Source: Lentisphaeria bacterium
Lineage (GTDB): Bacteria; Verrucomicrobiota; Lentisphaeria; Victivallales; UBA1829
NCBI GenBank assembly: GCA_017503375.1
Contig: JAFVTF010000074.1
Location: forward strand, 4,347-68,346
Direction of reading: 5' to 3'
DNA: 64,000 nt
Position numbers and translations under genes: made by a program. Every line of letters starts with the position of its first letter. Within the stretch, counting starts at the first letter, position 1. Positions 1 to 64,000 of the stretch are shown piece after piece. The notes under the pieces are model-generated. The model worked only from the letters and a program-made list of their open reading frames with translations. It was not told the DNA's origin and searched no databases.

Positions 1-2
1 AT

Positions 3-662
3 GCCTTTAGAATACATCACACCAAGTTTCCGCCATGCTTCGTGAACTTTCTGCTCAGCAGCTGCTTCCAGATAAAAATATGCCTTTTCAGAATTTTTCC
101 TGTCCAGATAATAAACACCAAGCAGGAGCTGGGCAAATTTCATTCCTTTCGGTTCTTCTGCTTTTTCATCAGGCGATGCAGCTTTTTTCAGAAAATTGAT
201 AGATTCGTGATCCTCATTCGGATTTGGTTCCGAAACAAGCATAAGTCTGCCTGCATGAAAGCATGCTTGCTGATATCCTGTCCGGACAGCGATATCTTTG
301 AAAAGTTTGATTGCCTGCGGAATATCCTGTTTGAATCCATATCCCTCAGAAAGGGCTGCCGCATATATATAACGGGAATCCAAATTACCGAGTTCAGAGG
401 CCTTTTTATGATATGAGATTCCCTTGTTGAGATCGTTTTTCTGCTGAAGGTAAATACGTCCAAGATAATGATAGGCATCTGCAACATTTTTTTTTGAAAG
501 AGATTGAAAAACTTTTTCCGCATCTTCTGTTTTATTCTCTTTCAGCAAGAGAATTCCGCGTTCCAGTTCTTTATTTACGGTGTTATCAATACCTGATACA
601 CTGCCTGTAAAAATAAGACAGCAGAGGAGTGCCCGCCATTTCTTCTGATTTTTTTGTACCAT
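3..662 (-). CDS. Sel1-like repeat (SLR/TPR) protein with N-terminal signal peptide; 3' end runs off the window
   Basis: Hand translation of the minus strand from ATG 662 is open to the window edge: MVQKNQKKWRALLCCLIFTGSVSG...ADAYHYLGRIY...KKASELGNLDS...EGYGFKQDIPQAIKLF...AQLLLGVYY...AAEQKVHEAWRKLGVMYSKG. Not in the ORF track because it has no stop inside the window. Confidence 0.8.
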   Translation of the reverse strand, partial: MVQKNQKKWRALLCCLIFTGSVSGIDNTVNKELERGILLLKENKTEDAEKVFQSLSKKNVADAYHYLGRIYLQQKNDLNKGISYHKKASELGNLDSRYIYAAALSEGYGFKQDIPQAIKLFKDIAVRTGYQQACFHAGRLMLVSEPNPNEDHESINFLKKAASPDEKAEEPKGMKFAQLLLGVYYLDRKNSEKAYFYLEAAAEQKVHEAWRKLGVMYSKG

Positions 663-742
663 TCTTTTTCTCCTGAAAGGTTAGTGTTTCTTTTTGTATT
701 ATACGCGCTCTTTACAGAAAAATATCACATTACCTGCAGAAT

Positions 743-1717
743 TTATGCTTTTGTACAAATCAGAATCAGACCGCCAATGCAAACCGCCAATGCCGCCAGC
801 TGAATTGCACGGACTTTCTCTTTCAGGATCCAGATACTGGAAAGGGTGAAACTGATAATGCAGGAACCTACCATCATGGGATAGCACATTCCACCCAGAC
901 CTTTCCCTGCCATGACATCCATCCCCGGATACAGGAGCGTGTAAGCAAATACAAGCCCGAACAGCTGAAGAATTGCGATATATTTCCACAATGTCAGATT
1001 TCTCACATTCTTTTTGATCTGTTCCCAGCGTTCCTGTGTCATCTGAACCGCATTCCAGACAATTGCCATAAACAGCGTTCCACCCGCTGCACTGAGCGAC
1101 CGTACAATGCTGGGAACACCGCGGGAAACTTCAAAATAGGAAGGCATTGTGGCAAGGTTCTGCTGAATCGCTGCTATTGCCATGCAGGTAAATGCAAGAA
1201 TCTTCCATTTTGCTCCTGTTGTTTTTTTGCTGTTATCTTTTGTAAAGGCAAAGAGAATCAATGCACCCAGAAGAAGGGCAATCCCGATTCCACGCAGAAC
1301 CGTAAACTCAACATTGAAAAATACGATTCCCCCCATAAACGGAAAAACAAGTGCAGATTGAATAATGGACCAGATCACACCGTTCGGCCCAAGCTGCATC
1401 GCTTTCGACATCAGCTGAAGCATGACAAAGTTCATTGCGGAACCGATAAAATAGGTAAGGCAGATCAAAAATGTGGCTTTGAGCGGTGCCGTAGAATATG
1501 CTGACGTCACAAGCATGATCATCAGACTGAACAAAACTGAAAAAATTCCTCCGCCCATCTGAACAAGACTCGGTTCAATTCCACGCTTGGGCGCATCTCC
1601 CATCACCAGTCCAACCAGACACCAGGAACTGCCCACAATCACCATGGCTATGATTCCGAACGCAACGGAACTGAAAAACGGAATGGTACTCAGAAAACCG
1701 GAAATTTGCTGAAACAT
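743..1717 (-). CDS. DMT/EamA-superfamily multi-pass membrane transporter (paralog 2)
   Basis: 324 aa, about 10 hydrophobic segments in two halves; ends ILKEKV...LAVCIGGLILI as in EamA repeats; RBS AAGGAG. Confidence 0.75.
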   Translation of the reverse strand: MFQQISGFLSTIPFFSSVAFGIIAMVIVGSSWCLVGLVMGDAPKRGIEPSLVQMGGGIFSVLFSLMIMLVTSAYSTAPLKATFLICLTYFIGSAMNFVMLQLMSKAMQLGPNGVIWSIIQSALVFPFMGGIVFFNVEFTVLRGIGIALLLGALILFAFTKDNSKKTTGAKWKILAFTCMAIAAIQQNLATMPSYFEVSRGVPSIVRSLSAAGGTLFMAIVWNAVQMTQERWEQIKKNVRNLTLWKYIAILQLFGLVFAYTLLYPGMDVMAGKGLGGMCYPMMVGSCIISFTLSSIWILKEKVRAIQLAALAVCIGGLILICTKA

Positions 1718-1729
1718 CTGATACTCCTT

Positions 1730-2695
1730 TTATTTTGTGCAGATGAATACAAGTCCGCTGATGCAAACAATCAGCGCACCCAATTGGTAAAAATTAAACT
1801 TTTCTTTCAAAAGAAAAATACTTGACAGAGAAAAACTTACGATGCAGGAACCCACCATCATCGGATAACTCATCCCGCCCATCCCGTGGTCAGCCATGAC
1901 ATTCATCCCAGGATAGTGCAGGGTGTAGGAGAAAAACAAATTGAAAAACTGAAGTGCAATCGTGTATTTCCAAAGCATCCCGTTTTTCAGATTGCTTTTG
2001 ATTTTCTGCCAATGCTCTTTATTCATCCGCATAAGATTCCAGATGATCGCGGAAATCATAAAGCCCATTTCAGTTGCAATCACCCGGACAATGCTTGGAA
2101 CTTTATCAGCCTCAGCAAAATATGACGGAAGAACGGAAAGATTCTGCTGGATCGCCGTGATCACCAATCCCGCAAATGCAAGAAGTTTCCACTTTCCTCC
2201 GCTGTTGGAGTTATCTTTCGTTAATGCAAATAAAACCAATGCTGCAAGCAGTAAAACAATTCCAAGTCCGCGGAGAATTGTAAACTTTACATCAAAAAAG
2301 ATCATGCCGACCATGAATGGAAAAACCATTGCAGACTGGATAATGGACCAGATCACCCCGTTCGGTCCGCATTGCATGGCTCTTGACATCAATTCCAGCA
2401 TCAGAAAGTTCAACGCCGCAGAGAACGCAAGAATCAAACAGACATACAGCGTGACTTTCCAGGATGCCGTGGAATAATCCGATGTGGCAAACATAATGAC
2501 AATACTGGATGTTGTGGCAATTACGGCTCCCCAGAGCTGTACCAGACTCGAATCAATCCCCTTTTTAGGAGCATCTCCCATCACCAGTCCAACCAGACAC
2601 CAGGAACTGCCGACAATCACCATGGCAATGATTCCGAACGCAACGGAACTGAAAAACGGAATCGAACTGAAAAAATCTACAATTTGATGAAACAT
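1730..2695 (-). CDS. DMT/EamA-superfamily multi-pass membrane transporter (paralog 1)
   Basis: 321 aa, colinear with 743..1717 and with the same hydrophobic pattern. Confidence 0.75.
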   Translation of the reverse strand: MFHQIVDFFSSIPFFSSVAFGIIAMVIVGSSWCLVGLVMGDAPKKGIDSSLVQLWGAVIATTSSIVIMFATSDYSTASWKVTLYVCLILAFSAALNFLMLELMSRAMQCGPNGVIWSIIQSAMVFPFMVGMIFFDVKFTILRGLGIVLLLAALVLFALTKDNSNSGGKWKLLAFAGLVITAIQQNLSVLPSYFAEADKVPSIVRVIATEMGFMISAIIWNLMRMNKEHWQKIKSNLKNGMLWKYTIALQFFNLFFSYTLHYPGMNVMADHGMGGMSYPMMVGSCIVSFSLSSIFLLKEKFNFYQLGALIVCISGLVFICTK

Positions 2696-2747
2696 ATTTC
2701 AGACTCTCTTTTCATAAAAGACAATATAAAGCTTTTGGAAAGTGTAT

Positions 2748-3206
2748 TCAAGCTTCATAACCTTTTTTACCCGGTTTTAATGAGAAAGGAACACTATTCT
2801 TTTTCCGGAATGATTTGTGGGTAAACCAGTTTTCGTGACGTTTCACCTTTTCCGGAAAGAAACGCCCCATCACAACTTCCACAAAATCACAGCGGATCGG
2901 AAAATCTTCCGCATTATATTTTCTCCGGAATTCTGATACCGCATCAAGCAAACGGTCTTTTTGTGCCTGATGCAGCTGTAATTCCGGTTTGACTTCCACA
3001 TCTGTTCTAGCCCGTAAGGTTTTGACTTCCACAATCACAAAATATCTTCCGTCACGGGCAACGATATCGATCTGTGCAGCATCCAGTCTCAAATCCCGGA
3101 AATAGATTTCCATTCCTTCAGATTTGAGAAAACGGGCTGCGATTTTCTCTCCGGTCTCTCCCAGCCGGAGATGCTGTGCTTTACGCTTTTTGAGAATACC
3201 TGGCAT
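2748..3206 (-). CDS. yraN: YraN/UPF0102 family PD-(D/E)xK nuclease-like protein
   Basis: LGETGEKIAARFL...IDIVARDG...VIVEVKT...IRCDFVEV signature; start placed at ATG 3206. Confidence 0.85.
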   Translation of the reverse strand: MPGILKKRKAQHLRLGETGEKIAARFLKSEGMEIYFRDLRLDAAQIDIVARDGRYFVIVEVKTLRARTDVEVKPELQLHQAQKDRLLDAVSEFRRKYNAEDFPIRCDFVEVVMGRFFPEKVKRHENWFTHKSFRKKNSVPFSLKPGKKGYEA

Positions 3207-3534
3207 AAAATCCCCAGAGTGTCCGGTCATCGACTTTGAATGTTCCGATCAGTGTTAAGCCGTGCATGTGACGGACCTGCAATTCAGCGGCAATCCCTTC
3301 AAAACTTGCATCCGGAAGCGGCGCAAAACGGTATCCCGTTGGAACTTCCACATCCTTTCCCACCGTTTCCATCGGTAAAACAATTGTGCCGTCCCCGCTG
3401 TCGCAAACCCCTGTGATCCGCCGGACAATGCCATTCCGGAAGCAGGCTTTTGCAAGCATCTCAGACTCAGTATCAGGATCGAAGAGAATATCTTCCACTT
3501 CGATCCTGACAATTTTCAACGGATGAGTCTTCAT
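3181..3534 (-). CDS. hypothetical protein (117 aa)
   Basis: Fills the gap in the operon; its start overlaps the stop of the upstream gene by 4 nt; no recognised motif. Confidence 0.6.
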   Translation of the reverse strand: MKTHPLKIVRIEVEDILFDPDTESEMLAKACFRNGIVRRITGVCDSGDGTIVLPMETVGKDVEVPTGYRFAPLPDASFEGIAAELQVRHMHGLTLIGTFKVDDRTLWGFYARYSQKA

Positions 3535-4907
3535 CTTCCGTATGCCGTGGGAACCTTGTTCCTGAAGAAGTTTGCAGCATCTTCATCATCAAAGACATCT
3601 CTGGGGGAGAGTTCAACAACTGCACCTTCCGGAACTTGGATTCCGGCAAGACGCAATCTTCTTGCATCACGGGCAGCGAGCATTTCCCGACAGGATTCCA
3701 CTGAGTCAACTCCCGTTTTATTCTTTGTCGGCGCAAAACATTCCTTCCGGTCTGCTTCAAGGATCATCGTCCGCGAAGCAAACGGCAATGCATCAAAAAT
3801 AAATGCTTCCAGTTTTACTGCATTGGGTTCTTCCGGTGTAACGACAATGCCGTTTTCAAAGTATGCCACTTTTTTATCAGCACGATGCCAGGGCAGTTCC
3901 AATCTTCCCGCTGCAGTCAGCCGTTCTATAAAATCAAGGGAAATTACATGAATCGCCGGACTTCCTGCAAGGAAGGATAATGTTCCATCCGGATTTGTCC
4001 GTTCCGCAAGTTCTTTCGGCATATCGCTGTATTCAATGATTTGAAGTTTGCCGCCGGTAATGCAGAAATTTCCCAGCTTTTCAAATGCGTTGGTTTTTGC
4101 CAGCATGATACTGCTCATTTCTGATTTTTCCAATGCATGCAATCCGATAAAGAACGGATTCACAACCGGAACAAGCGGATTATCCACCTGAAAATAGGAG
4201 ATATATTCCACTCCGGCTTTTTTCATGGTATCCAGCAAACCGGATTTCCGGAGAGCAAGCAAGGTTCCTCCATGACCATCCGGTGCAAGAGCAAGTGAAC
4301 CGGATTCCGCAGGAAAACATTTTCCGTCGTAGCGGATCGCAGGCATTGTTCCCTGGGTGAAAAAGTGAACACTCTCTTCCGGCAATCCGAAAAATTCATT
4401 CTTCTTGAAAAATGCACGTGTATCCGCATCATTCAATTCACTGGTCATAATGAGCCAGGGAATCTGATATCCGTATTTTTCCGAAACTCTTGCAAGACTT
4501 TCGGCGAAATACTGGAACAGAGTTTTCTTTCTGACCGGGGTGATGGGGAATGTTCCTTTCGGGGCATTGTATCCCAAACGGGTTCCCTGTCCGCCGGCAA
4601 CGGTCAATGCCGCAACTTTACCGGAGGAAATAAGTGCCTTCCCGGTTTCTTTTGCTTTCGCATAAAGCTCTTTCTGTTCATCTGTCCGGGGAACAAGGGG
4701 GAAAAACGGGGCAGGGGAAAGGTCAGCAGGAATTTCTGTGACAGGTTTCTGAAGAACATATTCTTTTGTCAGCTCAGAAATATAATCCCAGTCAACAGCT
4801 TGCAGCTGTTTCTTGAAATGTTCCAGTTTCTCTCCGGAAAGAGATTTCAAATGTTCCAACAGAATAGTCTGCTGATTCCGTTCCAATATTGTTTCAAGTG
4901 CTTCCAT
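3531..4907 (-). CDS. UDP-N-acetylglucosamine/UDP-sugar pyrophosphorylase, UAP1/UDPGP (PF01704) type
   Basis: VAGGQGTRLG, PKG, FTQG, APDGHGG, QVDNPL, IIEYSD, KLEAFIFD and FAPTKN motifs. Confidence 0.88.
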   Translation of the reverse strand: MEALETILERNQQTILLEHLKSLSGEKLEHFKKQLQAVDWDYISELTKEYVLQKPVTEIPADLSPAPFFPLVPRTDEQKELYAKAKETGKALISSGKVAALTVAGGQGTRLGYNAPKGTFPITPVRKKTLFQYFAESLARVSEKYGYQIPWLIMTSELNDADTRAFFKKNEFFGLPEESVHFFTQGTMPAIRYDGKCFPAESGSLALAPDGHGGTLLALRKSGLLDTMKKAGVEYISYFQVDNPLVPVVNPFFIGLHALEKSEMSSIMLAKTNAFEKLGNFCITGGKLQIIEYSDMPKELAERTNPDGTLSFLAGSPAIHVISLDFIERLTAAGRLELPWHRADKKVAYFENGIVVTPEEPNAVKLEAFIFDALPFASRTMILEADRKECFAPTKNKTGVDSVESCREMLAARDARRLRLAGIQVPEGAVVELSPRDVFDDEDAANFFRNKVPTAYGR

Positions 4908-4918
4908 GCCGGAACTCC

Positions 4919-5359
4919 TTATTTTTTTCCAGTACTTCCAAAACCTCCGGCACCGCGCTGGGTGTCGGAAAGTTTGTCAACAAGTGTCATTTTTACATCG
5001 GGCAGGGCGGCGATAACCATCTGGGAAATCCGGTCCCCGCGATGAATTTCAAAGGCTGTATTCCCTGCGTTGAAAAGAATGGAACCGACTTCGCCGCGGT
5101 ATCCGGCGTCCACTGTTCCGGGGCTGTTGAGGACGGTGATATAGTGTTTGGCCGCCAATCCGCTGCGGGGTCTGACCTGTGCTTCATACCCCACCGGGAG
5201 TTCCAGAAAAAGTCCGGTCGGAACAATTGCTGCTTTTCCGGGTTCAAGAATCAGATCGACTCTGGAACGGAGATCAAATGCCGCATCGTCCGGATGAGCC
5301 TTCGCCGGAATTAAATCTTCACATCCTTCAGCCATTGTAAATTTTACTTCAATTGTCAT
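4919..5359 (-). CDS. dut: dUTP diphosphatase
   Basis: AAFDL, RPRSGLA, GTVDAGYRG, DRISQ, RGAGGFGSTG (all five dUTPase motifs). Confidence 0.97.
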   Translation of the reverse strand: MTIEVKFTMAEGCEDLIPAKAHPDDAAFDLRSRVDLILEPGKAAIVPTGLFLELPVGYEAQVRPRSGLAAKHYITVLNSPGTVDAGYRGEVGSILFNAGNTAFEIHRGDRISQMVIAALPDVKMTLVDKLSDTQRGAGGFGSTGKK

Positions 5360-5361
5360 AA

Positions 5362-6564
5362 TTAATCCTTTGTGTTTTCTGTCATTTTCGGCTCAAACAA
5401 CAGGAACGTTTCCAGTCCGGCTGTTCCGGGGAACATGTCGACCGGACGGATCTGTTTGAGCTGATAACCATATTTCTTCCACTCTGCAACTTCCCGGGGA
5501 ATTTCATCTGTTCCGCAAACAATATGCAGAACCCGTTCCGGTGTCCGTTTCGCCAATTCTCTGATCACGCCTCCTGCGGTTCCCATCCGCGGAGGGTCAA
5601 GAACGATCAGTTCATTCCGTTCAATATCTCTGGCAGGAAGTTTGTTCCGGAGCAGGGCAGGTGATATTTCCCCTTTGACAAAACGCATATTTTTCTGCTT
5701 GAAAAGGAATGATGCGTTGGCTGATGCCGCTTTGACTGCCGGCCCATCAATTTCAACACCGATCACACTCTTGACCGCATCAGCCATGGAAAGACCGAGC
5801 AATCCATATCCGCAATACAAATCAAGCAGAATATCATTTTTTTCCGGTTTCAGCATTTCCCGTGCAATCCGGGCAAACATCGGCAGCATAGCCTCATTCA
5901 CCTGCGAAAAAACAACCGGCGGATACATGAGTTTCAAATTGTCCAGTTTTACAGACAGATTTTCCGGCCCGAACATCTTTTTGATTCCCATTCGCCCTTC
6001 CGGACGTTTGGATTCCAGATAATATTTTGAATCCGATTCGTCCAGATAAAGGAAAAATGCTCCGGTCTTCGGGGATTCTTTTTTGAGAACATTTGCAAAA
6101 TTTTTCGCAGCATGAATCACTTTTGAATCAAATCTGTCAACATTCAGAACCAATGCCTGATATGCTCCTGCTCCACGGATAATACAGAAATTGACATGTC
6201 CGGCAAGAACGTGATACGGTTTTGCCGCAAATGTTCTGCTGATCAAATCATAAAGTTCTTTATGGGAATCCGGTTCCAATGCAGAAACTCCTGCAAGGGT
6301 GGAATCCATATTCATCAGTTTGAATTTTCCCCGGTTGAACTCCGCTTTCCGTTTGGAATTTGCACGGTATTTCCGCGGCAGAATTGCAGGGACAGGGGAG
6401 GTCGGTTTCACTTCTTTCATCAGATTGCTCCGGCAAAACATCTCAAAAGCCCTGCGTTTCAAGTCCAGCTCTTCCGTATAATTCATCCCCGCCAGCGGTT
6501 CGGCATTCTTCGGAAGATCAGCTCCGGCACAGACGGAAAGCGCATCAAAAAAAGATAATTGCAT
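5362..6564 (-). CDS. RlmD/TrmA-family RNA (uracil-C5) methyltransferase
   Basis: FSQVN, LLDLYCGYG, GVE, LDPPRMG, catalytic Cys in HIVCG, DMFPGT. Confidence 0.85.
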   Translation of the reverse strand: MQLSFFDALSVCAGADLPKNAEPLAGMNYTEELDLKRRAFEMFCRSNLMKEVKPTSPVPAILPRKYRANSKRKAEFNRGKFKLMNMDSTLAGVSALEPDSHKELYDLISRTFAAKPYHVLAGHVNFCIIRGAGAYQALVLNVDRFDSKVIHAAKNFANVLKKESPKTGAFFLYLDESDSKYYLESKRPEGRMGIKKMFGPENLSVKLDNLKLMYPPVVFSQVNEAMLPMFARIAREMLKPEKNDILLDLYCGYGLLGLSMADAVKSVIGVEIDGPAVKAASANASFLFKQKNMRFVKGEISPALLRNKLPARDIERNELIVLDPPRMGTAGGVIRELAKRTPERVLHIVCGTDEIPREVAEWKKYGYQLKQIRPVDMFPGTAGLETFLLFEPKMTENTKD

Positions 6565-6587
6565 TGTGAACTGTTCTTCCGTATTGA

Positions 6588-7391
6588 TTATTTCAGACCG
6601 AGTACATCGCGCATATCATAGAACCCGGGTTTTGCTGTTTCCAGAAATGCAACAGCCCGGACAGCTCCCTTTGCAAATGTGTTGCGGCTGGAGGCTTTGT
6701 GTGTCAATTCAAAACGTTCCCCGATTCCGCAGAACATCAGGGTGTGATCTCCGACAATATCGCCGCCGCGAACTGCATGCATACCGATTTCATGATCTGT
6801 TCTGGCTCCGGTGATTCCTTCTCTGCCGTGACGGATCACTTCGTCATACTTCCAGCCTTTTGCATTGCATACTGTTTGGGCAAGAGTGACAGCCGTACCG
6901 CTGGGCGCATCTTTCTTCTGATTGTGATGTCCTTCCACGATTTCAATATCGAAACCATCAAGAACTTTTGCTGCAATTTCGGAAAGATAGAACAGCAGGT
7001 TTACGCCGATACTGTAATTTGATGCAAGAATGATTCTGGCTCCGTTATCTGCCAGGTTATGGATTTTCTGAACAGCTTCAGCTGGCAGGGCAGTCGTTCC
7101 AATCACAATAGCACAGTTCTTTGCCGCCGCAGCAGAGGCTATGGCAACAGTATCTCCGCCAACGGAAAAGTCAATAATTGCATCCGCATCCTTCAATGCT
7201 TCTTCCAGGGAGGCTGTAATCAACACTCCGCATGCAGGATGTCCGGCAACTTCGGCAGCATCTTTTCCGATAAAGGGACATGCAGGATGTTCCAGCGCAC
7301 CCGCCAGAGTCATGCCGGGATGTTCCAGAACATTGGATACAAGAAGTCTGCCCATTCTTCCGGCAGCACCGATAATTGCTACTTTAGCCAT
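6588..7391 (-). CDS. dapB: 4-hydroxy-tetrahydrodipicolinate reductase
   Basis: GAAGRMG, IDFS, VIGTT, EGHHNQKKDAPSGTA, RGGDIVGDH. Confidence 0.97.
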   Translation of the reverse strand: MAKVAIIGAAGRMGRLLVSNVLEHPGMTLAGALEHPACPFIGKDAAEVAGHPACGVLITASLEEALKDADAIIDFSVGGDTVAIASAAAAKNCAIVIGTTALPAEAVQKIHNLADNGARIILASNYSIGVNLLFYLSEIAAKVLDGFDIEIVEGHHNQKKDAPSGTAVTLAQTVCNAKGWKYDEVIRHGREGITGARTDHEIGMHAVRGGDIVGDHTLMFCGIGERFELTHKASSRNTFAKGAVRAVAFLETAKPGFYDMRDVLGLK

Positions 7392-7638
7392 AATAACGTT
7401 CCTTTCAATATTGTAGTTCGAGAATTTCCGTCAGAATATCCACTCTCTTTGATATGCACTTATCGTTACATCTGGTAATGTACCATTCTATTCCTGTTTT
7501 GTCAAGGCGGAAACAGCGGAAATCTCAAGTAGTTTTCTGTCAAATCCGGCATAGAGAGATTTTTTTTAGCAGAGGCTTTTCCGTTAAAAACAGCTGATAA
7601 AAACAGTATATTCATACTTTTTTTGAAAAAATACTGAC

Positions 7639-7666
7639 TTGAAAAAATCTTTTTCGAGTGTATTGT
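7639..7666 (+). promoter_or_regulatory. putative sigma-70 promoter of the ECF sigma/anti-sigma pair
   Basis: TTGAAA-N16-TATTGT. Confidence 0.45.
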
Positions 7667-7764
7667 GTAAGCTAAATCCCCAACGTTATCTTGGGAAAGC
7701 AAGTATCCGGCAGCTTTTCTATAGAAATTACCGGAAAAAACTTTTTCATAAAAGGTTGTGTTTT

Positions 7765-8400
7765 ATGCAGACAGAAGAAGAAAAGAAACTACAGATGCAG
7801 GAAACAGCAGAACTGATTGCAGCATTCAAAGATGGAAAACTGGAAAGCTTCGATAAGCTGGTTATCATGTATTCTCCCCAATTGTACCGTACAGCTTATG
7901 GTCTGCTGGGGTCAAAGCAGGATGCCGAAGAAGTCGTACAGGATGCTTTTGTCCGTGCGTTTCGCGCATTGAATAATTTCAGAGGGGATTCAAGTTTTGA
8001 AACATGGATGCACAGAATTACTGTCAATCTGGCAAGAAACAAGTTTCATTGGAACCGCCGCAGAGGCGAAGGACAGATGACCAGCATCTCCCATGTGTCC
8101 GATGATGAACGCGAACAGCGCGATCTTTTGTTTCCCGATGATCGGCTGCGTCCGGATTTTTCTTTGGAAAATTCAGAAATTGAACACGAAATTATGGATG
8201 GTCTATCCCGTTTGCCGGAATCTCTCCGTGAAACAATGGTGCTCCGTCATCTTTCTGATCTTCCATACGAAAAGATAGCGGAACAGCTCTCCTGCAAGGT
8301 GGGGACTGTCAAATCAAGGCTTGCAAGAGGCAGGGAACTGCTCAGAGAATATTTAGTCTCAAAAGAAATACCGGAAAATCAAACAAAAAGGAGTATCTGA
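7765..8400 (+). CDS. ECF (sigma-24 type) RNA polymerase sigma factor
   Basis: DAEEVVQDAF...FRGDSSFETWMHRITVN (region 2); LPYEKIAEQLSCKVGTVKSRLARGR (region 4); start placed at ATG 7765. Confidence 0.93.
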   Translation: MQTEEEKKLQMQETAELIAAFKDGKLESFDKLVIMYSPQLYRTAYGLLGSKQDAEEVVQDAFVRAFRALNNFRGDSSFETWMHRITVNLARNKFHWNRRRGEGQMTSISHVSDDEREQRDLLFPDDRLRPDFSLENSEIEHEIMDGLSRLPESLRETMVLRHLSDLPYEKIAEQLSCKVGTVKSRLARGRELLREYLVSKEIPENQTKRSI

Positions 8401-8402
8401 AA

Positions 8403-9143
8403 ATGAAAAATAATCCCCTGTTTCATAACTGTCCTTCAGAAGAACAGCTTTCTGAATATTTCGACAGGGAAAGCTCCCTTCAGAGTGAAATTGAACAGCA
8501 TGTGAAAGATTGTCTCCTTTGCCGTGCATATCTCGACTCTCTTGAAAAATTAGATCAATCAATGAAAAATGCTGTTAACAGAAGTTGCGGAACTGATAAA
8601 GAAATTGCAGCAAAAATTTCAACAAGAGTCAAGACTTCATTGAAAGAAAACAATATAAAAAGAACTGGTATATTTTTCTTATCTCCTGTTGTTTGGCGGG
8701 CTGGTGTTTTGCTTGTAATCGGTTGCGGCATTGGTTTTCTGCTCTGGAAAGAATCCTCTCAGACAAAAGAAAATCAACTTTCTCAGAATAATAAAATTCA
8801 AAAATCAGCCTATGTCTCCGCTGCATTTGTTCCTTCGGGCAATGTTTCAAAGAAAAATTCACAGGGAGATGATATAAAAAATGCAGAAATAAAGCACCAT
8901 TGGAAAGCCTCAAAAAATATTGGTGCTTGTCTGCCAAATATTTTGAAGCAATGCGGAATTCCTGAAAAATCTTTAAGAAAAACAAACGCCGGATGGATTC
9001 TTGCGTGTAAACTTAATATGAAAGATTTGAACAGATTTAAAACGTTTTGTCTTGATACCGGCTGTCAGTTGATTTATTCTGATAGTTCCAATATTAATGA
9101 TTCTGATAAAACGTTCGATTATGAAGCTGTCTTTGTTGAGTAA
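8403..9143 (+). CDS. zinc-binding anti-sigma factor (ZAS) with one TM helix
   Basis: LSEYFD...HVKDCLLC (HxxxCxxC), one hydrophobic segment; starts 2 bp after the ECF gene. Confidence 0.8.
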   Translation: MKNNPLFHNCPSEEQLSEYFDRESSLQSEIEQHVKDCLLCRAYLDSLEKLDQSMKNAVNRSCGTDKEIAAKISTRVKTSLKENNIKRTGIFFLSPVVWRAGVLLVIGCGIGFLLWKESSQTKENQLSQNNKIQKSAYVSAAFVPSGNVSKKNSQGDDIKNAEIKHHWKASKNIGACLPNILKQCGIPEKSLRKTNAGWILACKLNMKDLNRFKTFCLDTGCQLIYSDSSNINDSDKTFDYEAVFVE

Positions 9144-9163
9144 CTTTTACTGAAGATTTTTAT

Positions 9164-9193
9164 TAAGTATCAATAAGTATCGTCTAGTATCGT
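9164..9193. repeat. three 10-bp tandem repeats
   Basis: TAAGTATCAA / TAAGTATCGT / CTAGTATCGT between convergent genes. Confidence 0.6.
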
Positions 9194-9291
9194 TTTTTTA
9201 TGGAATTATTCTGCATTTCTCTTCGCCAGCCATCTTTCTTTATAGGGCGTTTTGATGAGCTTTACAAATTATTGCCGGAGTCTTTTTTGTG

Positions 9292-10026
9292 TTATCTGGC
9301 TTTGCTGATAAATGTAACCGGAACAATATTGTTCAATGCAGCTGCAAATTTTTCCATTGTTTCATCATCTGCGGGTGCAAGATCAGCGATTACTCCGGGA
9401 CGATCAAGGGTATTGAGTTGAATTGCATCCGGATGGATTTTCTCAACCAGCTTTTCAAACCGCGCCAGACTTTCATCGGAATCATTGATTCCAGGGGCAA
9501 TAAACATTTCCAAAGCCATATAGATTCCCGGATAAATCCGATGAAATTCCGCAATGCCATCCACCAGTTTTTCCAACGTTTCACCCCGTACCGGACGGTT
9601 GATTTTAAGGTATTCCTCTTCATTGGAAGCGTCCAGCGATGGAATGATCATATCCAATCCGGCAAGTTCCTGCTGAAGCACTTTATCTTTCAAAAGCAAT
9701 CCGTTTGTGAGCAGGCAGACCTTGCTGCGGGAATGGAATTGTTTCAAATGATTGATGACTCTTCCAATACCGGAATTGAGTGTTGGTTCTCCAGCCCCGG
9801 AAAATGTAATATAATCCGGCATTGGAATTTCAGACAAGACCTGATCAATTTCCTCAAGAACCTCATTGATATCAACATATTCCTTGCGTTCAATCGTCAG
9901 GTTGGTTGTAGCTCGCGCTTCGCAGTAAATACAGTCCAAAGGACAAACTTTCGGAATGATTAAATCCACACCCAGAGATTTTCCCAGCCGGCGGGAGTTT
10001 ATCGGCCCGTAAATATGTTTTCTCAT
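9292..10026 (-). CDS. radical SAM protein (TYW1-like/COG0731 type)
   Basis: YGPINSRRLGKSLGVD, CPLDCIYC (CxxxCxxC), TFSGAGEPTL, LLTNG; start placed at ATG 10026. Confidence 0.88.
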   Translation of the reverse strand: MRKHIYGPINSRRLGKSLGVDLIIPKVCPLDCIYCEARATTNLTIERKEYVDINEVLEEIDQVLSEIPMPDYITFSGAGEPTLNSGIGRVINHLKQFHSRSKVCLLTNGLLLKDKVLQQELAGLDMIIPSLDASNEEEYLKINRPVRGETLEKLVDGIAEFHRIYPGIYMALEMFIAPGINDSDESLARFEKLVEKIHPDAIQLNTLDRPGVIADLAPADDETMEKFAAALNNIVPVTFISKAR

Positions 10027-10175
10027 CAAGAAACACTCCGTAATTTTTCTATCTTCAAACAGGAACAATACCTGAGTAAGAACGTATCGTATAACTGGGT
10101 AATATATCTCTGTTGCGGTCGATTTGCAAATGAAAAGTGATTTTTATGGTTATATTTTTCTCTGAATCTCTGTTT

Positions 10176-10271
10176 CCCATAAGTGCTGGTAAACTTTTCT
10201 GATCTTTTAACCCAAAGATGATATTTCGATTTTGTATCGCAAAAACCGGAATGACGCAAAAAAAAAGGTTT
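10176..10271 (+). repeat. dispersed hairpin element, copy A (similar to 15529..15617)
   Basis: CCCATA..CTGGTAAA..TTAAC..AAGATG-[TATTTCGATTTTG TATCG CAAAAACCGGAATG]-ACGCAAAAAAAAAGGTT aligns by eye with copy B. Confidence 0.65.
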
Positions 10272-10288
10272 GAACAAGGGATGGGGGA

Positions 10289-10334
10289 GGGGAAGAAGGG
10301 AAAACTTTCCGGAAAAGTTCTTTTCTTCTTCCCC
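10289..10334. repeat. REP-like palindrome / possible terminator
   Basis: GGGGAAGAAG GGAA AACTTT CCGGA AAAGTT C TTTT CTTCTTCCCC, lying downstream of the FAD oxidoreductase gene. Confidence 0.7.
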
Positions 10335-10369
10335 GATCACAAATCAATCTTTAGGAGGAACTGTGCCTG

Positions 10370-11677
10370 TTATGAAAGAAAGGCTCCAATCGCTTCCAGC
10401 TGTTTGTGAATTTCAACTCCGGAAATTTCCGGAACAGGAATATTTTCTTTTACAGAATATGCTGCCGCGATACCGGCAGCCTGTCCGATGGAGCATACCG
10501 GAGGCATCACGCGGATACTGCTGTGAAGCGCATGGTCTACTGAAATTGCACGGCAGGCCATCAACAGGTTTTTGCTGCCTTCCGGAACAATCGCTCCAAA
10601 GCGGATTTCATACCAGTCTTTTCCGTCAATGCGCTGAATTTCCGTTCCTGTCCCGCTGGGATTATGAATATCAATCATATAATTGCAGCGGACGATGGAA
10701 TCGGGATACTTTGCCCGATTGAAGAAGTCTTCCTGCGTCTGATAAACCATTCCGCGGATTCTGCGGCTTTCCCGGATTCCCACATGAGATGCAATGGAAT
10801 GAAGTCTTGCATTTTCAAAACCGGAGACATATTTCCGGAAGAATGCAAGATATTCCCGGATCTGTTTTCTTCCTTCAATTTCCGCTTCGGAAAGTTCAAC
10901 TGCATTGACACCGCTCTTTTTGACAATACGGGTTGTATTGAAGTGGATCACATCGTTATCCAGCATATAGAAGTAGAGAACATTTTCGCGGAGACAGTCA
11001 ATTTCTCCTCTTGCTTTTGCTTCATCATACAGACGGTTGATTTCTGTGCGTTCAGGCATCCGGTCTTTATCAACATGACTGAGTTTGAAGCAGGTTGTCA
11101 TTGGCTGACAGTAGCCTTCTTCATTCCCGAATTCCTGTTTGCATCCGGCAAGAACTGCCAGGTCTCCATCGCCTGTGGCATCAATAAAAACTTTGCTTTC
11201 GATTGCAGCTAATCCGGATTTTGACTGGAAAACAGCATATTTGATTTTCCCATCTTCTTTGATAACATCAGCCAATGTATGATGATAAAGAATTTTTGCT
11301 CCTGCTTCAAAGATCATATCTTCCATTGCAAGCATGGCATCTTCTTTGACGATGGGGAATACTCTGTATTCCTGAATGGGAGGAACGTTTTTCCGTTCTT
11401 TATCTGTCCGGTATTTTTCCATCTGTCTGCACCATTCAAGGTAAACAGGTCTGTCCAGGGCTTTTCCATCGCAATGATTGGGCATGAAGGGGGTGACTTC
11501 ACCATGGAAAGCCATGCCTCCGAGGCATCCGTAACGTTCCACGAGCAAAGTTTTTGCTCCGTTTCTGGCAGCCATCACCGCGGCACCGAGACCGCCCGGT
11601 CCACCGCCGACAACCAGAACATCTGTTTCAGCAATAACGGGAATCTGCATATCTTTGTTGTAGGAAATTTTTTTCAT
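10370..11677 (-). CDS. FAD-dependent oxidoreductase (FAD_oxidored/PF12831 type)
   Basis: DVLVVGGGPGG, LVERYGCLGG, FIDATGDGDLA, GIRESRRI, YMIDIHNP, IRVMPPVCSIGQAAG. Confidence 0.9.
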   Translation of the reverse strand: MKKISYNKDMQIPVIAETDVLVVGGGPGGLGAAVMAARNGAKTLLVERYGCLGGMAFHGEVTPFMPNHCDGKALDRPVYLEWCRQMEKYRTDKERKNVPPIQEYRVFPIVKEDAMLAMEDMIFEAGAKILYHHTLADVIKEDGKIKYAVFQSKSGLAAIESKVFIDATGDGDLAVLAGCKQEFGNEEGYCQPMTTCFKLSHVDKDRMPERTEINRLYDEAKARGEIDCLRENVLYFYMLDNDVIHFNTTRIVKKSGVNAVELSEAEIEGRKQIREYLAFFRKYVSGFENARLHSIASHVGIRESRRIRGMVYQTQEDFFNRAKYPDSIVRCNYMIDIHNPSGTGTEIQRIDGKDWYEIRFGAIVPEGSKNLLMACRAISVDHALHSSIRVMPPVCSIGQAAGIAAAYSVKENIPVPEISGVEIHKQLEAIGAFLS

Positions 11678-11759
11678 TTCAACTCCTTTTTGTATAATTG
11701 TGTCGGAACTAATATATAACAGCGGGAGGACTTTTTCAAGTGATCCCGCTACGGAATTA

Positions 11760-14612
11760 TTATTTTTTTACCGGAATAATGCAAGCTCTGTCAAGAAATA
11801 CCCGGTTTTTCTTTTTTGAACCTTGAACATATGCCGGTCCTTCAAACTTTACGGATGTCCAGATTTGATATTTACCAGGTTTGACGGATGAATCTTTCAG
11901 TCTTACTCCGATATGCCAGCTTGAAGTTGCCCAGATTTGAGTGTTTGTTCCAATTTCAAATTCTCCAAGTGAAACCCAATGATATTTTTCATCGGTTGGT
12001 ACTTTATTCAGAGAGATTGTTTTCTGCCGTTTCGCTTTGCTGTCATACAATCCCAGGCGAACAGGCATTTTGTGGAACGTCTGATCCGCCGGCTGAAAAA
12101 CGGCAGCTGTTGCAAGAATGGAATCCACATCGGTTTTGATTTGGCTTGTTGTTTTATGTGCGATTAAAGCCTTTGTTCCGAAACAGAACACATTCTGCCT
12201 GTCAATACCTGATGGAAGATCAGCGAAGACTTCTGTGACGGTTGAGCCTGCCGGTTGCTGTTTTTCCCGGGCAAGAAATGCTCTGTCAAAGTAAATCGCA
12301 TTCGGTTTTGAGGAACCTTTGACATAAGTTGGTCCTTCAAATTTCAAAGAAACCCAGATTTCATAGAAATTCGGATTTTCTTCGTCCTTTAATCCGTCAG
12401 AGGAAATGAAAGTATCACGCAGAGTCATTGTGATATGCCAGAACTCTGTCAGCCAGATTTTTGTGCTGGTGCCGATCTTGAATGTTCCTATCTTGTGCCA
12501 ATGATATTTTTCATCCTGCGGAATATCGGTTATCGAAGTTGTCATCTGCCGTTTTGTTGAACCATCGAACATTCCGATTTTGACAGGTGTTTTATGATAT
12601 TTCTTATTTACCGGATTGAAGACTGCAGCTTTTCCTAGAGATGATTCCGGATCCGCTTTGATCTTGGATGTGTCACGGTAGGCACTCAGACAGTTAGTCC
12701 CGAACAGTTTCAAGGTGTCAGCTTTGTATTTTTTATACTTTACTGGCAGGTCATCGAACTTGAGCTGCATGGAATATATCTCATCATTTTCCAGAAAATT
12801 GAGTGCTTTTTTCCGGAAGTTGTCTGTCAGAAGCTCAGTTTCCGCAATATAGTTTTTGATACAATCTGTATATTCCTTGACGTATTTATCCATAGAAACA
12901 CCTTCAATCGGAGTGTTTTTCAGGAATCTCAACCAGGCATAGCTCACAACAGCCAATTCATTTTTGATACGGGCCTGAACTATTTTTGAGGTTGTTTTTG
13001 TCAGGGCTGTACGAAGATAATTTTCACTTTTTTTCAGGAATTCAGCAGAGATGTAAGGAAAGTATTTGCTGTGAACGTCCGCAGCTGTAATATCGCATTC
13101 TCTGATGGATTTCCGCAGAAGAGCCAGATACTCTTTCATTTGCGGCGCGGCTTTTTCATAATAAGCGTCCATGAATTCATTTACAATTTCTTCCAGATCG
13201 CGGTCGGGGTTTTCCTGGAGTTTATAGCTGACATAATACTGGAGCCAGATAAAACTCTGAGGACGAAGCGAATAACGTGCTTCCCCGATTTCACACTCAT
13301 TCATGATATGCAGAACGCCCAAATCGCGGAAGGTTCTGATATCAGAAGCAATAGCATCAATACAAACTTCCGGCTGATCTCCGGTCGTCATATTCCAATA
13401 ATCCCAGATTGCCATGCGCGGAGAAAGTTTGCACCATCCTTTGATGTATTCCAGCTGGGCAGCATTTGTCTTATCTGTCAATGGTTTCAAACGGTTGGAA
13501 CGGACATAGAGGTCACACCACCAGACAATGACATTCGGTTCCGGTTTGATTCCTTGAGGCGGTTTTTCGGAATGCATGTACGCAAATGTCAAAATGGCGA
13601 TTTCCGGATGTTTTTTGCCGACTTCACGGGCAACACCATTCACAAATTCCAGCAGCAATCCGGAGTCCGTTCCATATTTTTTGATGATTGCCTGACATTT
13701 ATCGCAAAAACAGTAGAAATCCGCACAATCCTCTTGGGATAAATCATAGACCAATGCGTAATTATCCGGATTTTTTGCCTTATCTTCTTCAATCCAGCCA
13801 AGCAGCTGCTTTATGATCAGCTGTTGCATTTCTTTATTGGAAAGACAAAGCTGTCCGTTGGGCAGATATGCCCGTTTTCCTTCCGGAGTGACAGAGAAAT
13901 ATTCGGGATGCGTTTTGAAAAACTTTGCCGGGGGAACATGACGGTAAAAGCTGTGGCAAAGTCCGGTTTTTCTGGAATTTTTTCTGATGTAAGTTGAGTC
14001 TTCCCGGCGTTCACCGGAACGCTGTTTGAATTCATAAAGTTTGATATTTTCCAATCCTTTTTTGCCGGAAGGGTTGATTCCTGTGGCATTCCGGAACATT
14101 CCGTGGAAATTCCAGTATGCAAGGAATACGTATTTCTGGTCTTTCCGGAAAGCAGGAATGACAATGGTTTTCTTTTGCGGAACGGTTTCCGCTTCCGGTG
14201 AGAGATAACGGACTCCCAGCGCGTTTTCGAGAAAGTAATAAAGCGCATACATATCTCCGGTCAGAGAACCGCCGAAGAGATAAAGAGCTTTGTCATTGCA
14301 AAGAACAGACCAGTCCCGTTTTTTCATTCCGGAACGTTTGAATCCGGCTTTTGCAGCGGCTTTTGTATTTCCAAGAAAAACAGCAGGCTGTTTTCCGGAA
14401 TATTCACTTTCTTTAAGAACCTTGAAATCAGCACCTGTGATTTTTTTCAGATAATCTGCAGCTTCTCTGGGCAGAATATTGATTCCTTCCCAGAGTTCAG
14501 GGGAGTCCGGATAAACAATCACACATTCAGCTTTTCCATTCTTTGCAATAGGAAATGCTGCAAAAACGGAAAATGACAGAACAGAAAAAATAAGCAATAA
14601 AAAATGTTTCAT
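11760..14612 (-). CDS. secreted DUF4838-type protein with a duplicated C-terminal beta domain
   Basis: Signal peptide; HSFY...HPEYF...QLCLSN, LSQED...CFCDKC, LTFAY, IWDYW pattern; start placed at ATG 14612 with GGAG RBS. Confidence 0.75.
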   Translation of the reverse strand: MKHFLLLIFSVLSFSVFAAFPIAKNGKAECVIVYPDSPELWEGINILPREAADYLKKITGADFKVLKESEYSGKQPAVFLGNTKAAAKAGFKRSGMKKRDWSVLCNDKALYLFGGSLTGDMYALYYFLENALGVRYLSPEAETVPQKKTIVIPAFRKDQKYVFLAYWNFHGMFRNATGINPSGKKGLENIKLYEFKQRSGERREDSTYIRKNSRKTGLCHSFYRHVPPAKFFKTHPEYFSVTPEGKRAYLPNGQLCLSNKEMQQLIIKQLLGWIEEDKAKNPDNYALVYDLSQEDCADFYCFCDKCQAIIKKYGTDSGLLLEFVNGVAREVGKKHPEIAILTFAYMHSEKPPQGIKPEPNVIVWWCDLYVRSNRLKPLTDKTNAAQLEYIKGWCKLSPRMAIWDYWNMTTGDQPEVCIDAIASDIRTFRDLGVLHIMNECEIGEARYSLRPQSFIWLQYYVSYKLQENPDRDLEEIVNEFMDAYYEKAAPQMKEYLALLRKSIRECDITAADVHSKYFPYISAEFLKKSENYLRTALTKTTSKIVQARIKNELAVVSYAWLRFLKNTPIEGVSMDKYVKEYTDCIKNYIAETELLTDNFRKKALNFLENDEIYSMQLKFDDLPVKYKKYKADTLKLFGTNCLSAYRDTSKIKADPESSLGKAAVFNPVNKKYHKTPVKIGMFDGSTKRQMTTSITDIPQDEKYHWHKIGTFKIGTSTKIWLTEFWHITMTLRDTFISSDGLKDEENPNFYEIWVSLKFEGPTYVKGSSKPNAIYFDRAFLAREKQQPAGSTVTEVFADLPSGIDRQNVFCFGTKALIAHKTTSQIKTDVDSILATAAVFQPADQTFHKMPVRLGLYDSKAKRQKTISLNKVPTDEKYHWVSLGEFEIGTNTQIWATSSWHIGVRLKDSSVKPGKYQIWTSVKFEGPAYVQGSKKKNRVFLDRACIIPVKK

Positions 14613-14627
14613 ATTGCGAGTCTCCAA

Positions 14628-15359
14628 TTATAACCAGTATCCGGAAATTTCATTTCTGTAAGCATCAAGGTAAACCAGAGTATAATAAGCATTCAGGTAC
14701 TTATACTCGGCAAGAAATGTTGCTGCAAGTTCCTGCGGAGTAGAAACGGGCTCTGCATGACCATCAAGAAAAATTTGGTTTGCTGCCTTGGAATGTGCCA
14801 TATAGACACGTCCATCACTTTTGGCTTTCAAACTGTTAATGATTGCGACTGTTGCAATCTGTTCGTTTTTTGTAACGTTCATAGAATCGGTGGCATAGAA
14901 GAAATGATGAGGTTCGCGGACTTTTTTTGCAATGATAAAAACATTATTGTCAGCCCCCTTGACGCGCATTCCTGTTGGAATGAAATCAAATGTTCTTGCT
15001 CCGTAAGAATACCAGATATTCCACTTGGAACTGTTTCCGCCTATAACAGCTTTGTAAGGATGAGAAGATGGACAGAGCATCATATCAGCCTGATTTGGAA
15101 TGAAGCCTTTGTCGACATAAAAACCAGCCCACTGACCGTTGCTTTCGAGAGAAATAATATAACCATCGTTATCATTTGCGTACATGCTGGCAAAGAGTCC
15201 GATCTGTTTCAAGTTGTTCAAACATGCACTTGCCTGACCTTTTGCTCTGGCATTGTTCAATGCGGGCAGGAGCATTCCGGCAAGAATTGCAATGATTGCA
15301 ATCACGACGAGCAGCTCAATCAAAGTAAATTGTTTTCTTTGCCACAGTTTCTTTTTCAT
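14628..15359 (-). CDS. prepilin-type N-methylation domain protein with C-terminal H-X9-DG motif
   Basis: [24 protein letters not shown]...CLNNLKQIG...[13 protein letters not shown]. Confidence 0.9.
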
Positions 15360-15528
15360 GATTTTTCCTTTCTTTGAAAAAAATCTTTTTTTGTGATTCT
15401 AAAGAGGTGTTTGTTTTTGCTTATATTTAAGTATACATCAACTTTCTTGATTTGTAAATGGTAATTTTGTGATAAAAACAGATAATTTTGTTACAATCCA
15501 TATTCAACGCAATTTTTTTAGCTCTGTC

Positions 15529-15617
15529 CACATATGGGTTGGTAAATCCTTCCACTTAACTTTAAGATGGCATTTTGATTTTTGTACTGCAAAAATCGGA
15601 ATGCCGCAAAAAGGTTG
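15529..15617 (+). repeat. dispersed hairpin element, copy B
   Basis: CACATA..TTGGTAAA..TTAAC..AAGAT-[GGCATTTTGATTTTTG TACTG CAAAAATCGGAATGCC]-GCAAAAAGGTT; 16-bp stem with G-U pairs. Confidence 0.65.
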
Positions 15618-15701
15618 GGGGAATCCTCCTCCGCACAAGGCTAAGGAACAACCTTTATTGGGAACTGAGCCATTTTTTTTTAGCGGTTTTTCTGATTTCA
15701 C

Positions 15702-15729
15702 TTGAAATTTTCCGGCTTCTGATTATATT
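15702..15729 (+). promoter_or_regulatory. putative promoter of the AraC gene
   Basis: TTGAAA-N16-TATATT. Confidence 0.55.
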
Positions 15730-15761
15730 TTGTCAGTAAATATTTCCCGGAAGGAAAACTT

Positions 15762-16622
15762 ATGTCTGATCAAAAAATAATTGCAAAAGCGTATGACACA
15801 ATGGAAAAAAAGCATATACCGTTTTCTGTCAGAGTTCCGGTAAACCGGCAGGCTCGATTTACAATGGTTGCCCTGTTCCGGGAGAGTGTTGAGTTCATCC
15901 GGGATTATACTCTTCCATTTAATTTGATTTCTGTCTGTATCCGTTCAGAAGGAGCAAATGCTTCTGTTGTCCGGAATTTGAAGACGAACGAAGAATATTC
16001 AAGCGAACCGGGAGTGATTACGTTATGTCCATGCAATTTGTCGCAACGTTATCATCATACACTGAGGAACGAACATATTGCAATTCATTTCAAACTGGAA
16101 CTGTTCCCGGGGGTGGATGTGTTTTCCGGACAGCAGCATGTCTATTTTGAACGATCTCCGGAGATGATGCATGAAGTTCAGGAGATTTTTGAAACCGAGG
16201 ATCCTGTTCTGAAAATTTCCAGAAGTCAGGAGTTCGCATTACGGTTCTGTCACCGGCATTGGCCGGAATATTATGCGTTTGAAATCAAAGAGATGCAGCG
16301 TTTTTGCGATGTTCTCTGGTTTATCCGGGAAAAGGCTGATGCTTCAACATCTGTTGCTGAATTGGCGAAGATCATGCACATGCCGGAATCAAGTTTTTTC
16401 CGGGAGTTCCATGAAGTGTTCAATATTTCTCCGAAAAAATTTCTTCAACAGGAAATTTTCAACAAAGCGGCTCAGCTTCTTCTGATGCCGGAAGTGTCCG
16501 TTAAACTGACTGCTGCTCAATTGAATTTTTCCAATGAGTTTTATTTTTCACATTTCTTCAAGCGTCACAGCGGAGTTTCTCCTAAAAAATATAGGGAAAC
16601 TCATACAGATTCTATTCAATAA
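15762..16622 (+). CDS. AraC-family transcriptional regulator
   Basis: C-terminal SVAELAKIMHMPESSFFREF...SVKLTAAQLNFSNEFYFSHFFKRHSGVSPKKYR. Confidence 0.92.
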   Translation: MSDQKIIAKAYDTMEKKHIPFSVRVPVNRQARFTMVALFRESVEFIRDYTLPFNLISVCIRSEGANASVVRNLKTNEEYSSEPGVITLCPCNLSQRYHHTLRNEHIAIHFKLELFPGVDVFSGQQHVYFERSPEMMHEVQEIFETEDPVLKISRSQEFALRFCHRHWPEYYAFEIKEMQRFCDVLWFIREKADASTSVAELAKIMHMPESSFFREFHEVFNISPKKFLQQEIFNKAAQLLLMPEVSVKLTAAQLNFSNEFYFSHFFKRHSGVSPKKYRETHTDSIQ

Positions 16623-16734
16623 CTCATTTGTTTGATAGAAAATCGTATGCTTTTTTAGGAAAAAAACATTCCAATATCCGTAATCCCAATGTATATTATT
16701 CTCAGAAAAAAAATATTACAGGGAGGATTTTTTC

Positions 16735-18981
16735 ATGAATAAATATCAGAATTTGCGTGATGAAGTTAGAGCATATTGTCCGGATGCAGTTGTTTTTGAA
16801 CGGTGTAAAGAGAAAGAACAATTGGATGCATTTGCCCGTATCAAAGAGAAAATGGATGATTATTACAGGAAATATCCTGATTCCAATGCAATGGAAATGC
16901 GGCGGAAATATTATCAGATCGCAAGTGATGAAATCATTCCGAAACTGTTTCTCAATTCTCCTTTTTATTTTTCCCTTGGAATCAATGGAGGTTGGCTGGA
17001 ACATCCCGGAACGTGGTTCCATGAAAATTTTCAAAGCGAAGTCCTGGCAAAAAATGTTCCGCAGGAAGATTTGAATCATTTTATGAATCGTCGTAATGAA
17101 CATTTCATGCTTTGCTGCGGAGCTTATGTAGATTCTATTCATCATCTGCTGCCCTTGACAAAAATGCTGAAAAAAGGGATTTCCGGAATTTATGCCGAAG
17201 TTCAGGAAGAGTTGCAAAACGTGATGTCTGAAGAAGAACGTTTGTTTCTGGAAACCGCTGCAGACGGACTTTTGGCTGTGCAGAAAATTCAATTGAAATT
17301 TCATAAAAAAGCCCTTGAAAAACTTCAGGATCCGACTCTTACAGCAGATCAGAAAAAATTCATGCAGATGGCTGCCGATGCTTCCAAACGCGTTCCGTGG
17401 GAAGCACCCCGAACCTTCTTTGAAGGTTTGAACCTTTTCTTCTTTGCACGGGAATGTTTCGGCTTGCTTGATTCTCTGAAAGTTTATTCCCTCGGCAATC
17501 CGGACAGTATGCTTTATGATTTTTATCAGGCGGATCTTGCCGCCGGAAGAATTACGAAAGATGAGGCGTACGATCTCCTTTGCCGATTTATGGTCATCAG
17601 CGATGCTCATTATGATGGAATGAGAACAGTTTCTCTTTACGGAGACCATGAACTGGAACAGCCGGTAACAATCGGCGGCTGTGATAAAGATGGAATCCCT
17701 GTCTTCAATGAACTCACCAGAATGATCATAGAAGGACACCGGGAAAATGATCTGGTTTTCCCGAAGCTTCATTGCCGGATCGGAAAAAATTCCCCGAAAG
17801 AGTATTTCGATGAACTGGCAAAAGATGTCGGCAACAGCCGCTGCGTGCATACTCTTTTCAATGATGATGTCATTATTCCCGGTTTGATCAGCCGGGGACG
17901 GACTCCGGAAGAGGCACGCCGTTACTGTTGCTGCGGTTGTTGGGATGGTTTTGTTGATGGTGTGGAAAATGCTGATGTTGCCAATTATTACAGTCTTGCA
18001 CGTGTTTTAGAGGCAATGATTTATCAAGATCCCGGTTTGAATGAAAAAATCGGATATGTTTTTGAACCGCTTGATGATGCCGCATCCCCTGTAGAGTTCC
18101 GCGACCGGGTTTGTCGTGCTATCAGAGAATGTCTGCGGTGTATGTTGAAGGATTTGACGGAATATGGAAAACTTTATTCTCAAATCTCTCCGCATCCGGC
18201 ATATTCTGTCGGTCTTGACGGCTGCATTAAGAACCGGAAAGACGATACTGCCGGCGGCGCAGATGTCAATACCCGCGTGATCACTTTGGCATTTCTTCCC
18301 AATGTTATTGATTCCATCCTTGCAGTAAAACGTATTTGTTTTGACTTGAAACTTTGTTCAGTCAAAGATTTTCTGGATGTTGTCCGGAACAATTGGGAGG
18401 GCAGGGAAGAGCTCCGTCAGGAAGCAATGCGTGCATCCTACTGGGGCGATGATAAAACAGAATCCAAAGAGTTGGGAAAATATATTCTGGATGTTCTGTT
18501 TGACAGTGTCAAAGATTTGAAAAATGAGCGCGGCGGAACCTATGAATTTTCCATTTGGATTTACCGGGAATTCCGTTACTGGGGAGAACAGATGAGAGCT
18601 TTGCCGGATGGCAGACGGAACGGAGATCCCCTCGCACAGGCGTTGAATCCTTCTGATTTCCGTAACCATGAAGAAATCACTACGACGATGAATGCATTGA
18701 CTTGTCTTGATTATTCAAAGCTCATTTCCAGTAATCTCAATTTGACTTTTTCCAAAGAAAAGATCACTCCGCCGATTCTTTCCGCTTTGTTCAAAACCTT
18801 TATCGACAAGGAGTTGCATCTGTTACAGCCAAACTGTTTTTCAAAAGCGGAACTGGAAGATGCCATGATTCATCCGGAAGATCACAAGAATCTGATTGTG
18901 AAAGTCTGCGGATTCTCAGCCAGATTCGTTGCACTGGAACCTCAATGGCAGAAAATCATCCTGAATCGTTATCAGTATTGA
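16735..18981 (+). CDS. glycyl radical enzyme (PFL-like family), substrate unknown
   Basis: PRTFFEGL, VTIGG, Cys loop YCCCGCWD, ALPDGRRNGDPL, C-terminal HKNLIVKVCGFSARF glycyl loop. Confidence 0.88.
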   Translation: MNKYQNLRDEVRAYCPDAVVFERCKEKEQLDAFARIKEKMDDYYRKYPDSNAMEMRRKYYQIASDEIIPKLFLNSPFYFSLGINGGWLEHPGTWFHENFQSEVLAKNVPQEDLNHFMNRRNEHFMLCCGAYVDSIHHLLPLTKMLKKGISGIYAEVQEELQNVMSEEERLFLETAADGLLAVQKIQLKFHKKALEKLQDPTLTADQKKFMQMAADASKRVPWEAPRTFFEGLNLFFFARECFGLLDSLKVYSLGNPDSMLYDFYQADLAAGRITKDEAYDLLCRFMVISDAHYDGMRTVSLYGDHELEQPVTIGGCDKDGIPVFNELTRMIIEGHRENDLVFPKLHCRIGKNSPKEYFDELAKDVGNSRCVHTLFNDDVIIPGLISRGRTPEEARRYCCCGCWDGFVDGVENADVANYYSLARVLEAMIYQDPGLNEKIGYVFEPLDDAASPVEFRDRVCRAIRECLRCMLKDLTEYGKLYSQISPHPAYSVGLDGCIKNRKDDTAGGADVNTRVITLAFLPNVIDSILAVKRICFDLKLCSVKDFLDVVRNNWEGREELRQEAMRASYWGDDKTESKELGKYILDVLFDSVKDLKNERGGTYEFSIWIYREFRYWGEQMRALPDGRRNGDPLAQALNPSDFRNHEEITTTMNALTCLDYSKLISSNLNLTFSKEKITPPILSALFKTFIDKELHLLQPNCFSKAELEDAMIHPEDHKNLIVKVCGFSARFVALEPQWQKIILNRYQY

Positions 18982-18993
18982 GGTTTTGAATCA

Positions 18994-19905
18994 ATGGAAA
19001 AAAGCGAAACTTTGGTCTTTGATATAGAAAAATTTTCCGTTCAGGATGGTCCCGGAATCCGGAGCGTTGTTTTTCTGAAAGGCTGTCCATTGCATTGTCT
19101 CTGGTGTCATAATCCGGAATCACAATCTTTTCAGAAAGAAATCATGTTTTCAGAACGTCTCTGCATCTATTGCGGAGGGTGTCAGTCAGTCTGTCCTGAA
19201 CATTGTCACTCAATCACTGAAAATAATCATTTGTTTCACCGTAAAAACTGCATTTTCTGCGGAAAATGTACAGAAAAATGTTATTCGGCCGCATTGGGAA
19301 TTTGCGGAAAAGAGATGTCTGTGGACGAAGTTCTGACTGAAGTTATGAAGGATAAGCTTTTTTATGATAATTCCGGCGGCGGGGTAACTCTTTCAGGAGG
19401 GGAACCTTTGGCTCATCCGGTTTTTACAGAAGACTTTTTGAAGAAAGCGAAAGATTCCGGTTTGCATACAGCGGTAGAAACATCCGGCTTCGCTGCAGTT
19501 CATTCTATCGAAAAAATATTCCCCTTTGTTGATTTATGGCTGTGGGATATCAAAGCTTTGCCGTCACAATACAAGGATTTGACCGGAGCTGATTGGAATA
19601 TCGTTGCAGAAAATCTGCATTTCATTTCAGAACATGGAGGTAGTATTATTCTCCGGTGTCCAATGATTCCGGGCATAAATGATTCTGAAGAAAATTTGAA
19701 TTTTATAGCAGCTCTGGCAACATCAACCTCCGGTGTGAAGCAGGTCGATTTGGAACCGTATCATCCGCTCGGAACAGAAAAACGCTGCAAATTGGGAAAA
19801 GGAAACCAATTTGCAGCTGAAATGTACGGCAAAGGTGAACTGGAAATAAAAGCTGAACAGCTCCGGAATCTTACAGATATTCCGGTTTCTGTTTTTACCA
19901 TTTAG
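18994..19905 (+). CDS. glycyl-radical activating enzyme (radical SAM with ferredoxin insert)
   Basis: DGPGIRSVVFLKGCPLHCLWCHNPES; CIYCGGCQSVC and CIFCGKCTEKC; GGGVTLSGGEP. Confidence 0.93.
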   Translation: MEKSETLVFDIEKFSVQDGPGIRSVVFLKGCPLHCLWCHNPESQSFQKEIMFSERLCIYCGGCQSVCPEHCHSITENNHLFHRKNCIFCGKCTEKCYSAALGICGKEMSVDEVLTEVMKDKLFYDNSGGGVTLSGGEPLAHPVFTEDFLKKAKDSGLHTAVETSGFAAVHSIEKIFPFVDLWLWDIKALPSQYKDLTGADWNIVAENLHFISEHGGSIILRCPMIPGINDSEENLNFIAALATSTSGVKQVDLEPYHPLGTEKRCKLGKGNQFAAEMYGKGELEIKAEQLRNLTDIPVSVFTI

Positions 19906-20708
19906 CCTTTGACAGCTTTTTCGTAAACAGAATAATACCGTTCTCCGAGGGTATGAAGAGATTCTGTATCAAAGTGAAGATTGTCTCCGCGATGATTCAA
20001 ATCTTTTGTCTCTACGGAATAGAATGACGGCATTTCATTGGATAAATCACGGATTGCATCATCCACGATATCAACATGTTTTGCGATAGCTTCTTCATAG
20101 AAGGATGCCAGAAAACCTGCGATAAACGGGACGGAATCATCCAAGTTCAGATCTTTCCGGAAATTGTTTACAACTGTCTGCAATTTTTCTTTATAATCAG
20201 CAGTTTGAGCACCGGCATCATTTTCGCCCTGATGCCAGAGTATGGCAACAATCTTTCCGCTTTTCTGAGCTTCTTTTGCCAGTTTGATTGCATCGTCATA
20301 AGGATGTTTTGAGGTATCCCACTTGTCTACTCCACCGGGAAGCCAGGATTCAATCCCTGTTCCGCCGACAGCTGTCGGAATCAAACCGACAGTACAATCG
20401 GGGTTGGCACCGGCAAGAAGTTTTCCAAAAGTTCTGCCGGGACCAACGCCTACGACCTGTTGATCTTTTCCGGGAAGTACCGTTTCAAACGGATCAGCAG
20501 ATATTACTTTTTTTCCATCGGCACCGAATGTTCCGATGAATGCCCGGTCTTTTGTAATAGGTTCGATTGCGGGAGCCCAAACAAGATCGGGGCGGATATA
20601 CTCCACCCCGGGGATTGGCAGCAGGTCATCCGGTCCGGCATAACCGCGGCCAGCCATATTGGATTGTCCGGCAAGAAGAACAAGAAGCTTTTCAGGCATT
20701 TCCAACAC
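19902..20708 (-). CDS. SGNH acetylesterase (SASA/DUF303, CE6-like)
   Basis: LAGQSNMAG, AVGGTGI, WHQGE, DNLHF. Confidence 0.88.
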   Translation of the reverse strand: MLEMPEKLLVLLAGQSNMAGRGYAGPDDLLPIPGVEYIRPDLVWAPAIEPITKDRAFIGTFGADGKKVISADPFETVLPGKDQQVVGVGPGRTFGKLLAGANPDCTVGLIPTAVGGTGIESWLPGGVDKWDTSKHPYDDAIKLAKEAQKSGKIVAILWHQGENDAGAQTADYKEKLQTVVNNFRKDLNLDDSVPFIAGFLASFYEEAIAKHVDIVDDAIRDLSNEMPSFYSVETKDLNHRGDNLHFDTESLHTLGERYYSVYEKAVKG

Positions 20709-20710
20709 CG

Positions 20711-21406
20711 TTATTTGACCAGATCAACAACATTGACCCATTCCGCTTCTGGGTCGTTGCTGATGTAAGCGATCATGTCATTGAAGTTATTCCAGTACGG
20801 ATCAAAATCTGCCATTTCATAGGAGTGTCCCCAGAAATAGAAGACACCTGTCGTTTTCTTCGCCTGTTCATATTTCTGCCAGAACAGACGGTTCATGAAA
20901 TGGCATGAAGATGCCAGCATAAGGGGATCTTTACAGGCTGTAACATCATCTGTATTTTCAGTGGTACGACCATACGCGAATCCGGCTTCATTCAGGAGTT
21001 TCACTGTTTCATCGGTATAGGCTCCGTAGGGCCATGCAAAACCGCGGCATTCTTTCTGGAAGAAATCCTCCAGGAATTTGCGGCTTGTTACAGCGGATTT
21101 CAGAAAAGCCTGCGGATCTGTTGTTCTGGCATCTTCATGCAGATCACAGTGAGAGGCAACTTCAAAATCTCCGTAAACTTCCAACATGCGGTCTTTTCCG
21201 ACTCTTCCGGAATGGAACGTATTGATCGGGGCAGGGGGCTGACCAGGTTCCGGTTTCATCCATTTGACAGGAACAGATTCTTCGCAGTGAAGTCCCGAGC
21301 AAAGGTTGAACGTAGCTTTTGCTTTATGTTTTCTGAGAATCTCAGCCAGACGGATATCTGTAAAAACTCCGTCATCCCAGCACTGGGCGACTCTGACTTT
21401 TATCAT
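20711..21406 (-). CDS. polysaccharide deacetylase (CE4/NodB-like)
   Basis: QCWDDG, KATFN, EVASHCDLH, FAWPYG, WGHSYE. Confidence 0.85.
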   Translation of the reverse strand: MIKVRVAQCWDDGVFTDIRLAEILRKHKAKATFNLCSGLHCEESVPVKWMKPEPGQPPAPINTFHSGRVGKDRMLEVYGDFEVASHCDLHEDARTTDPQAFLKSAVTSRKFLEDFFQKECRGFAWPYGAYTDETVKLLNEAGFAYGRTTENTDDVTACKDPLMLASSCHFMNRLFWQKYEQAKKTTGVFYFWGHSYEMADFDPYWNNFNDMIAYISNDPEAEWVNVVDLVK

Positions 21407-21437
21407 AGTATCATTCCCTTTTGGTAATTCCCGGCAC

Positions 21438-22886
21438 TCAGCAGAGTGTCAGGAATTTTTCGTATGCTTTGTTCCATTCTTCTGTTGTATTGGGCAGGAA
21501 CTGTGCGGGCTGGAAGGATTCTCTCACGAGAGCGCGGGCTTCTTCAATGGAAGCAAGTTTTCCAACAGCCACAGCCTGCAGCATGGAGTTACCGATTGCA
21601 GTAGCTTCCACAGGTCCGGCAAGAACTTCACATCCGGTCGCATCTGCTGCGAACTGGCAGAGTGTCGGGTTCTGGGCTCCGCCGCCGAGAAGATGGATTG
21701 TCCTGGTCTTCTTTCCGGAGAGGGAATCTGCTTCCTGAATGGTTTTACGGAAGAGCAGAACGAGACTTTCCAGGAATGCTCTTGTGTAAGCTCCGGCAGA
21801 TTCGGGCAGGGGCTGTCCGGTTTTCTTCAAATATTCATCAATGGCATCTTTCATGGATGCCGGGTTGAAAAATGCGGCATCATTGGGGTTGAAGAGTGCC
21901 TGGAAGGGCTTTGCTTCTCTTGCCTGAGCCATGAGTTCATCATAGGAAATATCGCTTGCAACAGCGGCTTTGATTCCGCGGAGAATCCAGAATCCGGTCA
22001 GGTTTTTGAGAACGCGCCATGTTCCGGCAACACCGCCTTCATTTGTGAAGTTGAGAGCAGCAGATTCTTTGGAGGCAAGGGCAACTTTGGATTCGATTCC
22101 GACCAGACACCATGTTCCGGAGGAAACGTATGCCCATTCATTTCCGACTGCGGGAGAAGAGGCAACAGCGGATGCGGTATCATGAGAGCCGACCATCACG
22201 ACAGGCACGCCTTCCAATCCGGGAACGCCGGAGAAGTCTGCTGTACCGACAACTGTTCCGGGGCGGGTCAGGGGCTGTACGCAGCTGCGGGGAAGTCCGA
22301 CTTCTTTCAACAGTTCATCGCACCAGTCTTCTTTGGAGCAGTCGAGCATCTGGGAGGTACTTGCAATGGTGAATTCATTTGCTTTCTTTCCGGTCAGACA
22401 ATAGGTGATATAATCCGGTGTAAAGAGTAATGTTCCGCACTTTGCAGCATAATCCGGGTTGACTTTGAATTCAGAATAAAGCTGAAAAAGTGTGTTGATA
22501 TCCATGATCTGAGTTCCGGTGAGAAGCTGAAGCTTTTCACGACCGAACTTTGCAGTGAATTCATCGGAAAGACCATTTGTTCTGGGATCGCGGTAGCAGA
22601 CAGGATCATCAATCAGCTGATCGTTTTTATCAAGCATGACATAGTCAACGCCCCAGGTATCAACAGCAATGGCATCGGGTTTGCCGAGAGCTGCTGCTTT
22701 CGCAAGTCCGGCTTTGATATCAGATACAAGCTGGCTGATGTTCCAGCGCAGAAAACCATTCTTTTCCCGGCTTTCATTTCCAAATCTTGCGATTTCATCC
22801 AGAGTGATCTTTTTGTTGTCGTCAATAACACAACGCATGATTCTGCCGCTTCCGGCACCGATATCTACTGCGAGACACTGAAACAT
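21438..22886 (-). CDS. rhaB: rhamnulokinase / FGGY carbohydrate kinase
   Basis: AVDIGAGSGR, DTWGVDY, YRDPRT, NTLFQL, GSHDTASA, SSGTW, FTNEGG, LKNLTGFWI, GPVEATAIGN. Confidence 0.88.
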   Translation of the reverse strand: MFQCLAVDIGAGSGRIMRCVIDDNKKITLDEIARFGNESREKNGFLRWNISQLVSDIKAGLAKAAALGKPDAIAVDTWGVDYVMLDKNDQLIDDPVCYRDPRTNGLSDEFTAKFGREKLQLLTGTQIMDINTLFQLYSEFKVNPDYAAKCGTLLFTPDYITYCLTGKKANEFTIASTSQMLDCSKEDWCDELLKEVGLPRSCVQPLTRPGTVVGTADFSGVPGLEGVPVVMVGSHDTASAVASSPAVGNEWAYVSSGTWCLVGIESKVALASKESAALNFTNEGGVAGTWRVLKNLTGFWILRGIKAAVASDISYDELMAQAREAKPFQALFNPNDAAFFNPASMKDAIDEYLKKTGQPLPESAGAYTRAFLESLVLLFRKTIQEADSLSGKKTRTIHLLGGGAQNPTLCQFAADATGCEVLAGPVEATAIGNSMLQAVAVGKLASIEEARALVRESFQPAQFLPNTTEEWNKAYEKFLTLC

Positions 22887-22947
22887 TTTTTCTCTCCTAC
22901 TGTGGTTTATGTAAAAATGTGAATTTTCTCTTATTATAGCCTGCTTT

Positions 22948-24282
22948 TCAGGAATTTAAAGCCCCGGAAACAAAATCTCTGATATTTTTTATCATATAAT
23001 CCAGTTTTTCTTTGCTCATTCCCGGATAAACTCCGATCCAGCAGGTATTGTTCATGATAAAATCTGTTTCTGTCAATGCAGAAGCAATACGGAAATCTAC
23101 GCCTTCTTTCATGCCTTCAAAGCAGGGGTGCTTCAAAATATTTCCGGCAAACAGATTCCGTGTCTGGATTTTTTTCGATTCCAGATATTTGGTCAGATCA
23201 TTCCGTGTAAACGGAGCATTTTCTAAAACATTGATAAGAAAACCGAACCAGGAAGGTTCTGCTCCGGGAATGTGTTTGAAATAACTCAAATATGGAATTC
23301 CCTGCAAACCATCCAATAAATATTGAAAATTTTCTCTCCGTTTCCGGGTGAATGAATCCAGTTTTTTCAACTGAACACAACCGATTGCCGCCTGCATATC
23401 TGTTGCTTTCAAGTTGCAGCCGAAATGACTGTAAACATATTTGTGGTCATAGCCCACGGGCAGGGAACCGAATTGTTTTGTAAACCTGTGTCCGCAAAGG
23501 TTATCCACTCCGGAAGGACACATACAGTCGCGTCCCCAATCCCGAATAGACAGTGCAATTTTTGCCAGGAGGGGATCATTTGTGTAAACTGCACCGCCTT
23601 CTCCGGTCGTCAAATGGTGCGGCGGATAAAAACTGGATGTGCCGATATCGCCGAACGTTCCGGTCATTTTTCCCTGATAAGTGGACCCCAGTGCATCGCA
23701 GTTATCTTCGATCAGCCAGAGATTATGCTTTTTACAGAAATTTGAAGTTTTTTCAATATCAAAAGGATTGCCCAGTGTATGCGCCAGAAAAATTGCCTTG
23801 GTCTTCGGAGACAGAGCCTGTTCCAGATATGACGGATTGATATTTGCCGTATCCCGTTCCACATCAACAAAAACCGGAATTGCTCCGAATTGGATGATCG
23901 GTGCAATCGTTGTTGGAAATCCCGCAGCAACCGTAATCACTTCGTCACCGCGCCGGATTGCACGTTCTTTTAATAGAGGTGAGGTCAAAGTTAAAAAAGC
24001 CAGCAGATTTGCTGATGAACCGGAATTGACAAAATAAGCATTTCTGACATTCAGTTTTTTGGCAAGTTCCGTTTCAAACTGCCGGGAATATCTTCCATGG
24101 GTAAGCCAGAAATCCAGTGAAGAATCAATCAATGCAGTAACTTCTTCAGAATCGAAAACACGTCCCGCATAAGGGACCCGGGATTCTCCGGGAATGAACC
24201 CCTTGTTTTCCTGAGAAAGAAGTTCTCCATATTCTTTTGTCAATGCAAGAATCTGTTCCCGCAACTGCTTCAATTTATCCAT
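22948..24282 (-). CDS. rfbH: CDP-4-keto-6-deoxyglucose 3-dehydrase (E1/DdhC; PMP and [2Fe-2S])
   Basis: NSGSSANL, AHTLGNP, EDNCDALG, SFYPPHHLTTGEGG, DWGRDCMC...DNLCG...GYDHKY. Confidence 0.93.
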   Translation of the reverse strand: MDKLKQLREQILALTKEYGELLSQENKGFIPGESRVPYAGRVFDSEEVTALIDSSLDFWLTHGRYSRQFETELAKKLNVRNAYFVNSGSSANLLAFLTLTSPLLKERAIRRGDEVITVAAGFPTTIAPIIQFGAIPVFVDVERDTANINPSYLEQALSPKTKAIFLAHTLGNPFDIEKTSNFCKKHNLWLIEDNCDALGSTYQGKMTGTFGDIGTSSFYPPHHLTTGEGGAVYTNDPLLAKIALSIRDWGRDCMCPSGVDNLCGHRFTKQFGSLPVGYDHKYVYSHFGCNLKATDMQAAIGCVQLKKLDSFTRKRRENFQYLLDGLQGIPYLSYFKHIPGAEPSWFGFLINVLENAPFTRNDLTKYLESKKIQTRNLFAGNILKHPCFEGMKEGVDFRIASALTETDFIMNNTCWIGVYPGMSKEKLDYMIKNIRDFVSGALNS

Positions 24283-25340
24283 GATAAGCCCTTTTTCTCT
24301 GCATCCAGAATGTAATCTTCCAGATCTTTCTCAGTTAAAAGCTGATATGCTGTATAAAATTCCCTGTACCAGACGGCTGTCTTCCTGAATGCTGTTTCCG
24401 CATTCCAAACAGGTTCCCAGAAAAGTTCATTATGGGCTTTTGCACAATTCAACTGGAGAATTTTTGCTTCATGGGGAGCATTTGTCTCAGGAATATAGGA
24501 ATATTGAACAGCATTCCAGCCTTTCTGGAGTAATTTCAACGCATGTTCAGTTGTGATAAAACTGTCTTCAGCCGGACCGAAATTCCATGCAGACGCATAG
24601 TTGTTTTCTCCTTCAAACAGCTTTTGTCCAAGCAGAAGATATCCGGAAAGAGGTTCCAGAACATGCTGCCACGGCCGGACGGAAGCAGGATTCCGCAGCT
24701 GCATTTCTTCTCCCTCGGCAGCAGCTCTCATAGCATCCGGAATCAAACGGTCCGCTGCCCAGTCTCCGCCGCCGATTACATTGCCGGAACGGGCAGTCGC
24801 CATCAATATTCCGGCTTCTTCCAGAAACGATTTCCGGTACGATGCCGCAACCAGTTCTGTGCAGCCTTTGGAGGCACTGTAAGGATCATGGCCGCCCATG
24901 GGATCATTTTCGGTATAACCGGACATCTGTTCCCGGTTCTCATAACACTTATCACTGGAAACAACAATAATCGCCTTGACGGAATCTGTCTTCCGGCAGA
25001 CTTCCAGAATATTGGCGGTTCCCATGACATTGATTTCAAAGGTGTCCAGAGGATTTTTGTAAGATTTTCTGACAATCGGCTGTGCGGCAAGGTGGAAAAC
25101 GATTTCCGGACGGTATGCTGAAAATACGGTGTCCAGCACTTCCCTGTTCCGGATATCCTCCTCCACAGAACGCACAGCAGGTTTCAGAAGCTGATAATGA
25201 TTCGGTTCACTTTCCGGGGGCAGGGCGATTCCGCATACATGCGCGCCCAATTGTTTCAGCCAGAAGGAAAGCCAGGAACCTTTAAATCCGGTATGTCCGG
25301 TGATCAGAACCCTGCGTCCATTGTAAATATCCCCGAACAT
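24270..25340 (-). CDS. rfbG: CDP-glucose 4,6-dehydratase
   Basis: TGHTGFKGSWL, HLAAQPIV, SDKCY, DPYSASK, GNVIGGGDW, RPWQHVLEPL; start placed at ATG 25340. Confidence 0.94.
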   Translation of the reverse strand: MFGDIYNGRRVLITGHTGFKGSWLSFWLKQLGAHVCGIALPPESEPNHYQLLKPAVRSVEEDIRNREVLDTVFSAYRPEIVFHLAAQPIVRKSYKNPLDTFEINVMGTANILEVCRKTDSVKAIIVVSSDKCYENREQMSGYTENDPMGGHDPYSASKGCTELVAASYRKSFLEEAGILMATARSGNVIGGGDWAADRLIPDAMRAAAEGEEMQLRNPASVRPWQHVLEPLSGYLLLGQKLFEGENNYASAWNFGPAEDSFITTEHALKLLQKGWNAVQYSYIPETNAPHEAKILQLNCAKAHNELFWEPVWNAETAFRKTAVWYREFYTAYQLLTEKDLEDYILDAEKKGLSWIN

Positions 25341-25348
25341 AACAGGTT

Positions 25349-26518
25349 TTATCCTTTCCAATAGGGTGAAATCTGACGGAGCCGTTCAATCACGGGCGGC
25401 AGTTTTTCCAGCACAAAATCAACATCTTTTTCTGTATTGTAACGGGAGAAACTGAACCGGATCGCTCCATGTGCAGCTGTGTAGGGAACACCCATTGCAC
25501 GGAGAACATGTGACGGTTCCAGACTTCCGGTTGTACATGCACTTCCACTGGATGCACAGATTCCGAACCTATCAAGAAGCATCAGAATGGATTCCCCTTC
25601 GATGAACTCAAAAGAGATGTTGCTTGTATTGGGCAATCTGTGTTCAATATCACCGTTCAATCGGGTTGCTTTGATCTTCAGAAGATTTTCTTCCAGACGG
25701 TCACGCATTGCTTTGACTCTGGTGTTTTCTTCTGCAATACCCGCATACGCAAGCTCAGCGGCTTTTCCAAGACCGACAATAGAAGCAACGTTTTCTGTTC
25801 CGGCACGGCGGCCGCGTTCCTGGTGTCCGCCAACAATAAACGGACGGAACCGGACTCCGCGTTTCACATAAAGAGCACCGACTCCTTTGGGTGCATGAAG
25901 TTTATGTCCGGAAAGACTCAGCATGTCAATATTCATTTTGGAAAGCTCCATGGGGACTTTTCCAACGGCTTGAACAGCATCTGTATGGAACAATGCACCC
26001 TGTTTATGGGCAAGTTCCGCAAGTTTTTCCACCGGCTGAATATTTCCGGTTTCATTGTTAGCCCACATCACGGAAACAACAGCAGTGTCTGTATCAATCA
26101 CCTGTTCTGCAAATTCCATATCCAAACGGCCTTTTGCATCAACGGGAATCCGGACGATTTCATAACCTTTCCGTTCCAGTTCCTGCGCAAGATTCAGAAT
26201 CGCAGCATGTTCGATTGTGGAACAGACAATTTTATTTTTCTTCCGGCAGATTCCAAGCGCACTCAGAATTGCGGCGCTGTCGCTTTCCGTTCCGCAGCTG
26301 GTGAAAATGATTTCGCTGGAGGCGGCTCCCAGAAGTTTTGCAACACTTTCCCGGGCAGCTTCAATGTGAGAAGCAACCTGTCCGCCGAAGGTATGAATAC
26401 TTGACGGATTCCCATAAAACTTTGTCAAAAACGGAGTCATTGCCTCAAAGACTTCAGGGGCAATTGCCGTCGTTGCATTATTGTCAAGATAAATGATCTG
26501 TTCAGGTGCAGCTGTCAT
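25349..26518 (-). CDS. nifS: cysteine desulfurase NifS
   Basis: YLDNNATT, FTSCGTES, WANNETG, HTDAVQ, SGHKLHAPKG, SSGSACT, SHVLRAM. Confidence 0.95.
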   Translation of the reverse strand: MTAAPEQIIYLDNNATTAIAPEVFEAMTPFLTKFYGNPSSIHTFGGQVASHIEAARESVAKLLGAASSEIIFTSCGTESDSAAILSALGICRKKNKIVCSTIEHAAILNLAQELERKGYEIVRIPVDAKGRLDMEFAEQVIDTDTAVVSVMWANNETGNIQPVEKLAELAHKQGALFHTDAVQAVGKVPMELSKMNIDMLSLSGHKLHAPKGVGALYVKRGVRFRPFIVGGHQERGRRAGTENVASIVGLGKAAELAYAGIAEENTRVKAMRDRLEENLLKIKATRLNGDIEHRLPNTSNISFEFIEGESILMLLDRFGICASSGSACTTGSLEPSHVLRAMGVPYTAAHGAIRFSFSRYNTEKDVDFVLEKLPPVIERLRQISPYWKG

Positions 26519-27393
26519 TTCTTTGCATCCTCCACAACAATTTTCGGGGAGACAAATTCATTCAGTTTCCCCTGGACCAGATTTTTCAGAGTGACCTGAG
26601 AAGCAGGACACATCTGGCAATGACCTTTCATGCGGATATAAGCTGTATTTCCCTGAATATCCACAAGTTCACAGTCTCCGCCGTCGCGTTCCAGAACTGG
26701 GCGGACTTCACGGTCGATCACAGATTGAACTTTGATAACTTTCTGAACGACGGAAAGTGTTTCAAAATCATCAATTTCCTGTGCTTCAGCCGGAGCGGCT
26801 TCCACTTTTTCCTTCCAGAGAGAATCCAGAATTGTCTGAATCTGATCAAGACAGGTTCCGCAAGCTCCGCCGGCTTTTGTGTATTGCGTGATCTGTTCCG
26901 CTGTATGAAGGTCATTTTCTTTTGCCACTTTGCGGATTTTTACATCGGTGATACCGAAACAGCGGCAGACGATGCGTCCTTCATGGTCATCATCTTCAGC
27001 GATTTCTTCCACAGCTTCGCCATGGCGTTTCTTATAATCAGCGATTGCCGCCTGAAGAGCTTCCATTCCCATAACGGAACAATGCATTTTTTCTTCGGGC
27101 AGGGTGCCGAGATGAGCGACGATATCTTTGTTTGTGACTTTAGCAGCTTCTTCCAATGTCATACCGATAACCAGTTCGGTCAGAACAGAGCTGGAAGCAA
27201 TAGCACTGGCACAGCCGAATGTTTTGAATTTGCACTCGCAGATTTTTCCTTCATCATCCAGTTTTATGGTGATTTTCAATGCGTCTCCGCAAGTGATATT
27301 TCCGACTTCTGCAACAGCATCCGGTTCCTGAACTTCACCCACATTCCGGGGGTTCAGAAAGTGATCCATAACTTTCTTTGTGTAATCCCACAT
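26515..27393 (-). CDS. nifU: three-domain Fe-S scaffold NifU
   Basis: MWDYTKKVMDHFLNPRN, CGD, GCASA, KMHCS; BFD-like CRCF...GGACGTC; C-terminal Nfu domain DGGD...GHCQMC. Confidence 0.95.
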   Translation of the reverse strand: MWDYTKKVMDHFLNPRNVGEVQEPDAVAEVGNITCGDALKITIKLDDEGKICECKFKTFGCASAIASSSVLTELVIGMTLEEAAKVTNKDIVAHLGTLPEEKMHCSVMGMEALQAAIADYKKRHGEAVEEIAEDDDHEGRIVCRCFGITDVKIRKVAKENDLHTAEQITQYTKAGGACGTCLDQIQTILDSLWKEKVEAAPAEAQEIDDFETLSVVQKVIKVQSVIDREVRPVLERDGGDCELVDIQGNTAYIRMKGHCQMCPASQVTLKNLVQGKLNEFVSPKIVVEDAKK

Positions 27394-27420
27394 GATATAT
27401 TCTCCTTATCATTTCCGGTT

Positions 27421-27448
27421 AATATATCACAAAACACGGATTAAACAA
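27421..27448 (-). promoter_or_regulatory. putative promoter of the nifU-nifS-rfbG-rfbH operon
   Basis: minus strand TTGTTT-N16-TATATT with TG before the -10 box. Confidence 0.5.
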
Positions 27449-27551
27449 ATAAAGTTCAGCGAAAAAATGAAGATAAACGCAAGTTTTTTTGAAGATATCT
27501 GTTTTTTCGGCTGTATTTTACCTGTATTGCCGGAACTGAGCTGTTTCCGGT

Positions 27552-27689
27552 TCAGAAAATTTCAATTTCATCAACATCGGAATCGGAAGAAATATCATTG
27601 ATTTTATTTTCAATTTCATTAACCGTCTGACCGGAAACTGTTCTGAGATTCTCAATCAATGCGATCATCTGACTGATAAATTCCTGCAT
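27552..27689 (-). CDS. putative acidic microprotein (45 aa)
   Basis: ATG 27689 preceded by AAGGAG; MQEFISQMIALIENLRTVSGQTVNEIENKINDISSDSDVDEIEIF. Confidence 0.45.
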   Translation of the reverse strand: MQEFISQMIALIENLRTVSGQTVNEIENKINDISSDSDVDEIEIF

Positions 27690-27769
27690 AAATGCTCCTT
27701 GTTTTTTGCCGGATTGGAACGTCAACCGGGTTGACAATGAAAGTCCGGGCCAGGAAAGGAGAATCTTTT

Positions 27770-27913
27770 ATGGAAGAGATTATTAAAGAAGCGGAATTTC
27801 TGTTGGAACAGGAAAAAGCAGATGTTGCGGAGCTGGAAAAACTTTTGGAAAAACTGCGGAAAATCAAAGAAAAAAATCATCCAGATAAGTTTGCGGGTCT
27901 GAATGTTTCCTGA
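27770..27913 (+). CDS. putative coiled-coil microprotein (47 aa)
   Basis: ATG 27770 preceded by AAAGGAG; MEEIIKEAEFLLEQEKADVAELEKLLEKLRKIKEKNHPDKFAGLNVS; its last 50 nt are antisense to the 3' end of the sigma gene. Confidence 0.45.
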   Translation: MEEIIKEAEFLLEQEKADVAELEKLLEKLRKIKEKNHPDKFAGLNVS

Positions 27914-29240
27914 GTTTATCCAACGTTTTCAACTCAATCTGTCTGACGCGTTCCCTGGTGATGTGGAACGCATCACTTACTTCTGTCAAAGATTTCGGCT
28001 GCCCGCCGTCGAGGCCGTATCTCATGGAAATGACCTGTCTCTGCCGTTCAGAAAGCTGGGCTAACGCTTCATCCAGTCTTTGGCGCAAGGCTTTTTTGGC
28101 ATAAACCTTCATTGGATCTTCTGTTTGCTGATCCATCAGATAATCTTCAAATCTTGCACTGTCCTGTTCATCACTTACAGGTGCTTGAAGAGAGATGCAT
28201 TGCAGTGACATTTTCCGGATTGCCCGAACCTTTTCAACAGACAATCCCAATATCTGAGAGACATCCGCATCATCCGGATCGCGTCCGTTCACCTGAATAA
28301 AATTCTGTTCAGCACTGTGCATTTTCCGGATGGTTGTGATCATGTGAAGCGGCAGGCGTATCGTTCTTGACTGTCCGGAAAGAGCCCGGGCAACCCCCTG
28401 TTTTATCCACCATGAAGCATAGGTGCAGAACCGGTGTCCGAGTTTATAATTAAACTTATCAAGGGCTTTCATCAGCCCCAGATTTCCCTCCTGGATCAAA
28501 TCTCCGAAAGGCAAACCTTTATTCTGATAATGTTTTGCAATATTGATAACCAGCCGGAGATTTGTTTCCAGCATTTTGACTTTCCACCGTTCAAATTCAT
28601 CTCTTGTTTCTGAAGCAACCTGAACATCCCGGATGAAATCATTTACGGAACAGAGTGTTTTTTCTTCGATATCCTGAGCTGAAAGAGTGCCTTCCCGGTA
28701 AAGCTGAAGGTAACGCAAAGCCACATCATGCCATTCAAGAAGCTGAACAGGAAGAGCCGGATGTTTCAAGAGAATATTGATTCCTTCCTGCCGGAACTGT
28801 TCCATCTTTTTTGCAGATCTTTTCCCGGAATATTGAAGAACCATTTTTTCATGTATCAGAGAAATTTCTCCCAGCCACCGGTTTCTTTCTTCGGCATCAA
28901 GAGAGAAATTCCGTTTCAGATTGGTCGGATCGACTGGAAAAATATCACTGAGTTCATCCAGATCAGGATCTGAAAGAATTCTGATATGTTCTTTAAAAAT
29001 AAACCCGAAACGGTACATTGCATTCCGGGTCTTCTGTAAACATTTATCTATTTTCAACCAGGCGTCTGCTTCCTGAGCAGCGGTCATCTGGGGAACTTCC
29101 CCCATTTCCCGGAAATAGCTTTTCAAAACATCCTGATTGTCTTTGCCGGACCGTTTTACGGAACCTGTGTCAAATTCATTCTCCGCAGGGAATGAATCAT
29201 CTGATTTGCCGTTATAAGTCTTTTCTTTTGCCGGACCCAT
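27864..29240 (-). CDS. sigma-70 family (RpoD/RpoS-like) RNA polymerase sigma factor
   Basis: DVLKSYFREMG (1.2), NLRLVINIAKHY...DLIQEGNLGLMKA...TYASWWIKQ, RTIRLPLH, TRERVRQIE (4.2); start is ATG 29240 or TTG 29276. Confidence 0.92.
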   Translation of the reverse strand: MGPAKEKTYNGKSDDSFPAENEFDTGSVKRSGKDNQDVLKSYFREMGEVPQMTAAQEADAWLKIDKCLQKTRNAMYRFGFIFKEHIRILSDPDLDELSDIFPVDPTNLKRNFSLDAEERNRWLGEISLIHEKMVLQYSGKRSAKKMEQFRQEGINILLKHPALPVQLLEWHDVALRYLQLYREGTLSAQDIEEKTLCSVNDFIRDVQVASETRDEFERWKVKMLETNLRLVINIAKHYQNKGLPFGDLIQEGNLGLMKALDKFNYKLGHRFCTYASWWIKQGVARALSGQSRTIRLPLHMITTIRKMHSAEQNFIQVNGRDPDDADVSQILGLSVEKVRAIRKMSLQCISLQAPVSDEQDSARFEDYLMDQQTEDPMKVYAKKALRQRLDEALAQLSERQRQVISMRYGLDGGQPKSLTEVSDAFHITRERVRQIELKTLDKLRKHSDPQTYLDDFFL

Positions 29241-29308
29241 AAGATACCTGTTTGATTGAGGGGTTATCCGAGGCAATTTTGAAAGCCTTCAAAAATGTCT
29301 GAAAATTC

Positions 29309-29403
29309 TTGCAGAGATTTGAAAATGGAGCGTTTTCGGTGGTTACTCATTGAGCAGCCGCCCTCAAACTACCATTTCCATCTCATCAGCAATCTCTTTG
29401 CAG
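29309..29403. other. long imperfect inverted repeat in the leader of the sigma gene
   Basis: Nested pairs TGCAGAGATT/AATCTCTTTGCA, GAAAATGG/CCATTTCC and GGTGGTTACTCA/TGAGCAGCCGCC. Confidence 0.45.
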
Positions 29404-29461
29404 CCAAATTTTGCCGGACTTTTGAAATTGCCTCTATCCAATAAAATTTATTTATTGAATT

Positions 29462-29570
29462 AAAAAACAGAGACAGGGGGGAACATTCGCTCCAACTTGA
29501 TTCTACTGACAATAAGGCCTTGGCGGCCCCGATGTATTAAACGTTCAGAGGATGTAGGCCCTGTCTCCTG
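29462..29570 (-). ncRNA. candidate ~105-nt rod-shaped small RNA (6S-like, unassigned)
   Basis: 5' GAGACAGGG pairs with 3' CCCTGTCTC, followed by TGTTTTTT; inner pairs ACAT/ATGT, CTC/GAG, AAC/GTT; asymmetric bubble; apical GGGGCC-GCCAA-GGCCTT; promoter immediately upstream. Confidence 0.55.
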
Positions 29571-29575
29571 ATAAC

Positions 29576-29603
29576 AATTTAGCATCTTTCCGGAAAAAAG
29601 CAA
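29576..29603 (-). promoter_or_regulatory. putative promoter of the candidate small RNA
   Basis: TTGCTT-N16-TAAATT with TG extension; predicted +1 falls at about 29570, the first base of the closing stem. Confidence 0.55.
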
Positions 29604-29771
29604 GCGTTTTTTTTATATTTTCATATCACTTTATTGTAAAATAAGAATTTTAACTCAAAAAATGGAAAGAATTTTTACATGGTTTCCGGTAAAACTTAAA
29701 GCAGATGAGGCAATAATGAAAAAAAATTCAGATAATCCTTGAATTTTATAATTTCGCGTGATATATTGATT

Positions 29772-29802
29772 ATTGTTGAACATATTGTACTTATTCAACA
29801 AT
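29772..29802. promoter_or_regulatory. inverted repeat, likely GntR autoregulatory operator
   Basis: ATTGTTGAA-N13-TTCAACAAT just downstream of TTGAAT-N17-TATATT and upstream of the GntR gene. Confidence 0.5.
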
Positions 29803-29823
29803 TAATAAAATGAAAGAAAAAAA

Positions 29824-30486
29824 ATGTTTACTGCAAAAATGACACCAATGACGTTGGCTGACTGTGTTGAAGATCAGCTGTTGAATTTCATGTGCTGCCA
29901 TCAGTTGAAAGCCGGGGATGTTTTGCCACGTGAAGAGGAGTTGGCTGCTAATCTGAATGTCAGCCGGCATATCGTCCGGGAAGGAATCAGCCGTTTGAAG
30001 GCTCTTGATCTTGTGGAATCCAGAAAAAGAAAGGGGTTGGTCGTTAAGAAACCTCATGCATTCTCCGGATTCAGAAAACTGGCGGAAGTCAATCTTTTTA
30101 CCCCCGAAGAACGGCGGGAACTGAATGAGATCCGTCTGGCTATGGAAATCGGACTTTGCGATTTCATTTATATGCGGAAAACTCCGGAAAAAATAAAAGA
30201 ATTGAGAACTTTAACCGGAAGTATCGGCACATACCGTTACACCCGTGAGCAGGAAGTGGAATTCCATTCCTGTCTGGTTGGGATCGCCGGAAACCGTCAG
30301 GTCATCCAGTTCAGAGATATTCTTGTCAAGATTTTTGCCGACAGAGATATATTCACAAATCAGGAGCACAAACCGTCAACACATCTAGAGATATGCGACA
30401 CTTTGGAGCATGGCACTATTGAGGAATTCCGCCAGGTTATGCGGCAGCATTTTGTGAACACATTCAATGAAATTTCCGGTAAATGA
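29824..30486 (+). CDS. GntR/FadR-family transcriptional regulator
   Basis: LKAGDVLPREEELAANLNVSRHIVREGISRLKALDLVESRKRKG wHTH; FCD-like C-terminus (EFHSCL...H...H). Confidence 0.92.
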   Translation: MFTAKMTPMTLADCVEDQLLNFMCCHQLKAGDVLPREEELAANLNVSRHIVREGISRLKALDLVESRKRKGLVVKKPHAFSGFRKLAEVNLFTPEERRELNEIRLAMEIGLCDFIYMRKTPEKIKELRTLTGSIGTYRYTREQEVEFHSCLVGIAGNRQVIQFRDILVKIFADRDIFTNQEHKPSTHLEICDTLEHGTIEEFRQVMRQHFVNTFNEISGK

Positions 30487-33400
30487 AAATTCAACAGAAG
30501 GGTTTTGATATGAAAACACAAAAAGCAGTAAGAAACTCAGGTTCGGGACTCATTGCAAAATTGAGTCTGCTCGTTGTTATGTTTATGGCTTTTGTATTTC
30601 CTATTCATGCAGAAATCACAAAAAAAATCCTTTTTGTCGATGATGATTATTACTCGAATTATGCCGGAAACGTCGAAGTCGCAGAGCGGTATTTCCTTGC
30701 ACAGGGATTTACTCCGATGACAGCTCCGGAAATTCTGGATTTTATGAAAAACGGAAAAGCTCCCGGGTCTGTTATTTTAAGTTTGACAGATGTTAATCCC
30801 GCTATTTGGGCAGAACCTTTTGATAAAACCGGAGCTCTTTATCAGTACTGCAGCCGCGGCGGACGTTTTGTAAACCCCTGCGGAACTACATTGTTTTCGT
30901 TTATCGGAAAAAATGATTTGTTTGAAAAGAAGTTCAGCAGTCAGCAGGCAAAAAAATCCTACCTGTTTTCCGTGTTCGGGGTCAGAACTGCATATGGTTT
31001 GCGCGGCAAAGACCGCGTATTGACTGAAACAGGCAAGAAGTGGGGTTTGGATAAAAACTGGCCGCGCTGGGGTAATTATCTTGATCTGGCTGTTTATGCT
31101 GACACGGTAACACCTTTTGTTCTTGCGAAAAAAGGAACGGCAGCTTTGATCTGGCAGAAAAATATCAATAAAGAATATCCGTATTCCGGTTTGATCGGTG
31201 CCTGTTTCAATATGAGAGACTTTCTTCCCATGCTGGAAGCCGTTTATAAAGTCTGTCTTTTTGATGGAACTCCTATTGTCAAGGTTCCGAAGGTCAATTA
31301 TAAAAAGACGGCTGTCAAAGCAAAAGATTATGAATTAAAAATTGAAATCAACGGCGTTCCCAGAACAGTTTTTGAATGCGGTGAAACAATTCCTGTAAAA
31401 GTTGTCACTCAGAAAAGAGTTCCGTTCAAAGTGGAAGCCGCTGATTCAAACGGAAAAATCTTTACAAACCTGAACACCGCTCTCTGGAAAGAGGGCGAAT
31501 ATACAGTCCGCTGTATTGCCGGAGGAAAAAAGGTTGCAGAAAAGAAAATTTTTGTCGCGGCAAAACGGAAAGTTCAGGAATATCCGATCTTTATCTGGAA
31601 ACATTCACGCCGGCATCTCAAACGTGAAAACGTTGCAGCCGAATTTGTTGCAAAAAGTCAGCTGAATACTGTGATCGATGATATTCATGAAATGGTCGGC
31701 AGCAAACTTGACCGGTTTGGAAATGTTGTGGATCATACACTGAAAACTCATCAGCGTTTCACAGCCAGACCGAGCATTATCAAGATGTTTACAGATAAGA
31801 AAGATGATCAGCTGGTTCTTTATACCGGAAAAGTTCATTCTCATGGAGTCAACCACAATTCCAGGAGCAGCCGTGCTCTTGCTTCTGATTTTTCAGAAAC
31901 TGCAGACCGCATGTCAAAACAGGTGAAACAGCTGCTTGATGCAGAGGCTCCGAACTTCTATAAATATGTGACTGTCAATGATGATGGTTCCATGCTCGGA
32001 AATTTTGACTTCAACCCCAGGACAATGGCTGATTTTGAAGCAAAAACGGGGATGAAACGTTCCCGGCTCCCCAAATTTATCAAGCAGAAACATGGTTATC
32101 ACGTTTATCTTCCTGTTGTGGATAAAGGAATCGTTTCCTGGGATCATCCGTTTCTTGTCTATTACAGATACCACACCTCAAACTATAATAAAATTGCAGA
32201 GCAGACAACGAAAGCAGCAAAGGGGGTTCTTGTCGGTGATATCGGCTTGATGGCAGGACCGCTCTATCCGGGCCGCGGTTTCTATCCGCCCCTGTCACAC
32301 AGCAATTATCCGACAGTCACGTTCTACAACTATACTTTCTGGTACTCCGCGATAGCTTTCAACATTGAAACCGCAAAGATGGCAGGTCGCGAGAAGCCGT
32401 GGGGGGCTGTCGTTTCGGCTCATTATACGCCGTGGGGAGAAGAATTTCAGCGTGGAATCCTTTTGCGGCTTATCGCAAATGCACCGCAATTCATCGGTCT
32501 CTGGCATCTGGATTATGGAACAGACTTTACCTCTCCAATGGTCAAGAGTACCTGGAAAGGAACAACAGAGCTGACCGCACAGCTTGCCAAAGCCGGAGAA
32601 TTTTATCAGCTCCAGAAAAGAACACCACGCAAAGCCGCTCTGCTTTATGATATCGCTCAGATCTGTTTCCAGATCGACCAGACAAATGCATATCCTTATT
32701 CCCGGTACAGCGCATTGGAAAATTTCCGTCGGGCAGGTGGCTCCGCTGATGTGATCAGCTCAGAGGAAGTCGTTTCCGGTGCTCTCAAAAATTATGATCT
32801 TGTCATTCTTCATGACTGTCAGTGGATGACGGATAAAGTCCGTAATCTTCTGATTGATTACATCAAAAAAGGCGGAAAAGTAATTGGTGACAAGACTGTA
32901 ACAATTGACATTCCGGGAATGGAAAAGAATCCGAATGCTTTCGGTTCCGGTTTGGCACATATCGGGGCAAATTACTGTATAGTTCAACTTGCTCCGGTGG
33001 TCAAAAAATATCTGAAACCGGAACCTGTCACCTCAATGGGGATCAATGGCGTTGTCTACAACAATGAAATGCCGGACAAAACCCCCATTGCATGGGTTCT
33101 TGACTGCGAAACGAACAAAGAACGCAGAGATTGTCAGACTGCGATGAGTAAAAAATGGGATATCGGTGCTTATGAGTTTCTGAAAGCAACCGCAGAAAAG
33201 ACCGGATTGCGGGAACATAAACTTAAAATCCGTGATAATGCTGTTGTATATGACCTCTTCAATCACAGGGAAGTACCTGTAGTAAACGGCGTTGCAACGG
33301 TCAAACTCCGCTTGCTTGACGGCGTTCCTCTGCTTCTTCTGAAAGACCGGATTCAGTCTCTTAAAGCATCTGTAAAAACTCCGTCTGTTGTCCGTGGAAA

Positions 33401-33650
33401 ACAGTTCACTGTTGATCTTGTTCTGGAAGGAACCGGGAAAAAATTGATTCGCGGAATGGTTCCTGCTCAGATCAAAGTCATGAAAGACGGGAAAGAACTC
33501 TGGAATTACGGCGGAAATGTTGTTTTGAAAGATGGAAAAGCCTCTTTCACCGTCACAGTTCCGAAAAACGAATCTGCCGGAATCTGGAATATTGCAGCAA
33601 CAGAACTTGCATCCGGAAAAACAAGTACAGCCAAAATCAACTTAAAATAA
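30483..33650 (+). CDS. large secreted glycoside-hydrolase-like protein with a beta-galactosidase-trimerisation-like domain
   Basis: Signal peptide; AALLYD...[36 protein letters not shown]; C-terminal Ig-like segment [14 protein letters not shown]. Confidence 0.6.
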
Positions 33651-33661
33651 GGAATAGAAAA

Positions 33662-34387
33662 ATGAGTCGTTCTGAACAAACTGTGTCCGGAAGAAAAGCT
33701 CCTGAATTCTTCACCCTGATCGAATTGCTTGTCGTTATTGCAATCATTGCGGTGCTTGCCGGAATGCTGCTGCCTGCGTTGAATAATGCAAGGTCAACAG
33801 CTCAATCAGCAAATTGTACAAACAACATGAAACAGTGCGGTTTGGGATCTCTCCAGTATCTTGATGACCATGATGGTTGGCATCCGACTGCTCATGTAGG
33901 GAATACGTATGGTTACAATTTTCTGACAGGACTTTCCGGGAAAAAGCCACCGTACATCAATGCTTTTGTGAATGGCGGAAGTTTCAGTGCCGGAACAGCT
34001 GCTACATGGCTGAATACTTATTCTGTTTACAGAAAACATGTCGGTGTGCTGGGGTGTCAGGCTGTGACCACTCCGAAAACCTATGTAATCGATTATGCTT
34101 TGAATACTTATCTCAAAGAATGGGCTGGACATCCCTATGATTCTGCTGATCTCACAACGGAGCGCGGATACTGGAGATCCTCCAGAATCAAAAAATCCTC
34201 ATCCGCCGTTCTCTGGGGGGAAGTCAAAAACGATTACAGACTCCGTTTTACAGGGGATAATATCGCAGGAAGTTTTGCTCCGCGCCATGCCGGAATGAAG
34301 GGAAATGTCGTTTATCTTGATGGGCATGCCGCAACTCATCGGGCTTCACAATTTGAACTCAGACTCCCAGCTTCTGAAAGACCATGA
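33662..34387 (+). CDS. prepilin-type N-methylation domain protein with H-X10-DG motif
   Basis: [24 protein letters not shown]...CTNNMKQCG...[15 protein letters not shown]. Confidence 0.9.
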
Positions 34388-34390
34388 CTG

Positions 34391-35443
34391 ATGAATCTTA
34401 TCTTTGAACACGAAAACTTTTTTCATCCGTGTGTGATTCCGTTCCGGGGAAAACTGATCCTGCTTATGAGCAAGATCACCGCAATGGACCGCTTCACTCC
34501 GCCGTATTTCTGTTTTTCCGAAGACGGCGGAAAAACATGGACCAAGCCGGAACAGATCCCGACTTTGAAAGATTTTGAAAAATGTGCAGACTTCCGTCCG
34601 ATAAAACTTTCTGATGATAATAAGATAATGATTATCGGGCTGGTTTCAAACGGTGCAGATAAAGATGCCGCATACAGCGGTTATAAAACTGTTTATCTGA
34701 TCTTTGACGGAGAATGGTCGAAACCGCAGGATCTTCTCGGGAAAGAGGAATATAATCATCGGGTTGCATGTGCTCAGACAGAGCTTGCAGCTGATGGTTC
34801 CATCATTATTCCCATCTATTTTGACTCTCCTAAAAAAGGCGGATTCAAGGTTCAGACCCGGAAGTTTATCCTGAAAGATGGAACGTTGATTCAGACCGAA
34901 AGCGGAAATGTATTGAACAGCGGAATCGGCAACGGTTGGCATGAACCTTCCGTAACAGCTTTCAAGGGAAAATACTATCTTACTTTGCGCTGTACAACCG
35001 GCTGTGCATGGCTGGCTGTCAGTAATGACGGTTTGAATTGGAACGAACCGAAAAAATGGACTTTTTCTGATGGAACTTTATTGGAAACAGGTCCGACGCA
35101 GCAGCACTGGATGCATCTTGACAACAAGCTCTGGCTCGTTTACACCCGGAAAGATGAATCTAATGAAGATTGTTTCAGATGGCGGACTCCCATGTTTGCC
35201 GCACCGTTCGATCCGGAAAAAATGCAGCTGGTGAAAGAAAAGGAAATCCTTGTTCTCCCCAGAACAGATTACAAAAACAGACCCGGTTTGTACGGCAACT
35301 TCCATGTTGAAAATTGTAAGGGTAAGGTGTATATTTCCGATGCCCCTCTTTGGTTTGACTGGACTGCCGACAAAGAAGCCATTGCATGGTTTTCCACTTC
35401 CGTGGTCATCAGAGAAATAAAATTTGGAGAATTTACAAAATGA
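34391..35443 (+). CDS. sialidase-like BNR/Asp-box beta-propeller protein
   Basis: SEDGGKTW and SNDGLNW Asp-boxes; HEPSV...YLTLR. Confidence 0.75.
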   Translation: MNLIFEHENFFHPCVIPFRGKLILLMSKITAMDRFTPPYFCFSEDGGKTWTKPEQIPTLKDFEKCADFRPIKLSDDNKIMIIGLVSNGADKDAAYSGYKTVYLIFDGEWSKPQDLLGKEEYNHRVACAQTELAADGSIIIPIYFDSPKKGGFKVQTRKFILKDGTLIQTESGNVLNSGIGNGWHEPSVTAFKGKYYLTLRCTTGCAWLAVSNDGLNWNEPKKWTFSDGTLLETGPTQQHWMHLDNKLWLVYTRKDESNEDCFRWRTPMFAAPFDPEKMQLVKEKEILVLPRTDYKNRPGLYGNFHVENCKGKVYISDAPLWFDWTADKEAIAWFSTSVVIREIKFGEFTK

Positions 35444-36339
35444 AAAAGACAATCATCAGTGCAAGCATTACCCCTTTGCTGGAAAATGGGGAACTTGATT
35501 CCGAAGGTTTCAAAAAACTTCTGGACCGGAATATCAGACACGGTTTGGATGGAATTTTTATTTTCGGAACAATGGGAGAATGGTATAACTTTACAGAAGA
35601 ATTCAAGGAACAAACTGTTAAGTTCGCTTCTGAATATGTTCAGAACAGAACGGAACTCATGGTTGGAATTACAACCACAAGTCTGCCTCTCTCTCTGCGT
35701 TTGATGGAATCTTACAAAAAATATAATTTCGGTGCGTATGTTTATATGCTTCCGGCAAAACCCGTTGCCACCAATCCGCTGAAATCTGTTCTCTCAATTC
35801 TTGATAACTCTGATCGTCCGGTTTATTTCTACTATAATCCGCCGTTAAGTCATGCACCACTGAGCTTGCAGCAGTTTGAAGAACTGTTCAAGCATCCGAA
35901 CCTGAAAGGAATCAAGAACTCCGCCTGCAATATGTGGCAGAGAAAAGAACTGCTGCTTCTCCGGGAAGAAAAGGGGTACAACGTGAAATTCCTGGAAGGA
36001 CAGGAATGGTCTGTTGATGAAGCCGCTTTGCTGGATTTGGATGGTTCTGTTTGCGGAATCGGCGCACTTGCTTCCAATATGCTGGTCAAAGTTTTGAGAT
36101 CTTTTGAACAGGGCGATATCGCAACAGCAAAGGAAACTCAGAAGAAGCTGATCAAACTTTACCATGGTGTTTATGGCGAAGATTTTGCAACAATCTGGTC
36201 CGGACAGAAATATGCTCTGTACAAAATGGGTATCATTTCCAGTCCGTTCACCTACGCAGAAGAAATGTCTGTTCTGACAGAGCCGGTCAAAGCACGTATC
36301 GAAAAATGCATTGAAACTTTCCGCGAAGATTTGGATTGA
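35440..36339 (+). CDS. DHDPS/N-acetylneuraminate lyase family aldolase
   Basis: ITPL, FGTMGE, YYNPP, Schiff-base Lys in GIKNS; ATGA coupling to the upstream gene. Confidence 0.88.
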   Translation: MKKTIISASITPLLENGELDSEGFKKLLDRNIRHGLDGIFIFGTMGEWYNFTEEFKEQTVKFASEYVQNRTELMVGITTTSLPLSLRLMESYKKYNFGAYVYMLPAKPVATNPLKSVLSILDNSDRPVYFYYNPPLSHAPLSLQQFEELFKHPNLKGIKNSACNMWQRKELLLLREEKGYNVKFLEGQEWSVDEAALLDLDGSVCGIGALASNMLVKVLRSFEQGDIATAKETQKKLIKLYHGVYGEDFATIWSGQKYALYKMGIISSPFTYAEEMSVLTEPVKARIEKCIETFREDLD

Positions 36340-36341
36340 TC

Positions 36342-36782
36342 ATGCTGCGATATCAGGAATATAACGAACTTCATCTGGATTTTCACGGCACGACGAATAC
36401 CACTCTGAATTATATTGCAGAAAAGTATGGCGTGGATGCCTTGAAGATGATTCTGCGGAAAACCGGACGGGATGTTTACCGTTCCATTCATGATAAACTC
36501 GCTGCCGGCGATGCCTCTGAGTTGATCGAACACCTGAACTGGTTTTTCTATCGTGAAAAAGGAAAATACCGTTTGAGCGTGACTGAAAACGAGATCATTC
36601 TGGAAGTTCTGGAATGTCCGGCTCATAGACATTTGAAAAAACTGGGAATGGAGATTTCTCAATATTCCTGTCTGCAAACGGCTGAAATCAATGCCGGAAT
36701 GTGTGAAGATACCCCTTGGCACTCAAAGGTTGAAGTGCTGGGGGAAGGTCATTGCATTCAGACATTCACAAAGGAGGCTTGA
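36342..36782 (+). CDS. hypothetical protein, V4R/ATC-hydrolase-like fold suspected
   Basis: YIAEKYG...LEVLECPA...YSC...GMC...GHCIQTF cysteine pattern. Confidence 0.55.
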   Translation: MLRYQEYNELHLDFHGTTNTTLNYIAEKYGVDALKMILRKTGRDVYRSIHDKLAAGDASELIEHLNWFFYREKGKYRLSVTENEIILEVLECPAHRHLKKLGMEISQYSCLQTAEINAGMCEDTPWHSKVEVLGEGHCIQTFTKEA

Positions 36783-36785
36783 TTT

Positions 36786-37277
36786 ATGATTCCCAGTGAC
36801 CATTTCGTTCGCTTTTATAATGAGGTTTTCAAGTTCCTGGATGAAAAAGACGGTTTGCAGGAATATTATCTTGAAATCAGCCGCCATCAGGAATTTCACT
36901 GTCTGAAAGATTTCCGGGAAAAGGGACTTCGGGGCGTTTATGATTATTACCTGAAAATCCGGAAAGAGGAAAACTGCGACTTGGATATCATTCTGAATGA
37001 CGGCGAACTGATTCTGAAAATGAATACATGTCCGAGTCTTTCAAAAGCAATTGATAACGATGCCGGAGTCTGCCCGAAATATTGCCTCCATTGTCCGGGC
37101 TGGACCGCGCCGTTATATCAGAAAGCAGGATTGTATCAAATCTTTGATGTCATGGGGATCGAAAATCCTCAATGCATAGAATGGATCTATGAAGCCCCGG
37201 AGCGGGCAAAAGCAAAGTATAAAGAATTGCTGAAATCCCGTCCTGCGGAAGAATTGAGAATCAATTTTGAGCTTTGA
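36786..37277 (+). CDS. hypothetical protein, V4R/ATC-hydrolase-like fold suspected
   Basis: LKMNTCPS...CPKYCLHC...QCIEWIY cysteine pattern. Confidence 0.55.
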   Translation: MIPSDHFVRFYNEVFKFLDEKDGLQEYYLEISRHQEFHCLKDFREKGLRGVYDYYLKIRKEENCDLDIILNDGELILKMNTCPSLSKAIDNDAGVCPKYCLHCPGWTAPLYQKAGLYQIFDVMGIENPQCIEWIYEAPERAKAKYKELLKSRPAEELRINFEL

Positions 37278-38067
37278 GGCAATTTTCAGTATATACCTGA
37301 AACGCATCGCAGATTTCCCGGATCGTATCAGGTAATCTGCGTTCAATATCCTGTATGATATTGTAAGGCATATCCTTATAATACGCAAGCGCGATTCCTC
37401 CGGTGATCGCTGCGATCGTATCACTGTCGCCGCCAACGCTGATAGCGTTTCTGAGAGCATCTTCATAATCCGTTGATTCCAGAAATGCCAGAAGTGCAAC
37501 CGGCAAGGTTCCCTGACAGGAAACATCAAACGTATAATCCGGACGGATATCATCCAGTGTTTGAGATGAAAGATCATATCCGAACCGGAGTTCCATTTCA
37601 TTTTTAATTTCTTCTTTTGAAGCATTTTCTTTTGCCATAAATACAGCAAGAGCGGTCGCCTGAGCTCCTTTGATTCCTTCCGGATGATTATGGGTGACTT
37701 CAGCAGAAGCCTTCGCTTCACTCAACACTTCATCAAAACTTTTTGCCACGAATCCGACGGGACTGACCCGCATGGCAGACCCGTTTCCCCAGCTGTTGTA
37801 CGGTTGAGGATTTCTGCTCTTCAGCCACTTCCGGAAACTGCCGCCGTAACCGGCGCGCGGATACATATTTCCCCATTTGTAATAGGCTTCTTTATATGAA
37901 ATTTTATTTATGATTGCATCGGCTGTCGCGATTGTCAGCACAGAATCATCTGTTAACTGAGATTCCTCATCAAACAAGAGAAAATCCTTATGTTTAATAT
38001 TATTCCATTCAAATCTTGAACCGGCAATATCTCCACCCAATGCTCCGTATAAAAAACAAGTTTTCAT
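37261..38067 (-). CDS. ADP-ribosylglycohydrolase (DraG/ARH family)
   Basis: GALGGDIAG, TDDS, GNGSAMRVSP, THNHPEG, GGDSDTIAAITG. Confidence 0.93.
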   Translation of the reverse strand: MKTCFLYGALGGDIAGSRFEWNNIKHKDFLLFDEESQLTDDSVLTIATADAIINKISYKEAYYKWGNMYPRAGYGGSFRKWLKSRNPQPYNSWGNGSAMRVSPVGFVAKSFDEVLSEAKASAEVTHNHPEGIKGAQATALAVFMAKENASKEEIKNEMELRFGYDLSSQTLDDIRPDYTFDVSCQGTLPVALLAFLESTDYEDALRNAISVGGDSDTIAAITGGIALAYYKDMPYNIIQDIERRLPDTIREICDAFQVYTENCLKAQN

Positions 38068-38083
38068 TTTGCTCCAACCTTAA

Positions 38084-38812
38084 TTACAAACTCTGATCAA
38101 ACAGCCAGCGGAATACCTCTTCATCGGAATAAGCAGGCGTCCAGGAGGCATGTTTCACACCGGGAAATTCTGTATATCTGACAGGCGCATTCAACCTGTT
38201 CAGTTCAGCATAAAGTTTTCTTGAATTTTCTACCGGAACGACATCATCGGCATCGCCGTGAAAAATCCAGACTGGCAGATCAGAGATTTTTTTCATGGAT
38301 TGCACATCCCCGCCGCCGCAGACAGGGATAGCCGCTGCAGTAATATTGCGGTAACGTGTGATAAAATCCCATGTACCGAATCCGCCCATAGATTGACCTA
38401 TGATATAAACCCGCTTTGCATCGATTCTCTCATCGGTCTTTAGGATATGCAGAACAAGTTCGTATGCGGCTTCCAGAGAGGGCAGGGGATCTGCTGTCTG
38501 GTGATGCTCTGTCAAAGTCCAGTCATGATCAGCCCATTTCATCGGATAATGTGTTTTCGGAACCAGAACTACAGCCGGGTAATCTTTTTTGACCATACAG
38601 AGACATTGTCCCGGCAGTTCATGAAAATCCGGAACCCAGCTGCCTGCTCCATGCAAATGGAGTATCAACGGATATTTCTGTCCGTCTTTCATTTCCGGCA
38701 ACAACAGCGTATACGGGAGGACATGTCCGCTTTTTGCAGTAAATTCACTCTTGATTATTTGATCGGGAACCGCGGAAATACATTCCGGTTTTTCGCAATA
38801 TTCAGGTTTCAT
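38084..38812 (-). CDS. alpha/beta hydrolase (carboxylesterase / peptidase S9-like)
   Basis: LHGAG, GQSMGG nucleophile elbow, FHGDADDVVP, HASW. Confidence 0.85.
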   Translation of the reverse strand: MKPEYCEKPECISAVPDQIIKSEFTAKSGHVLPYTLLLPEMKDGQKYPLILHLHGAGSWVPDFHELPGQCLCMVKKDYPAVVLVPKTHYPMKWADHDWTLTEHHQTADPLPSLEAAYELVLHILKTDERIDAKRVYIIGQSMGGFGTWDFITRYRNITAAAIPVCGGGDVQSMKKISDLPVWIFHGDADDVVPVENSRKLYAELNRLNAPVRYTEFPGVKHASWTPAYSDEEVFRWLFDQSL

Positions 38813-38815
38813 TTC

Positions 38816-39457
38816 TCAATCCTTTTGAGCTATTTTCTTTCCGGGCTCTTTCGGAATTTTCAGTTTTTCATTCAGAATAACATATTCCACATATTTCCTG
38901 CAAACTTTTTCTGCGTATCTTCCCACAGGTTTGTGAGCCATTACCATATCGGTATCATCATTATACAAAGCCATCCATTCCAGCAGGCGTGATCTTCCTG
39001 CATTATATTCAGCCAATGCCATTCTCAGAAAATCAGGATTTTTATACCAGCGTCTCAACGCTCTGGTAATGTACCATGTTCCGATTTCAATATTCAGCTC
39101 CGGCTGATACATTTCTTCAGGTGTCGGTTGTTTCACACCTTTGGATTCTGCCCAATCAGCGGCTGCTGCATGACGGATCTGCATCAAACCGATTTCACCA
39201 TCCTTTCCGACTTTTTGCGGACAGAATGAACTTTCTGTAAAAATGATCGCTTTGACCAGCATGGGGTCAACTCCATGCTTAGCAGCAGATGTTTCAATTA
39301 TTTTTTCATATTTCAATTCTCTGTTTGACAGAGATTCCTGAGCATAAAGATTTGCCGAAAAGAAGAGCAATACGGCAGCAATGATGCACAGGAACATTCC
39401 GGCAGGAAATCTGAAAAAAGATACAGAACCCCTTCCGGTCCGAACCGGGTTACTCAT
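38816..39457 (-). CDS. lytic transglycosylase (SLT domain)
   Basis: AIIFTESSF, GLMQI, NIEIG, AEYNAG; N-terminal TM/signal segment. Confidence 0.9.
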   Translation of the reverse strand: MSNPVRTGRGSVSFFRFPAGMFLCIIAAVLLFFSANLYAQESLSNRELKYEKIIETSAAKHGVDPMLVKAIIFTESSFCPQKVGKDGEIGLMQIRHAAAADWAESKGVKQPTPEEMYQPELNIEIGTWYITRALRRWYKNPDFLRMALAEYNAGRSRLLEWMALYNDDTDMVMAHKPVGRYAEKVCRKYVEYVILNEKLKIPKEPGKKIAQKD

Positions 39458-39514
39458 TGAAAATCCTTTCTGTTTTCTTTCGGATTGTCATCTGTAAAAC
39501 AGAACAGAGACAAC

Positions 39515-39549
39515 AGAAGAGTCTGAATCTCAAAGACTCAGGCTCTTCT
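39515..39549. terminator. stem-loop downstream of the HlyD gene
   Basis: AGAAGAGTCTGA...TCAGGCTCTTCT. Confidence 0.55.
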
Positions 39550-39587
39550 TATTAATATAGCACAGTTTTTGAAAAATGCAAGAAATG

Positions 39588-40781
39588 TTACTTTTTCGGC
39601 TGATTCGCCTTTTCTCCGGTCTTTCCGGAAATGGCAGATTTCTTAAATGCTTCCACTCTGCGTTTCAAACCTTTCATGCGCCGTTTGACATAATCTTCGC
39701 TCTTGATTCCGAGAAGAACAAAGAGAATCCGTTCACGTCCTGTCAGAATCGTAATTTCACAGGAGGAACCGAAACGGAGAGGATAAGGTTCATCTGTCAA
39801 AATCAGTTTCACCGGATAAAAACGCCGTCCGTCAACTTCCACCGGCAGCTGATAAACATAATCAACTTCCCCATAGAAATATCCATAATCCAGATAATTA
39901 TACTGGGTACTGATGATTCGGGCTTTCTGTCCGGATTTCACCTTGTAAACCTGATTTTCATTCACCAGAGCGACGACTTTTTTGTATTGGTCTGCGGAAA
40001 ATTTAACAACAACATCCCCTTTTGAATAGTAATTTCCGGGGCGCGGCGGGATATCCGTCACGATTCCATGATCAGGAGCTAGAATGGTATAATCTTCCAA
40101 ATGACGTTCTTCCATTTTAAGCTGATCTTTTTTATTGGCGAGCAGCTGCTTCATCTGCTTGATCTCTTCTTCCGCTTTCTGGATAATTTCTTTTGCAAGA
40201 CCGGTTTGCAGGGTTTTCCAGTCTTCTTTCAAACGTGCAAGACTCATCTTATTGGAAAGATGATCCATCTCAACTTTCAGGAATTCTTTTCTGGAAATAA
40301 CTTTTTTCTGATAAAGATCACTGTAAACTTCCAACTCTTTTTCAGACCGCTGAAAGCGTTCATCCGCTTCCTGCAGCTGAATTTTTGTATGACGGTAATG
40401 AGTCGGAAGCGGGTCCCGTTTCAGAATAGCCAGGTCTTTACTCTTGACTTCAAGAGCAATTTCCATTTCTTTGATTTCATTTTTGATTTGTTTAATTGCG
40501 TCCAACTGATTCCGGTTATCGAACTGCAGCAGTTTTTCCCCACGCTGAACAGCCTCTCCGGAATGTTTGTAGACCTCTGTAATCTTGGCATTGACAAGCG
40601 TTTTTATTTCATACTGACGGACGCCTTCCACGTTTCCGATTCCATTGACTTCATCATCCATGTGTCCGATAGTGATAACAACAACCAGAACAATGAACAG
40701 GAAGAGAACAAACCAGATAATATGACGGAAAAAGCGGAGCTGTTCCTTGATATTGATTTTCGGCGGAAGCTGATTACTCAT
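39588..40781 (-). CDS. HlyD-family membrane fusion protein
   Basis: N-terminal TM, lipoyl-like halves (GEAVQRGEKLL / ILAPDHGIV) flanking a long coiled coil. Confidence 0.85.
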   Translation of the reverse strand: MSNQLPPKINIKEQLRFFRHIIWFVLFLFIVLVVVITIGHMDDEVNGIGNVEGVRQYEIKTLVNAKITEVYKHSGEAVQRGEKLLQFDNRNQLDAIKQIKNEIKEMEIALEVKSKDLAILKRDPLPTHYRHTKIQLQEADERFQRSEKELEVYSDLYQKKVISRKEFLKVEMDHLSNKMSLARLKEDWKTLQTGLAKEIIQKAEEEIKQMKQLLANKKDQLKMEERHLEDYTILAPDHGIVTDIPPRPGNYYSKGDVVVKFSADQYKKVVALVNENQVYKVKSGQKARIISTQYNYLDYGYFYGEVDYVYQLPVEVDGRRFYPVKLILTDEPYPLRFGSSCEITILTGRERILFVLLGIKSEDYVKRRMKGLKRRVEAFKKSAISGKTGEKANQPKK

Positions 40782-42571
40782 GATAAGTCTCCTTTCGCCA
40801 TTTTTTTCTGTTTTTCGTACAGGTCTTTATAAACCCCATTCTGAGCCATCAGCTCTTCATGGGTTCCTTTCTGAACCATCTTTCCTGCATCGATCACGAT
40901 GATCTTATCTGCATTCTGGACTGTTGAAAGCCGGTGGGCAATAATAATCGTTGTTTTTCCTTCCATCAAGCGGTCAAGTGCCTGCTGGACCAATGCTTCA
41001 GAAAGGGTATCCAAAGCACTGGTGGCTTCGTCCAGAATCAGAATGCTGGGATTCTTCAGCACTGCACGGGCAATGGCAAGACGCTGCTTCTGTCCGCCGG
41101 AGAGGGTTGCACCGTTTTCTCCCAGGACTGTATCATAACCATTCGGCATACCGTAAACGAACTCTGCCACGTTCGCCAGTTCAGCGGCATGAATGATTTC
41201 ATCCATTGTTGCATCCGGTTTTGCATACGCAATATTTTCCCGGATTGTTCCCGAGAACAGGAACGGTTCCTGAAGAACCACACCAATCTGTTTCCGATAG
41301 GCTTCCAATCCCATGCGGCGGACGTCTATGCCGTCAACCCGGATTGCTCCGCCTGTAACATCATAAAAACGGAGAAGCAGGTTTGTTACGGTAGATTTAC
41401 CGGAACCGCTGGGCCCGACCAATGCGACTTTTTCACCGGGCTTCACATCCAGTGTAAAGTTGCTGATAGTGGGAACCGCAGCATCTTTCTTATAGGTAAA
41501 GGTGACATTATCGAATTCAATTCTTCCGACAAGAGACTGCGGTTGGACCGGATGTTCCACTTCTTTGATTTCCGGAATTGTATTCAGAATATTCATAATA
41601 CGGGAGGCTCCGACCAAACCTTGAGAGAGTGTGAGAGAAAGACTTGAAATAATGGAAATAGGCTGAAGAAGCAATCCCACGTAACTGTAGAATGCAACAA
41701 ATTCTCCGATCGTTACTGAGCCGTCCTGAACATATCGGATACCAAAACCGATGGTCAGCAGATAGGTGAAAACTGTCAGGATATCACTGCATGACACTTG
41801 CAGAATTCCGTCAACTGTAACTTTCATCTGCAATTCCACGATCGGACGCAATGTTTTGAAGAACCGGAGGGATTCCCCGTGTTCCCGGGCAAATGATTTC
41901 ACAATTTTAACGCCCATGAGTGTTTCCGACAATGTGGCTGAAATTTCGGAAGTCTTTTCCTGAACATGCATAAAGTCTTTTCTAACAACCTTCTGAAAAT
42001 ACCGGAAGTTCAAAAAGTGAAGCGGCATGGTCAGGAATATAATCAAAGCCATCTGCCAGTTGATAAAGAACAGAAGCACAGAAATCAGCAGCAGCTGGAA
42101 GAACTGTTCACTGAACTGGGTAACTGTACGGATCAGCATATTCACCAGCGCAACGTCACTGATCATATTGGAGATCAGTTTCCCGGTCCGGTATTCCTGA
42201 TAAAATCTCAAAGAGAGACTCTGAAGATGTTTGAATACCTTCTGGCGCATATCCACCACAATACGGACCCCGGTATAGTCCACCATATACATGGCAACAT
42301 AACGCAGCAAGAATCTTGCCAGATAGATGATTGCCATCAATCCGCAAAGAATCCAGAACAACAGGTAGTCTGAGTTCGGAAGGATCCGGTCGATAGCAAT
42401 CTTCAGCATCCATGGCATGACCAGACCAATCATATTGAACATGATGTAGGTCGTAGTTGCTGCAATCAGCATCCATTTATACTGTAAGAAAATAGGAATA
42501 ACTTTCGCAAAAGTTTCTCTTTTGCTTCCGGCATGTGGCTCCTTTTCGGAAGGAGACGAATTTTTCATCAT
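40778..42571 (-). CDS. ABC exporter, permease plus ATPase
   Basis: TMD, GPSGSGKS, LSGGQKQR, ILDEATSALD, IAHRLST. Confidence 0.95.
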   Translation of the reverse strand: MMKNSSPSEKEPHAGSKRETFAKVIPIFLQYKWMLIAATTTYIMFNMIGLVMPWMLKIAIDRILPNSDYLLFWILCGLMAIIYLARFLLRYVAMYMVDYTGVRIVVDMRQKVFKHLQSLSLRFYQEYRTGKLISNMISDVALVNMLIRTVTQFSEQFFQLLLISVLLFFINWQMALIIFLTMPLHFLNFRYFQKVVRKDFMHVQEKTSEISATLSETLMGVKIVKSFAREHGESLRFFKTLRPIVELQMKVTVDGILQVSCSDILTVFTYLLTIGFGIRYVQDGSVTIGEFVAFYSYVGLLLQPISIISSLSLTLSQGLVGASRIMNILNTIPEIKEVEHPVQPQSLVGRIEFDNVTFTYKKDAAVPTISNFTLDVKPGEKVALVGPSGSGKSTVTNLLLRFYDVTGGAIRVDGIDVRRMGLEAYRKQIGVVLQEPFLFSGTIRENIAYAKPDATMDEIIHAAELANVAEFVYGMPNGYDTVLGENGATLSGGQKQRLAIARAVLKNPSILILDEATSALDTLSEALVQQALDRLMEGKTTIIIAHRLSTVQNADKIIVIDAGKMVQKGTHEELMAQNGVYKDLYEKQKKMAKGDLS

Positions 42572-42749
42572 GACCTGTAAAACTCCAATTTTTATTTCAG
42601 GTTTTTGACGGGTTAGCCTATAAGAACGTGTAATCTAACTCCCCAAATGAATATTTCAAGCGGATTTTTTTTACAAAAAGAAAAAACTTTCGACTTTTTT
42701 TGAGTTATATCGAACCTGTTCCCGGTTACAGTGTAAATTTCACCTGGTT

Positions 42750-43400
42750 TTACTTTACCGGCAGGGTATCTTCGACCAGATAGCGATCTGAATCTTTCAT
42801 ATTGACAAGTTTCTGCTGAAAAATCAGAATTTTCTCATAGATATCTTTTCTTTTTGATTTCGGGAATTTCTCTATCAATTCCGTTGCTTTTTCAAAATCT
42901 TCTGCCCTTCTTGCAATATCGATCATCTGCAGTTTATAATCCGTCGATTGTTTATGATAACCTTTCTGCATCTTGCAGAATAAAGATTTTTTCCGCATTT
43001 CTTTTGCGAATTCTCTATCATGACGATCATCAGCAATCCATGCAGCTTTGAGAAACAAATCGGCGGCTGCTTCGTAATCTTCCGGTGTATACAAAAGTTT
43101 TATCTGTGCCGCCAGTTCGTAGAGTTTTTCTGTTGCGGGATTATTTGAGTCCGATGTGCAATCTTTCTTGATCAGTTTCTGAAAATCCGGATGCTCCGGC
43201 GGTTCTTTTGAAATGTCCATTCCTGTATAGCCGCATTCCGGGCAATGCTGAATCAGGTGATAAATAAGCGCTCGTCTCATCGGGGCAGGGCGCAAGTCAA
43301 GATCGGGAGAACCGAATTCATTCGTTGACATGACCTGCCTTGCAAAAACAGGAGAACCGCAATTTTTACAGATAACATTGAGAGGGTAAAGTGTTGTCAT
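42750..43400 (-). CDS. DUF2225-like zinc-ribbon/helical protein
   Basis: CKNCG...DLDLRP...CPECGY...LKAAWIADD; start placed at ATG 43400. Confidence 0.7.
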   Translation of the reverse strand: MTTLYPLNVICKNCGSPVFARQVMSTNEFGSPDLDLRPAPMRRALIYHLIQHCPECGYTGMDISKEPPEHPDFQKLIKKDCTSDSNNPATEKLYELAAQIKLLYTPEDYEAAADLFLKAAWIADDRHDREFAKEMRKKSLFCKMQKGYHKQSTDYKLQMIDIARRAEDFEKATELIEKFPKSKRKDIYEKILIFQQKLVNMKDSDRYLVEDTLPVK

Positions 43401-43574
43401 AATTTTATCCTTTCTATTGGTTTGTTTATATATAGTACGCTGTCTTTTGAAAAAAATGCACAGATATCCCATAATTTTTCTGTAAAAAGCAGGGGGAAAG
43501 TCGTTTTTTTATTTGCAAAAACAGGAAAAGCTGTTATTTTAACCATAACGTTAAAAACAAACGGAGAATAAACA

Positions 43575-44375
43575 ATGAATTCTTTCACAAAAATTGCTGT
43601 TTGTGCAATGGCTTTTGCCGGACTTTCCATTGCATCCGCTGAAACCGTAAATCTTGCAGATAAGACGTTTCTGAAGAAATCTTTCGGAGATTTTTCTGCA
43701 ACAGGAAAAGAATTTACAACCAAGGGGATGACATATCTGTTTGGTTCAAAATCTTTTGATGTCGATCCCGCAAAGAAAATCAGTTTCAAACTTACAGTTT
43801 CCGGAAAACTTGAAAAAAATGCCCGTGTCTATGTCGGTTTCAACCTCATGGATGCAAAAGGACGTGGTTACCAGGCGATTGCATGGCAGGGAATTACAAC
43901 ATCTTTCACTCAGTTGACCCGTGCCGCCAAGAAGGGCGATACTGTCATTTACGTGAAGAACGGCGGCGCATGGTCTACAGCTTCAACTGTTTACATTGCA
44001 CTTAATGCAAAAGAAGATGGTTCTGATTTGCCGAATACGAAAATTGCTATGAACAATATCAAGACCAAAGTTAAAAAAGGTGATGAGTGGGAAATGACCC
44101 TGAAGACTCCTTTGAAGGTTGATATTGCAGCAGGAACAAATGTCCGTCAGCATATTGCGGGCGGTTATTATTATTGCGCGATCAAAGATATCAAACCGAC
44201 AGATAAGGAAGTTGTTCTGACCGGTGCTGTTCAGGGATTTGCGAAAACAGTCGGCGGTTTCAATGGTAAAAACTGGCCCATCGGTGTGAAAAAAGTTAAT
44301 TTCCTGATTTTGGCTGACTGGGGAAAAACAGGCGCAGTTCTTAATTTCAAAGATGCTTCTCTTGTTGTTGAATAA
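43575..44375 (+). CDS. secreted hypothetical protein (beta-rich, CBM-like)
   Basis: Signal peptide ending ASA; GGAG RBS; has its own promoter and terminator. Confidence 0.75.
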   Translation: MNSFTKIAVCAMAFAGLSIASAETVNLADKTFLKKSFGDFSATGKEFTTKGMTYLFGSKSFDVDPAKKISFKLTVSGKLEKNARVYVGFNLMDAKGRGYQAIAWQGITTSFTQLTRAAKKGDTVIYVKNGGAWSTASTVYIALNAKEDGSDLPNTKIAMNNIKTKVKKGDEWEMTLKTPLKVDIAAGTNVRQHIAGGYYYCAIKDIKPTDKEVVLTGAVQGFAKTVGGFNGKNWPIGVKKVNFLILADWGKTGAVLNFKDASLVVE

Positions 44376-44396
44376 GATTCGTTTTTGATTGTACAT

Positions 44397-44431
44397 GGCT
44401 CTACTGTTTTTTTTCCAGTGGAGCCTTTTTT
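44397..44431 (+). terminator. rho-independent terminator
   Basis: GGCTCTACTG-loop-CAGTGGAGCC-TTTTTT. Confidence 0.8.
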
Positions 44432-44450
44432 GTAAGTTGCAGGATTAAAA

Positions 44451-45290
44451 ATGAAAATTTATCATTATTGGCTCAAGAAAAAAGTTCGTTTGACAGATGA
44501 ACCGGGTCTGGATGCTGTGGTATACGGAAAATCCAATCTTTCAGAAGAAGATGCTCTTAAAGATCTGATGGAAACGGCAAAAATGATCCGCAGCCGCATT
44601 TTGAACGGTGAACGTTTCATAAAAAGCGAGGATTATGTCGCTCCCATCCGGGAGGAGTTTCTGGAAGAAATCTCTCCGGGAAATATTATTACACGGAATT
44701 ATTACGGGGCAGAAATCCTGAATACTGAAACCATGATTTTCGCAGATGTCGACTATAAATGTTTTAAGCGTCGCTATGTTCCCGGTTTTTTCGGCAGATT
44801 ATTCGGAAAAAAAGAAGAATCCGAGGCGGAATATCAAGATCGGGTTCAGACATCTGTCATAAATTCCATCAAGCAGGAATGGATTGAAAAATCCCATATC
44901 CGGGTTTACAGAACTCATTCCGGATACCGGGTTTTGTTTGCCGGACTTCAAATACAGCCGGGGTCCCGGGAATGTTACGATTTGCTTTGTTATATGAATT
45001 CCGATATCTTGTACAACCTTTTATGCCGGAAACAACAGTGCTGCCGCGCAAGGCTGACTCCGAAGCCCGGCCGGATTAAACAGCGTTCTCTAAGATTGAG
45101 ATATCCCTTTGAGGCAGAACAAACGGAAAAAATCAATGAATGGATTCAGGAGTATAATCAGAAGTCTGCACAATTTGCTGTGTGCAAATTGATCGCAACA
45201 TATGGACGGAATCCCGATGTTGAAGAGCAGAAGATCATAGCATATCACGATGAAAAGTGCAGGGCAAAAGAACGTCTTCCGCTGGCATAA
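44451..45290 (+). CDS. conserved-looking hypothetical protein (DxD and TxxGxR motifs)
   Basis: ITRNYYGAEILN, FADVD, VYRTHSGYRV, SDILY, RARLTPKP. Confidence 0.7.
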   Translation: MKIYHYWLKKKVRLTDEPGLDAVVYGKSNLSEEDALKDLMETAKMIRSRILNGERFIKSEDYVAPIREEFLEEISPGNIITRNYYGAEILNTETMIFADVDYKCFKRRYVPGFFGRLFGKKEESEAEYQDRVQTSVINSIKQEWIEKSHIRVYRTHSGYRVLFAGLQIQPGSRECYDLLCYMNSDILYNLLCRKQQCCRARLTPKPGRIKQRSLRLRYPFEAEQTEKINEWIQEYNQKSAQFAVCKLIATYGRNPDVEEQKIIAYHDEKCRAKERLPLA

Positions 45291-45313
45291 TATCTGAAAA
45301 TAAAACTTCTTCA

Positions 45314-45349
45314 GCATGGCAAAGGCAAATAGCTTTTTCCATGCTTTTT
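45314..45349 (+). terminator. rho-independent terminator
   Basis: AGCATGG...CCATGCT-TTTTT. Confidence 0.6.
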
Positions 45350-45454
45350 ATTTTTGAATCGATTTGATAATTATTCTCTCATCCCAAGACTTGATTTTTT
45401 GTGATTTTGAGGTATATTAATAAGATTGTCTGGAACTCAACAAGGATATTTATT

Positions 45455-46378
45455 ATGACACTTACAGCTTTTGCTTTGATCGTTTTTTCTGCGGTCCTTC
45501 ACGCTTCATGGAATCTGATTGCAAAGAAAAATCGCATGAGATTTGCTTTTTATACTCTGCTTTGTATTCCCGGTTCCCTGTTCTGGTCCAATGTTCAGTT
45601 CTGGACACCGATCCCGCTCTCCGGACTTCCCTGGACATTCTGGCTGATCATCGCAGCAACCATTTTTTCAGATGTTTTCATCTATTGTATCGGCGTAACG
45701 CAATCTTATAAACGCATGGATATGGCTTCAGCATATCCGATGATGCGTGCTCTGCCGATTCTGATGACCGCAGCCGCAACTGCAATTCTCGGCTGGGGAG
45801 CACCGCTTCCCTGGATTTCTGTTTTCGGTTTTCTTCTTGTTTTCTGCGGCTCCCTCATGATGCCGCTTCTGAAATTTTCTGATTTCAAAATTTCAAATTA
45901 TCTTACACCTACGATTTTCTTTGTCTTCCTGGCTGCGTTGGGGACAACCGGATATACGATCTTTGACAGCAAAGGTTTGGAGATCATCCGGGACTATTGT
46001 GCAGCAGAAGGGATGGAAATCCCCAAAGCAGTTCAGTCTCTGACTTATTATTCCACCCGGAGTTTATGTTTGGTTTCAACCCTGCTTATTACAACATTTA
46101 GTTTGAAAGAAGAACGGAACGCCTTTTTTGAATATTGGAGGGAGCGGAATTTTATGCCGTTCGTCGGCGGGATTTGTGCATCCGGCACGTACGTTCTTGT
46201 ATTGATTGCAATGAATTATGTGACCAATGTTTCTTACGTACAGGTATGCCGTCAATTGGGATTGCCGATTGGAATGGCTGCCGGAATCCTGGTTTTGAAG
46301 GAACGCAGCACTCCGGTCAAATGGGTTGGCGTTGCTTTAATTCTCATTGGTTTCGCAGTTGCGGTTCTTCTGAAATAA
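45455..46378 (+). CDS. EamA/DMT transporter
   Basis: SAVLHASWNLIAK, AYPMMR, YTIFD, VSYVQVCRQ, LKER; start placed at ATG 45455. Confidence 0.88.
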   Translation: MTLTAFALIVFSAVLHASWNLIAKKNRMRFAFYTLLCIPGSLFWSNVQFWTPIPLSGLPWTFWLIIAATIFSDVFIYCIGVTQSYKRMDMASAYPMMRALPILMTAAATAILGWGAPLPWISVFGFLLVFCGSLMMPLLKFSDFKISNYLTPTIFFVFLAALGTTGYTIFDSKGLEIIRDYCAAEGMEIPKAVQSLTYYSTRSLCLVSTLLITTFSLKEERNAFFEYWRERNFMPFVGGICASGTYVLVLIAMNYVTNVSYVQVCRQLGLPIGMAAGILVLKERSTPVKWVGVALILIGFAVAVLLK

Positions 46379-46445
46379 TCATTTCAGATAGGGCAGGGGA
46401 GCTTTTCTGCCTTGTGATGCGGAGAACCGTATGTCAGCTGAAAAT

Positions 46446-48173
46446 TTACTTCAGCTTCTGTTCCGTTTCATCAAGAATTGAGTTCTCAGCGAGAATCAAA
46501 AGACCGTCATTGGCTTCGATAATCGTATCACCGTGGGGAACAAGATGTTTCTTTCCGCGGCGGATCAGCAATACCAAAGCGCCTCTGGGGAGTCCGGCAG
46601 CTGAAAGAGGAATGCCAACCAACGGGGAGTTCGGCAGAATTTCAAATTCTTTTGTATCCCCGTCAATTGTTCCGGTATTGTCAAATTCCAATGGAACTCT
46701 GGGGCATACCCGCAGCGGTTCATCCAGTTTCAGCAGACGGGCAAACGGCATAAGAGTCATTCCCTGCAGGATCACAGATGTCAAAACGATAAAAAACACG
46801 ATATGGAACATCATATCATTGTGCGGAATATTCGCCATGAGCGGAAAGGTTGCAAGCATAATCGGAGCACCTCCGCGCAATCCGACCCAGGAAACCAGCA
46901 AGCGTTCACGGTAATTGAATTTGCTTTTGATCGTACAGAGAAAAACGGACAGCGGACGAGCAAAGACCATCAAAATCAGAGCGATTGCCAACCCCTGCCA
47001 CCAGATATCCAAGAGTTTCGTCGGCGTAACCAGCAAGCCCAGCATTCCGAACAATACCACCTGCATCAGCCATGCAATACCGTCACTGAAACGGCCTACA
47101 CCGTTATGATAAATGAATTTACTGTTGCCCATGACCAGTCCTGCCACATAAACCGCCATAAAACCGTTTCCTTGAAGGAGTTCAGTTCCTCCGTAAGAGA
47201 GAATAACCGCTCCGATTCCGAGAACATAATACAAACCGTCATATTCAAAATCAATTTTGTTGAAGAGCCAAACCAGCAGTTTTCCCCATGTGATTCCCAA
47301 TACAACCCCCAACAGCATTTTCTGGATAAAGATTGGAACAATCATTTTATAGAGAGAAAAGTCTGCTGCAATACCCGTAGCATTTTCTGTCATTACAACG
47401 CCAATCATAAAAATCGTAAGAAACGCAGCCATCGGATCGTTGCTCCCCGATTCAAATTCCAGCAGAGAACGCAGGTCCCCTTTTAATCCGACATTCTTGG
47501 ACCGCAGAATCGCAAACACTGCCGCTGCATCTGTGGAAGAGACGATAGAACCTAAGAGAAAGCACCAGGAAAACGGCACATTAATTCCCGGAACAGCCCA
47601 TCTGAGGAAGTAAAAGGACACTGCACCAACGATCAGAGCCGTAAGAAGAACACCCAGACTGGACAAAAGTCCTCCGGTCGTACTGATCTTTTTAATGCTT
47701 CTCCAGCTGGTATCAAATCCCCCGGAAAACAGAATGAATGCCATCGCAATGGAACCGATAATATTCGCTTCAATCGGATTATCAAACTTGATATGTCCGA
47801 TTCCCTGTTCACCAGACAGCATACCAACGCCCAGAAACACCAGAAGACACGGCATATTGATCCAGGCTGAAAGTTTACTTGCACATGCACAAAGCAGAAT
47901 CAAGATGGCGACAATTGTCATTCCATTGCTCAGTTTATCCGGAAGAACCTTCCAAACCTGAGAGGAATCATCCTGGTCCTGTTTTTTTAAAACAGATTCT
48001 TTCTTTTCCGAAATCTTTGTTTGCGGCTTTTCAGCTTTTGCCGGAGTTTCTTTAACAGCGACTTGTTCTATCTTATTTTTCTGCACAGCAGAACCGTCCG
48101 CTTCCGGAAGCTCAGTTGCAGCGGCAAAGAAAGTAACAATTGTAAAAAGAAGAGTAATAATCAGATTTTTCAT
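46446..48173 (-). CDS. cvrA: K+/H+ antiporter NhaP2/CvrA with TrkA-C domain
   Basis: ILFSGG, SSTDAAAVF, ESGSNDPMA, GNGFMAVY, WVGLRGGAPI, C-terminal PHGDTII. Confidence 0.9.
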   Translation of the reverse strand: MKNLIITLLFTIVTFFAAATELPEADGSAVQKNKIEQVAVKETPAKAEKPQTKISEKKESVLKKQDQDDSSQVWKVLPDKLSNGMTIVAILILLCACASKLSAWINMPCLLVFLGVGMLSGEQGIGHIKFDNPIEANIIGSIAMAFILFSGGFDTSWRSIKKISTTGGLLSSLGVLLTALIVGAVSFYFLRWAVPGINVPFSWCFLLGSIVSSTDAAAVFAILRSKNVGLKGDLRSLLEFESGSNDPMAAFLTIFMIGVVMTENATGIAADFSLYKMIVPIFIQKMLLGVVLGITWGKLLVWLFNKIDFEYDGLYYVLGIGAVILSYGGTELLQGNGFMAVYVAGLVMGNSKFIYHNGVGRFSDGIAWLMQVVLFGMLGLLVTPTKLLDIWWQGLAIALILMVFARPLSVFLCTIKSKFNYRERLLVSWVGLRGGAPIMLATFPLMANIPHNDMMFHIVFFIVLTSVILQGMTLMPFARLLKLDEPLRVCPRVPLEFDNTGTIDGDTKEFEILPNSPLVGIPLSAAGLPRGALVLLIRRGKKHLVPHGDTIIEANDGLLILAENSILDETEQKLK

Positions 48174-48234
48174 AATGAACGAAATGTAATACGGATAATT
48201 AAATTTTCAAGTAAGAAAAAAATTTTTTTACATA

Positions 48235-48285
48235 TTTTTCCACAGATATCCCATAAAAGGTTTTATGGGATGTCTGTGGAAAAAA
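48235..48285. repeat. near-perfect palindrome between divergent genes
   Basis: TTTTTCCACAGATATCCCATAAAA-GG-TTTTATGGGATGTCTGTGGAAAAA; the half-site CACAGATATCCCATAA also occurs at 43459..43474. Confidence 0.75.
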
Positions 48286-48359
48286 TCCGGGATTGAATGA
48301 TTTTATTTTCTTGTATTTCGTATTTATAGAGTTATATTTACTTCAGGAGGAATAAAAAA

Positions 48360-49283
48360 ATGCTTTCAGATATTGTTACAATCGTATTACTGCTTGTGTT
48401 TGCTGCGGTATTCTGGATCATTCCGAAAACAAGATCAGCGAATGGTAACTGGATGATCGCGCTCAAAACATTTCCGCTTGGATTTATTGCACTCATTTTA
48501 AGTGATAAACTGTTGGGAGCCGTTTGCTGTTTTATAAGTGAATACAGAATGGAAAATATTACTATTCCTTTCTGGTCAGAAATTGTAATTACGATTGCTG
48601 CGGCTTTCGTGGTAATGATTGGGGCAGGTATTTTCATTAAACACCGCTGGGGAACGGAAAAAAGATACAATCCTTTACCGTCAGTTGTTCTTTTTTTCGC
48701 ATTTTTGGTTCCTTTTATGATTTTCTTTGTACTTTTGTCTCTGGGATTATCTCTGCTCTCAATAAAAGATTACCGTTCCGATTGGTACAGCATCTGGCTG
48801 AAACTGGGAACGGAAGATCATGTTGCATTTGAACAACAGTCGATTCATCCTTATCTGGCAGAATATAACTACCGTTTGCGGTTTGTGCGAGATGGAAAAG
48901 TTTCCCGCAGATTGCTTTTTGTAAATACCGGAGGTAAGACTCACTTCAATATTTATAAATTGCAGGATGGGCGTTTTCTTTTCCGGGATAAAGATTGGGA
49001 TTATCTGGTCGATGTTTCCAAACAGGACGTTTCTGTTTTAAGAACTCTGGACAAGAGACTTTATGCAATTCCAGTTCCGAATGAAGATGTAAATTCCTGG
49101 AGCGGATTATATAAAATTGACGGGAAAGTTTATATGGAAGTCGGCTCAGAGAAAATTCCTGCAAATGATGTTACAGGAATTTTGGATCGAATGAAATACA
49201 TTGGATGTATCCGGGATAAGTTTTATTCAGCCGAAGTTCCGGAAGGTGCATTCAGGGAAATCAAATATTTTCAGAGAAGGTGA
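48360..49283 (+). CDS. hypothetical membrane protein (4 TM plus soluble C-terminal domain)
   Basis: Hydrophobic N-terminal half; AGGAGG RBS; TTGTAT-N16-TATATT promoter. Confidence 0.7.
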   Translation: MLSDIVTIVLLLVFAAVFWIIPKTRSANGNWMIALKTFPLGFIALILSDKLLGAVCCFISEYRMENITIPFWSEIVITIAAAFVVMIGAGIFIKHRWGTEKRYNPLPSVVLFFAFLVPFMIFFVLLSLGLSLLSIKDYRSDWYSIWLKLGTEDHVAFEQQSIHPYLAEYNYRLRFVRDGKVSRRLLFVNTGGKTHFNIYKLQDGRFLFRDKDWDYLVDVSKQDVSVLRTLDKRLYAIPVPNEDVNSWSGLYKIDGKVYMEVGSEKIPANDVTGILDRMKYIGCIRDKFYSAEVPEGAFREIKYFQRR

Positions 49284-49361
49284 TTGTATTTTTGAATACG
49301 GAAGAATTCAAAAATATCAAGATTTCCGGATTTTTCCGCTTTGAAAAGTCTGCATGAAAAC

Positions 49362-49394
49362 AAGGCTGCGGCAGAATTGAATTACCGCAGCCTT
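49362..49394. terminator. bidirectional stem-loop between convergent genes
   Basis: AAGGCTGCGG-N13-CCGCAGCCTT. Confidence 0.75.
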
Positions 49395-49432
49395 ATTGCT
49401 TTTTGAAATTGCCTCGGAAAAAGATTTTGTTT

Positions 49433-52400
49433 TTATTTTTGTTTTTGATTTTTCTCTTTCATTTTCCTTCTCAGGTACTGTACAACATCATTCTTTGTTG
49501 CATAATCTGCAGCTGTTTTTCCGAAGTTATCTTTATATACCGGATCTGCTCCATGAATTTCACAGAGATTTTTAACAATATCATCATCCTGCCTATCTCC
49601 TTTACAGGCTGCAATCAATGTTTTGTTGACATATTTCGGATCATTGCCAAGCCGGTCGAGCAAATAATGAACAGCTTTTTGGTTATTTTCTGTTGCAGCA
49701 TATTCCCAAACGGTCAAATTGTTATCATCCGTTCTGTCATCCAGCACGATATTATGTTTTTCAATCAAATAGCGAAGAGCAAAAAGATTCCTTTGATTTC
49801 CTGCGGCGGCATGAAGCAATGTCGTTTTGAACAGTTCCGGGTTATATTTCCCCTGGCTGATTTCCAGAACAACATTTTCATTGTCTGTCATTTGAACGAT
49901 TGTGTCAATTGTATCTGCAAAAATTTCAGGATAAGAATAATTTTTTAGCAGGTCATAAACAACTGCCATAGGAAGTTCAGCCGGATCTATGCGGCATTTT
50001 TCCAGAAAATAGGACAAAATATCATCAAAAGAAAAACATCCCTTTAAAGTTGAAATATGTTCTGAAAGTTTTTCGAGAATTTGTGAGGCTGACATTTCTT
50101 TGATGCCGATTTCTTCAAGCAATACTATCAGTACATTTGGGCTGTAACCGGAAAAATTGTCAATGAAATATTCCAAAAAGCTTTCTTCCCCGTCATTTTT
50201 TGCGGTCAGATATTCTCTGGGCCATTGCCATTCTATGAAGAAGAGGCGAAGCCAGGTTTCGGTATGCTCATTGATTTGCAATTTTTTCAGGATATCTTTG
50301 TCGGGGAAATAATTCCACAAATTCATTCCATTGGAAATAAGGTACTTCAATGTTTCGATTTTTCCACTATCCAAAAGAGATATAATGCAATCTGCATCAA
50401 GCTGAGCGATTAATCCTCTTGCATTTCCCATAAATCCCTGTTCAACGTATAATTTGACCAAAGAGATATCCTTTTCGGATATCCAATCAAATCTTCTGCA
50501 GCGAACCCCTTTGGAGAGAAAATATTCCAAACCTTCGCAAGTTGAGTTGCCGAATGTAAGATATGTATCCAGAATCGTATCTCCATCATTCGGATTCTGC
50601 CAATTTATATCAGAATCATATTCTTCAATAAACTTTTTGATCAGCGGAAGATTCTCAGCATTATTATAAACCAATTTGAATAATGGTGATTCCCCGTCAT
50701 TATTCAGCTGTTCAAATGCTTTGGGATTGGCATCCCGCAAAACTTTACACAGCTTTTCATTTCCATTGGAAGCCGCAATATGAAGAGGCCAGTCTCCATC
50801 CTTATTTGAAACTGAAACAGAATAGCCCTTCCGCTTGATGAGGTACTCTGCTGTATCCGCAGCCATCTCTTCATTCGTGTTTGCCAGCAGATGCAGCAGT
50901 GTATTACCTTTGCGGTCTGTATCCGGACAACGCATACCGGGCATTGTCCACAAAATATCCAATATTTTTTTTGTTTCCGGGAAAATTTCTTTCACAGCAT
51001 ATTGCATGATATGGATGCTGTCGCCCCAAGATATTTTCTCTCTGTTGATATCAAGTCCATGTTCAATACACAAGCGGCACAGTTTATCAAACCTTTCCAG
51101 AGACAAATCTCCCCGTTTTACCTTGTCAAGAAGCTCAAACACAATTGTTCCGTCTTCAGAAATAATGCTGGTATCGAGATGGTATTCTGTAACAAGCTTT
51201 TCAAAAAGATCGAAATTACTGTTTTGGGCTGCTTTCCAGAGTAAATTTTTATTCTCGTTATTTTTTTTATGGAGATCGACCCCTTTTTTGACAAGATAGT
51301 TGAAGAAATCTGCTTTTGCTTTCTTCGTTACATGAAAGAGCAAATTTTCGCCATTCTCATCAACCGCATTGACAGGAAGTTTCAATGTCTCTGTCAAATA
51401 TTTGAGTTTGTTGTATCCTCCCACACCGCTGAAAAGAGCATTTTTTCCATCAGATGCTTTTTTTTCGGGATCTGCCCCAAGCTTTAACAGAATATTCCAT
51501 GCGGCAATATCTCCATTTTCCACTGCTGTCATAAAAACAGTTTGATCTCTGATGTTTACTGCATTGATATCGACACCGAACTCCTGAACCAGTTTCCGGG
51601 TTATTTTTTCCAATTTCTTCAGCTTTTGCGGAGTATCAAATTCATCACAGTTTTCATACAGACAATGAAGAACTGTCTGTCCATCATCGTTTGCTTTTTT
51701 TACAGTTTCATGATTCGCCCTGTTCAATAATTTTTCAAATAAATCCAGGTTGTTATCACTGAAACTGTATTGGTTGAATATCGTATTGCCGTTTTCATCA
51801 GATACATTGACATCCGCTTTTTTCTTTATCAGCGTTTGTATAAATTTGGATACATTATCCCGAGATAACCAGACCTTAATCAGCGGTCCTCCGGCTTTGA
51901 CAGAATTGTGTATATTTATTTCAGCACCTGATTCCAGAAGATACCGGGCAATATCAATTTCCGATTTTCTGACAGCAATGGCCAGTGGCGTTCCTTGAGA
52001 ACTGATTGCATTCAATAATTCCGGATCCAAAGAACCATCTTCTTTTTTTCCGCAGAGAATTGCCACACATTCCTTGATATCTTCAAAAGGGACATTGCTG
52101 TCATGGCCTTTTACCGCATTATGTATGGGAAGCAATCCGGAATCATCCCGTGTCCGGAGCATTTCCGGATAACGGTTCAGAATGAATTTCAGTACCTGGG
52201 ATTTTCCTTTTTGTGCGGCTTTTGACAGAACATCTGCCTTACGACTCCACCGGCCTTTGTTTTTGCCTGTAATTGGAATCTTTAAAACATCCAGCATGTA
52301 TTCAAGAAATTCCACCTTGCCGGACTCACTGGCAGCATCAAGACATCTGGAATCCGCCATGGAGTCATCTTTGACCAATGCGGCAAAATCTTCAAATTGC

Positions 52401-54274
52401 ATATCTTTTATGAATCCGGCAATCATTTCATCATTCAACTGCAGAGATGAAATGATCGACGCATCCAACAGTTTTTTGACATAGGAATATGGTGTATCAT
52501 CAATGGAATCTTCAATTGTATCAGAATCTCCTTCCAGATATTCCGGCAATGCAAAAAGTTCTTTGGAAAAACGCATGAAAGTTTCTTCATACTGAACTTC
52601 TGCTAACGAGTTCAATATACTCTTGGCTTGCCTTGTGCAATCCCATTTGTCTCCGATCTGCCTTGTACGATGATATACGGAGATAAGAAAATCAGTCAGA
52701 TTTTCCGGGGTATTGTTGGCTTTCAGACGATTTACCCAAACATTCAATTCCGGAGTGTCATCCTCATTCCATCTGTGTTTTAAGGAACCTGCAATTGTTT
52801 TTATAATATCATCAGATTCAAAATCATTTAACTGCTTATCCAAAAGTCCGCTTTTAACAAAAGCACAGATGATGTCAATAGAAAAACTGCTGTCTGATTT
52901 CTCTGCCAGACTTTTCAAGAGAATTTCCTGCTGATTATCCGTCAGCCAATCTTTTAATTTGATGTCGATAAAAGATGCTGCCACCTTTGCAGCTGTTCCA
53001 CCCTGATGCAGACCGAATTGCAGCAGCTCAACGAATTGCCGGAACACTGCAGATTCATTCTCTATATTTATTTTTTCTGTTTCCTCATCGTCCTCATCGT
53101 CCTCATCGTCCTCATCGTCTAAACGATCAAATTCATTTATCAACTTTTCAAGCTCATCGTCTTCATCGTCTTCATCGTCTTTGTCGTCTTCATTGTCTTC
53201 CTCGTACTCTTCATCATCCTCTTCATCACCGTCATCGTTTGAATTCAAAAGATCTTCTATCAGTCTATCCAAAAGGTCCTGATCATCGTCTTCTTTTCCG
53301 GAATTCAGAATATCTGCGAAGAGCTTATCCTTTTGAGATTCAGCCATAAGGAGCAGAAGGTTTTCATTCATACTGTCAGAGGCAAGCTGCTTTTTCCACT
53401 GAGCGAAATTCCAAGTGAGATCATGTTCGCTGCAGACGGCAAGTGCTCTTTTGATTTTCACGATATCATCGTTGAAATTCAAAATCAATTCAAACAGGGA
53501 TGTTCCGCCAATATTATCCGGCAACTCATCCATTCTTTCCGCAAGAGCAGTAAAAAAGCTGATATTATTATTGACAAGAAGAGGATTCAATGCGTAATAA
53601 AGGAGCGGTTTCTGCCCGATTTTCCGGGAGAGATCATCATTTCCATCGAGAAGAATCCTCTTGAATGCCGGATAGTTCTGTCCGATCAAAGCATCAAAAA
53701 GAGTCAGATTTTCTGCGGAATCTTCCTGCTCTGCAACTTGTGGATTTTTCAGTAATTCCACCAGATAGTCGAGCCATTCACGGAATTCTGCCAGCTGGAT
53801 ATAGAATTCATTCTGCATTAATTCTCTGCTGCCGAAATCCAGGGCAAGTTTTCTGGAAAGATATTTGATATTATCTTCCGAAAAAGGCAGCATGAAATCT
53901 TTACTCAATGTTGAAAGCCGATCTTGCAGAACTTGTTTTTCCTCATCAGAACCGAGCTTGTTTAATATTGTTTTTCCCTGCATTCCCTGCAGTTTTTTCA
54001 ACGCTTCAAAGAATTTTTGCCAATTTCCCTGATCTGACACCTTGAAAACTCCTTTTTTCGGAGCCATATCTGCCAGTTCCATGACTTTCATCGGCGGCAG
54101 CGGAAGGTCCTGATCAATAAGCAGCAGGCATGACTGCAAACGCAGAGCCTTGCCGGTTTTTTCCAAATATTGATTCCCCGGAAGAGTATTTACAATATGA
54201 AAAACATCCTCAATTCTGAAATTTTCGGGGTCGGTAAATCTGTATGCAGCTTCAACAGCAGTAAAAGTATCCAT
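49433..54274 (-). CDS. 1613-aa ankyrin-repeat protein with a poly-acidic tract and an uncharacterised N-terminal region
   Basis: Repeated ankyrin signatures: GLLPIHNAV, GTPLAIAV, GQTVLHCL, QTVFMTAVENGD, GNTLLHLLA, GDWPLHIAASNGN, GESPLFKLV, TTLLHAAA, GKTAADYA. Confidence 0.85.
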   Translation of the reverse strand: MDTFTAVEAAYRFTDPENFRIEDVFHIVNTLPGNQYLEKTGKALRLQSCLLLIDQDLPLPPMKVMELADMAPKKGVFKVSDQGNWQKFFEALKKLQGMQGKTILNKLGSDEEKQVLQDRLSTLSKDFMLPFSEDNIKYLSRKLALDFGSRELMQNEFYIQLAEFREWLDYLVELLKNPQVAEQEDSAENLTLFDALIGQNYPAFKRILLDGNDDLSRKIGQKPLLYYALNPLLVNNNISFFTALAERMDELPDNIGGTSLFELILNFNDDIVKIKRALAVCSEHDLTWNFAQWKKQLASDSMNENLLLLMAESQKDKLFADILNSGKEDDDQDLLDRLIEDLLNSNDDGDEEDDEEYEEDNEDDKDDEDDEDDELEKLINEFDRLDDEDDEDDEDDEETEKINIENESAVFRQFVELLQFGLHQGGTAAKVAASFIDIKLKDWLTDNQQEILLKSLAEKSDSSFSIDIICAFVKSGLLDKQLNDFESDDIIKTIAGSLKHRWNEDDTPELNVWVNRLKANNTPENLTDFLISVYHRTRQIGDKWDCTRQAKSILNSLAEVQYEETFMRFSKELFALPEYLEGDSDTIEDSIDDTPYSYVKKLLDASIISSLQLNDEMIAGFIKDMQFEDFAALVKDDSMADSRCLDAASESGKVEFLEYMLDVLKIPITGKNKGRWSRKADVLSKAAQKGKSQVLKFILNRYPEMLRTRDDSGLLPIHNAVKGHDSNVPFEDIKECVAILCGKKEDGSLDPELLNAISSQGTPLAIAVRKSEIDIARYLLESGAEINIHNSVKAGGPLIKVWLSRDNVSKFIQTLIKKKADVNVSDENGNTIFNQYSFSDNNLDLFEKLLNRANHETVKKANDDGQTVLHCLYENCDEFDTPQKLKKLEKITRKLVQEFGVDINAVNIRDQTVFMTAVENGDIAAWNILLKLGADPEKKASDGKNALFSGVGGYNKLKYLTETLKLPVNAVDENGENLLFHVTKKAKADFFNYLVKKGVDLHKKNNENKNLLWKAAQNSNFDLFEKLVTEYHLDTSIISEDGTIVFELLDKVKRGDLSLERFDKLCRLCIEHGLDINREKISWGDSIHIMQYAVKEIFPETKKILDILWTMPGMRCPDTDRKGNTLLHLLANTNEEMAADTAEYLIKRKGYSVSVSNKDGDWPLHIAASNGNEKLCKVLRDANPKAFEQLNNDGESPLFKLVYNNAENLPLIKKFIEEYDSDINWQNPNDGDTILDTYLTFGNSTCEGLEYFLSKGVRCRRFDWISEKDISLVKLYVEQGFMGNARGLIAQLDADCIISLLDSGKIETLKYLISNGMNLWNYFPDKDILKKLQINEHTETWLRLFFIEWQWPREYLTAKNDGEESFLEYFIDNFSGYSPNVLIVLLEEIGIKEMSASQILEKLSEHISTLKGCFSFDDILSYFLEKCRIDPAELPMAVVYDLLKNYSYPEIFADTIDTIVQMTDNENVVLEISQGKYNPELFKTTLLHAAAGNQRNLFALRYLIEKHNIVLDDRTDDNNLTVWEYAATENNQKAVHYLLDRLGNDPKYVNKTLIAACKGDRQDDDIVKNLCEIHGADPVYKDNFGKTAADYATKNDVVQYLRRKMKEKNQKQK
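53075..53295 (-). repeat. in-frame 9-bp repeats encoding a D/E tract
   Basis: (TCATCGTCC)n and (TCATCGTCT)n on the + strand give DDEDDEDDEDDEE. Confidence 0.8.
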
Positions 54275-54289
54275 TTCTTTCTCCGGACA

Positions 54290-56170
54290 TTATTTGATGT
54301 GTACTTGTTTCCCGTATGGCACATTGATACGTTTTTGGGGGCCGACAAGACACCACAAAACATCATACGGCAGACGCATTTGAGGTATATCTAACTTCGG
54401 GTTGAATTCCCCATCTGTAATTACAATCACGCCTTTTACATCGGGTTCATTCAAGTATGCCAGCATACCGGGGGTCATGTCTGTTCCGCCCATGCCTTTG
54501 ATTGTATAATCACGCAACTCATCAGGTGTGATCTCTTTTATATCCTGAACAGCTTCATCGCATTCAATAATCTTGATCATATCAACAGCATTCCGTTCAC
54601 AGAATGCAGCAATTGCACCAAGCGCATCCGGCAGATAATTTCCCATACTGCCGCTGGTATCAAGCACTATGTTGATACTGTAACCGCAGCGGGCATGTCC
54701 GGGAAGACAGCATCGCGGATCCGGCAGGTCGCCTCTGCGGCTTGCTCTGTTAAAGGTTCTTACAATCCGGGAATATCCATCAAGCCAGTTCTGGAGAAAT
54801 GCCTGCCACGGCACATTGTAAAGTCCATCCCGGACTTCTACATCCTGAACAGTTCCCTGACCGGAGACAAGGGAGCTCGCCTGACGCCGGGCTTGTTCCA
54901 TTTCCTGGATTCTCCGGTTGATTTCTTCATCGCTTAATCCCGGACAGCGTTCTTTTAACTCATCCTTACTCCGGAGATCTCCGCAGCCCAGACCTTTTTC
55001 CTGTCCCGTTCCTTGTCCTTGCCCCGATCCTTGTCCACCTTGATCTGCACATTGCTTTGTTCTGAAAGTCAGAATTCCGTTCAAAGAAAGAGTTCCATCT
55101 TCTGCATAACGGAGTGTCAATGAACCTTCGAGAACAAAAGGCGGATAGATTATTTGTGAAACATGAAAAACGCTTTCTCCGCCGGGAAGAAGGTGTCCTG
55201 TATCTGAATTATCATTCCAGCTTATTGGAATTTCAACATCAAGCTGCTGTCCAGTATTTTCAAAGATGTCAAGATTGAGTTTCAGTTTGGAAAGAACTTC
55301 TGTAATTTCCTTTTTGCCGGGATTCATTTTTTCAACATCAATGACAAACACTTTTTCCGGTCTGTTTTTCCCATTATCCGTCAGCGGATAAATTTCACCA
55401 ACGGAAAGTATAAACGGGAAATTTTGTTTCTGCTTGCAGACGACACTCCCGTTCAAGGTGACATTTTTCAAAAAAATTTCCAGAGCCTTGCTTTCGGATT
55501 CACGGGAGAATATGAGCAGGGCTGCAACAATATCTTCCATACTCATTTCATCAATGGAAACAAATCTTTCAGCCGGCAGAAGACTTTCACAGAGTTTTTC
55601 CAACTTATATTCTTCAGCCGTTTTTTTACATTTTACTTCCAGTCCGATTTCAATTATATCCTCAGGCAAAGTGTCGGAACATCCGGGAGCTGTCAGGGAA
55701 ATTACCTTTGAGAAGTTATCCCAGTAACGGTCTTTTTCCCACCACATTCCGTCCTTCATTTCTTCCCGGATCGTTTTGAAGTTATGAGCTTCAAAATAGG
55801 TTGCCACCATATGATTGATCTGAGTGTCACTGGCTATATTAACCAGCTTACACAAATCCGGATCAGCTGTTTTTACACGGGAAAAGGTTCCCATATAATG
55901 GTGCCCCAGTTCATGTGCAATGATAAATGCTGTTTGCTTTTCAGAAAGTTGGGTCAGAAAAGCGGACCCGAATTCCATGCTTCCATCGGGGTATGTTTGT
56001 GCTGTTGCAACATCATCTTTGACAGAGATTTTACGATACCTTTCCGCCATCTCCAGCAGGGGTGCGAAATGGGGCATCACCATAATCATCAATGTCCGGG
56101 CATCAGCCAACTTCTTTTCAAGCGCCTTCCGGCTGAGCAGGGTATTAGTTTTGGATTTTTTATCAGCCAT
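54290..56170 (-). CDS. metallopeptidase (HExxH) plus vWA domain protein, DUF2201/COG3864 type
   Basis: TAQT..DG, AHELGH, NIASDTQIN; C-terminal RTFNRASRR, VLDTSGSM, GGTD, ITDG (MIDAS). Confidence 0.85.
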   Translation of the reverse strand: MADKKSKTNTLLSRKALEKKLADARTLMIMVMPHFAPLLEMAERYRKISVKDDVATAQTYPDGSMEFGSAFLTQLSEKQTAFIIAHELGHHYMGTFSRVKTADPDLCKLVNIASDTQINHMVATYFEAHNFKTIREEMKDGMWWEKDRYWDNFSKVISLTAPGCSDTLPEDIIEIGLEVKCKKTAEEYKLEKLCESLLPAERFVSIDEMSMEDIVAALLIFSRESESKALEIFLKNVTLNGSVVCKQKQNFPFILSVGEIYPLTDNGKNRPEKVFVIDVEKMNPGKKEITEVLSKLKLNLDIFENTGQQLDVEIPISWNDNSDTGHLLPGGESVFHVSQIIYPPFVLEGSLTLRYAEDGTLSLNGILTFRTKQCADQGGQGSGQGQGTGQEKGLGCGDLRSKDELKERCPGLSDEEINRRIQEMEQARRQASSLVSGQGTVQDVEVRDGLYNVPWQAFLQNWLDGYSRIVRTFNRASRRGDLPDPRCCLPGHARCGYSINIVLDTSGSMGNYLPDALGAIAAFCERNAVDMIKIIECDEAVQDIKEITPDELRDYTIKGMGGTDMTPGMLAYLNEPDVKGVIVITDGEFNPKLDIPQMRLPYDVLWCLVGPQKRINVPYGKQVHIK

Positions 56171-56197
56171 AGCATCATTCCTGAATAAAGTGAAAGA

Positions 56198-57385
56198 TTA
56201 CTGCAAACGCATACGGGCAATGGTTTCCGTTGCTCCGAATTGCTGAAGAGTTTTCAATACTTTTTCTGCAAGAATGATCATAAATTCTTTCGGCATGGAA
56301 CAGAAAAATGCATCAATTTTCTTTCCACCGAGTTTTTTTATTGCTTTGTAGGATGAACTGTCGGGATTTGCCAGAGCCTGCTGTATGCGGTCAAATATAA
56401 TGGCTCGTTCAAAAATCTTGCTTGAATTTGTCAAATCTTCTCCGCTGGTCTGGGGAATGGCATCCGGATGTTCAATATAATATTCCGCAGGTTTCATTTC
56501 CTGAAAATTATATTTCTTATAGGTACAGAATGCATCTGCATGCTGGGCTGAAATCGAACCGCGAGCCAAAACTTCCACATCTTTCTCTGTCAAACCGTCA
56601 GCCTCTGCGTTTTGCAGAAACGATACGGATTTATCCACTTTCTTTCCGTAAATGCTTTTGATTCGTGCAGCAGGATTTTTCCGGAATTCTTCCAGGGCAT
56701 CCATTGCCGCACTCAAAGCAGCCCAGGAACGCGGTGTGGAAAACGGTTCATTGGCATTTGAAGGAACCTTTGAACCGGTATCCGGATCTTTGTACTGCAG
56801 ACAGAAGTCGTTTGCTGCAATGAATGCGCGGATATCATCACGGACTTTTGTTTTTCCATTGTCATCTATTTGACTGCCCCATTCCAGCCATTCTTTCACA
56901 CTGACCTTGATATGGAGTATGATAACCCGGTTGACCAATGCTGTGGACATCGCTCTGACCATGGCACTGTCTTCAATATTGTTTCCTGCTGCAACAACAA
57001 TGGTTCCTTTGGGCAGTTTGCGTTCTCCGATTTTCCGGTCAAGCAGCAGAGAATACATTGCTTTCTGAACTTCCTGATTACAGATCGGCAGTTCATCCAA
57101 AAAAAGAACAAACGGCTTTCCATCCGCAGGAAGCAGGAGTTTCGGAGGATAAAATACAGAACGCTGGTTGTCACCTTCTCCTTCAATACGGGGGATACCG
57201 CTGATATCTTCCGGGGCAATCTGTGTACCGAGCAGTGAGCGGCATTCGTATCCAAGGGTGTCTGCGATTTGCTGCACAATATCACTTTTACCAACTCCGG
57301 GAGACGCAAGCATCAGGATGCTCTGATTGGTTCCCATAGACATGATAATCTGTTTTGCTTCTGCCAAAGTGACTTCTGTTTTCAT
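56198..57385 (-). CDS. MoxR-like AAA+ ATPase (AAA_5 type)
   Basis: Walker A ASPGVGKS, EDISGIP, Walker B FVLFLDEL, VAAGN, ALVNR, TPRSW. Confidence 0.92.
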   Translation of the reverse strand: MKTEVTLAEAKQIIMSMGTNQSILMLASPGVGKSDIVQQIADTLGYECRSLLGTQIAPEDISGIPRIEGEGDNQRSVFYPPKLLLPADGKPFVLFLDELPICNQEVQKAMYSLLLDRKIGERKLPKGTIVVAAGNNIEDSAMVRAMSTALVNRVIILHIKVSVKEWLEWGSQIDDNGKTKVRDDIRAFIAANDFCLQYKDPDTGSKVPSNANEPFSTPRSWAALSAAMDALEEFRKNPAARIKSIYGKKVDKSVSFLQNAEADGLTEKDVEVLARGSISAQHADAFCTYKKYNFQEMKPAEYYIEHPDAIPQTSGEDLTNSSKIFERAIIFDRIQQALANPDSSSYKAIKKLGGKKIDAFFCSMPKEFMIILAEKVLKTLQQFGATETIARMRLQ

Positions 57386-57439
57386 TCTCTACCCCTTCTT
57401 TGTATATTTCAGTTTGTTTTATATAAATATTTCAAACCT

Positions 57440-57467
57440 AATATAACAGGGATATCGGGAATTTCAA
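57440..57467 (-). promoter_or_regulatory. putative promoter of the MoxR-vWA-ankyrin operon
   Basis: TTGAAA-N16-TATATT with TG extension. Confidence 0.6.
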
Positions 57468-57584
57468 ACATTTATTTCATAAAAAAGAAGTTTTTACAGA
57501 CTTTAAATTGAAAAAAAACGAATGCATCTGCAGCAAAAAGTATAACGTTCGCAAAATTGCGCACTTTCTGAAAAACAGAGTCTG

Positions 57585-58445
57585 CTAGAAATTGATGGTC
57601 CGGATTTGAATTTCTTTTATTTTTGTATTCAGCAGTCTGGCAACAACCGGACATTTTGAAAGAAAAAGAAAGGCTATTGGACGATCAGACTCGTTCAATG
57701 TTTCAAAATTGCCCTGACCTTTTGCAATAATCAGATCCGCTGATTGAAAGACTTCCTGAAATTCCGGACTGGTCTGTTCGATCATCGTTCCCGGTATCGT
57801 GGCAGAACCATTGCTGATAAATCCTTTTGCAAAGCCGTCCAGACCGCAATTCTTCAATTCATCTTCAGTCACATCATTGATCACATTGCCGCCGCGGACA
57901 CCGATAATTGTTTTTTCACGATACGGTTCAATGAATATTCTGTCAAAGACAGCCTCTCCGCAATTATCCAGAAGGTACAGAATTGTTTTGGCAGAATCCA
58001 TACGTTCCTTAATTTTACGGGCAGCTGCAAGGTCTATTTCTCTGGAAAAAGAGTCGCGGATAAGCTGGATTGCCTGTGCGATATCCAGATCAGAGAAAAC
58101 TCCGAAGTCGATAATATTTCCGGCAACAGCCATGCGTATCCTGGATTCAAAACTGTCCGGGTCATACTCCGGTATTGACGGAAGATTTTCCACCAAACGC
58201 TGCGCCATACGGTTGGAACAGAGCTTTTCTTCACGGTAAAGATTTTTCTTTCCTGTATGTTTTTCCGCTATTTCCTGCAATTTGGAAAACAGGTATGGCG
58301 GCGGAACTGCCATAGAATGTTCCGCCAGCAGATGCAGAGATTCAGCCACAATTTTCTTTCTGATTACCGGATCATCTGTTGATCTTTGTGCCAGATCTAC
58401 AGCATTTCTTGCGAGACAGGGAAGACATTCCAGGTGAGCGTTCAT
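57585..58445 (-). CDS. DUF89/ARMT1-like damage-control phosphatase
   Basis: ECLPC, AGNIIDFG, LDNCGEAVFD, INDVT, IAKGQGNFETL, KCPVVA. Confidence 0.9.
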   Translation of the reverse strand: MNAHLECLPCLARNAVDLAQRSTDDPVIRKKIVAESLHLLAEHSMAVPPPYLFSKLQEIAEKHTGKKNLYREEKLCSNRMAQRLVENLPSIPEYDPDSFESRIRMAVAGNIIDFGVFSDLDIAQAIQLIRDSFSREIDLAAARKIKERMDSAKTILYLLDNCGEAVFDRIFIEPYREKTIIGVRGGNVINDVTEDELKNCGLDGFAKGFISNGSATIPGTMIEQTSPEFQEVFQSADLIIAKGQGNFETLNESDRPIAFLFLSKCPVVARLLNTKIKEIQIRTINF

Positions 58446-58448
58446 CGT

Positions 58449-60386
58449 TCATTCCACCTCAAGAGATATTAATGCAAAACCTTTGAAAACGGGAGCTGTA
58501 ATTTCAACAGAATCTCCATTTACAGAATATTCCACAGAAGTTCCGGACGGCGCAAGTGTAACAGATTTCACGTTTTTACCGGGAAGGTTCAGACGGAATT
58601 TGCCATCTATTACAGCCATTGCATCTTCCACAACTGTCGTTTCTCCACGCCGTTCCGGTGAATATGCTATGAGATTGACATTGATCCGTCCTGGCTGTTC
58701 CTGGACAGTTACCCGCACAAATCCGGGCAGATTGATATTTTCCAGCAGCAGCGGGCCGGAAACGGTTTTGATATAATTTTCCAGCAATGTCCGCAAATGG
58801 AGCGCGCCTCTTTGATAATAACCGGAGAAGATATCACCGGAACACCAGATACGGTTCTGTTTTTTTGTCAAAAACGGAATATCTGTTTCTTTGTCAGGCG
58901 GGATATAATACTGAGCAAAGATACCGTTCCACTCCTGTTTGTAATAAGCTCTTACAAGGGGAGCAACGAATTCTGCATCTGTTGTTTTTGCTTTTACGGC
59001 ACGTGCATAAAGAGAGTGGATCATCTGTTCGATATTTTCAGTCATTGCTCCGGAAAGAGTAAAGTAGAATGTTGTTTCATCCAGTTCCCCTTCATAGGTA
59101 ATACCGAGTTCATCTCCCAATGCTTCAGCAGCATTTTTACCGCATGCAATGATTGCTTTCCCGGCAGCAAGATGTTTCCGGATCCGCTCTTTCATACGGT
59201 CCGTAATGGTGATTTCTTCCGGCAGAATCAGCAGCTTGTACTGATCCCACTCTTTTTCATATTCTGAAAAGACAAGATCAAACTGGACTTTCAATTCATC
59301 CAGCATACGGACAGCACTGGTGATCGGCTTGCTTTGATGCAGAGTCAAACGATGTTCCGGATAGAGCAGGGCGACATCTGCAAGATTTTTTGCTCCGATG
59401 TGCCAGTCATCATAAATTCTCAGATGGGAATAAACTTCAGCAAGACGGTCGAACACAGCTTCATCTTTATCTCCGCGCGGATGGAAATGTCCGGCAAGAT
59501 TAGGCCGCATTCCATGCGCCAGACCATAGAACATATCATAGTCCAGACTGTTTGCTCCGCGTAATCCGCCGAAATCACCCCAGGCATAGAAACGTCCGGT
59601 CATATTCAGAACCTGCTTTTCCGGTCTGATATTCCGGATACAGTGCGCCATTGTCGGAAGAAATTCATAGCCCCAGCCGCCGGTCGGCAAACATTCACAA
59701 TCAAAGAAGGTATCAAGGTCTCTGACCGTTCCAAACGGAATACTGTTGAAATAGAGCATGGGATCCGGAATAATCTTTCTGACTTCTGCAGAAATATCTT
59801 CGCAGAGACGGATAACGGAAAGCCGGGTGTGTTCCACAACATCATCCAGTTTACTCCAGTCAAAGCCCTGTTTTTTCATGCTTTCCACGCATCTTTTGCA
59901 GACGCAGGGAAAGTTTTGCAGGCAATCAATGAAAAATCCATTGACGGGATAGTTTTCTGCAATTTCTCTAATCATGGCGATCAGGTGATCCCGGTAAGGG
60001 GAATTATAACACATTGTATAGCAATAAGGGGTGACTTTTCCATGCATTTCCTTGCCCGGCATATAGAGAGTACACCATTCAGGATGGTCAACAGATTCCA
60101 TGACACTGAGACCTCCATTGAGGTATGCAACCAGGGCAATATCCTTTCTCTTGCAGGCATCTGCCAGTTTTCCGAAAAGATCGTATGTCAAAGAGGGGTG
60201 TCTTGTTCCAATTTTTGTATTGTAATATGCCATACCCTGATTACAGCGGGCATGGAACCCGAGATAATCAACACCGCACCGTTTTATCTGATCTGTGAAA
60301 TATTCTGCATCAAAATCTTTTCCCACATCAGGATTGTTGATGTGGGTATGGTTATCATAGAATAATCCATATTTTACTGTATGCAT
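58449..60386 (-). CDS. GHL6/alpha-L-fucosidase-like glycoside hydrolase with trimerisation domain
   Basis: YDNHT, FHARCNQGMAYY, HPSL..DL, CYNSPY, GFFID, ECLPTGGWGY, TGRFYAWGDFGG. Confidence 0.75.
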   Translation of the reverse strand: MHTVKYGLFYDNHTHINNPDVGKDFDAEYFTDQIKRCGVDYLGFHARCNQGMAYYNTKIGTRHPSLTYDLFGKLADACKRKDIALVAYLNGGLSVMESVDHPEWCTLYMPGKEMHGKVTPYCYTMCYNSPYRDHLIAMIREIAENYPVNGFFIDCLQNFPCVCKRCVESMKKQGFDWSKLDDVVEHTRLSVIRLCEDISAEVRKIIPDPMLYFNSIPFGTVRDLDTFFDCECLPTGGWGYEFLPTMAHCIRNIRPEKQVLNMTGRFYAWGDFGGLRGANSLDYDMFYGLAHGMRPNLAGHFHPRGDKDEAVFDRLAEVYSHLRIYDDWHIGAKNLADVALLYPEHRLTLHQSKPITSAVRMLDELKVQFDLVFSEYEKEWDQYKLLILPEEITITDRMKERIRKHLAAGKAIIACGKNAAEALGDELGITYEGELDETTFYFTLSGAMTENIEQMIHSLYARAVKAKTTDAEFVAPLVRAYYKQEWNGIFAQYYIPPDKETDIPFLTKKQNRIWCSGDIFSGYYQRGALHLRTLLENYIKTVSGPLLLENINLPGFVRVTVQEQPGRINVNLIAYSPERRGETTVVEDAMAVIDGKFRLNLPGKNVKSVTLAPSGTSVEYSVNGDSVEITAPVFKGFALISLEVE

Positions 60387-60435
60387 AAAAAAAATCCTTT
60401 CCTTCGGGCGGTATCCCTTTCATTAAAACACTCTG

Positions 60436-62328
60436 TCAGAAAACTGTTTCTTTGCAGACAAATTGAGTGAGTTTTATATTGTGTTCCTTTGCAAAATTCT
60501 TTAGAACTTTTTTCTTTTCCGGTTCCAGGTCGCTGACTGTTACAAGAATTTCATTGAAGGGGGTCTTTTTACAGATTTTTTCCAAATCCGTTGTTTTACC
60601 GATAACAAAGAACCCGTAAACATTCAGATTCATAAGAGCTTCATTATCATCACAAATTCCTATGATGATCTTTTCCTGATGTCTGGTTGCAAAACCGCTG
60701 TAGAGATAAGAAAGATAAAGTCTGCAATCAAGCCCCCCGCCATAAATGAGAACCTTATCAATATTTGTTTTTTTACCCAAATTCCGTTCATAAAGATATC
60801 TGAATCCGAAACTTTCCAGATAGTGCAGCAGGAAACGTTCCAGAATAATCAGAGAATTCGCTGTAAGGAAAAAGACAAAGTAAAATCCGCAGAAGTCCAG
60901 CAGAGCATTTTCCTGATTTTTTAATATGATAAACGTTATAACATAATTCAGAACGAATCCTATCGCACCGGCACAGATAAGATAAATCATCAATTTGAAA
61001 TATCTGCGGATTCCGGCACGCATCCAGAATGTCCGGTAAATTCCGGATAAACAGAGCGTAATTGTGAATGGCGCAACAAAGATCAGAAACCATCCGTGGA
61101 AAATTCGGGGCGGACGCAGGGATTTGAAGAGGTATTGGCAAAGTAAAAATGCACCCAAAACAAGGATCGTATCAATCATGGGATGTATCGCTGTAAATAT
61201 AAAATTCCTGTGCGGTGTTCTGATTCCTTCAGAAACACTTGCCATCGTGTCATAGAGTTCGATATGGGCATATTTCAGAAATGTGAAAATTATGACAAGG
61301 AAAACAATAAAAATCAAAGCCGGCAGCTTACTGTCGAAAAATACGGAAACCATTGTTGAAACAGAAAGCAGCGCGGAAATTCCATAAATGATGTAGGCTG
61401 TTTTATGCTGATGTCCGGTTTCTTTCTGGATCCGGTGATGCAAATGATCATGATCCCCTTGCATAATGCTGCTGTTCGGATCTTTCTTGATATAACGGCG
61501 TAAAATTCTTCTCCAAACAGCCAGAAAAACATCGAACATGGGAACCCCCATGGCGATTAACGGAATCAGCAATGAGGTGAACGTAACTGCTTTTGCAGAA
61601 TATTCCATACTGAAATAGGCGAAAAACAATCCAATAAACATACTGCCTGTGTCACCCATAAAAATTCTTGCAGGTGCAAAGTTGTATCTGAGAAATCCCA
61701 TACAGGCTCCGCAGAATATCATCAGGAAGGATGCCATAACAAGAGAACCTCCGGATATGATCATCCATACAGCCAGCAGGAAAGATGATATACTTGCCAA
61801 TCCGGCTGCAATCCCATCAAGCCCATCTATCAGATTGAAGGCGTTAATGATAATGATACACCAGATAAGTGTCAGCGGAAGACTGATGTATGCCGGCAGC
61901 TGATATTCCAGAATATGAGAGATCCCGCAATCATTGAAATAAAACCACAAGCCGGCAAGAATCTGCCCCAGTAATTTTACGATACTTTTCAGTTCGATTT
62001 TATCATCAATGATTCCAAGCACAAGGATCAGCAGGGCAGGGAGGAAGAATGTCTTAAAAAAATCATGCAGTTCCGGACAGAAATCAAGACTGCTTTCGTG
62101 ATGAACAAATGACAGCAATCCGATTGAAAGAAAAAAGCCTGCCCAGATAGCAACACCGCCACCTCTGGGAACAATCCGTTTATGTTGATGTCTGCCTCCC
62201 GGTTTGTCTATAAAACTCAGTTTCGGCAGCAGAAAAATTGCAAGATTTGTCAAAAACAGAGAGCTGAAAAATGCCGTCAGCATGTACGGCAAAATCATAG
62301 CACAAACTTTCACAATATTATCAGACAT
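60436..62328 (-). CDS. WecA/TagO-type polyprenyl-phosphate HexNAc-1-P transferase fused to a C-terminal membrane and Rossmann-like domain
   Basis: DKPGGRHQH, PRGGG, GIIDD, NAFNLIDGLDG, PARIFMGDTGS, DHDHLHHR; extra ~270 aa containing KVLIYGGG and IGICDD. Confidence 0.85.
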   Translation of the reverse strand: MSDNIVKVCAMILPYMLTAFFSSLFLTNLAIFLLPKLSFIDKPGGRHQHKRIVPRGGGVAIWAGFFLSIGLLSFVHHESSLDFCPELHDFFKTFFLPALLILVLGIIDDKIELKSIVKLLGQILAGLWFYFNDCGISHILEYQLPAYISLPLTLIWCIIIINAFNLIDGLDGIAAGLASISSFLLAVWMIISGGSLVMASFLMIFCGACMGFLRYNFAPARIFMGDTGSMFIGLFFAYFSMEYSAKAVTFTSLLIPLIAMGVPMFDVFLAVWRRILRRYIKKDPNSSIMQGDHDHLHHRIQKETGHQHKTAYIIYGISALLSVSTMVSVFFDSKLPALIFIVFLVIIFTFLKYAHIELYDTMASVSEGIRTPHRNFIFTAIHPMIDTILVLGAFLLCQYLFKSLRPPRIFHGWFLIFVAPFTITLCLSGIYRTFWMRAGIRRYFKLMIYLICAGAIGFVLNYVITFIILKNQENALLDFCGFYFVFFLTANSLIILERFLLHYLESFGFRYLYERNLGKKTNIDKVLIYGGGLDCRLYLSYLYSGFATRHQEKIIIGICDDNEALMNLNVYGFFVIGKTTDLEKICKKTPFNEILVTVSDLEPEKKKVLKNFAKEHNIKLTQFVCKETVF

Positions 62329-62473
62329 GGTTTTCTCCAGGCCATTATATTATTTGTTTCCAAACGACAGGATGCTCTTCCGTAATATATCATTTGATTT
62401 TCGGAATTGCAAATTCTTTTTGAAAGATTTTGTTTTTGAAATTCTTTCCGACCGGATATTGTAAGGTTTTCTC

Positions 62474-63841
62474 TTACAGCTTTTTGTTTCGCCAGTTGCC
62501 GAAAAACAGATAAAGCAGACAGGAAAGAAAAATAAAACTTTGGTAAAGAATTTCTGATGACCATGCAACCGCAGGAGATGGGCGCTGTTTTATGATAACC
62601 AGCCAGACAAACAGTATATATATGATAAGATTGATAAACTCAATGACGACGATTGTCTTTATCGCACCCGTTCCGGAAACAGCATTAAACAGGATAAAAG
62701 CCGCAATTTGTATAAAACTGGCCACACACATTACATAAACAGCACTGGTGGAAGATAGAATCAATTCCGGATTATCTGTATAGATCCGCATGGAAAGCTT
62801 CGGAAATACCGCATAAAATATCAGTATGGGAACAACCATTGTAAATGCCGATACCATAATTTTCCGGATCAAACGCCAGACTTGTGAAATTTTTCTTTCT
62901 CCAATCAGATTGCTGACCAGAGAGTTTGTGGCTGTGGCAAATGCATGAATAATAATAAAGGGCAGGGCGGAAAGGGAACGGACAATGTTGACAACTGCGA
63001 GGGAACGTTCTCCCAGACGTTCTACTGCAATAAAAAAGAAAAACCAGACACCTACTGAAATAAATGGTTGAAGCATCATCCAGAATGAAACAGAGAAAAC
63101 TTTTTTCAAAATATCCGGACTGAAAACAGCTGAAACAGAGTAAAAACCGTATTTTTCCAAATCAATGAATTTCAAGGTGTAAAAGGTATAACAGAGCAGG
63201 GAGATCGCTTCTGCTATACTGGAAGCAAGTGCAGCTCCGGCTATTCCCATTTCCGGCATTCCGAATTTCCCGAAAATCAAAGCGTAATTCAAAAGAATGT
63301 TGGATAATACCATTGCAATTGAACTGTATGTAAGAATCCTTGTTTGTGCGATTCCAACATAAAAGGCCCGTAAAATGGATGCAGCAAACGCAAAAATCAA
63401 TCCATAAGTCCGCCAGTCCAGATATTCAATGGTTGCTTTGCAAATCTCCTCCGATTTGATCATATACGGCAGCAGTACGGGGGAAAGATATTTGATCGCA
63501 AACATCAGAATTATGGAGAATATGACAAGAAAAAATCCTCCGGCATAACAGATACGTCCGATTTTGCGGAAATTTTTCTCTCCATTACGGCGGGCTATGA
63601 GAATTTGAGCTCCGAAACTGAATCCGGTCCCCAAAACAAAAAATGCAAGGAAATAAACTGTTCCCAGAGCGGATGCTCCTAGGGCAACTTCGTTCACTCT
63701 TCCGAGAAATGCCGTATCGGTCATCCCGATGATCTGTTCCATCAGCATACTCAAAAGAATCGGAATCGTTACTGTACCGATTTTTTTATAAGAATAACAC
63801 CCTTGTTTGTCTAATTCGGCAATCTCGTTCATCGTGTACAT
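62474..63841 (-). CDS. MATE-family efflux transporter
   Basis: DTAFLGR, ALGAS, NYALIFGKFGMPEMGIAGAALAS, about 12 TM. Confidence 0.92.
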   Translation of the reverse strand: MYTMNEIAELDKQGCYSYKKIGTVTIPILLSMLMEQIIGMTDTAFLGRVNEVALGASALGTVYFLAFFVLGTGFSFGAQILIARRNGEKNFRKIGRICYAGGFFLVIFSIILMFAIKYLSPVLLPYMIKSEEICKATIEYLDWRTYGLIFAFAASILRAFYVGIAQTRILTYSSIAMVLSNILLNYALIFGKFGMPEMGIAGAALASSIAEAISLLCYTFYTLKFIDLEKYGFYSVSAVFSPDILKKVFSVSFWMMLQPFISVGVWFFFFIAVERLGERSLAVVNIVRSLSALPFIIIHAFATATNSLVSNLIGERKISQVWRLIRKIMVSAFTMVVPILIFYAVFPKLSMRIYTDNPELILSSTSAVYVMCVASFIQIAAFILFNAVSGTGAIKTIVVIEFINLIIYILFVWLVIIKQRPSPAVAWSSEILYQSFIFLSCLLYLFFGNWRNKKL

Positions 63842-63928
63842 CTTTCTCGTTCAATTTGGATAAAAGAGTAATATAGCACGATTATACATTTTTTCAAATA
63901 GAATCAAACATAAAGTACCCAATAAGGA

Positions 63929-63957
63929 TTGACTGATTTTGTATTCATCCGTATAAT
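63929..63957 (+). promoter_or_regulatory. near-consensus sigma-70 promoter for the next gene (ATG at 63998)
   Basis: TTGACT-N17-TATAAT. Confidence 0.7.
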
Positions 63958-64000
63958 ACAGAAAACTATTGCTCAGAATATTATAAAAAGATAATTAATG

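Follow-up and report, generated by a model that had tools for sequence, protein, structure and literature searches.

Client-specific remodellers built from a MoxR ATPase and a vWA adaptor include RavA-ViaA, NorQ-NorD, CbbQ-CbbO and CoxD-CoxE, which act on metallo-enzymes or respiratory complexes and not on a repeat scaffold; to our knowledge, these adaptors carry no zincin domain. In Midasin, an ATP-driven motor is combined with a MIDAS that hooks onto a partner protein. CLCA1, which combines a zincin protease with a vWA domain, cleaves itself. The available portion of Kaur et al. 2020 (PMC7159879) names Midasin and RavA-ViaA among the MoxR-vWA pairs and describes four types of ternary MoxR-vWA conflict systems (VMAP, iSTAND, FtsH and beta-propeller), the FtsH type occurring in planctomycetes. 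According to the same portion, their large third component is thought to sense or coordinate, and rare metallopeptidase effectors lie N-terminal to the vWA domain, in the 'effector position'. Iyer et al. 2021 (PMC7824862) noted the MoxR and metallopeptidase-vWA pair itself among the jumbo phages of group 2.2, and their accessible text proposes, speculatively, a role in virion assembly; the accessible part of a preprint reports a phage MoxR ATPase as a screen hit, required for overcoming a predicted defence system. Beyond that speculation and that hit, the literature found, some of it available in part, contained no demonstrated function for the MoxR/zincin-vWA pair. The literature searches also returned no described system with an ankyrin third component, as the initial annotation of the present locus had stated, and the word 'ankyrin' has 0 occurrences in Kaur et al. 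2020 (PMC7159879).

The locus analysed here comes from an uncultured gut bacterium and lies in a stretch of 64,000 nucleotides (the window). It consists of three genes that all point the same way on the minus strand, each with a Shine-Dalgarno-like site: AAGGGG for the ATPase, and AGGAA and GGAGA for the other two.

57392..57397, minus strand: Shine-Dalgarno-like AAGGGG, 6 nt 5' of the ATPase start codon (read from the sequence)
56198..57385, minus strand: MoxR-type AAA+ ATPase P0001, 395 aa (open reading frame as first annotated)
54290..56170, minus strand: zincin-vWA protein P0002, 626 aa (DUF2201_N and DUF2201)
49433..54274, minus strand: giant ankyrin/alpha-solenoid protein P0003, 1613 aa (Ank_2)

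The coordinates confirm the reading frames, their order and the gaps that had been claimed, which are 27 bp between the ATPase gene and the adjoining vWA partner gene, and 15 bp between the vWA and ankyrin genes. The description of a self-contained unit among metabolic genes, with the parts as named, also holds, since the flanks encode transporters and sugar-related enzymes (transporters, SLT, a GHL6-type hydrolase, a family 4 glycosyltransferase (GT4) and an ARMT1-like phosphatase). None of the three proteins has a 19-residue window with a Kyte-Doolittle mean of at least 1.6; this crude hydropathy measure supports the absence of signal peptides, as first annotated, and of membrane segments.

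The unit is a real and new ternary variant of a known pair. Our preferred reading, held with a confidence just short of even, is that it encodes an accessory cytoplasmic machine for remodelling and cleaving proteins, in which a MoxR motor and a zincin-vWA adaptor would be joined by an ankyrin specificity subunit.

The ends of the unit are marked by two candidate signals.

57440..57467, minus strand: sigma-70-like promoter candidate (TTGAAA, 16 nt, TG-n-TATATT) in the 199-bp intergenic region
49360..49396, minus strand: intrinsic-terminator-like hairpin (14-bp stem, 9-nt loop, then GUUUUCA)

The promoter proposed upstream of the ATPase gene is present as a site, with 10/12 matches plus the extended-10 TG, but sites of this class are no commoner in the region than in shuffled sequence (23 found, 23.3 +/- 5.4 expected), and one RNA-library contig extends to 57466, upstream of the candidate -10 box. 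The promoter call is therefore one of position only. The stem-loop terminator placed after the ankyrin gene was recovered as the hairpin at 49396..49360, which folds at -25 kcal/mol (z -2.9; 3/200 shuffles fold as well) and was missed by a consensus terminator scan because of its loop of 9 bases. The same consensus scan found no terminator between the vWA and ankyrin genes. RNA-library contigs cover all three genes and span both junctions (run X19 at 55826-56343 and run X20 at 54222-54702); such libraries can contain DNA, this cover is no proof of a single transcript, and gaps in it (e.g. 57542-58642 in run X19) are unusable as transcript ends.

P0001 is predicted from its sequence to be a MoxR-type AAA+ ATPase with intact Walker motifs, since it matches AAA_5 (PF07728) at 33.8 bits (cut-off 22) and its translation contains GVGKS (Walker A) and LFLDE (Walker B). 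Its sole match in the PDB by sequence was Midasin (E 1.4e-4). Against PF20030 bpMoxR, the only MoxR profile of the ternary systems at hand, it scored 22.3 bits, below the cut-off of 27.

The second protein, P0002, exceeds the cut-offs of both DUF2201_N (PF13203; 37.8 bits, cut-off 23.2) and DUF2201 (PF09967; 53.9 bits, cut-off 26.4), and its AlphaFold2 model (mean pLDDT 75) resolves the following parts.

55760..56131, minus strand: zincin domain, residues 14-137 (pLDDT mostly 80-96)
55058..55456, minus strand: clade-specific beta-sandwich insert, residues 239-371 (eight strands in the AlphaFold2 model)
54983..55051, minus strand: Gly/Gln-rich disordered linker, residues 374-396 (pLDDT below 50)
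54296..54682, minus strand: vWA domain, residues 497-625 (fold and MIDAS motif)

The HExxH and MIDAS motifs attributed to this protein are intact, as read in the translation and the family alignment. The zincin motif HELGH occupies residues 86-90 (55901-55915, minus strand) together with D115; in an alignment of 48 family members, H86 is conserved in 48/48, E87 in 43/48, H90 in 46/48 and D115 in 46/48, and all four are kept within the P0002 clade. The MIDAS sequence DTSGS lies at residues 504-508 (54647-54661, minus strand), and D504, S506 and S508 are each kept in 48/48 members.

Fold searches with P0002 gave two hit lists, both filled by its vWA domain, whose fold is assigned with confidence. 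VIA-align placed the vWA model at Z 11-12 to vWA/integrin I domains, 10.0 to the NorD vWA domain (9qh8) and 9.3 to the MDN1 MIDAS domain, while the top Foldseek match was the CLCA1 vWA domain (E 1.1e-4). By sequence, P0002 had no match in the PDB (best E 0.32), and no solved or characterised member of its family was found. The beta-sandwich insert had no hit in the ESM Atlas, and residues 248-397 are mostly absent from the 478-aa sister protein P0009. The linker differs in length between strains, with a 24-nt insertion at 55015 in a DNA contig of run X18.

The third protein, P0003, matches Ank_2 (PF12796) with 174.5 bits in 7 stretches; no Pfam domains other than ankyrin profiles, and no enzyme domain, were found in it.

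53300..54274, minus strand: N-terminal helical domain, residues 1-325 (family-specific; all-helical model)
53060..53296, minus strand: acidic disordered stretch, residues 327-405 (63% Asp+Glu; pLDDT below 50)
49436..52357, minus strand: ankyrin-repeat array, about residues 640-1612 (Pfam stretches and invariant columns)

The N-terminal 660 residues fold as helical repeats in the model. A Foldseek search with the N-terminus gave no match at E <= 0.001, its best rows being HEAT/ARM-type solenoids, and an ESM Atlas look-up of the same part returned nothing usable. Four full-length orthologues are collinear throughout at 36-41% identity, with 18-32% of positions invariant in the N-terminal domain (1-325) and an invariant block W-L-x-L-F-F-I-x-W-Q-W at residues 1341-1351. 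The acidic stretch varies in length: it is absent from the orthologues P0011 and P0018 and carries deletions at 53127-53207 in a DNA contig of run X16. Matches of P0003 to Legionella Dot/Icm ankyrin effector models (NCBIfam; 64.7 bits against a cut-off of 1400) and to the PADLOC-DB entries PDC-M72A and Ankyrin were set aside, as they reflect the repeats only.

An array that is conserved and collinear, not hypervariable, would fit a dedicated scaffold or a client as well as a sensor. The ankyrin protein may be the substrate of the pair and not its adaptor, a functional end product that the pair folds, assembles or proteolytically matures, for example by a cut near the disordered linker. Each characterised MoxR-vWA pair has its particular target protein, in many cases encoded nearby (NorQ/NorD and CbbQ/CbbO are further client-specific pairs), the vWA fold resembles that of NorD (Z 10.0), and a long disordered stretch separates two folded parts of the conserved ankyrin protein. 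However, that acidic stretch is missing in 2/4 orthologues, indicating that no conserved cleavage or MIDAS-binding site lies there, and a repeat scaffold of 1613 aa that lacks any enzyme domain would be an odd end product. The ankyrin partners of other pairs, presented below, are short, and two of those pairs lack the peptidase glutamate. We consider a client role a possibility, though a rather unlikely one, and retain the ankyrin protein as a putative specificity subunit of a remodelling and cleaving machine.

Full-length relatives of these proteins are rare. A search of 1.84 billion representatives and their clusters yielded only 3 others for P0003, and one on the same scale, in billions of proteins, only 5 for P0002, all diverged. 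The gene set is patchy, as had been anticipated: none of 40 relatives searched gave a full-length P0002 match, and DUF2201 is present in 31/401 genomes of the phylum. Scans with the P0002-family alignment found no relative of the 626-aa type in JGI metagenome or IMG/VR viral contigs, and only two distant forms of 471-488 aa in species genomes.

In diverged lineages the ankyrin gene appears to stay with the pair, as judged from matching contig signatures and not from a gene order seen directly. Orthologues of the ATPase (P0035, 79%), the vWA protein (P0006, 57%) and the ankyrin protein (P0013, 42%) have a common signature in Logan and ENA (2 contigs, the longest of 12,867 bp), and another ATPase (P0038, 67%) and vWA protein (P0008, 51%) have one in Logan (one contig of 5963). 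Conservation decreases from the ATPase to the vWA protein to the ankyrin protein, a gradient consistent with a conserved motor and a faster-evolving specificity subunit. The clade whose vWA proteins have the beta-sandwich insert is also the one with the giant ankyrin gene.

A survey of MoxR/zincin-vWA pairs in the phylum showed Ank_2-confirmed genes at or near 5/43 sites (the window, L020, L056, L044 and L041), a count that omits L027, L030, L033, L050, L053 and L060, where the DUF2201 reading frame was not found. Between 0.27 and 0.71 sites with an ankyrin neighbour were expected (P(>=4) = 0.0002-0.006), which puts ankyrin neighbours of these pairs at 7-18 times the expected frequency, with the qualification that related surveyed genomes are not independent. 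In six of the surveyed genomes, ankyrin genes number only 2-7 per genome. The ankyrin-linked vWA proteins fall on at least two branches of the vWA tree (SH-aLRT 99 and 100), and a single clade of them was rejected by the AU test (p 4e-6), for a group chosen once a first tree had been seen. Three jackhmmer 'ankyrin' neighbours (L020:11305-12303, L020:12322-13257 and L023:2098-2475) were dropped because Pfam did not confirm them. The ankyrin partners of the other pairs measure 426-497 aa, and in the pairs of L020 and L056 the catalytic Glu is replaced by Asn, indicating that cleavage is not general to ankyrin-linked pairs. Other third genes beside paralogous pairs were varied, encoding UvrD, a D5-type primase, FtsK, SWIM, PcfJ and unknown proteins.

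These data bear on whether the ankyrin gene is merely downstream of a pair that works alone. The closest relatives of the ATPase on three plasmids form two-gene pairs with no ankyrin gene, indicating that the pair can work without it, and the wide variety of third genes agrees with a chance neighbour. Against this stand the 15-bp gap with no terminator in it, the RNA-library contig bridging the junction, the orthologues of all three genes with one contig signature and the excess of ankyrin genes beside pairs, and we regard chance adjacency, already disfavoured, as very improbable. The survey of DUF2201 and AAA_5 loci for ankyrin third genes, proposed with the initial annotation, found them to recur, and the ankyrin gene appears to be linked to the pair in other genomes, as judged from common signatures and recurrence.

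A kinship missed in the initial annotation is that the ATPase/vWA pair, by profile similarity, belongs to a phage and plasmid module (PHROG 1297 and 1314). P0001 matches phrog_1297 at 7e-60 over residues 2-382, and P0002 matches phrog_1314 at 3.5e-42. The ATPase matches 831/50,697 phage records and 107/72,556 plasmid records, and by tblastn only 1 phage record matches P0002. The pair, with or without the ankyrin protein, could do a job for a phage or plasmid, for instance in assembling particles or countering defences, and be present in this chromosome as cargo or as a domesticated remnant. The virion-assembly proposal of the accessible text of Iyer et al. 2021 and the screen hit in the available part of the preprint agree with such a role, as do the D5-type primase, FtsK and PcfJ genes adjoining paralogous pairs and the patchiness of the gene set. 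The surroundings argue otherwise: no phage or plasmid genes were found in the flanks (annotated at about 36-64 kb of the window), and the genes at about 38.8-64 kb gave no indication of a phage or prophage. In GC content the ATPase and vWA genes (0.446 each) do not differ from their neighbours; the ankyrin gene has 0.393 and the window 0.429, and base composition gives no sign of a recent transfer. The locus is present in DNA runs from 8 studies, and RNA-library contigs lie over all three genes. No insertion borders can be drawn, because the ARMT1-like neighbour was found in neither of the two same-genus genomes searched, and orthologues of the NhaP and GHL6 neighbours (76-79%) lie there in different surroundings. 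A mobile-element cargo or remnant seems unlikely to us, and a cellular remodelling and cleaving machine is preferred.

An association with a defence island, one of the points first put forward for checking, found no support. Among 12 flanking proteins the only PADLOC match was a generic ABC ATPase; in PADLOC-DB v2.0.0, the vWA protein of the window matched no system model, and the ATPase matched only IetA (E 0.0096). Five further ATPase/vWA pairs from relatives had no PADLOC match at E <= 0.001, except for two weak ATPase hits of the 604-aa MoxR of L062 (3.5e-4 and 9.5e-4). The overall interpretation first offered is thus partly supported: the parts, patchiness and linkage hold, but the reading as a conflict system has no direct support.

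For the preferred machine we infer a physical complex, a direction of action, a substrate and a biological role along these lines. A predicted MoxR hexamer would supply ATP-driven force. The 626-aa protein would be the adaptor, its vWA/MIDAS domain holding a partner and its zincin peptidase attached. The 1613-aa ankyrin/alpha-solenoid protein would be a dedicated third subunit that binds the target or targets for remodelling or cutting and gives specificity; it may dock on the clade-specific beta-sandwich insert. The ankyrin protein could in that case be a sensor and the zincin a gated effector. The motor-adaptor pair would derive from the module common in phages and plasmids, the giant scaffold having been gained here, and we infer that the machine most likely takes part in conflicts with mobile elements or is under their control.

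A broader proposal, which we hold to be doubtful, is that MoxR and zincin-vWA pairs joined to cytoplasmic solenoid-repeat proteins (ankyrin here; LRR, HEAT or Sel1 elsewhere) constitute a class of proteolytic systems, ATP-gated and directed by an adaptor, that is widespread and so far undescribed. The repeat protein would recognise its target, foreign or from the host, for the pair to remodel or cleave, with cells and phages using such systems on opposite sides of the same conflicts, and the unit of the window would be the largest and best-preserved cellular example. The pair is very common in phages and plasmids, and a cellular version with a huge conserved partner provides a concrete three-protein set which, with protease and MIDAS motifs intact, lets one ask which proteins the pair binds and which it cuts. 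Should its specificity subunits prove to be repeat proteins, this would explain its many different third genes and offer a way into its role in phages.

Among the known systems, CLCA1 likewise unites a zincin protease with a vWA domain in a single chain, but it is secreted, comes from animals and has no AAA+ partner, and the likeness may be due only to the compact vWA fold. Midasin/Rea1 combines an AAA_5 ring with a MIDAS domain, is the sole PDB match of the ATPase and, through MDN1, is among the fold matches of the vWA domain; it differs in being one giant eukaryotic polypeptide with no peptidase. The client-specific remodellers have a MoxR gene adjoining that of a vWA/MIDAS adaptor, as here, and the NorD vWA domain is similar in fold (Z 10.0). 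The ternary systems in the available portion of Kaur et al. 2020 likewise have a MoxR ATPase, a vWA protein that may bear a peptidase and a large third component; the zincin of the window is N-terminal to the vWA domain, placed as their rare metallopeptidase effectors are. In contrast to those systems, the third component here, with ankyrin profiles only, is none of the four types, and the ATPase falls below the bpMoxR cut-off; Pfam detected no other effector, effector-associated or adaptor domains in the proteins of the window, and no accessory peptide systems were found. The phage and plasmid MoxR and metallopeptidase-vWA pair agrees with the unit in both families at profile level, in gene order, in HExxH and in MIDAS, whereas the unit of the window stands among cellular genes, carries the beta-sandwich insert in its vWA protein and has a 1613-aa ankyrin protein coupled downstream.

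The three-gene layout of ATPase, HExxH-plus-vWA protein and ankyrin protein described in the initial annotation was confirmed by ORF coordinates and Pfam matches in the window:

56198..57385, minus strand: MoxR ATPase, 395 aa, first of three consecutive ORFs
54290..56170, minus strand: zincin-vWA protein, 626 aa, separated by a 27-bp gap from the ATPase ORF
49433..54274, minus strand: giant ankyrin protein, 1613 aa, separated by a 15-bp gap from the vWA ORF

Inspection of the sequence revealed a Shine-Dalgarno-like site before each gene. The proposed stem-loop terminator was found as a 14-bp hairpin followed by GUUUUCA, 40-75 nt beyond the end of the ankyrin ORF (-25 kcal/mol, z -2.9), and, as claimed, the three proteins lack hydrophobic stretches suggesting a signal peptide or membrane segment. 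The promoter stood only in part: the named site is present, but such sites occur here at shuffle-level frequency (23 found versus 23.3 expected). The flanking genes encode transporters (ABC/HlyD, EamA, NhaP, MatE), an SLT transglycosylase, a GHL6-type hydrolase, a family 4 glycosyltransferase and an ARMT1-like phosphatase. A low-GC (0.387) ORF of 307 aa at 48360-49283 (plus strand) converges on the ankyrin gene and has no family match in Pfam or PADLOC; an RNA-library contig (49155-49417) spans its 3' end and the shared hairpin.

The source assembly (3.6 Mb, 128 contigs, 93.6% complete) contains the window on contig C78, and the runs containing this DNA are labelled as animal gut metagenomes (20 rows, nine studies, one RNA-only). 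The few named relatives of the window's proteins carry the labels Thermoguttaceae, Planctomycetia, Planctomycetales or Gemmataceae. From these labels and the sample types, the source was taken to be, probably, a planctomycete of the gut that has not been cultured. Both gene junctions are bridged by metatranscriptome contigs, 55826-56343 (run X19) and 54222-54702 (run X20), and all three genes are partly covered by contigs of two such libraries; this is only a hint of joint transcription, since a single transcript cannot be proved from such contigs and the libraries can contain DNA. The layout is unchanged in DNA contigs of other strains. Strains from other gut samples differ in length at two places: the ankyrin protein's acidic stretch has small deletions at 53127-53207 (one DNA contig), and the vWA protein's Gly-rich linker has a 24-nt insertion at 55015 in one strain.

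The ATPase matches Pfam AAA_5 (33.8 bits against a cut-off of 22), with Walker A GVGKS and Walker B LFLDE motifs. The vWA protein scores 37.8 bits with DUF2201_N and 53.9 bits with DUF2201, and has HELGH at residues 86-90 and a canonical MIDAS DTSGS at 504-508. Its AlphaFold2 model (48 sequences, mean pLDDT 75) contains the following regions, with helical segments between the zincin domain and the beta-sandwich, and between the linker and the vWA domain:

residues 14-137: zincin domain, confidently modelled
residues 239-371: eight-stranded beta-sandwich
residues 374-396: disordered Gly-rich linker
residues 497-625: vWA domain

Compared with solved structures, the vWA domain model reached Z 11-12 to vWA and I domains, and it aligned with the vWA domain of NorD (Z 10.0) and the MIDAS domain of MDN1 (Z 9.3). 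Residues 248-397 are mostly absent from the nearest shorter relative, and the beta-sandwich and linker are thus specific to the giant-ankyrin clade. The zinc-binding and MIDAS residues hardly vary among 48 family members, and the catalytic Glu is retained in 43, including the entire clade of the window. The ankyrin-linked pairs of two loci, L020 (3503-4975) and L056 (4665-6152), have HNxxH instead of HExxH, with the catalytic Glu replaced by Asn and the MIDAS retained, and HTxxT was found at this motif in loci L031 and L034.

The ankyrin protein matches Ank_2 in seven stretches (Pfam, 174.5 bits), and no enzyme domain was found by Pfam anywhere in its 1613 residues. Its non-ankyrin N-terminal 660 residues model as helical repeats (pLDDT 74) broken by a disordered acidic stretch; Foldseek returned nothing at E <= 0.001 for this region, the best rows being HEAT/ARM solenoids. 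The same region had seven matches in 1.84 billion representatives, two of them full-length proteins, and a third full-length relative was found as a cluster member. The four full-length proteins are collinear end to end (36-41% identity), indicating that the giant protein is a specific, conserved entity and not a loose repeat pile. The best-conserved block, W-L-x-L-F-F-I-x-W-Q-W (residues 1341-1351, window 50222-50254), lies within the repeat array and is invariant in all four orthologues, making it a candidate docking or functional site.

Patchiness among relatives, which the initial annotation proposed to check, was found. Of 401 genomes sampled across the phylum, 31 have the DUF2201 profile, and the 626-aa protein matched in 8 of 41 related genomes (including the window's own), none at full length and the best with 39% identity over residues 439-625. 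Among 5.8 billion clustered proteins there were five full-length relatives, all metagenomic (47-96% identity), and one distant 478-aa form. A one-genome-per-species scan gave two distant loci only, and neither JGI metagenome contigs nor IMG/VR yielded a relative of the vWA protein when scanned. Linkage in the relatives was read from cluster-table contig signatures, not from gene order. Orthologues of the ATPase (P0035, 79.4%), vWA protein (P0006, 57.0%) and ankyrin protein (P0013, 41.9%) share one signature in Logan and ENA, with two contigs, the longest of 12,867 bp, on which the three genes would fit as they need ~7.7 kb. A second ATPase (P0038, 67.3%) and vWA protein (P0008, 51.1%) both come from one 5963-bp Logan contig. 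This evidence is circumstantial, although shared signatures are hard to explain unless the genes travel together.

The alternative that the ankyrin gene is adjacent by chance was also weighed against a survey of loci around DUF2201 matches, as proposed in the initial annotation. Of 47 loci fetched, six without a DUF2201 ORF by script were left out, giving 42 sites in 41 loci, or 43 sites with the window. Pfam confirmed Ank_2 proteins at five sites, the window and the following four:

L020: 496 aa, upstream of the pair, 4-bp overlap
L056: 497 aa, upstream of the pair
L044: 426 aa, upstream of the pair, one small ORF intervening
L041: 435 aa, two genes away, no ATPase seen at the site

A sixth, L037, had a weak single-repeat match only. 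Because six of the genomes have only 2-7 ankyrin ORFs each, 0.27-0.71 ankyrin neighbours were expected (P(>=4) = 0.0002-0.006), figures that overstate the case since related genomes are not independent. We regard chance adjacency as very improbable. An IQ-TREE phylogeny built from 48 zincin-vWA proteins puts the giant-ankyrin clade (SH-aLRT 99) at a distance from the L020/L056 clade (SH-aLRT 100), and the AU test rejected a single clade of all ankyrin-linked members (p 4e-6, the group having been chosen after the first tree). The ankyrin partnership thus had at least two origins.

Other third genes were found beside the pairs:

UvrD helicase: upstream in L021, L025, L029, L043, L047 and L058, clear Pfam matches
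D5-type primase: L022 and L057, Pfam match
FtsK: L020, Pfam match
SWIM zinc finger: L040 and L042, Pfam match
PcfJ: L045, Pfam match
Cdc48-like double AAA: directly upstream of the pair in L037 (9734-11920, 728 aa) and L049 (9922-12985, 789 aa), Pfam match
HEAT: L048, weak
Sel1: L062, weak, below cut-off
LRR: L017, weak, below cut-off
proteins of 270-1000 aa without a family: several loci

At 6 of 43 sites, on one tree branch, the gene of a UvrD-type helicase of 673-735 aa runs into the start of the ATPase gene, which is followed by that of the zincin-vWA protein; one of the six is in the window's own genome (L029, contig C109, 216-4779). This helicase matches GajB-type PADLOC models (5.8e-72), but neither partner has a PADLOC match. 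In L029 and L044 a small VWA protein, encoded separately, comes next, and ClpP adjoins the double-AAA gene in L049. In the related genome G023 the module has expanded locally, with at least six separate pairs and different third genes (eight matches; contigs C166, C135, C329, C357, C37 and C370). The window's own genome has a third DUF2201 match (G000:C123:20209-20454), which lies in an open frame of only 93 aa and may be a gene fragment.

The pair is also found in mobile elements. The ATPase is matched across its whole length by phrog_1297 (7e-60) and the vWA protein by phrog_1314 (3.5e-42), and tblastn with the ATPase gave 831 phage records (N4-like, PA5oct-like jumbo and others) and 107 plasmid records, at ~27-38% identity. 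The single printed description of the pair found, a passage in Iyer et al. 2021 (PMC7824862), proposes a role of the phage pair in virion assembly and processing, and according to a passage of a 2025 preprint a phage needs its MoxR ATPase to get past a predicted defence system. A full-text DUF2201 search gave nothing functional by title or abstract. On the three plasmids opened, the pair consists of two genes without an ankyrin gene. That the pair of the window serves a mobile-element function seems to us rather unlikely, its genes being set among those for transporters and sugar-related enzymes. The closest database ATPase (37.5% identity) is in MT835968.1 (L066, whole record 15,153 bp), filed as 'UNVERIFIED: Bacteriophage sp.' yet bacterial in appearance (transketolase halves, FGGY kinase); the vWA protein beside it (609 aa) has two zincin stretches, and the pair is flanked on both sides by a total of four calcineurin-like phosphoesterase paralogues.

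Tentatively, and at slightly less than an even chance, we read the three proteins as one machine, in which the MoxR ATPase would be the motor, the vWA/MIDAS-zincin protein the adaptor and protease, and the ankyrin/solenoid giant the specificity subunit that holds the target. Within the same lineage, identity falls from 79% (ATPase) to 57% (vWA) and 42% (ankyrin), and this gradient, with the co-occurrence of beta-sandwich insert and giant gene, agrees with such a model. The main rival, unlikely but to be taken seriously, is that the giant, conserved end to end across the four full-length proteins, is itself the client.

The suggested defence-island association was not supported, as only one of 12 flanking proteins had a PADLOC match, a generic one (ABC transporter). 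PADLOC gave no meaningful match for the window's ATPase and vWA protein or for five pairs from relatives, and matches of the ankyrin proteins are repeat-driven. A conflict role would be compatible with the patchy distribution and with the pair's phage/plasmid origin, but is not shown by them. Both gene families and the ternary MoxR-vWA idea are already known. The claim of an undescribed ankyrin third component holds for the searched papers on MoxR/ankyrin and MoxR/metallopeptidase/vWA, whose supplements may list it. Compared with the systems of Kaur et al. 2020 (PMC7159879), the bpMoxR profile scores below its cut-off on the window's ATPase. In that paper the third components are VMAP, iSTAND, FtsH or beta-propeller proteins and the word 'ankyrin' is absent, whereas the third component of the window is an ankyrin protein.
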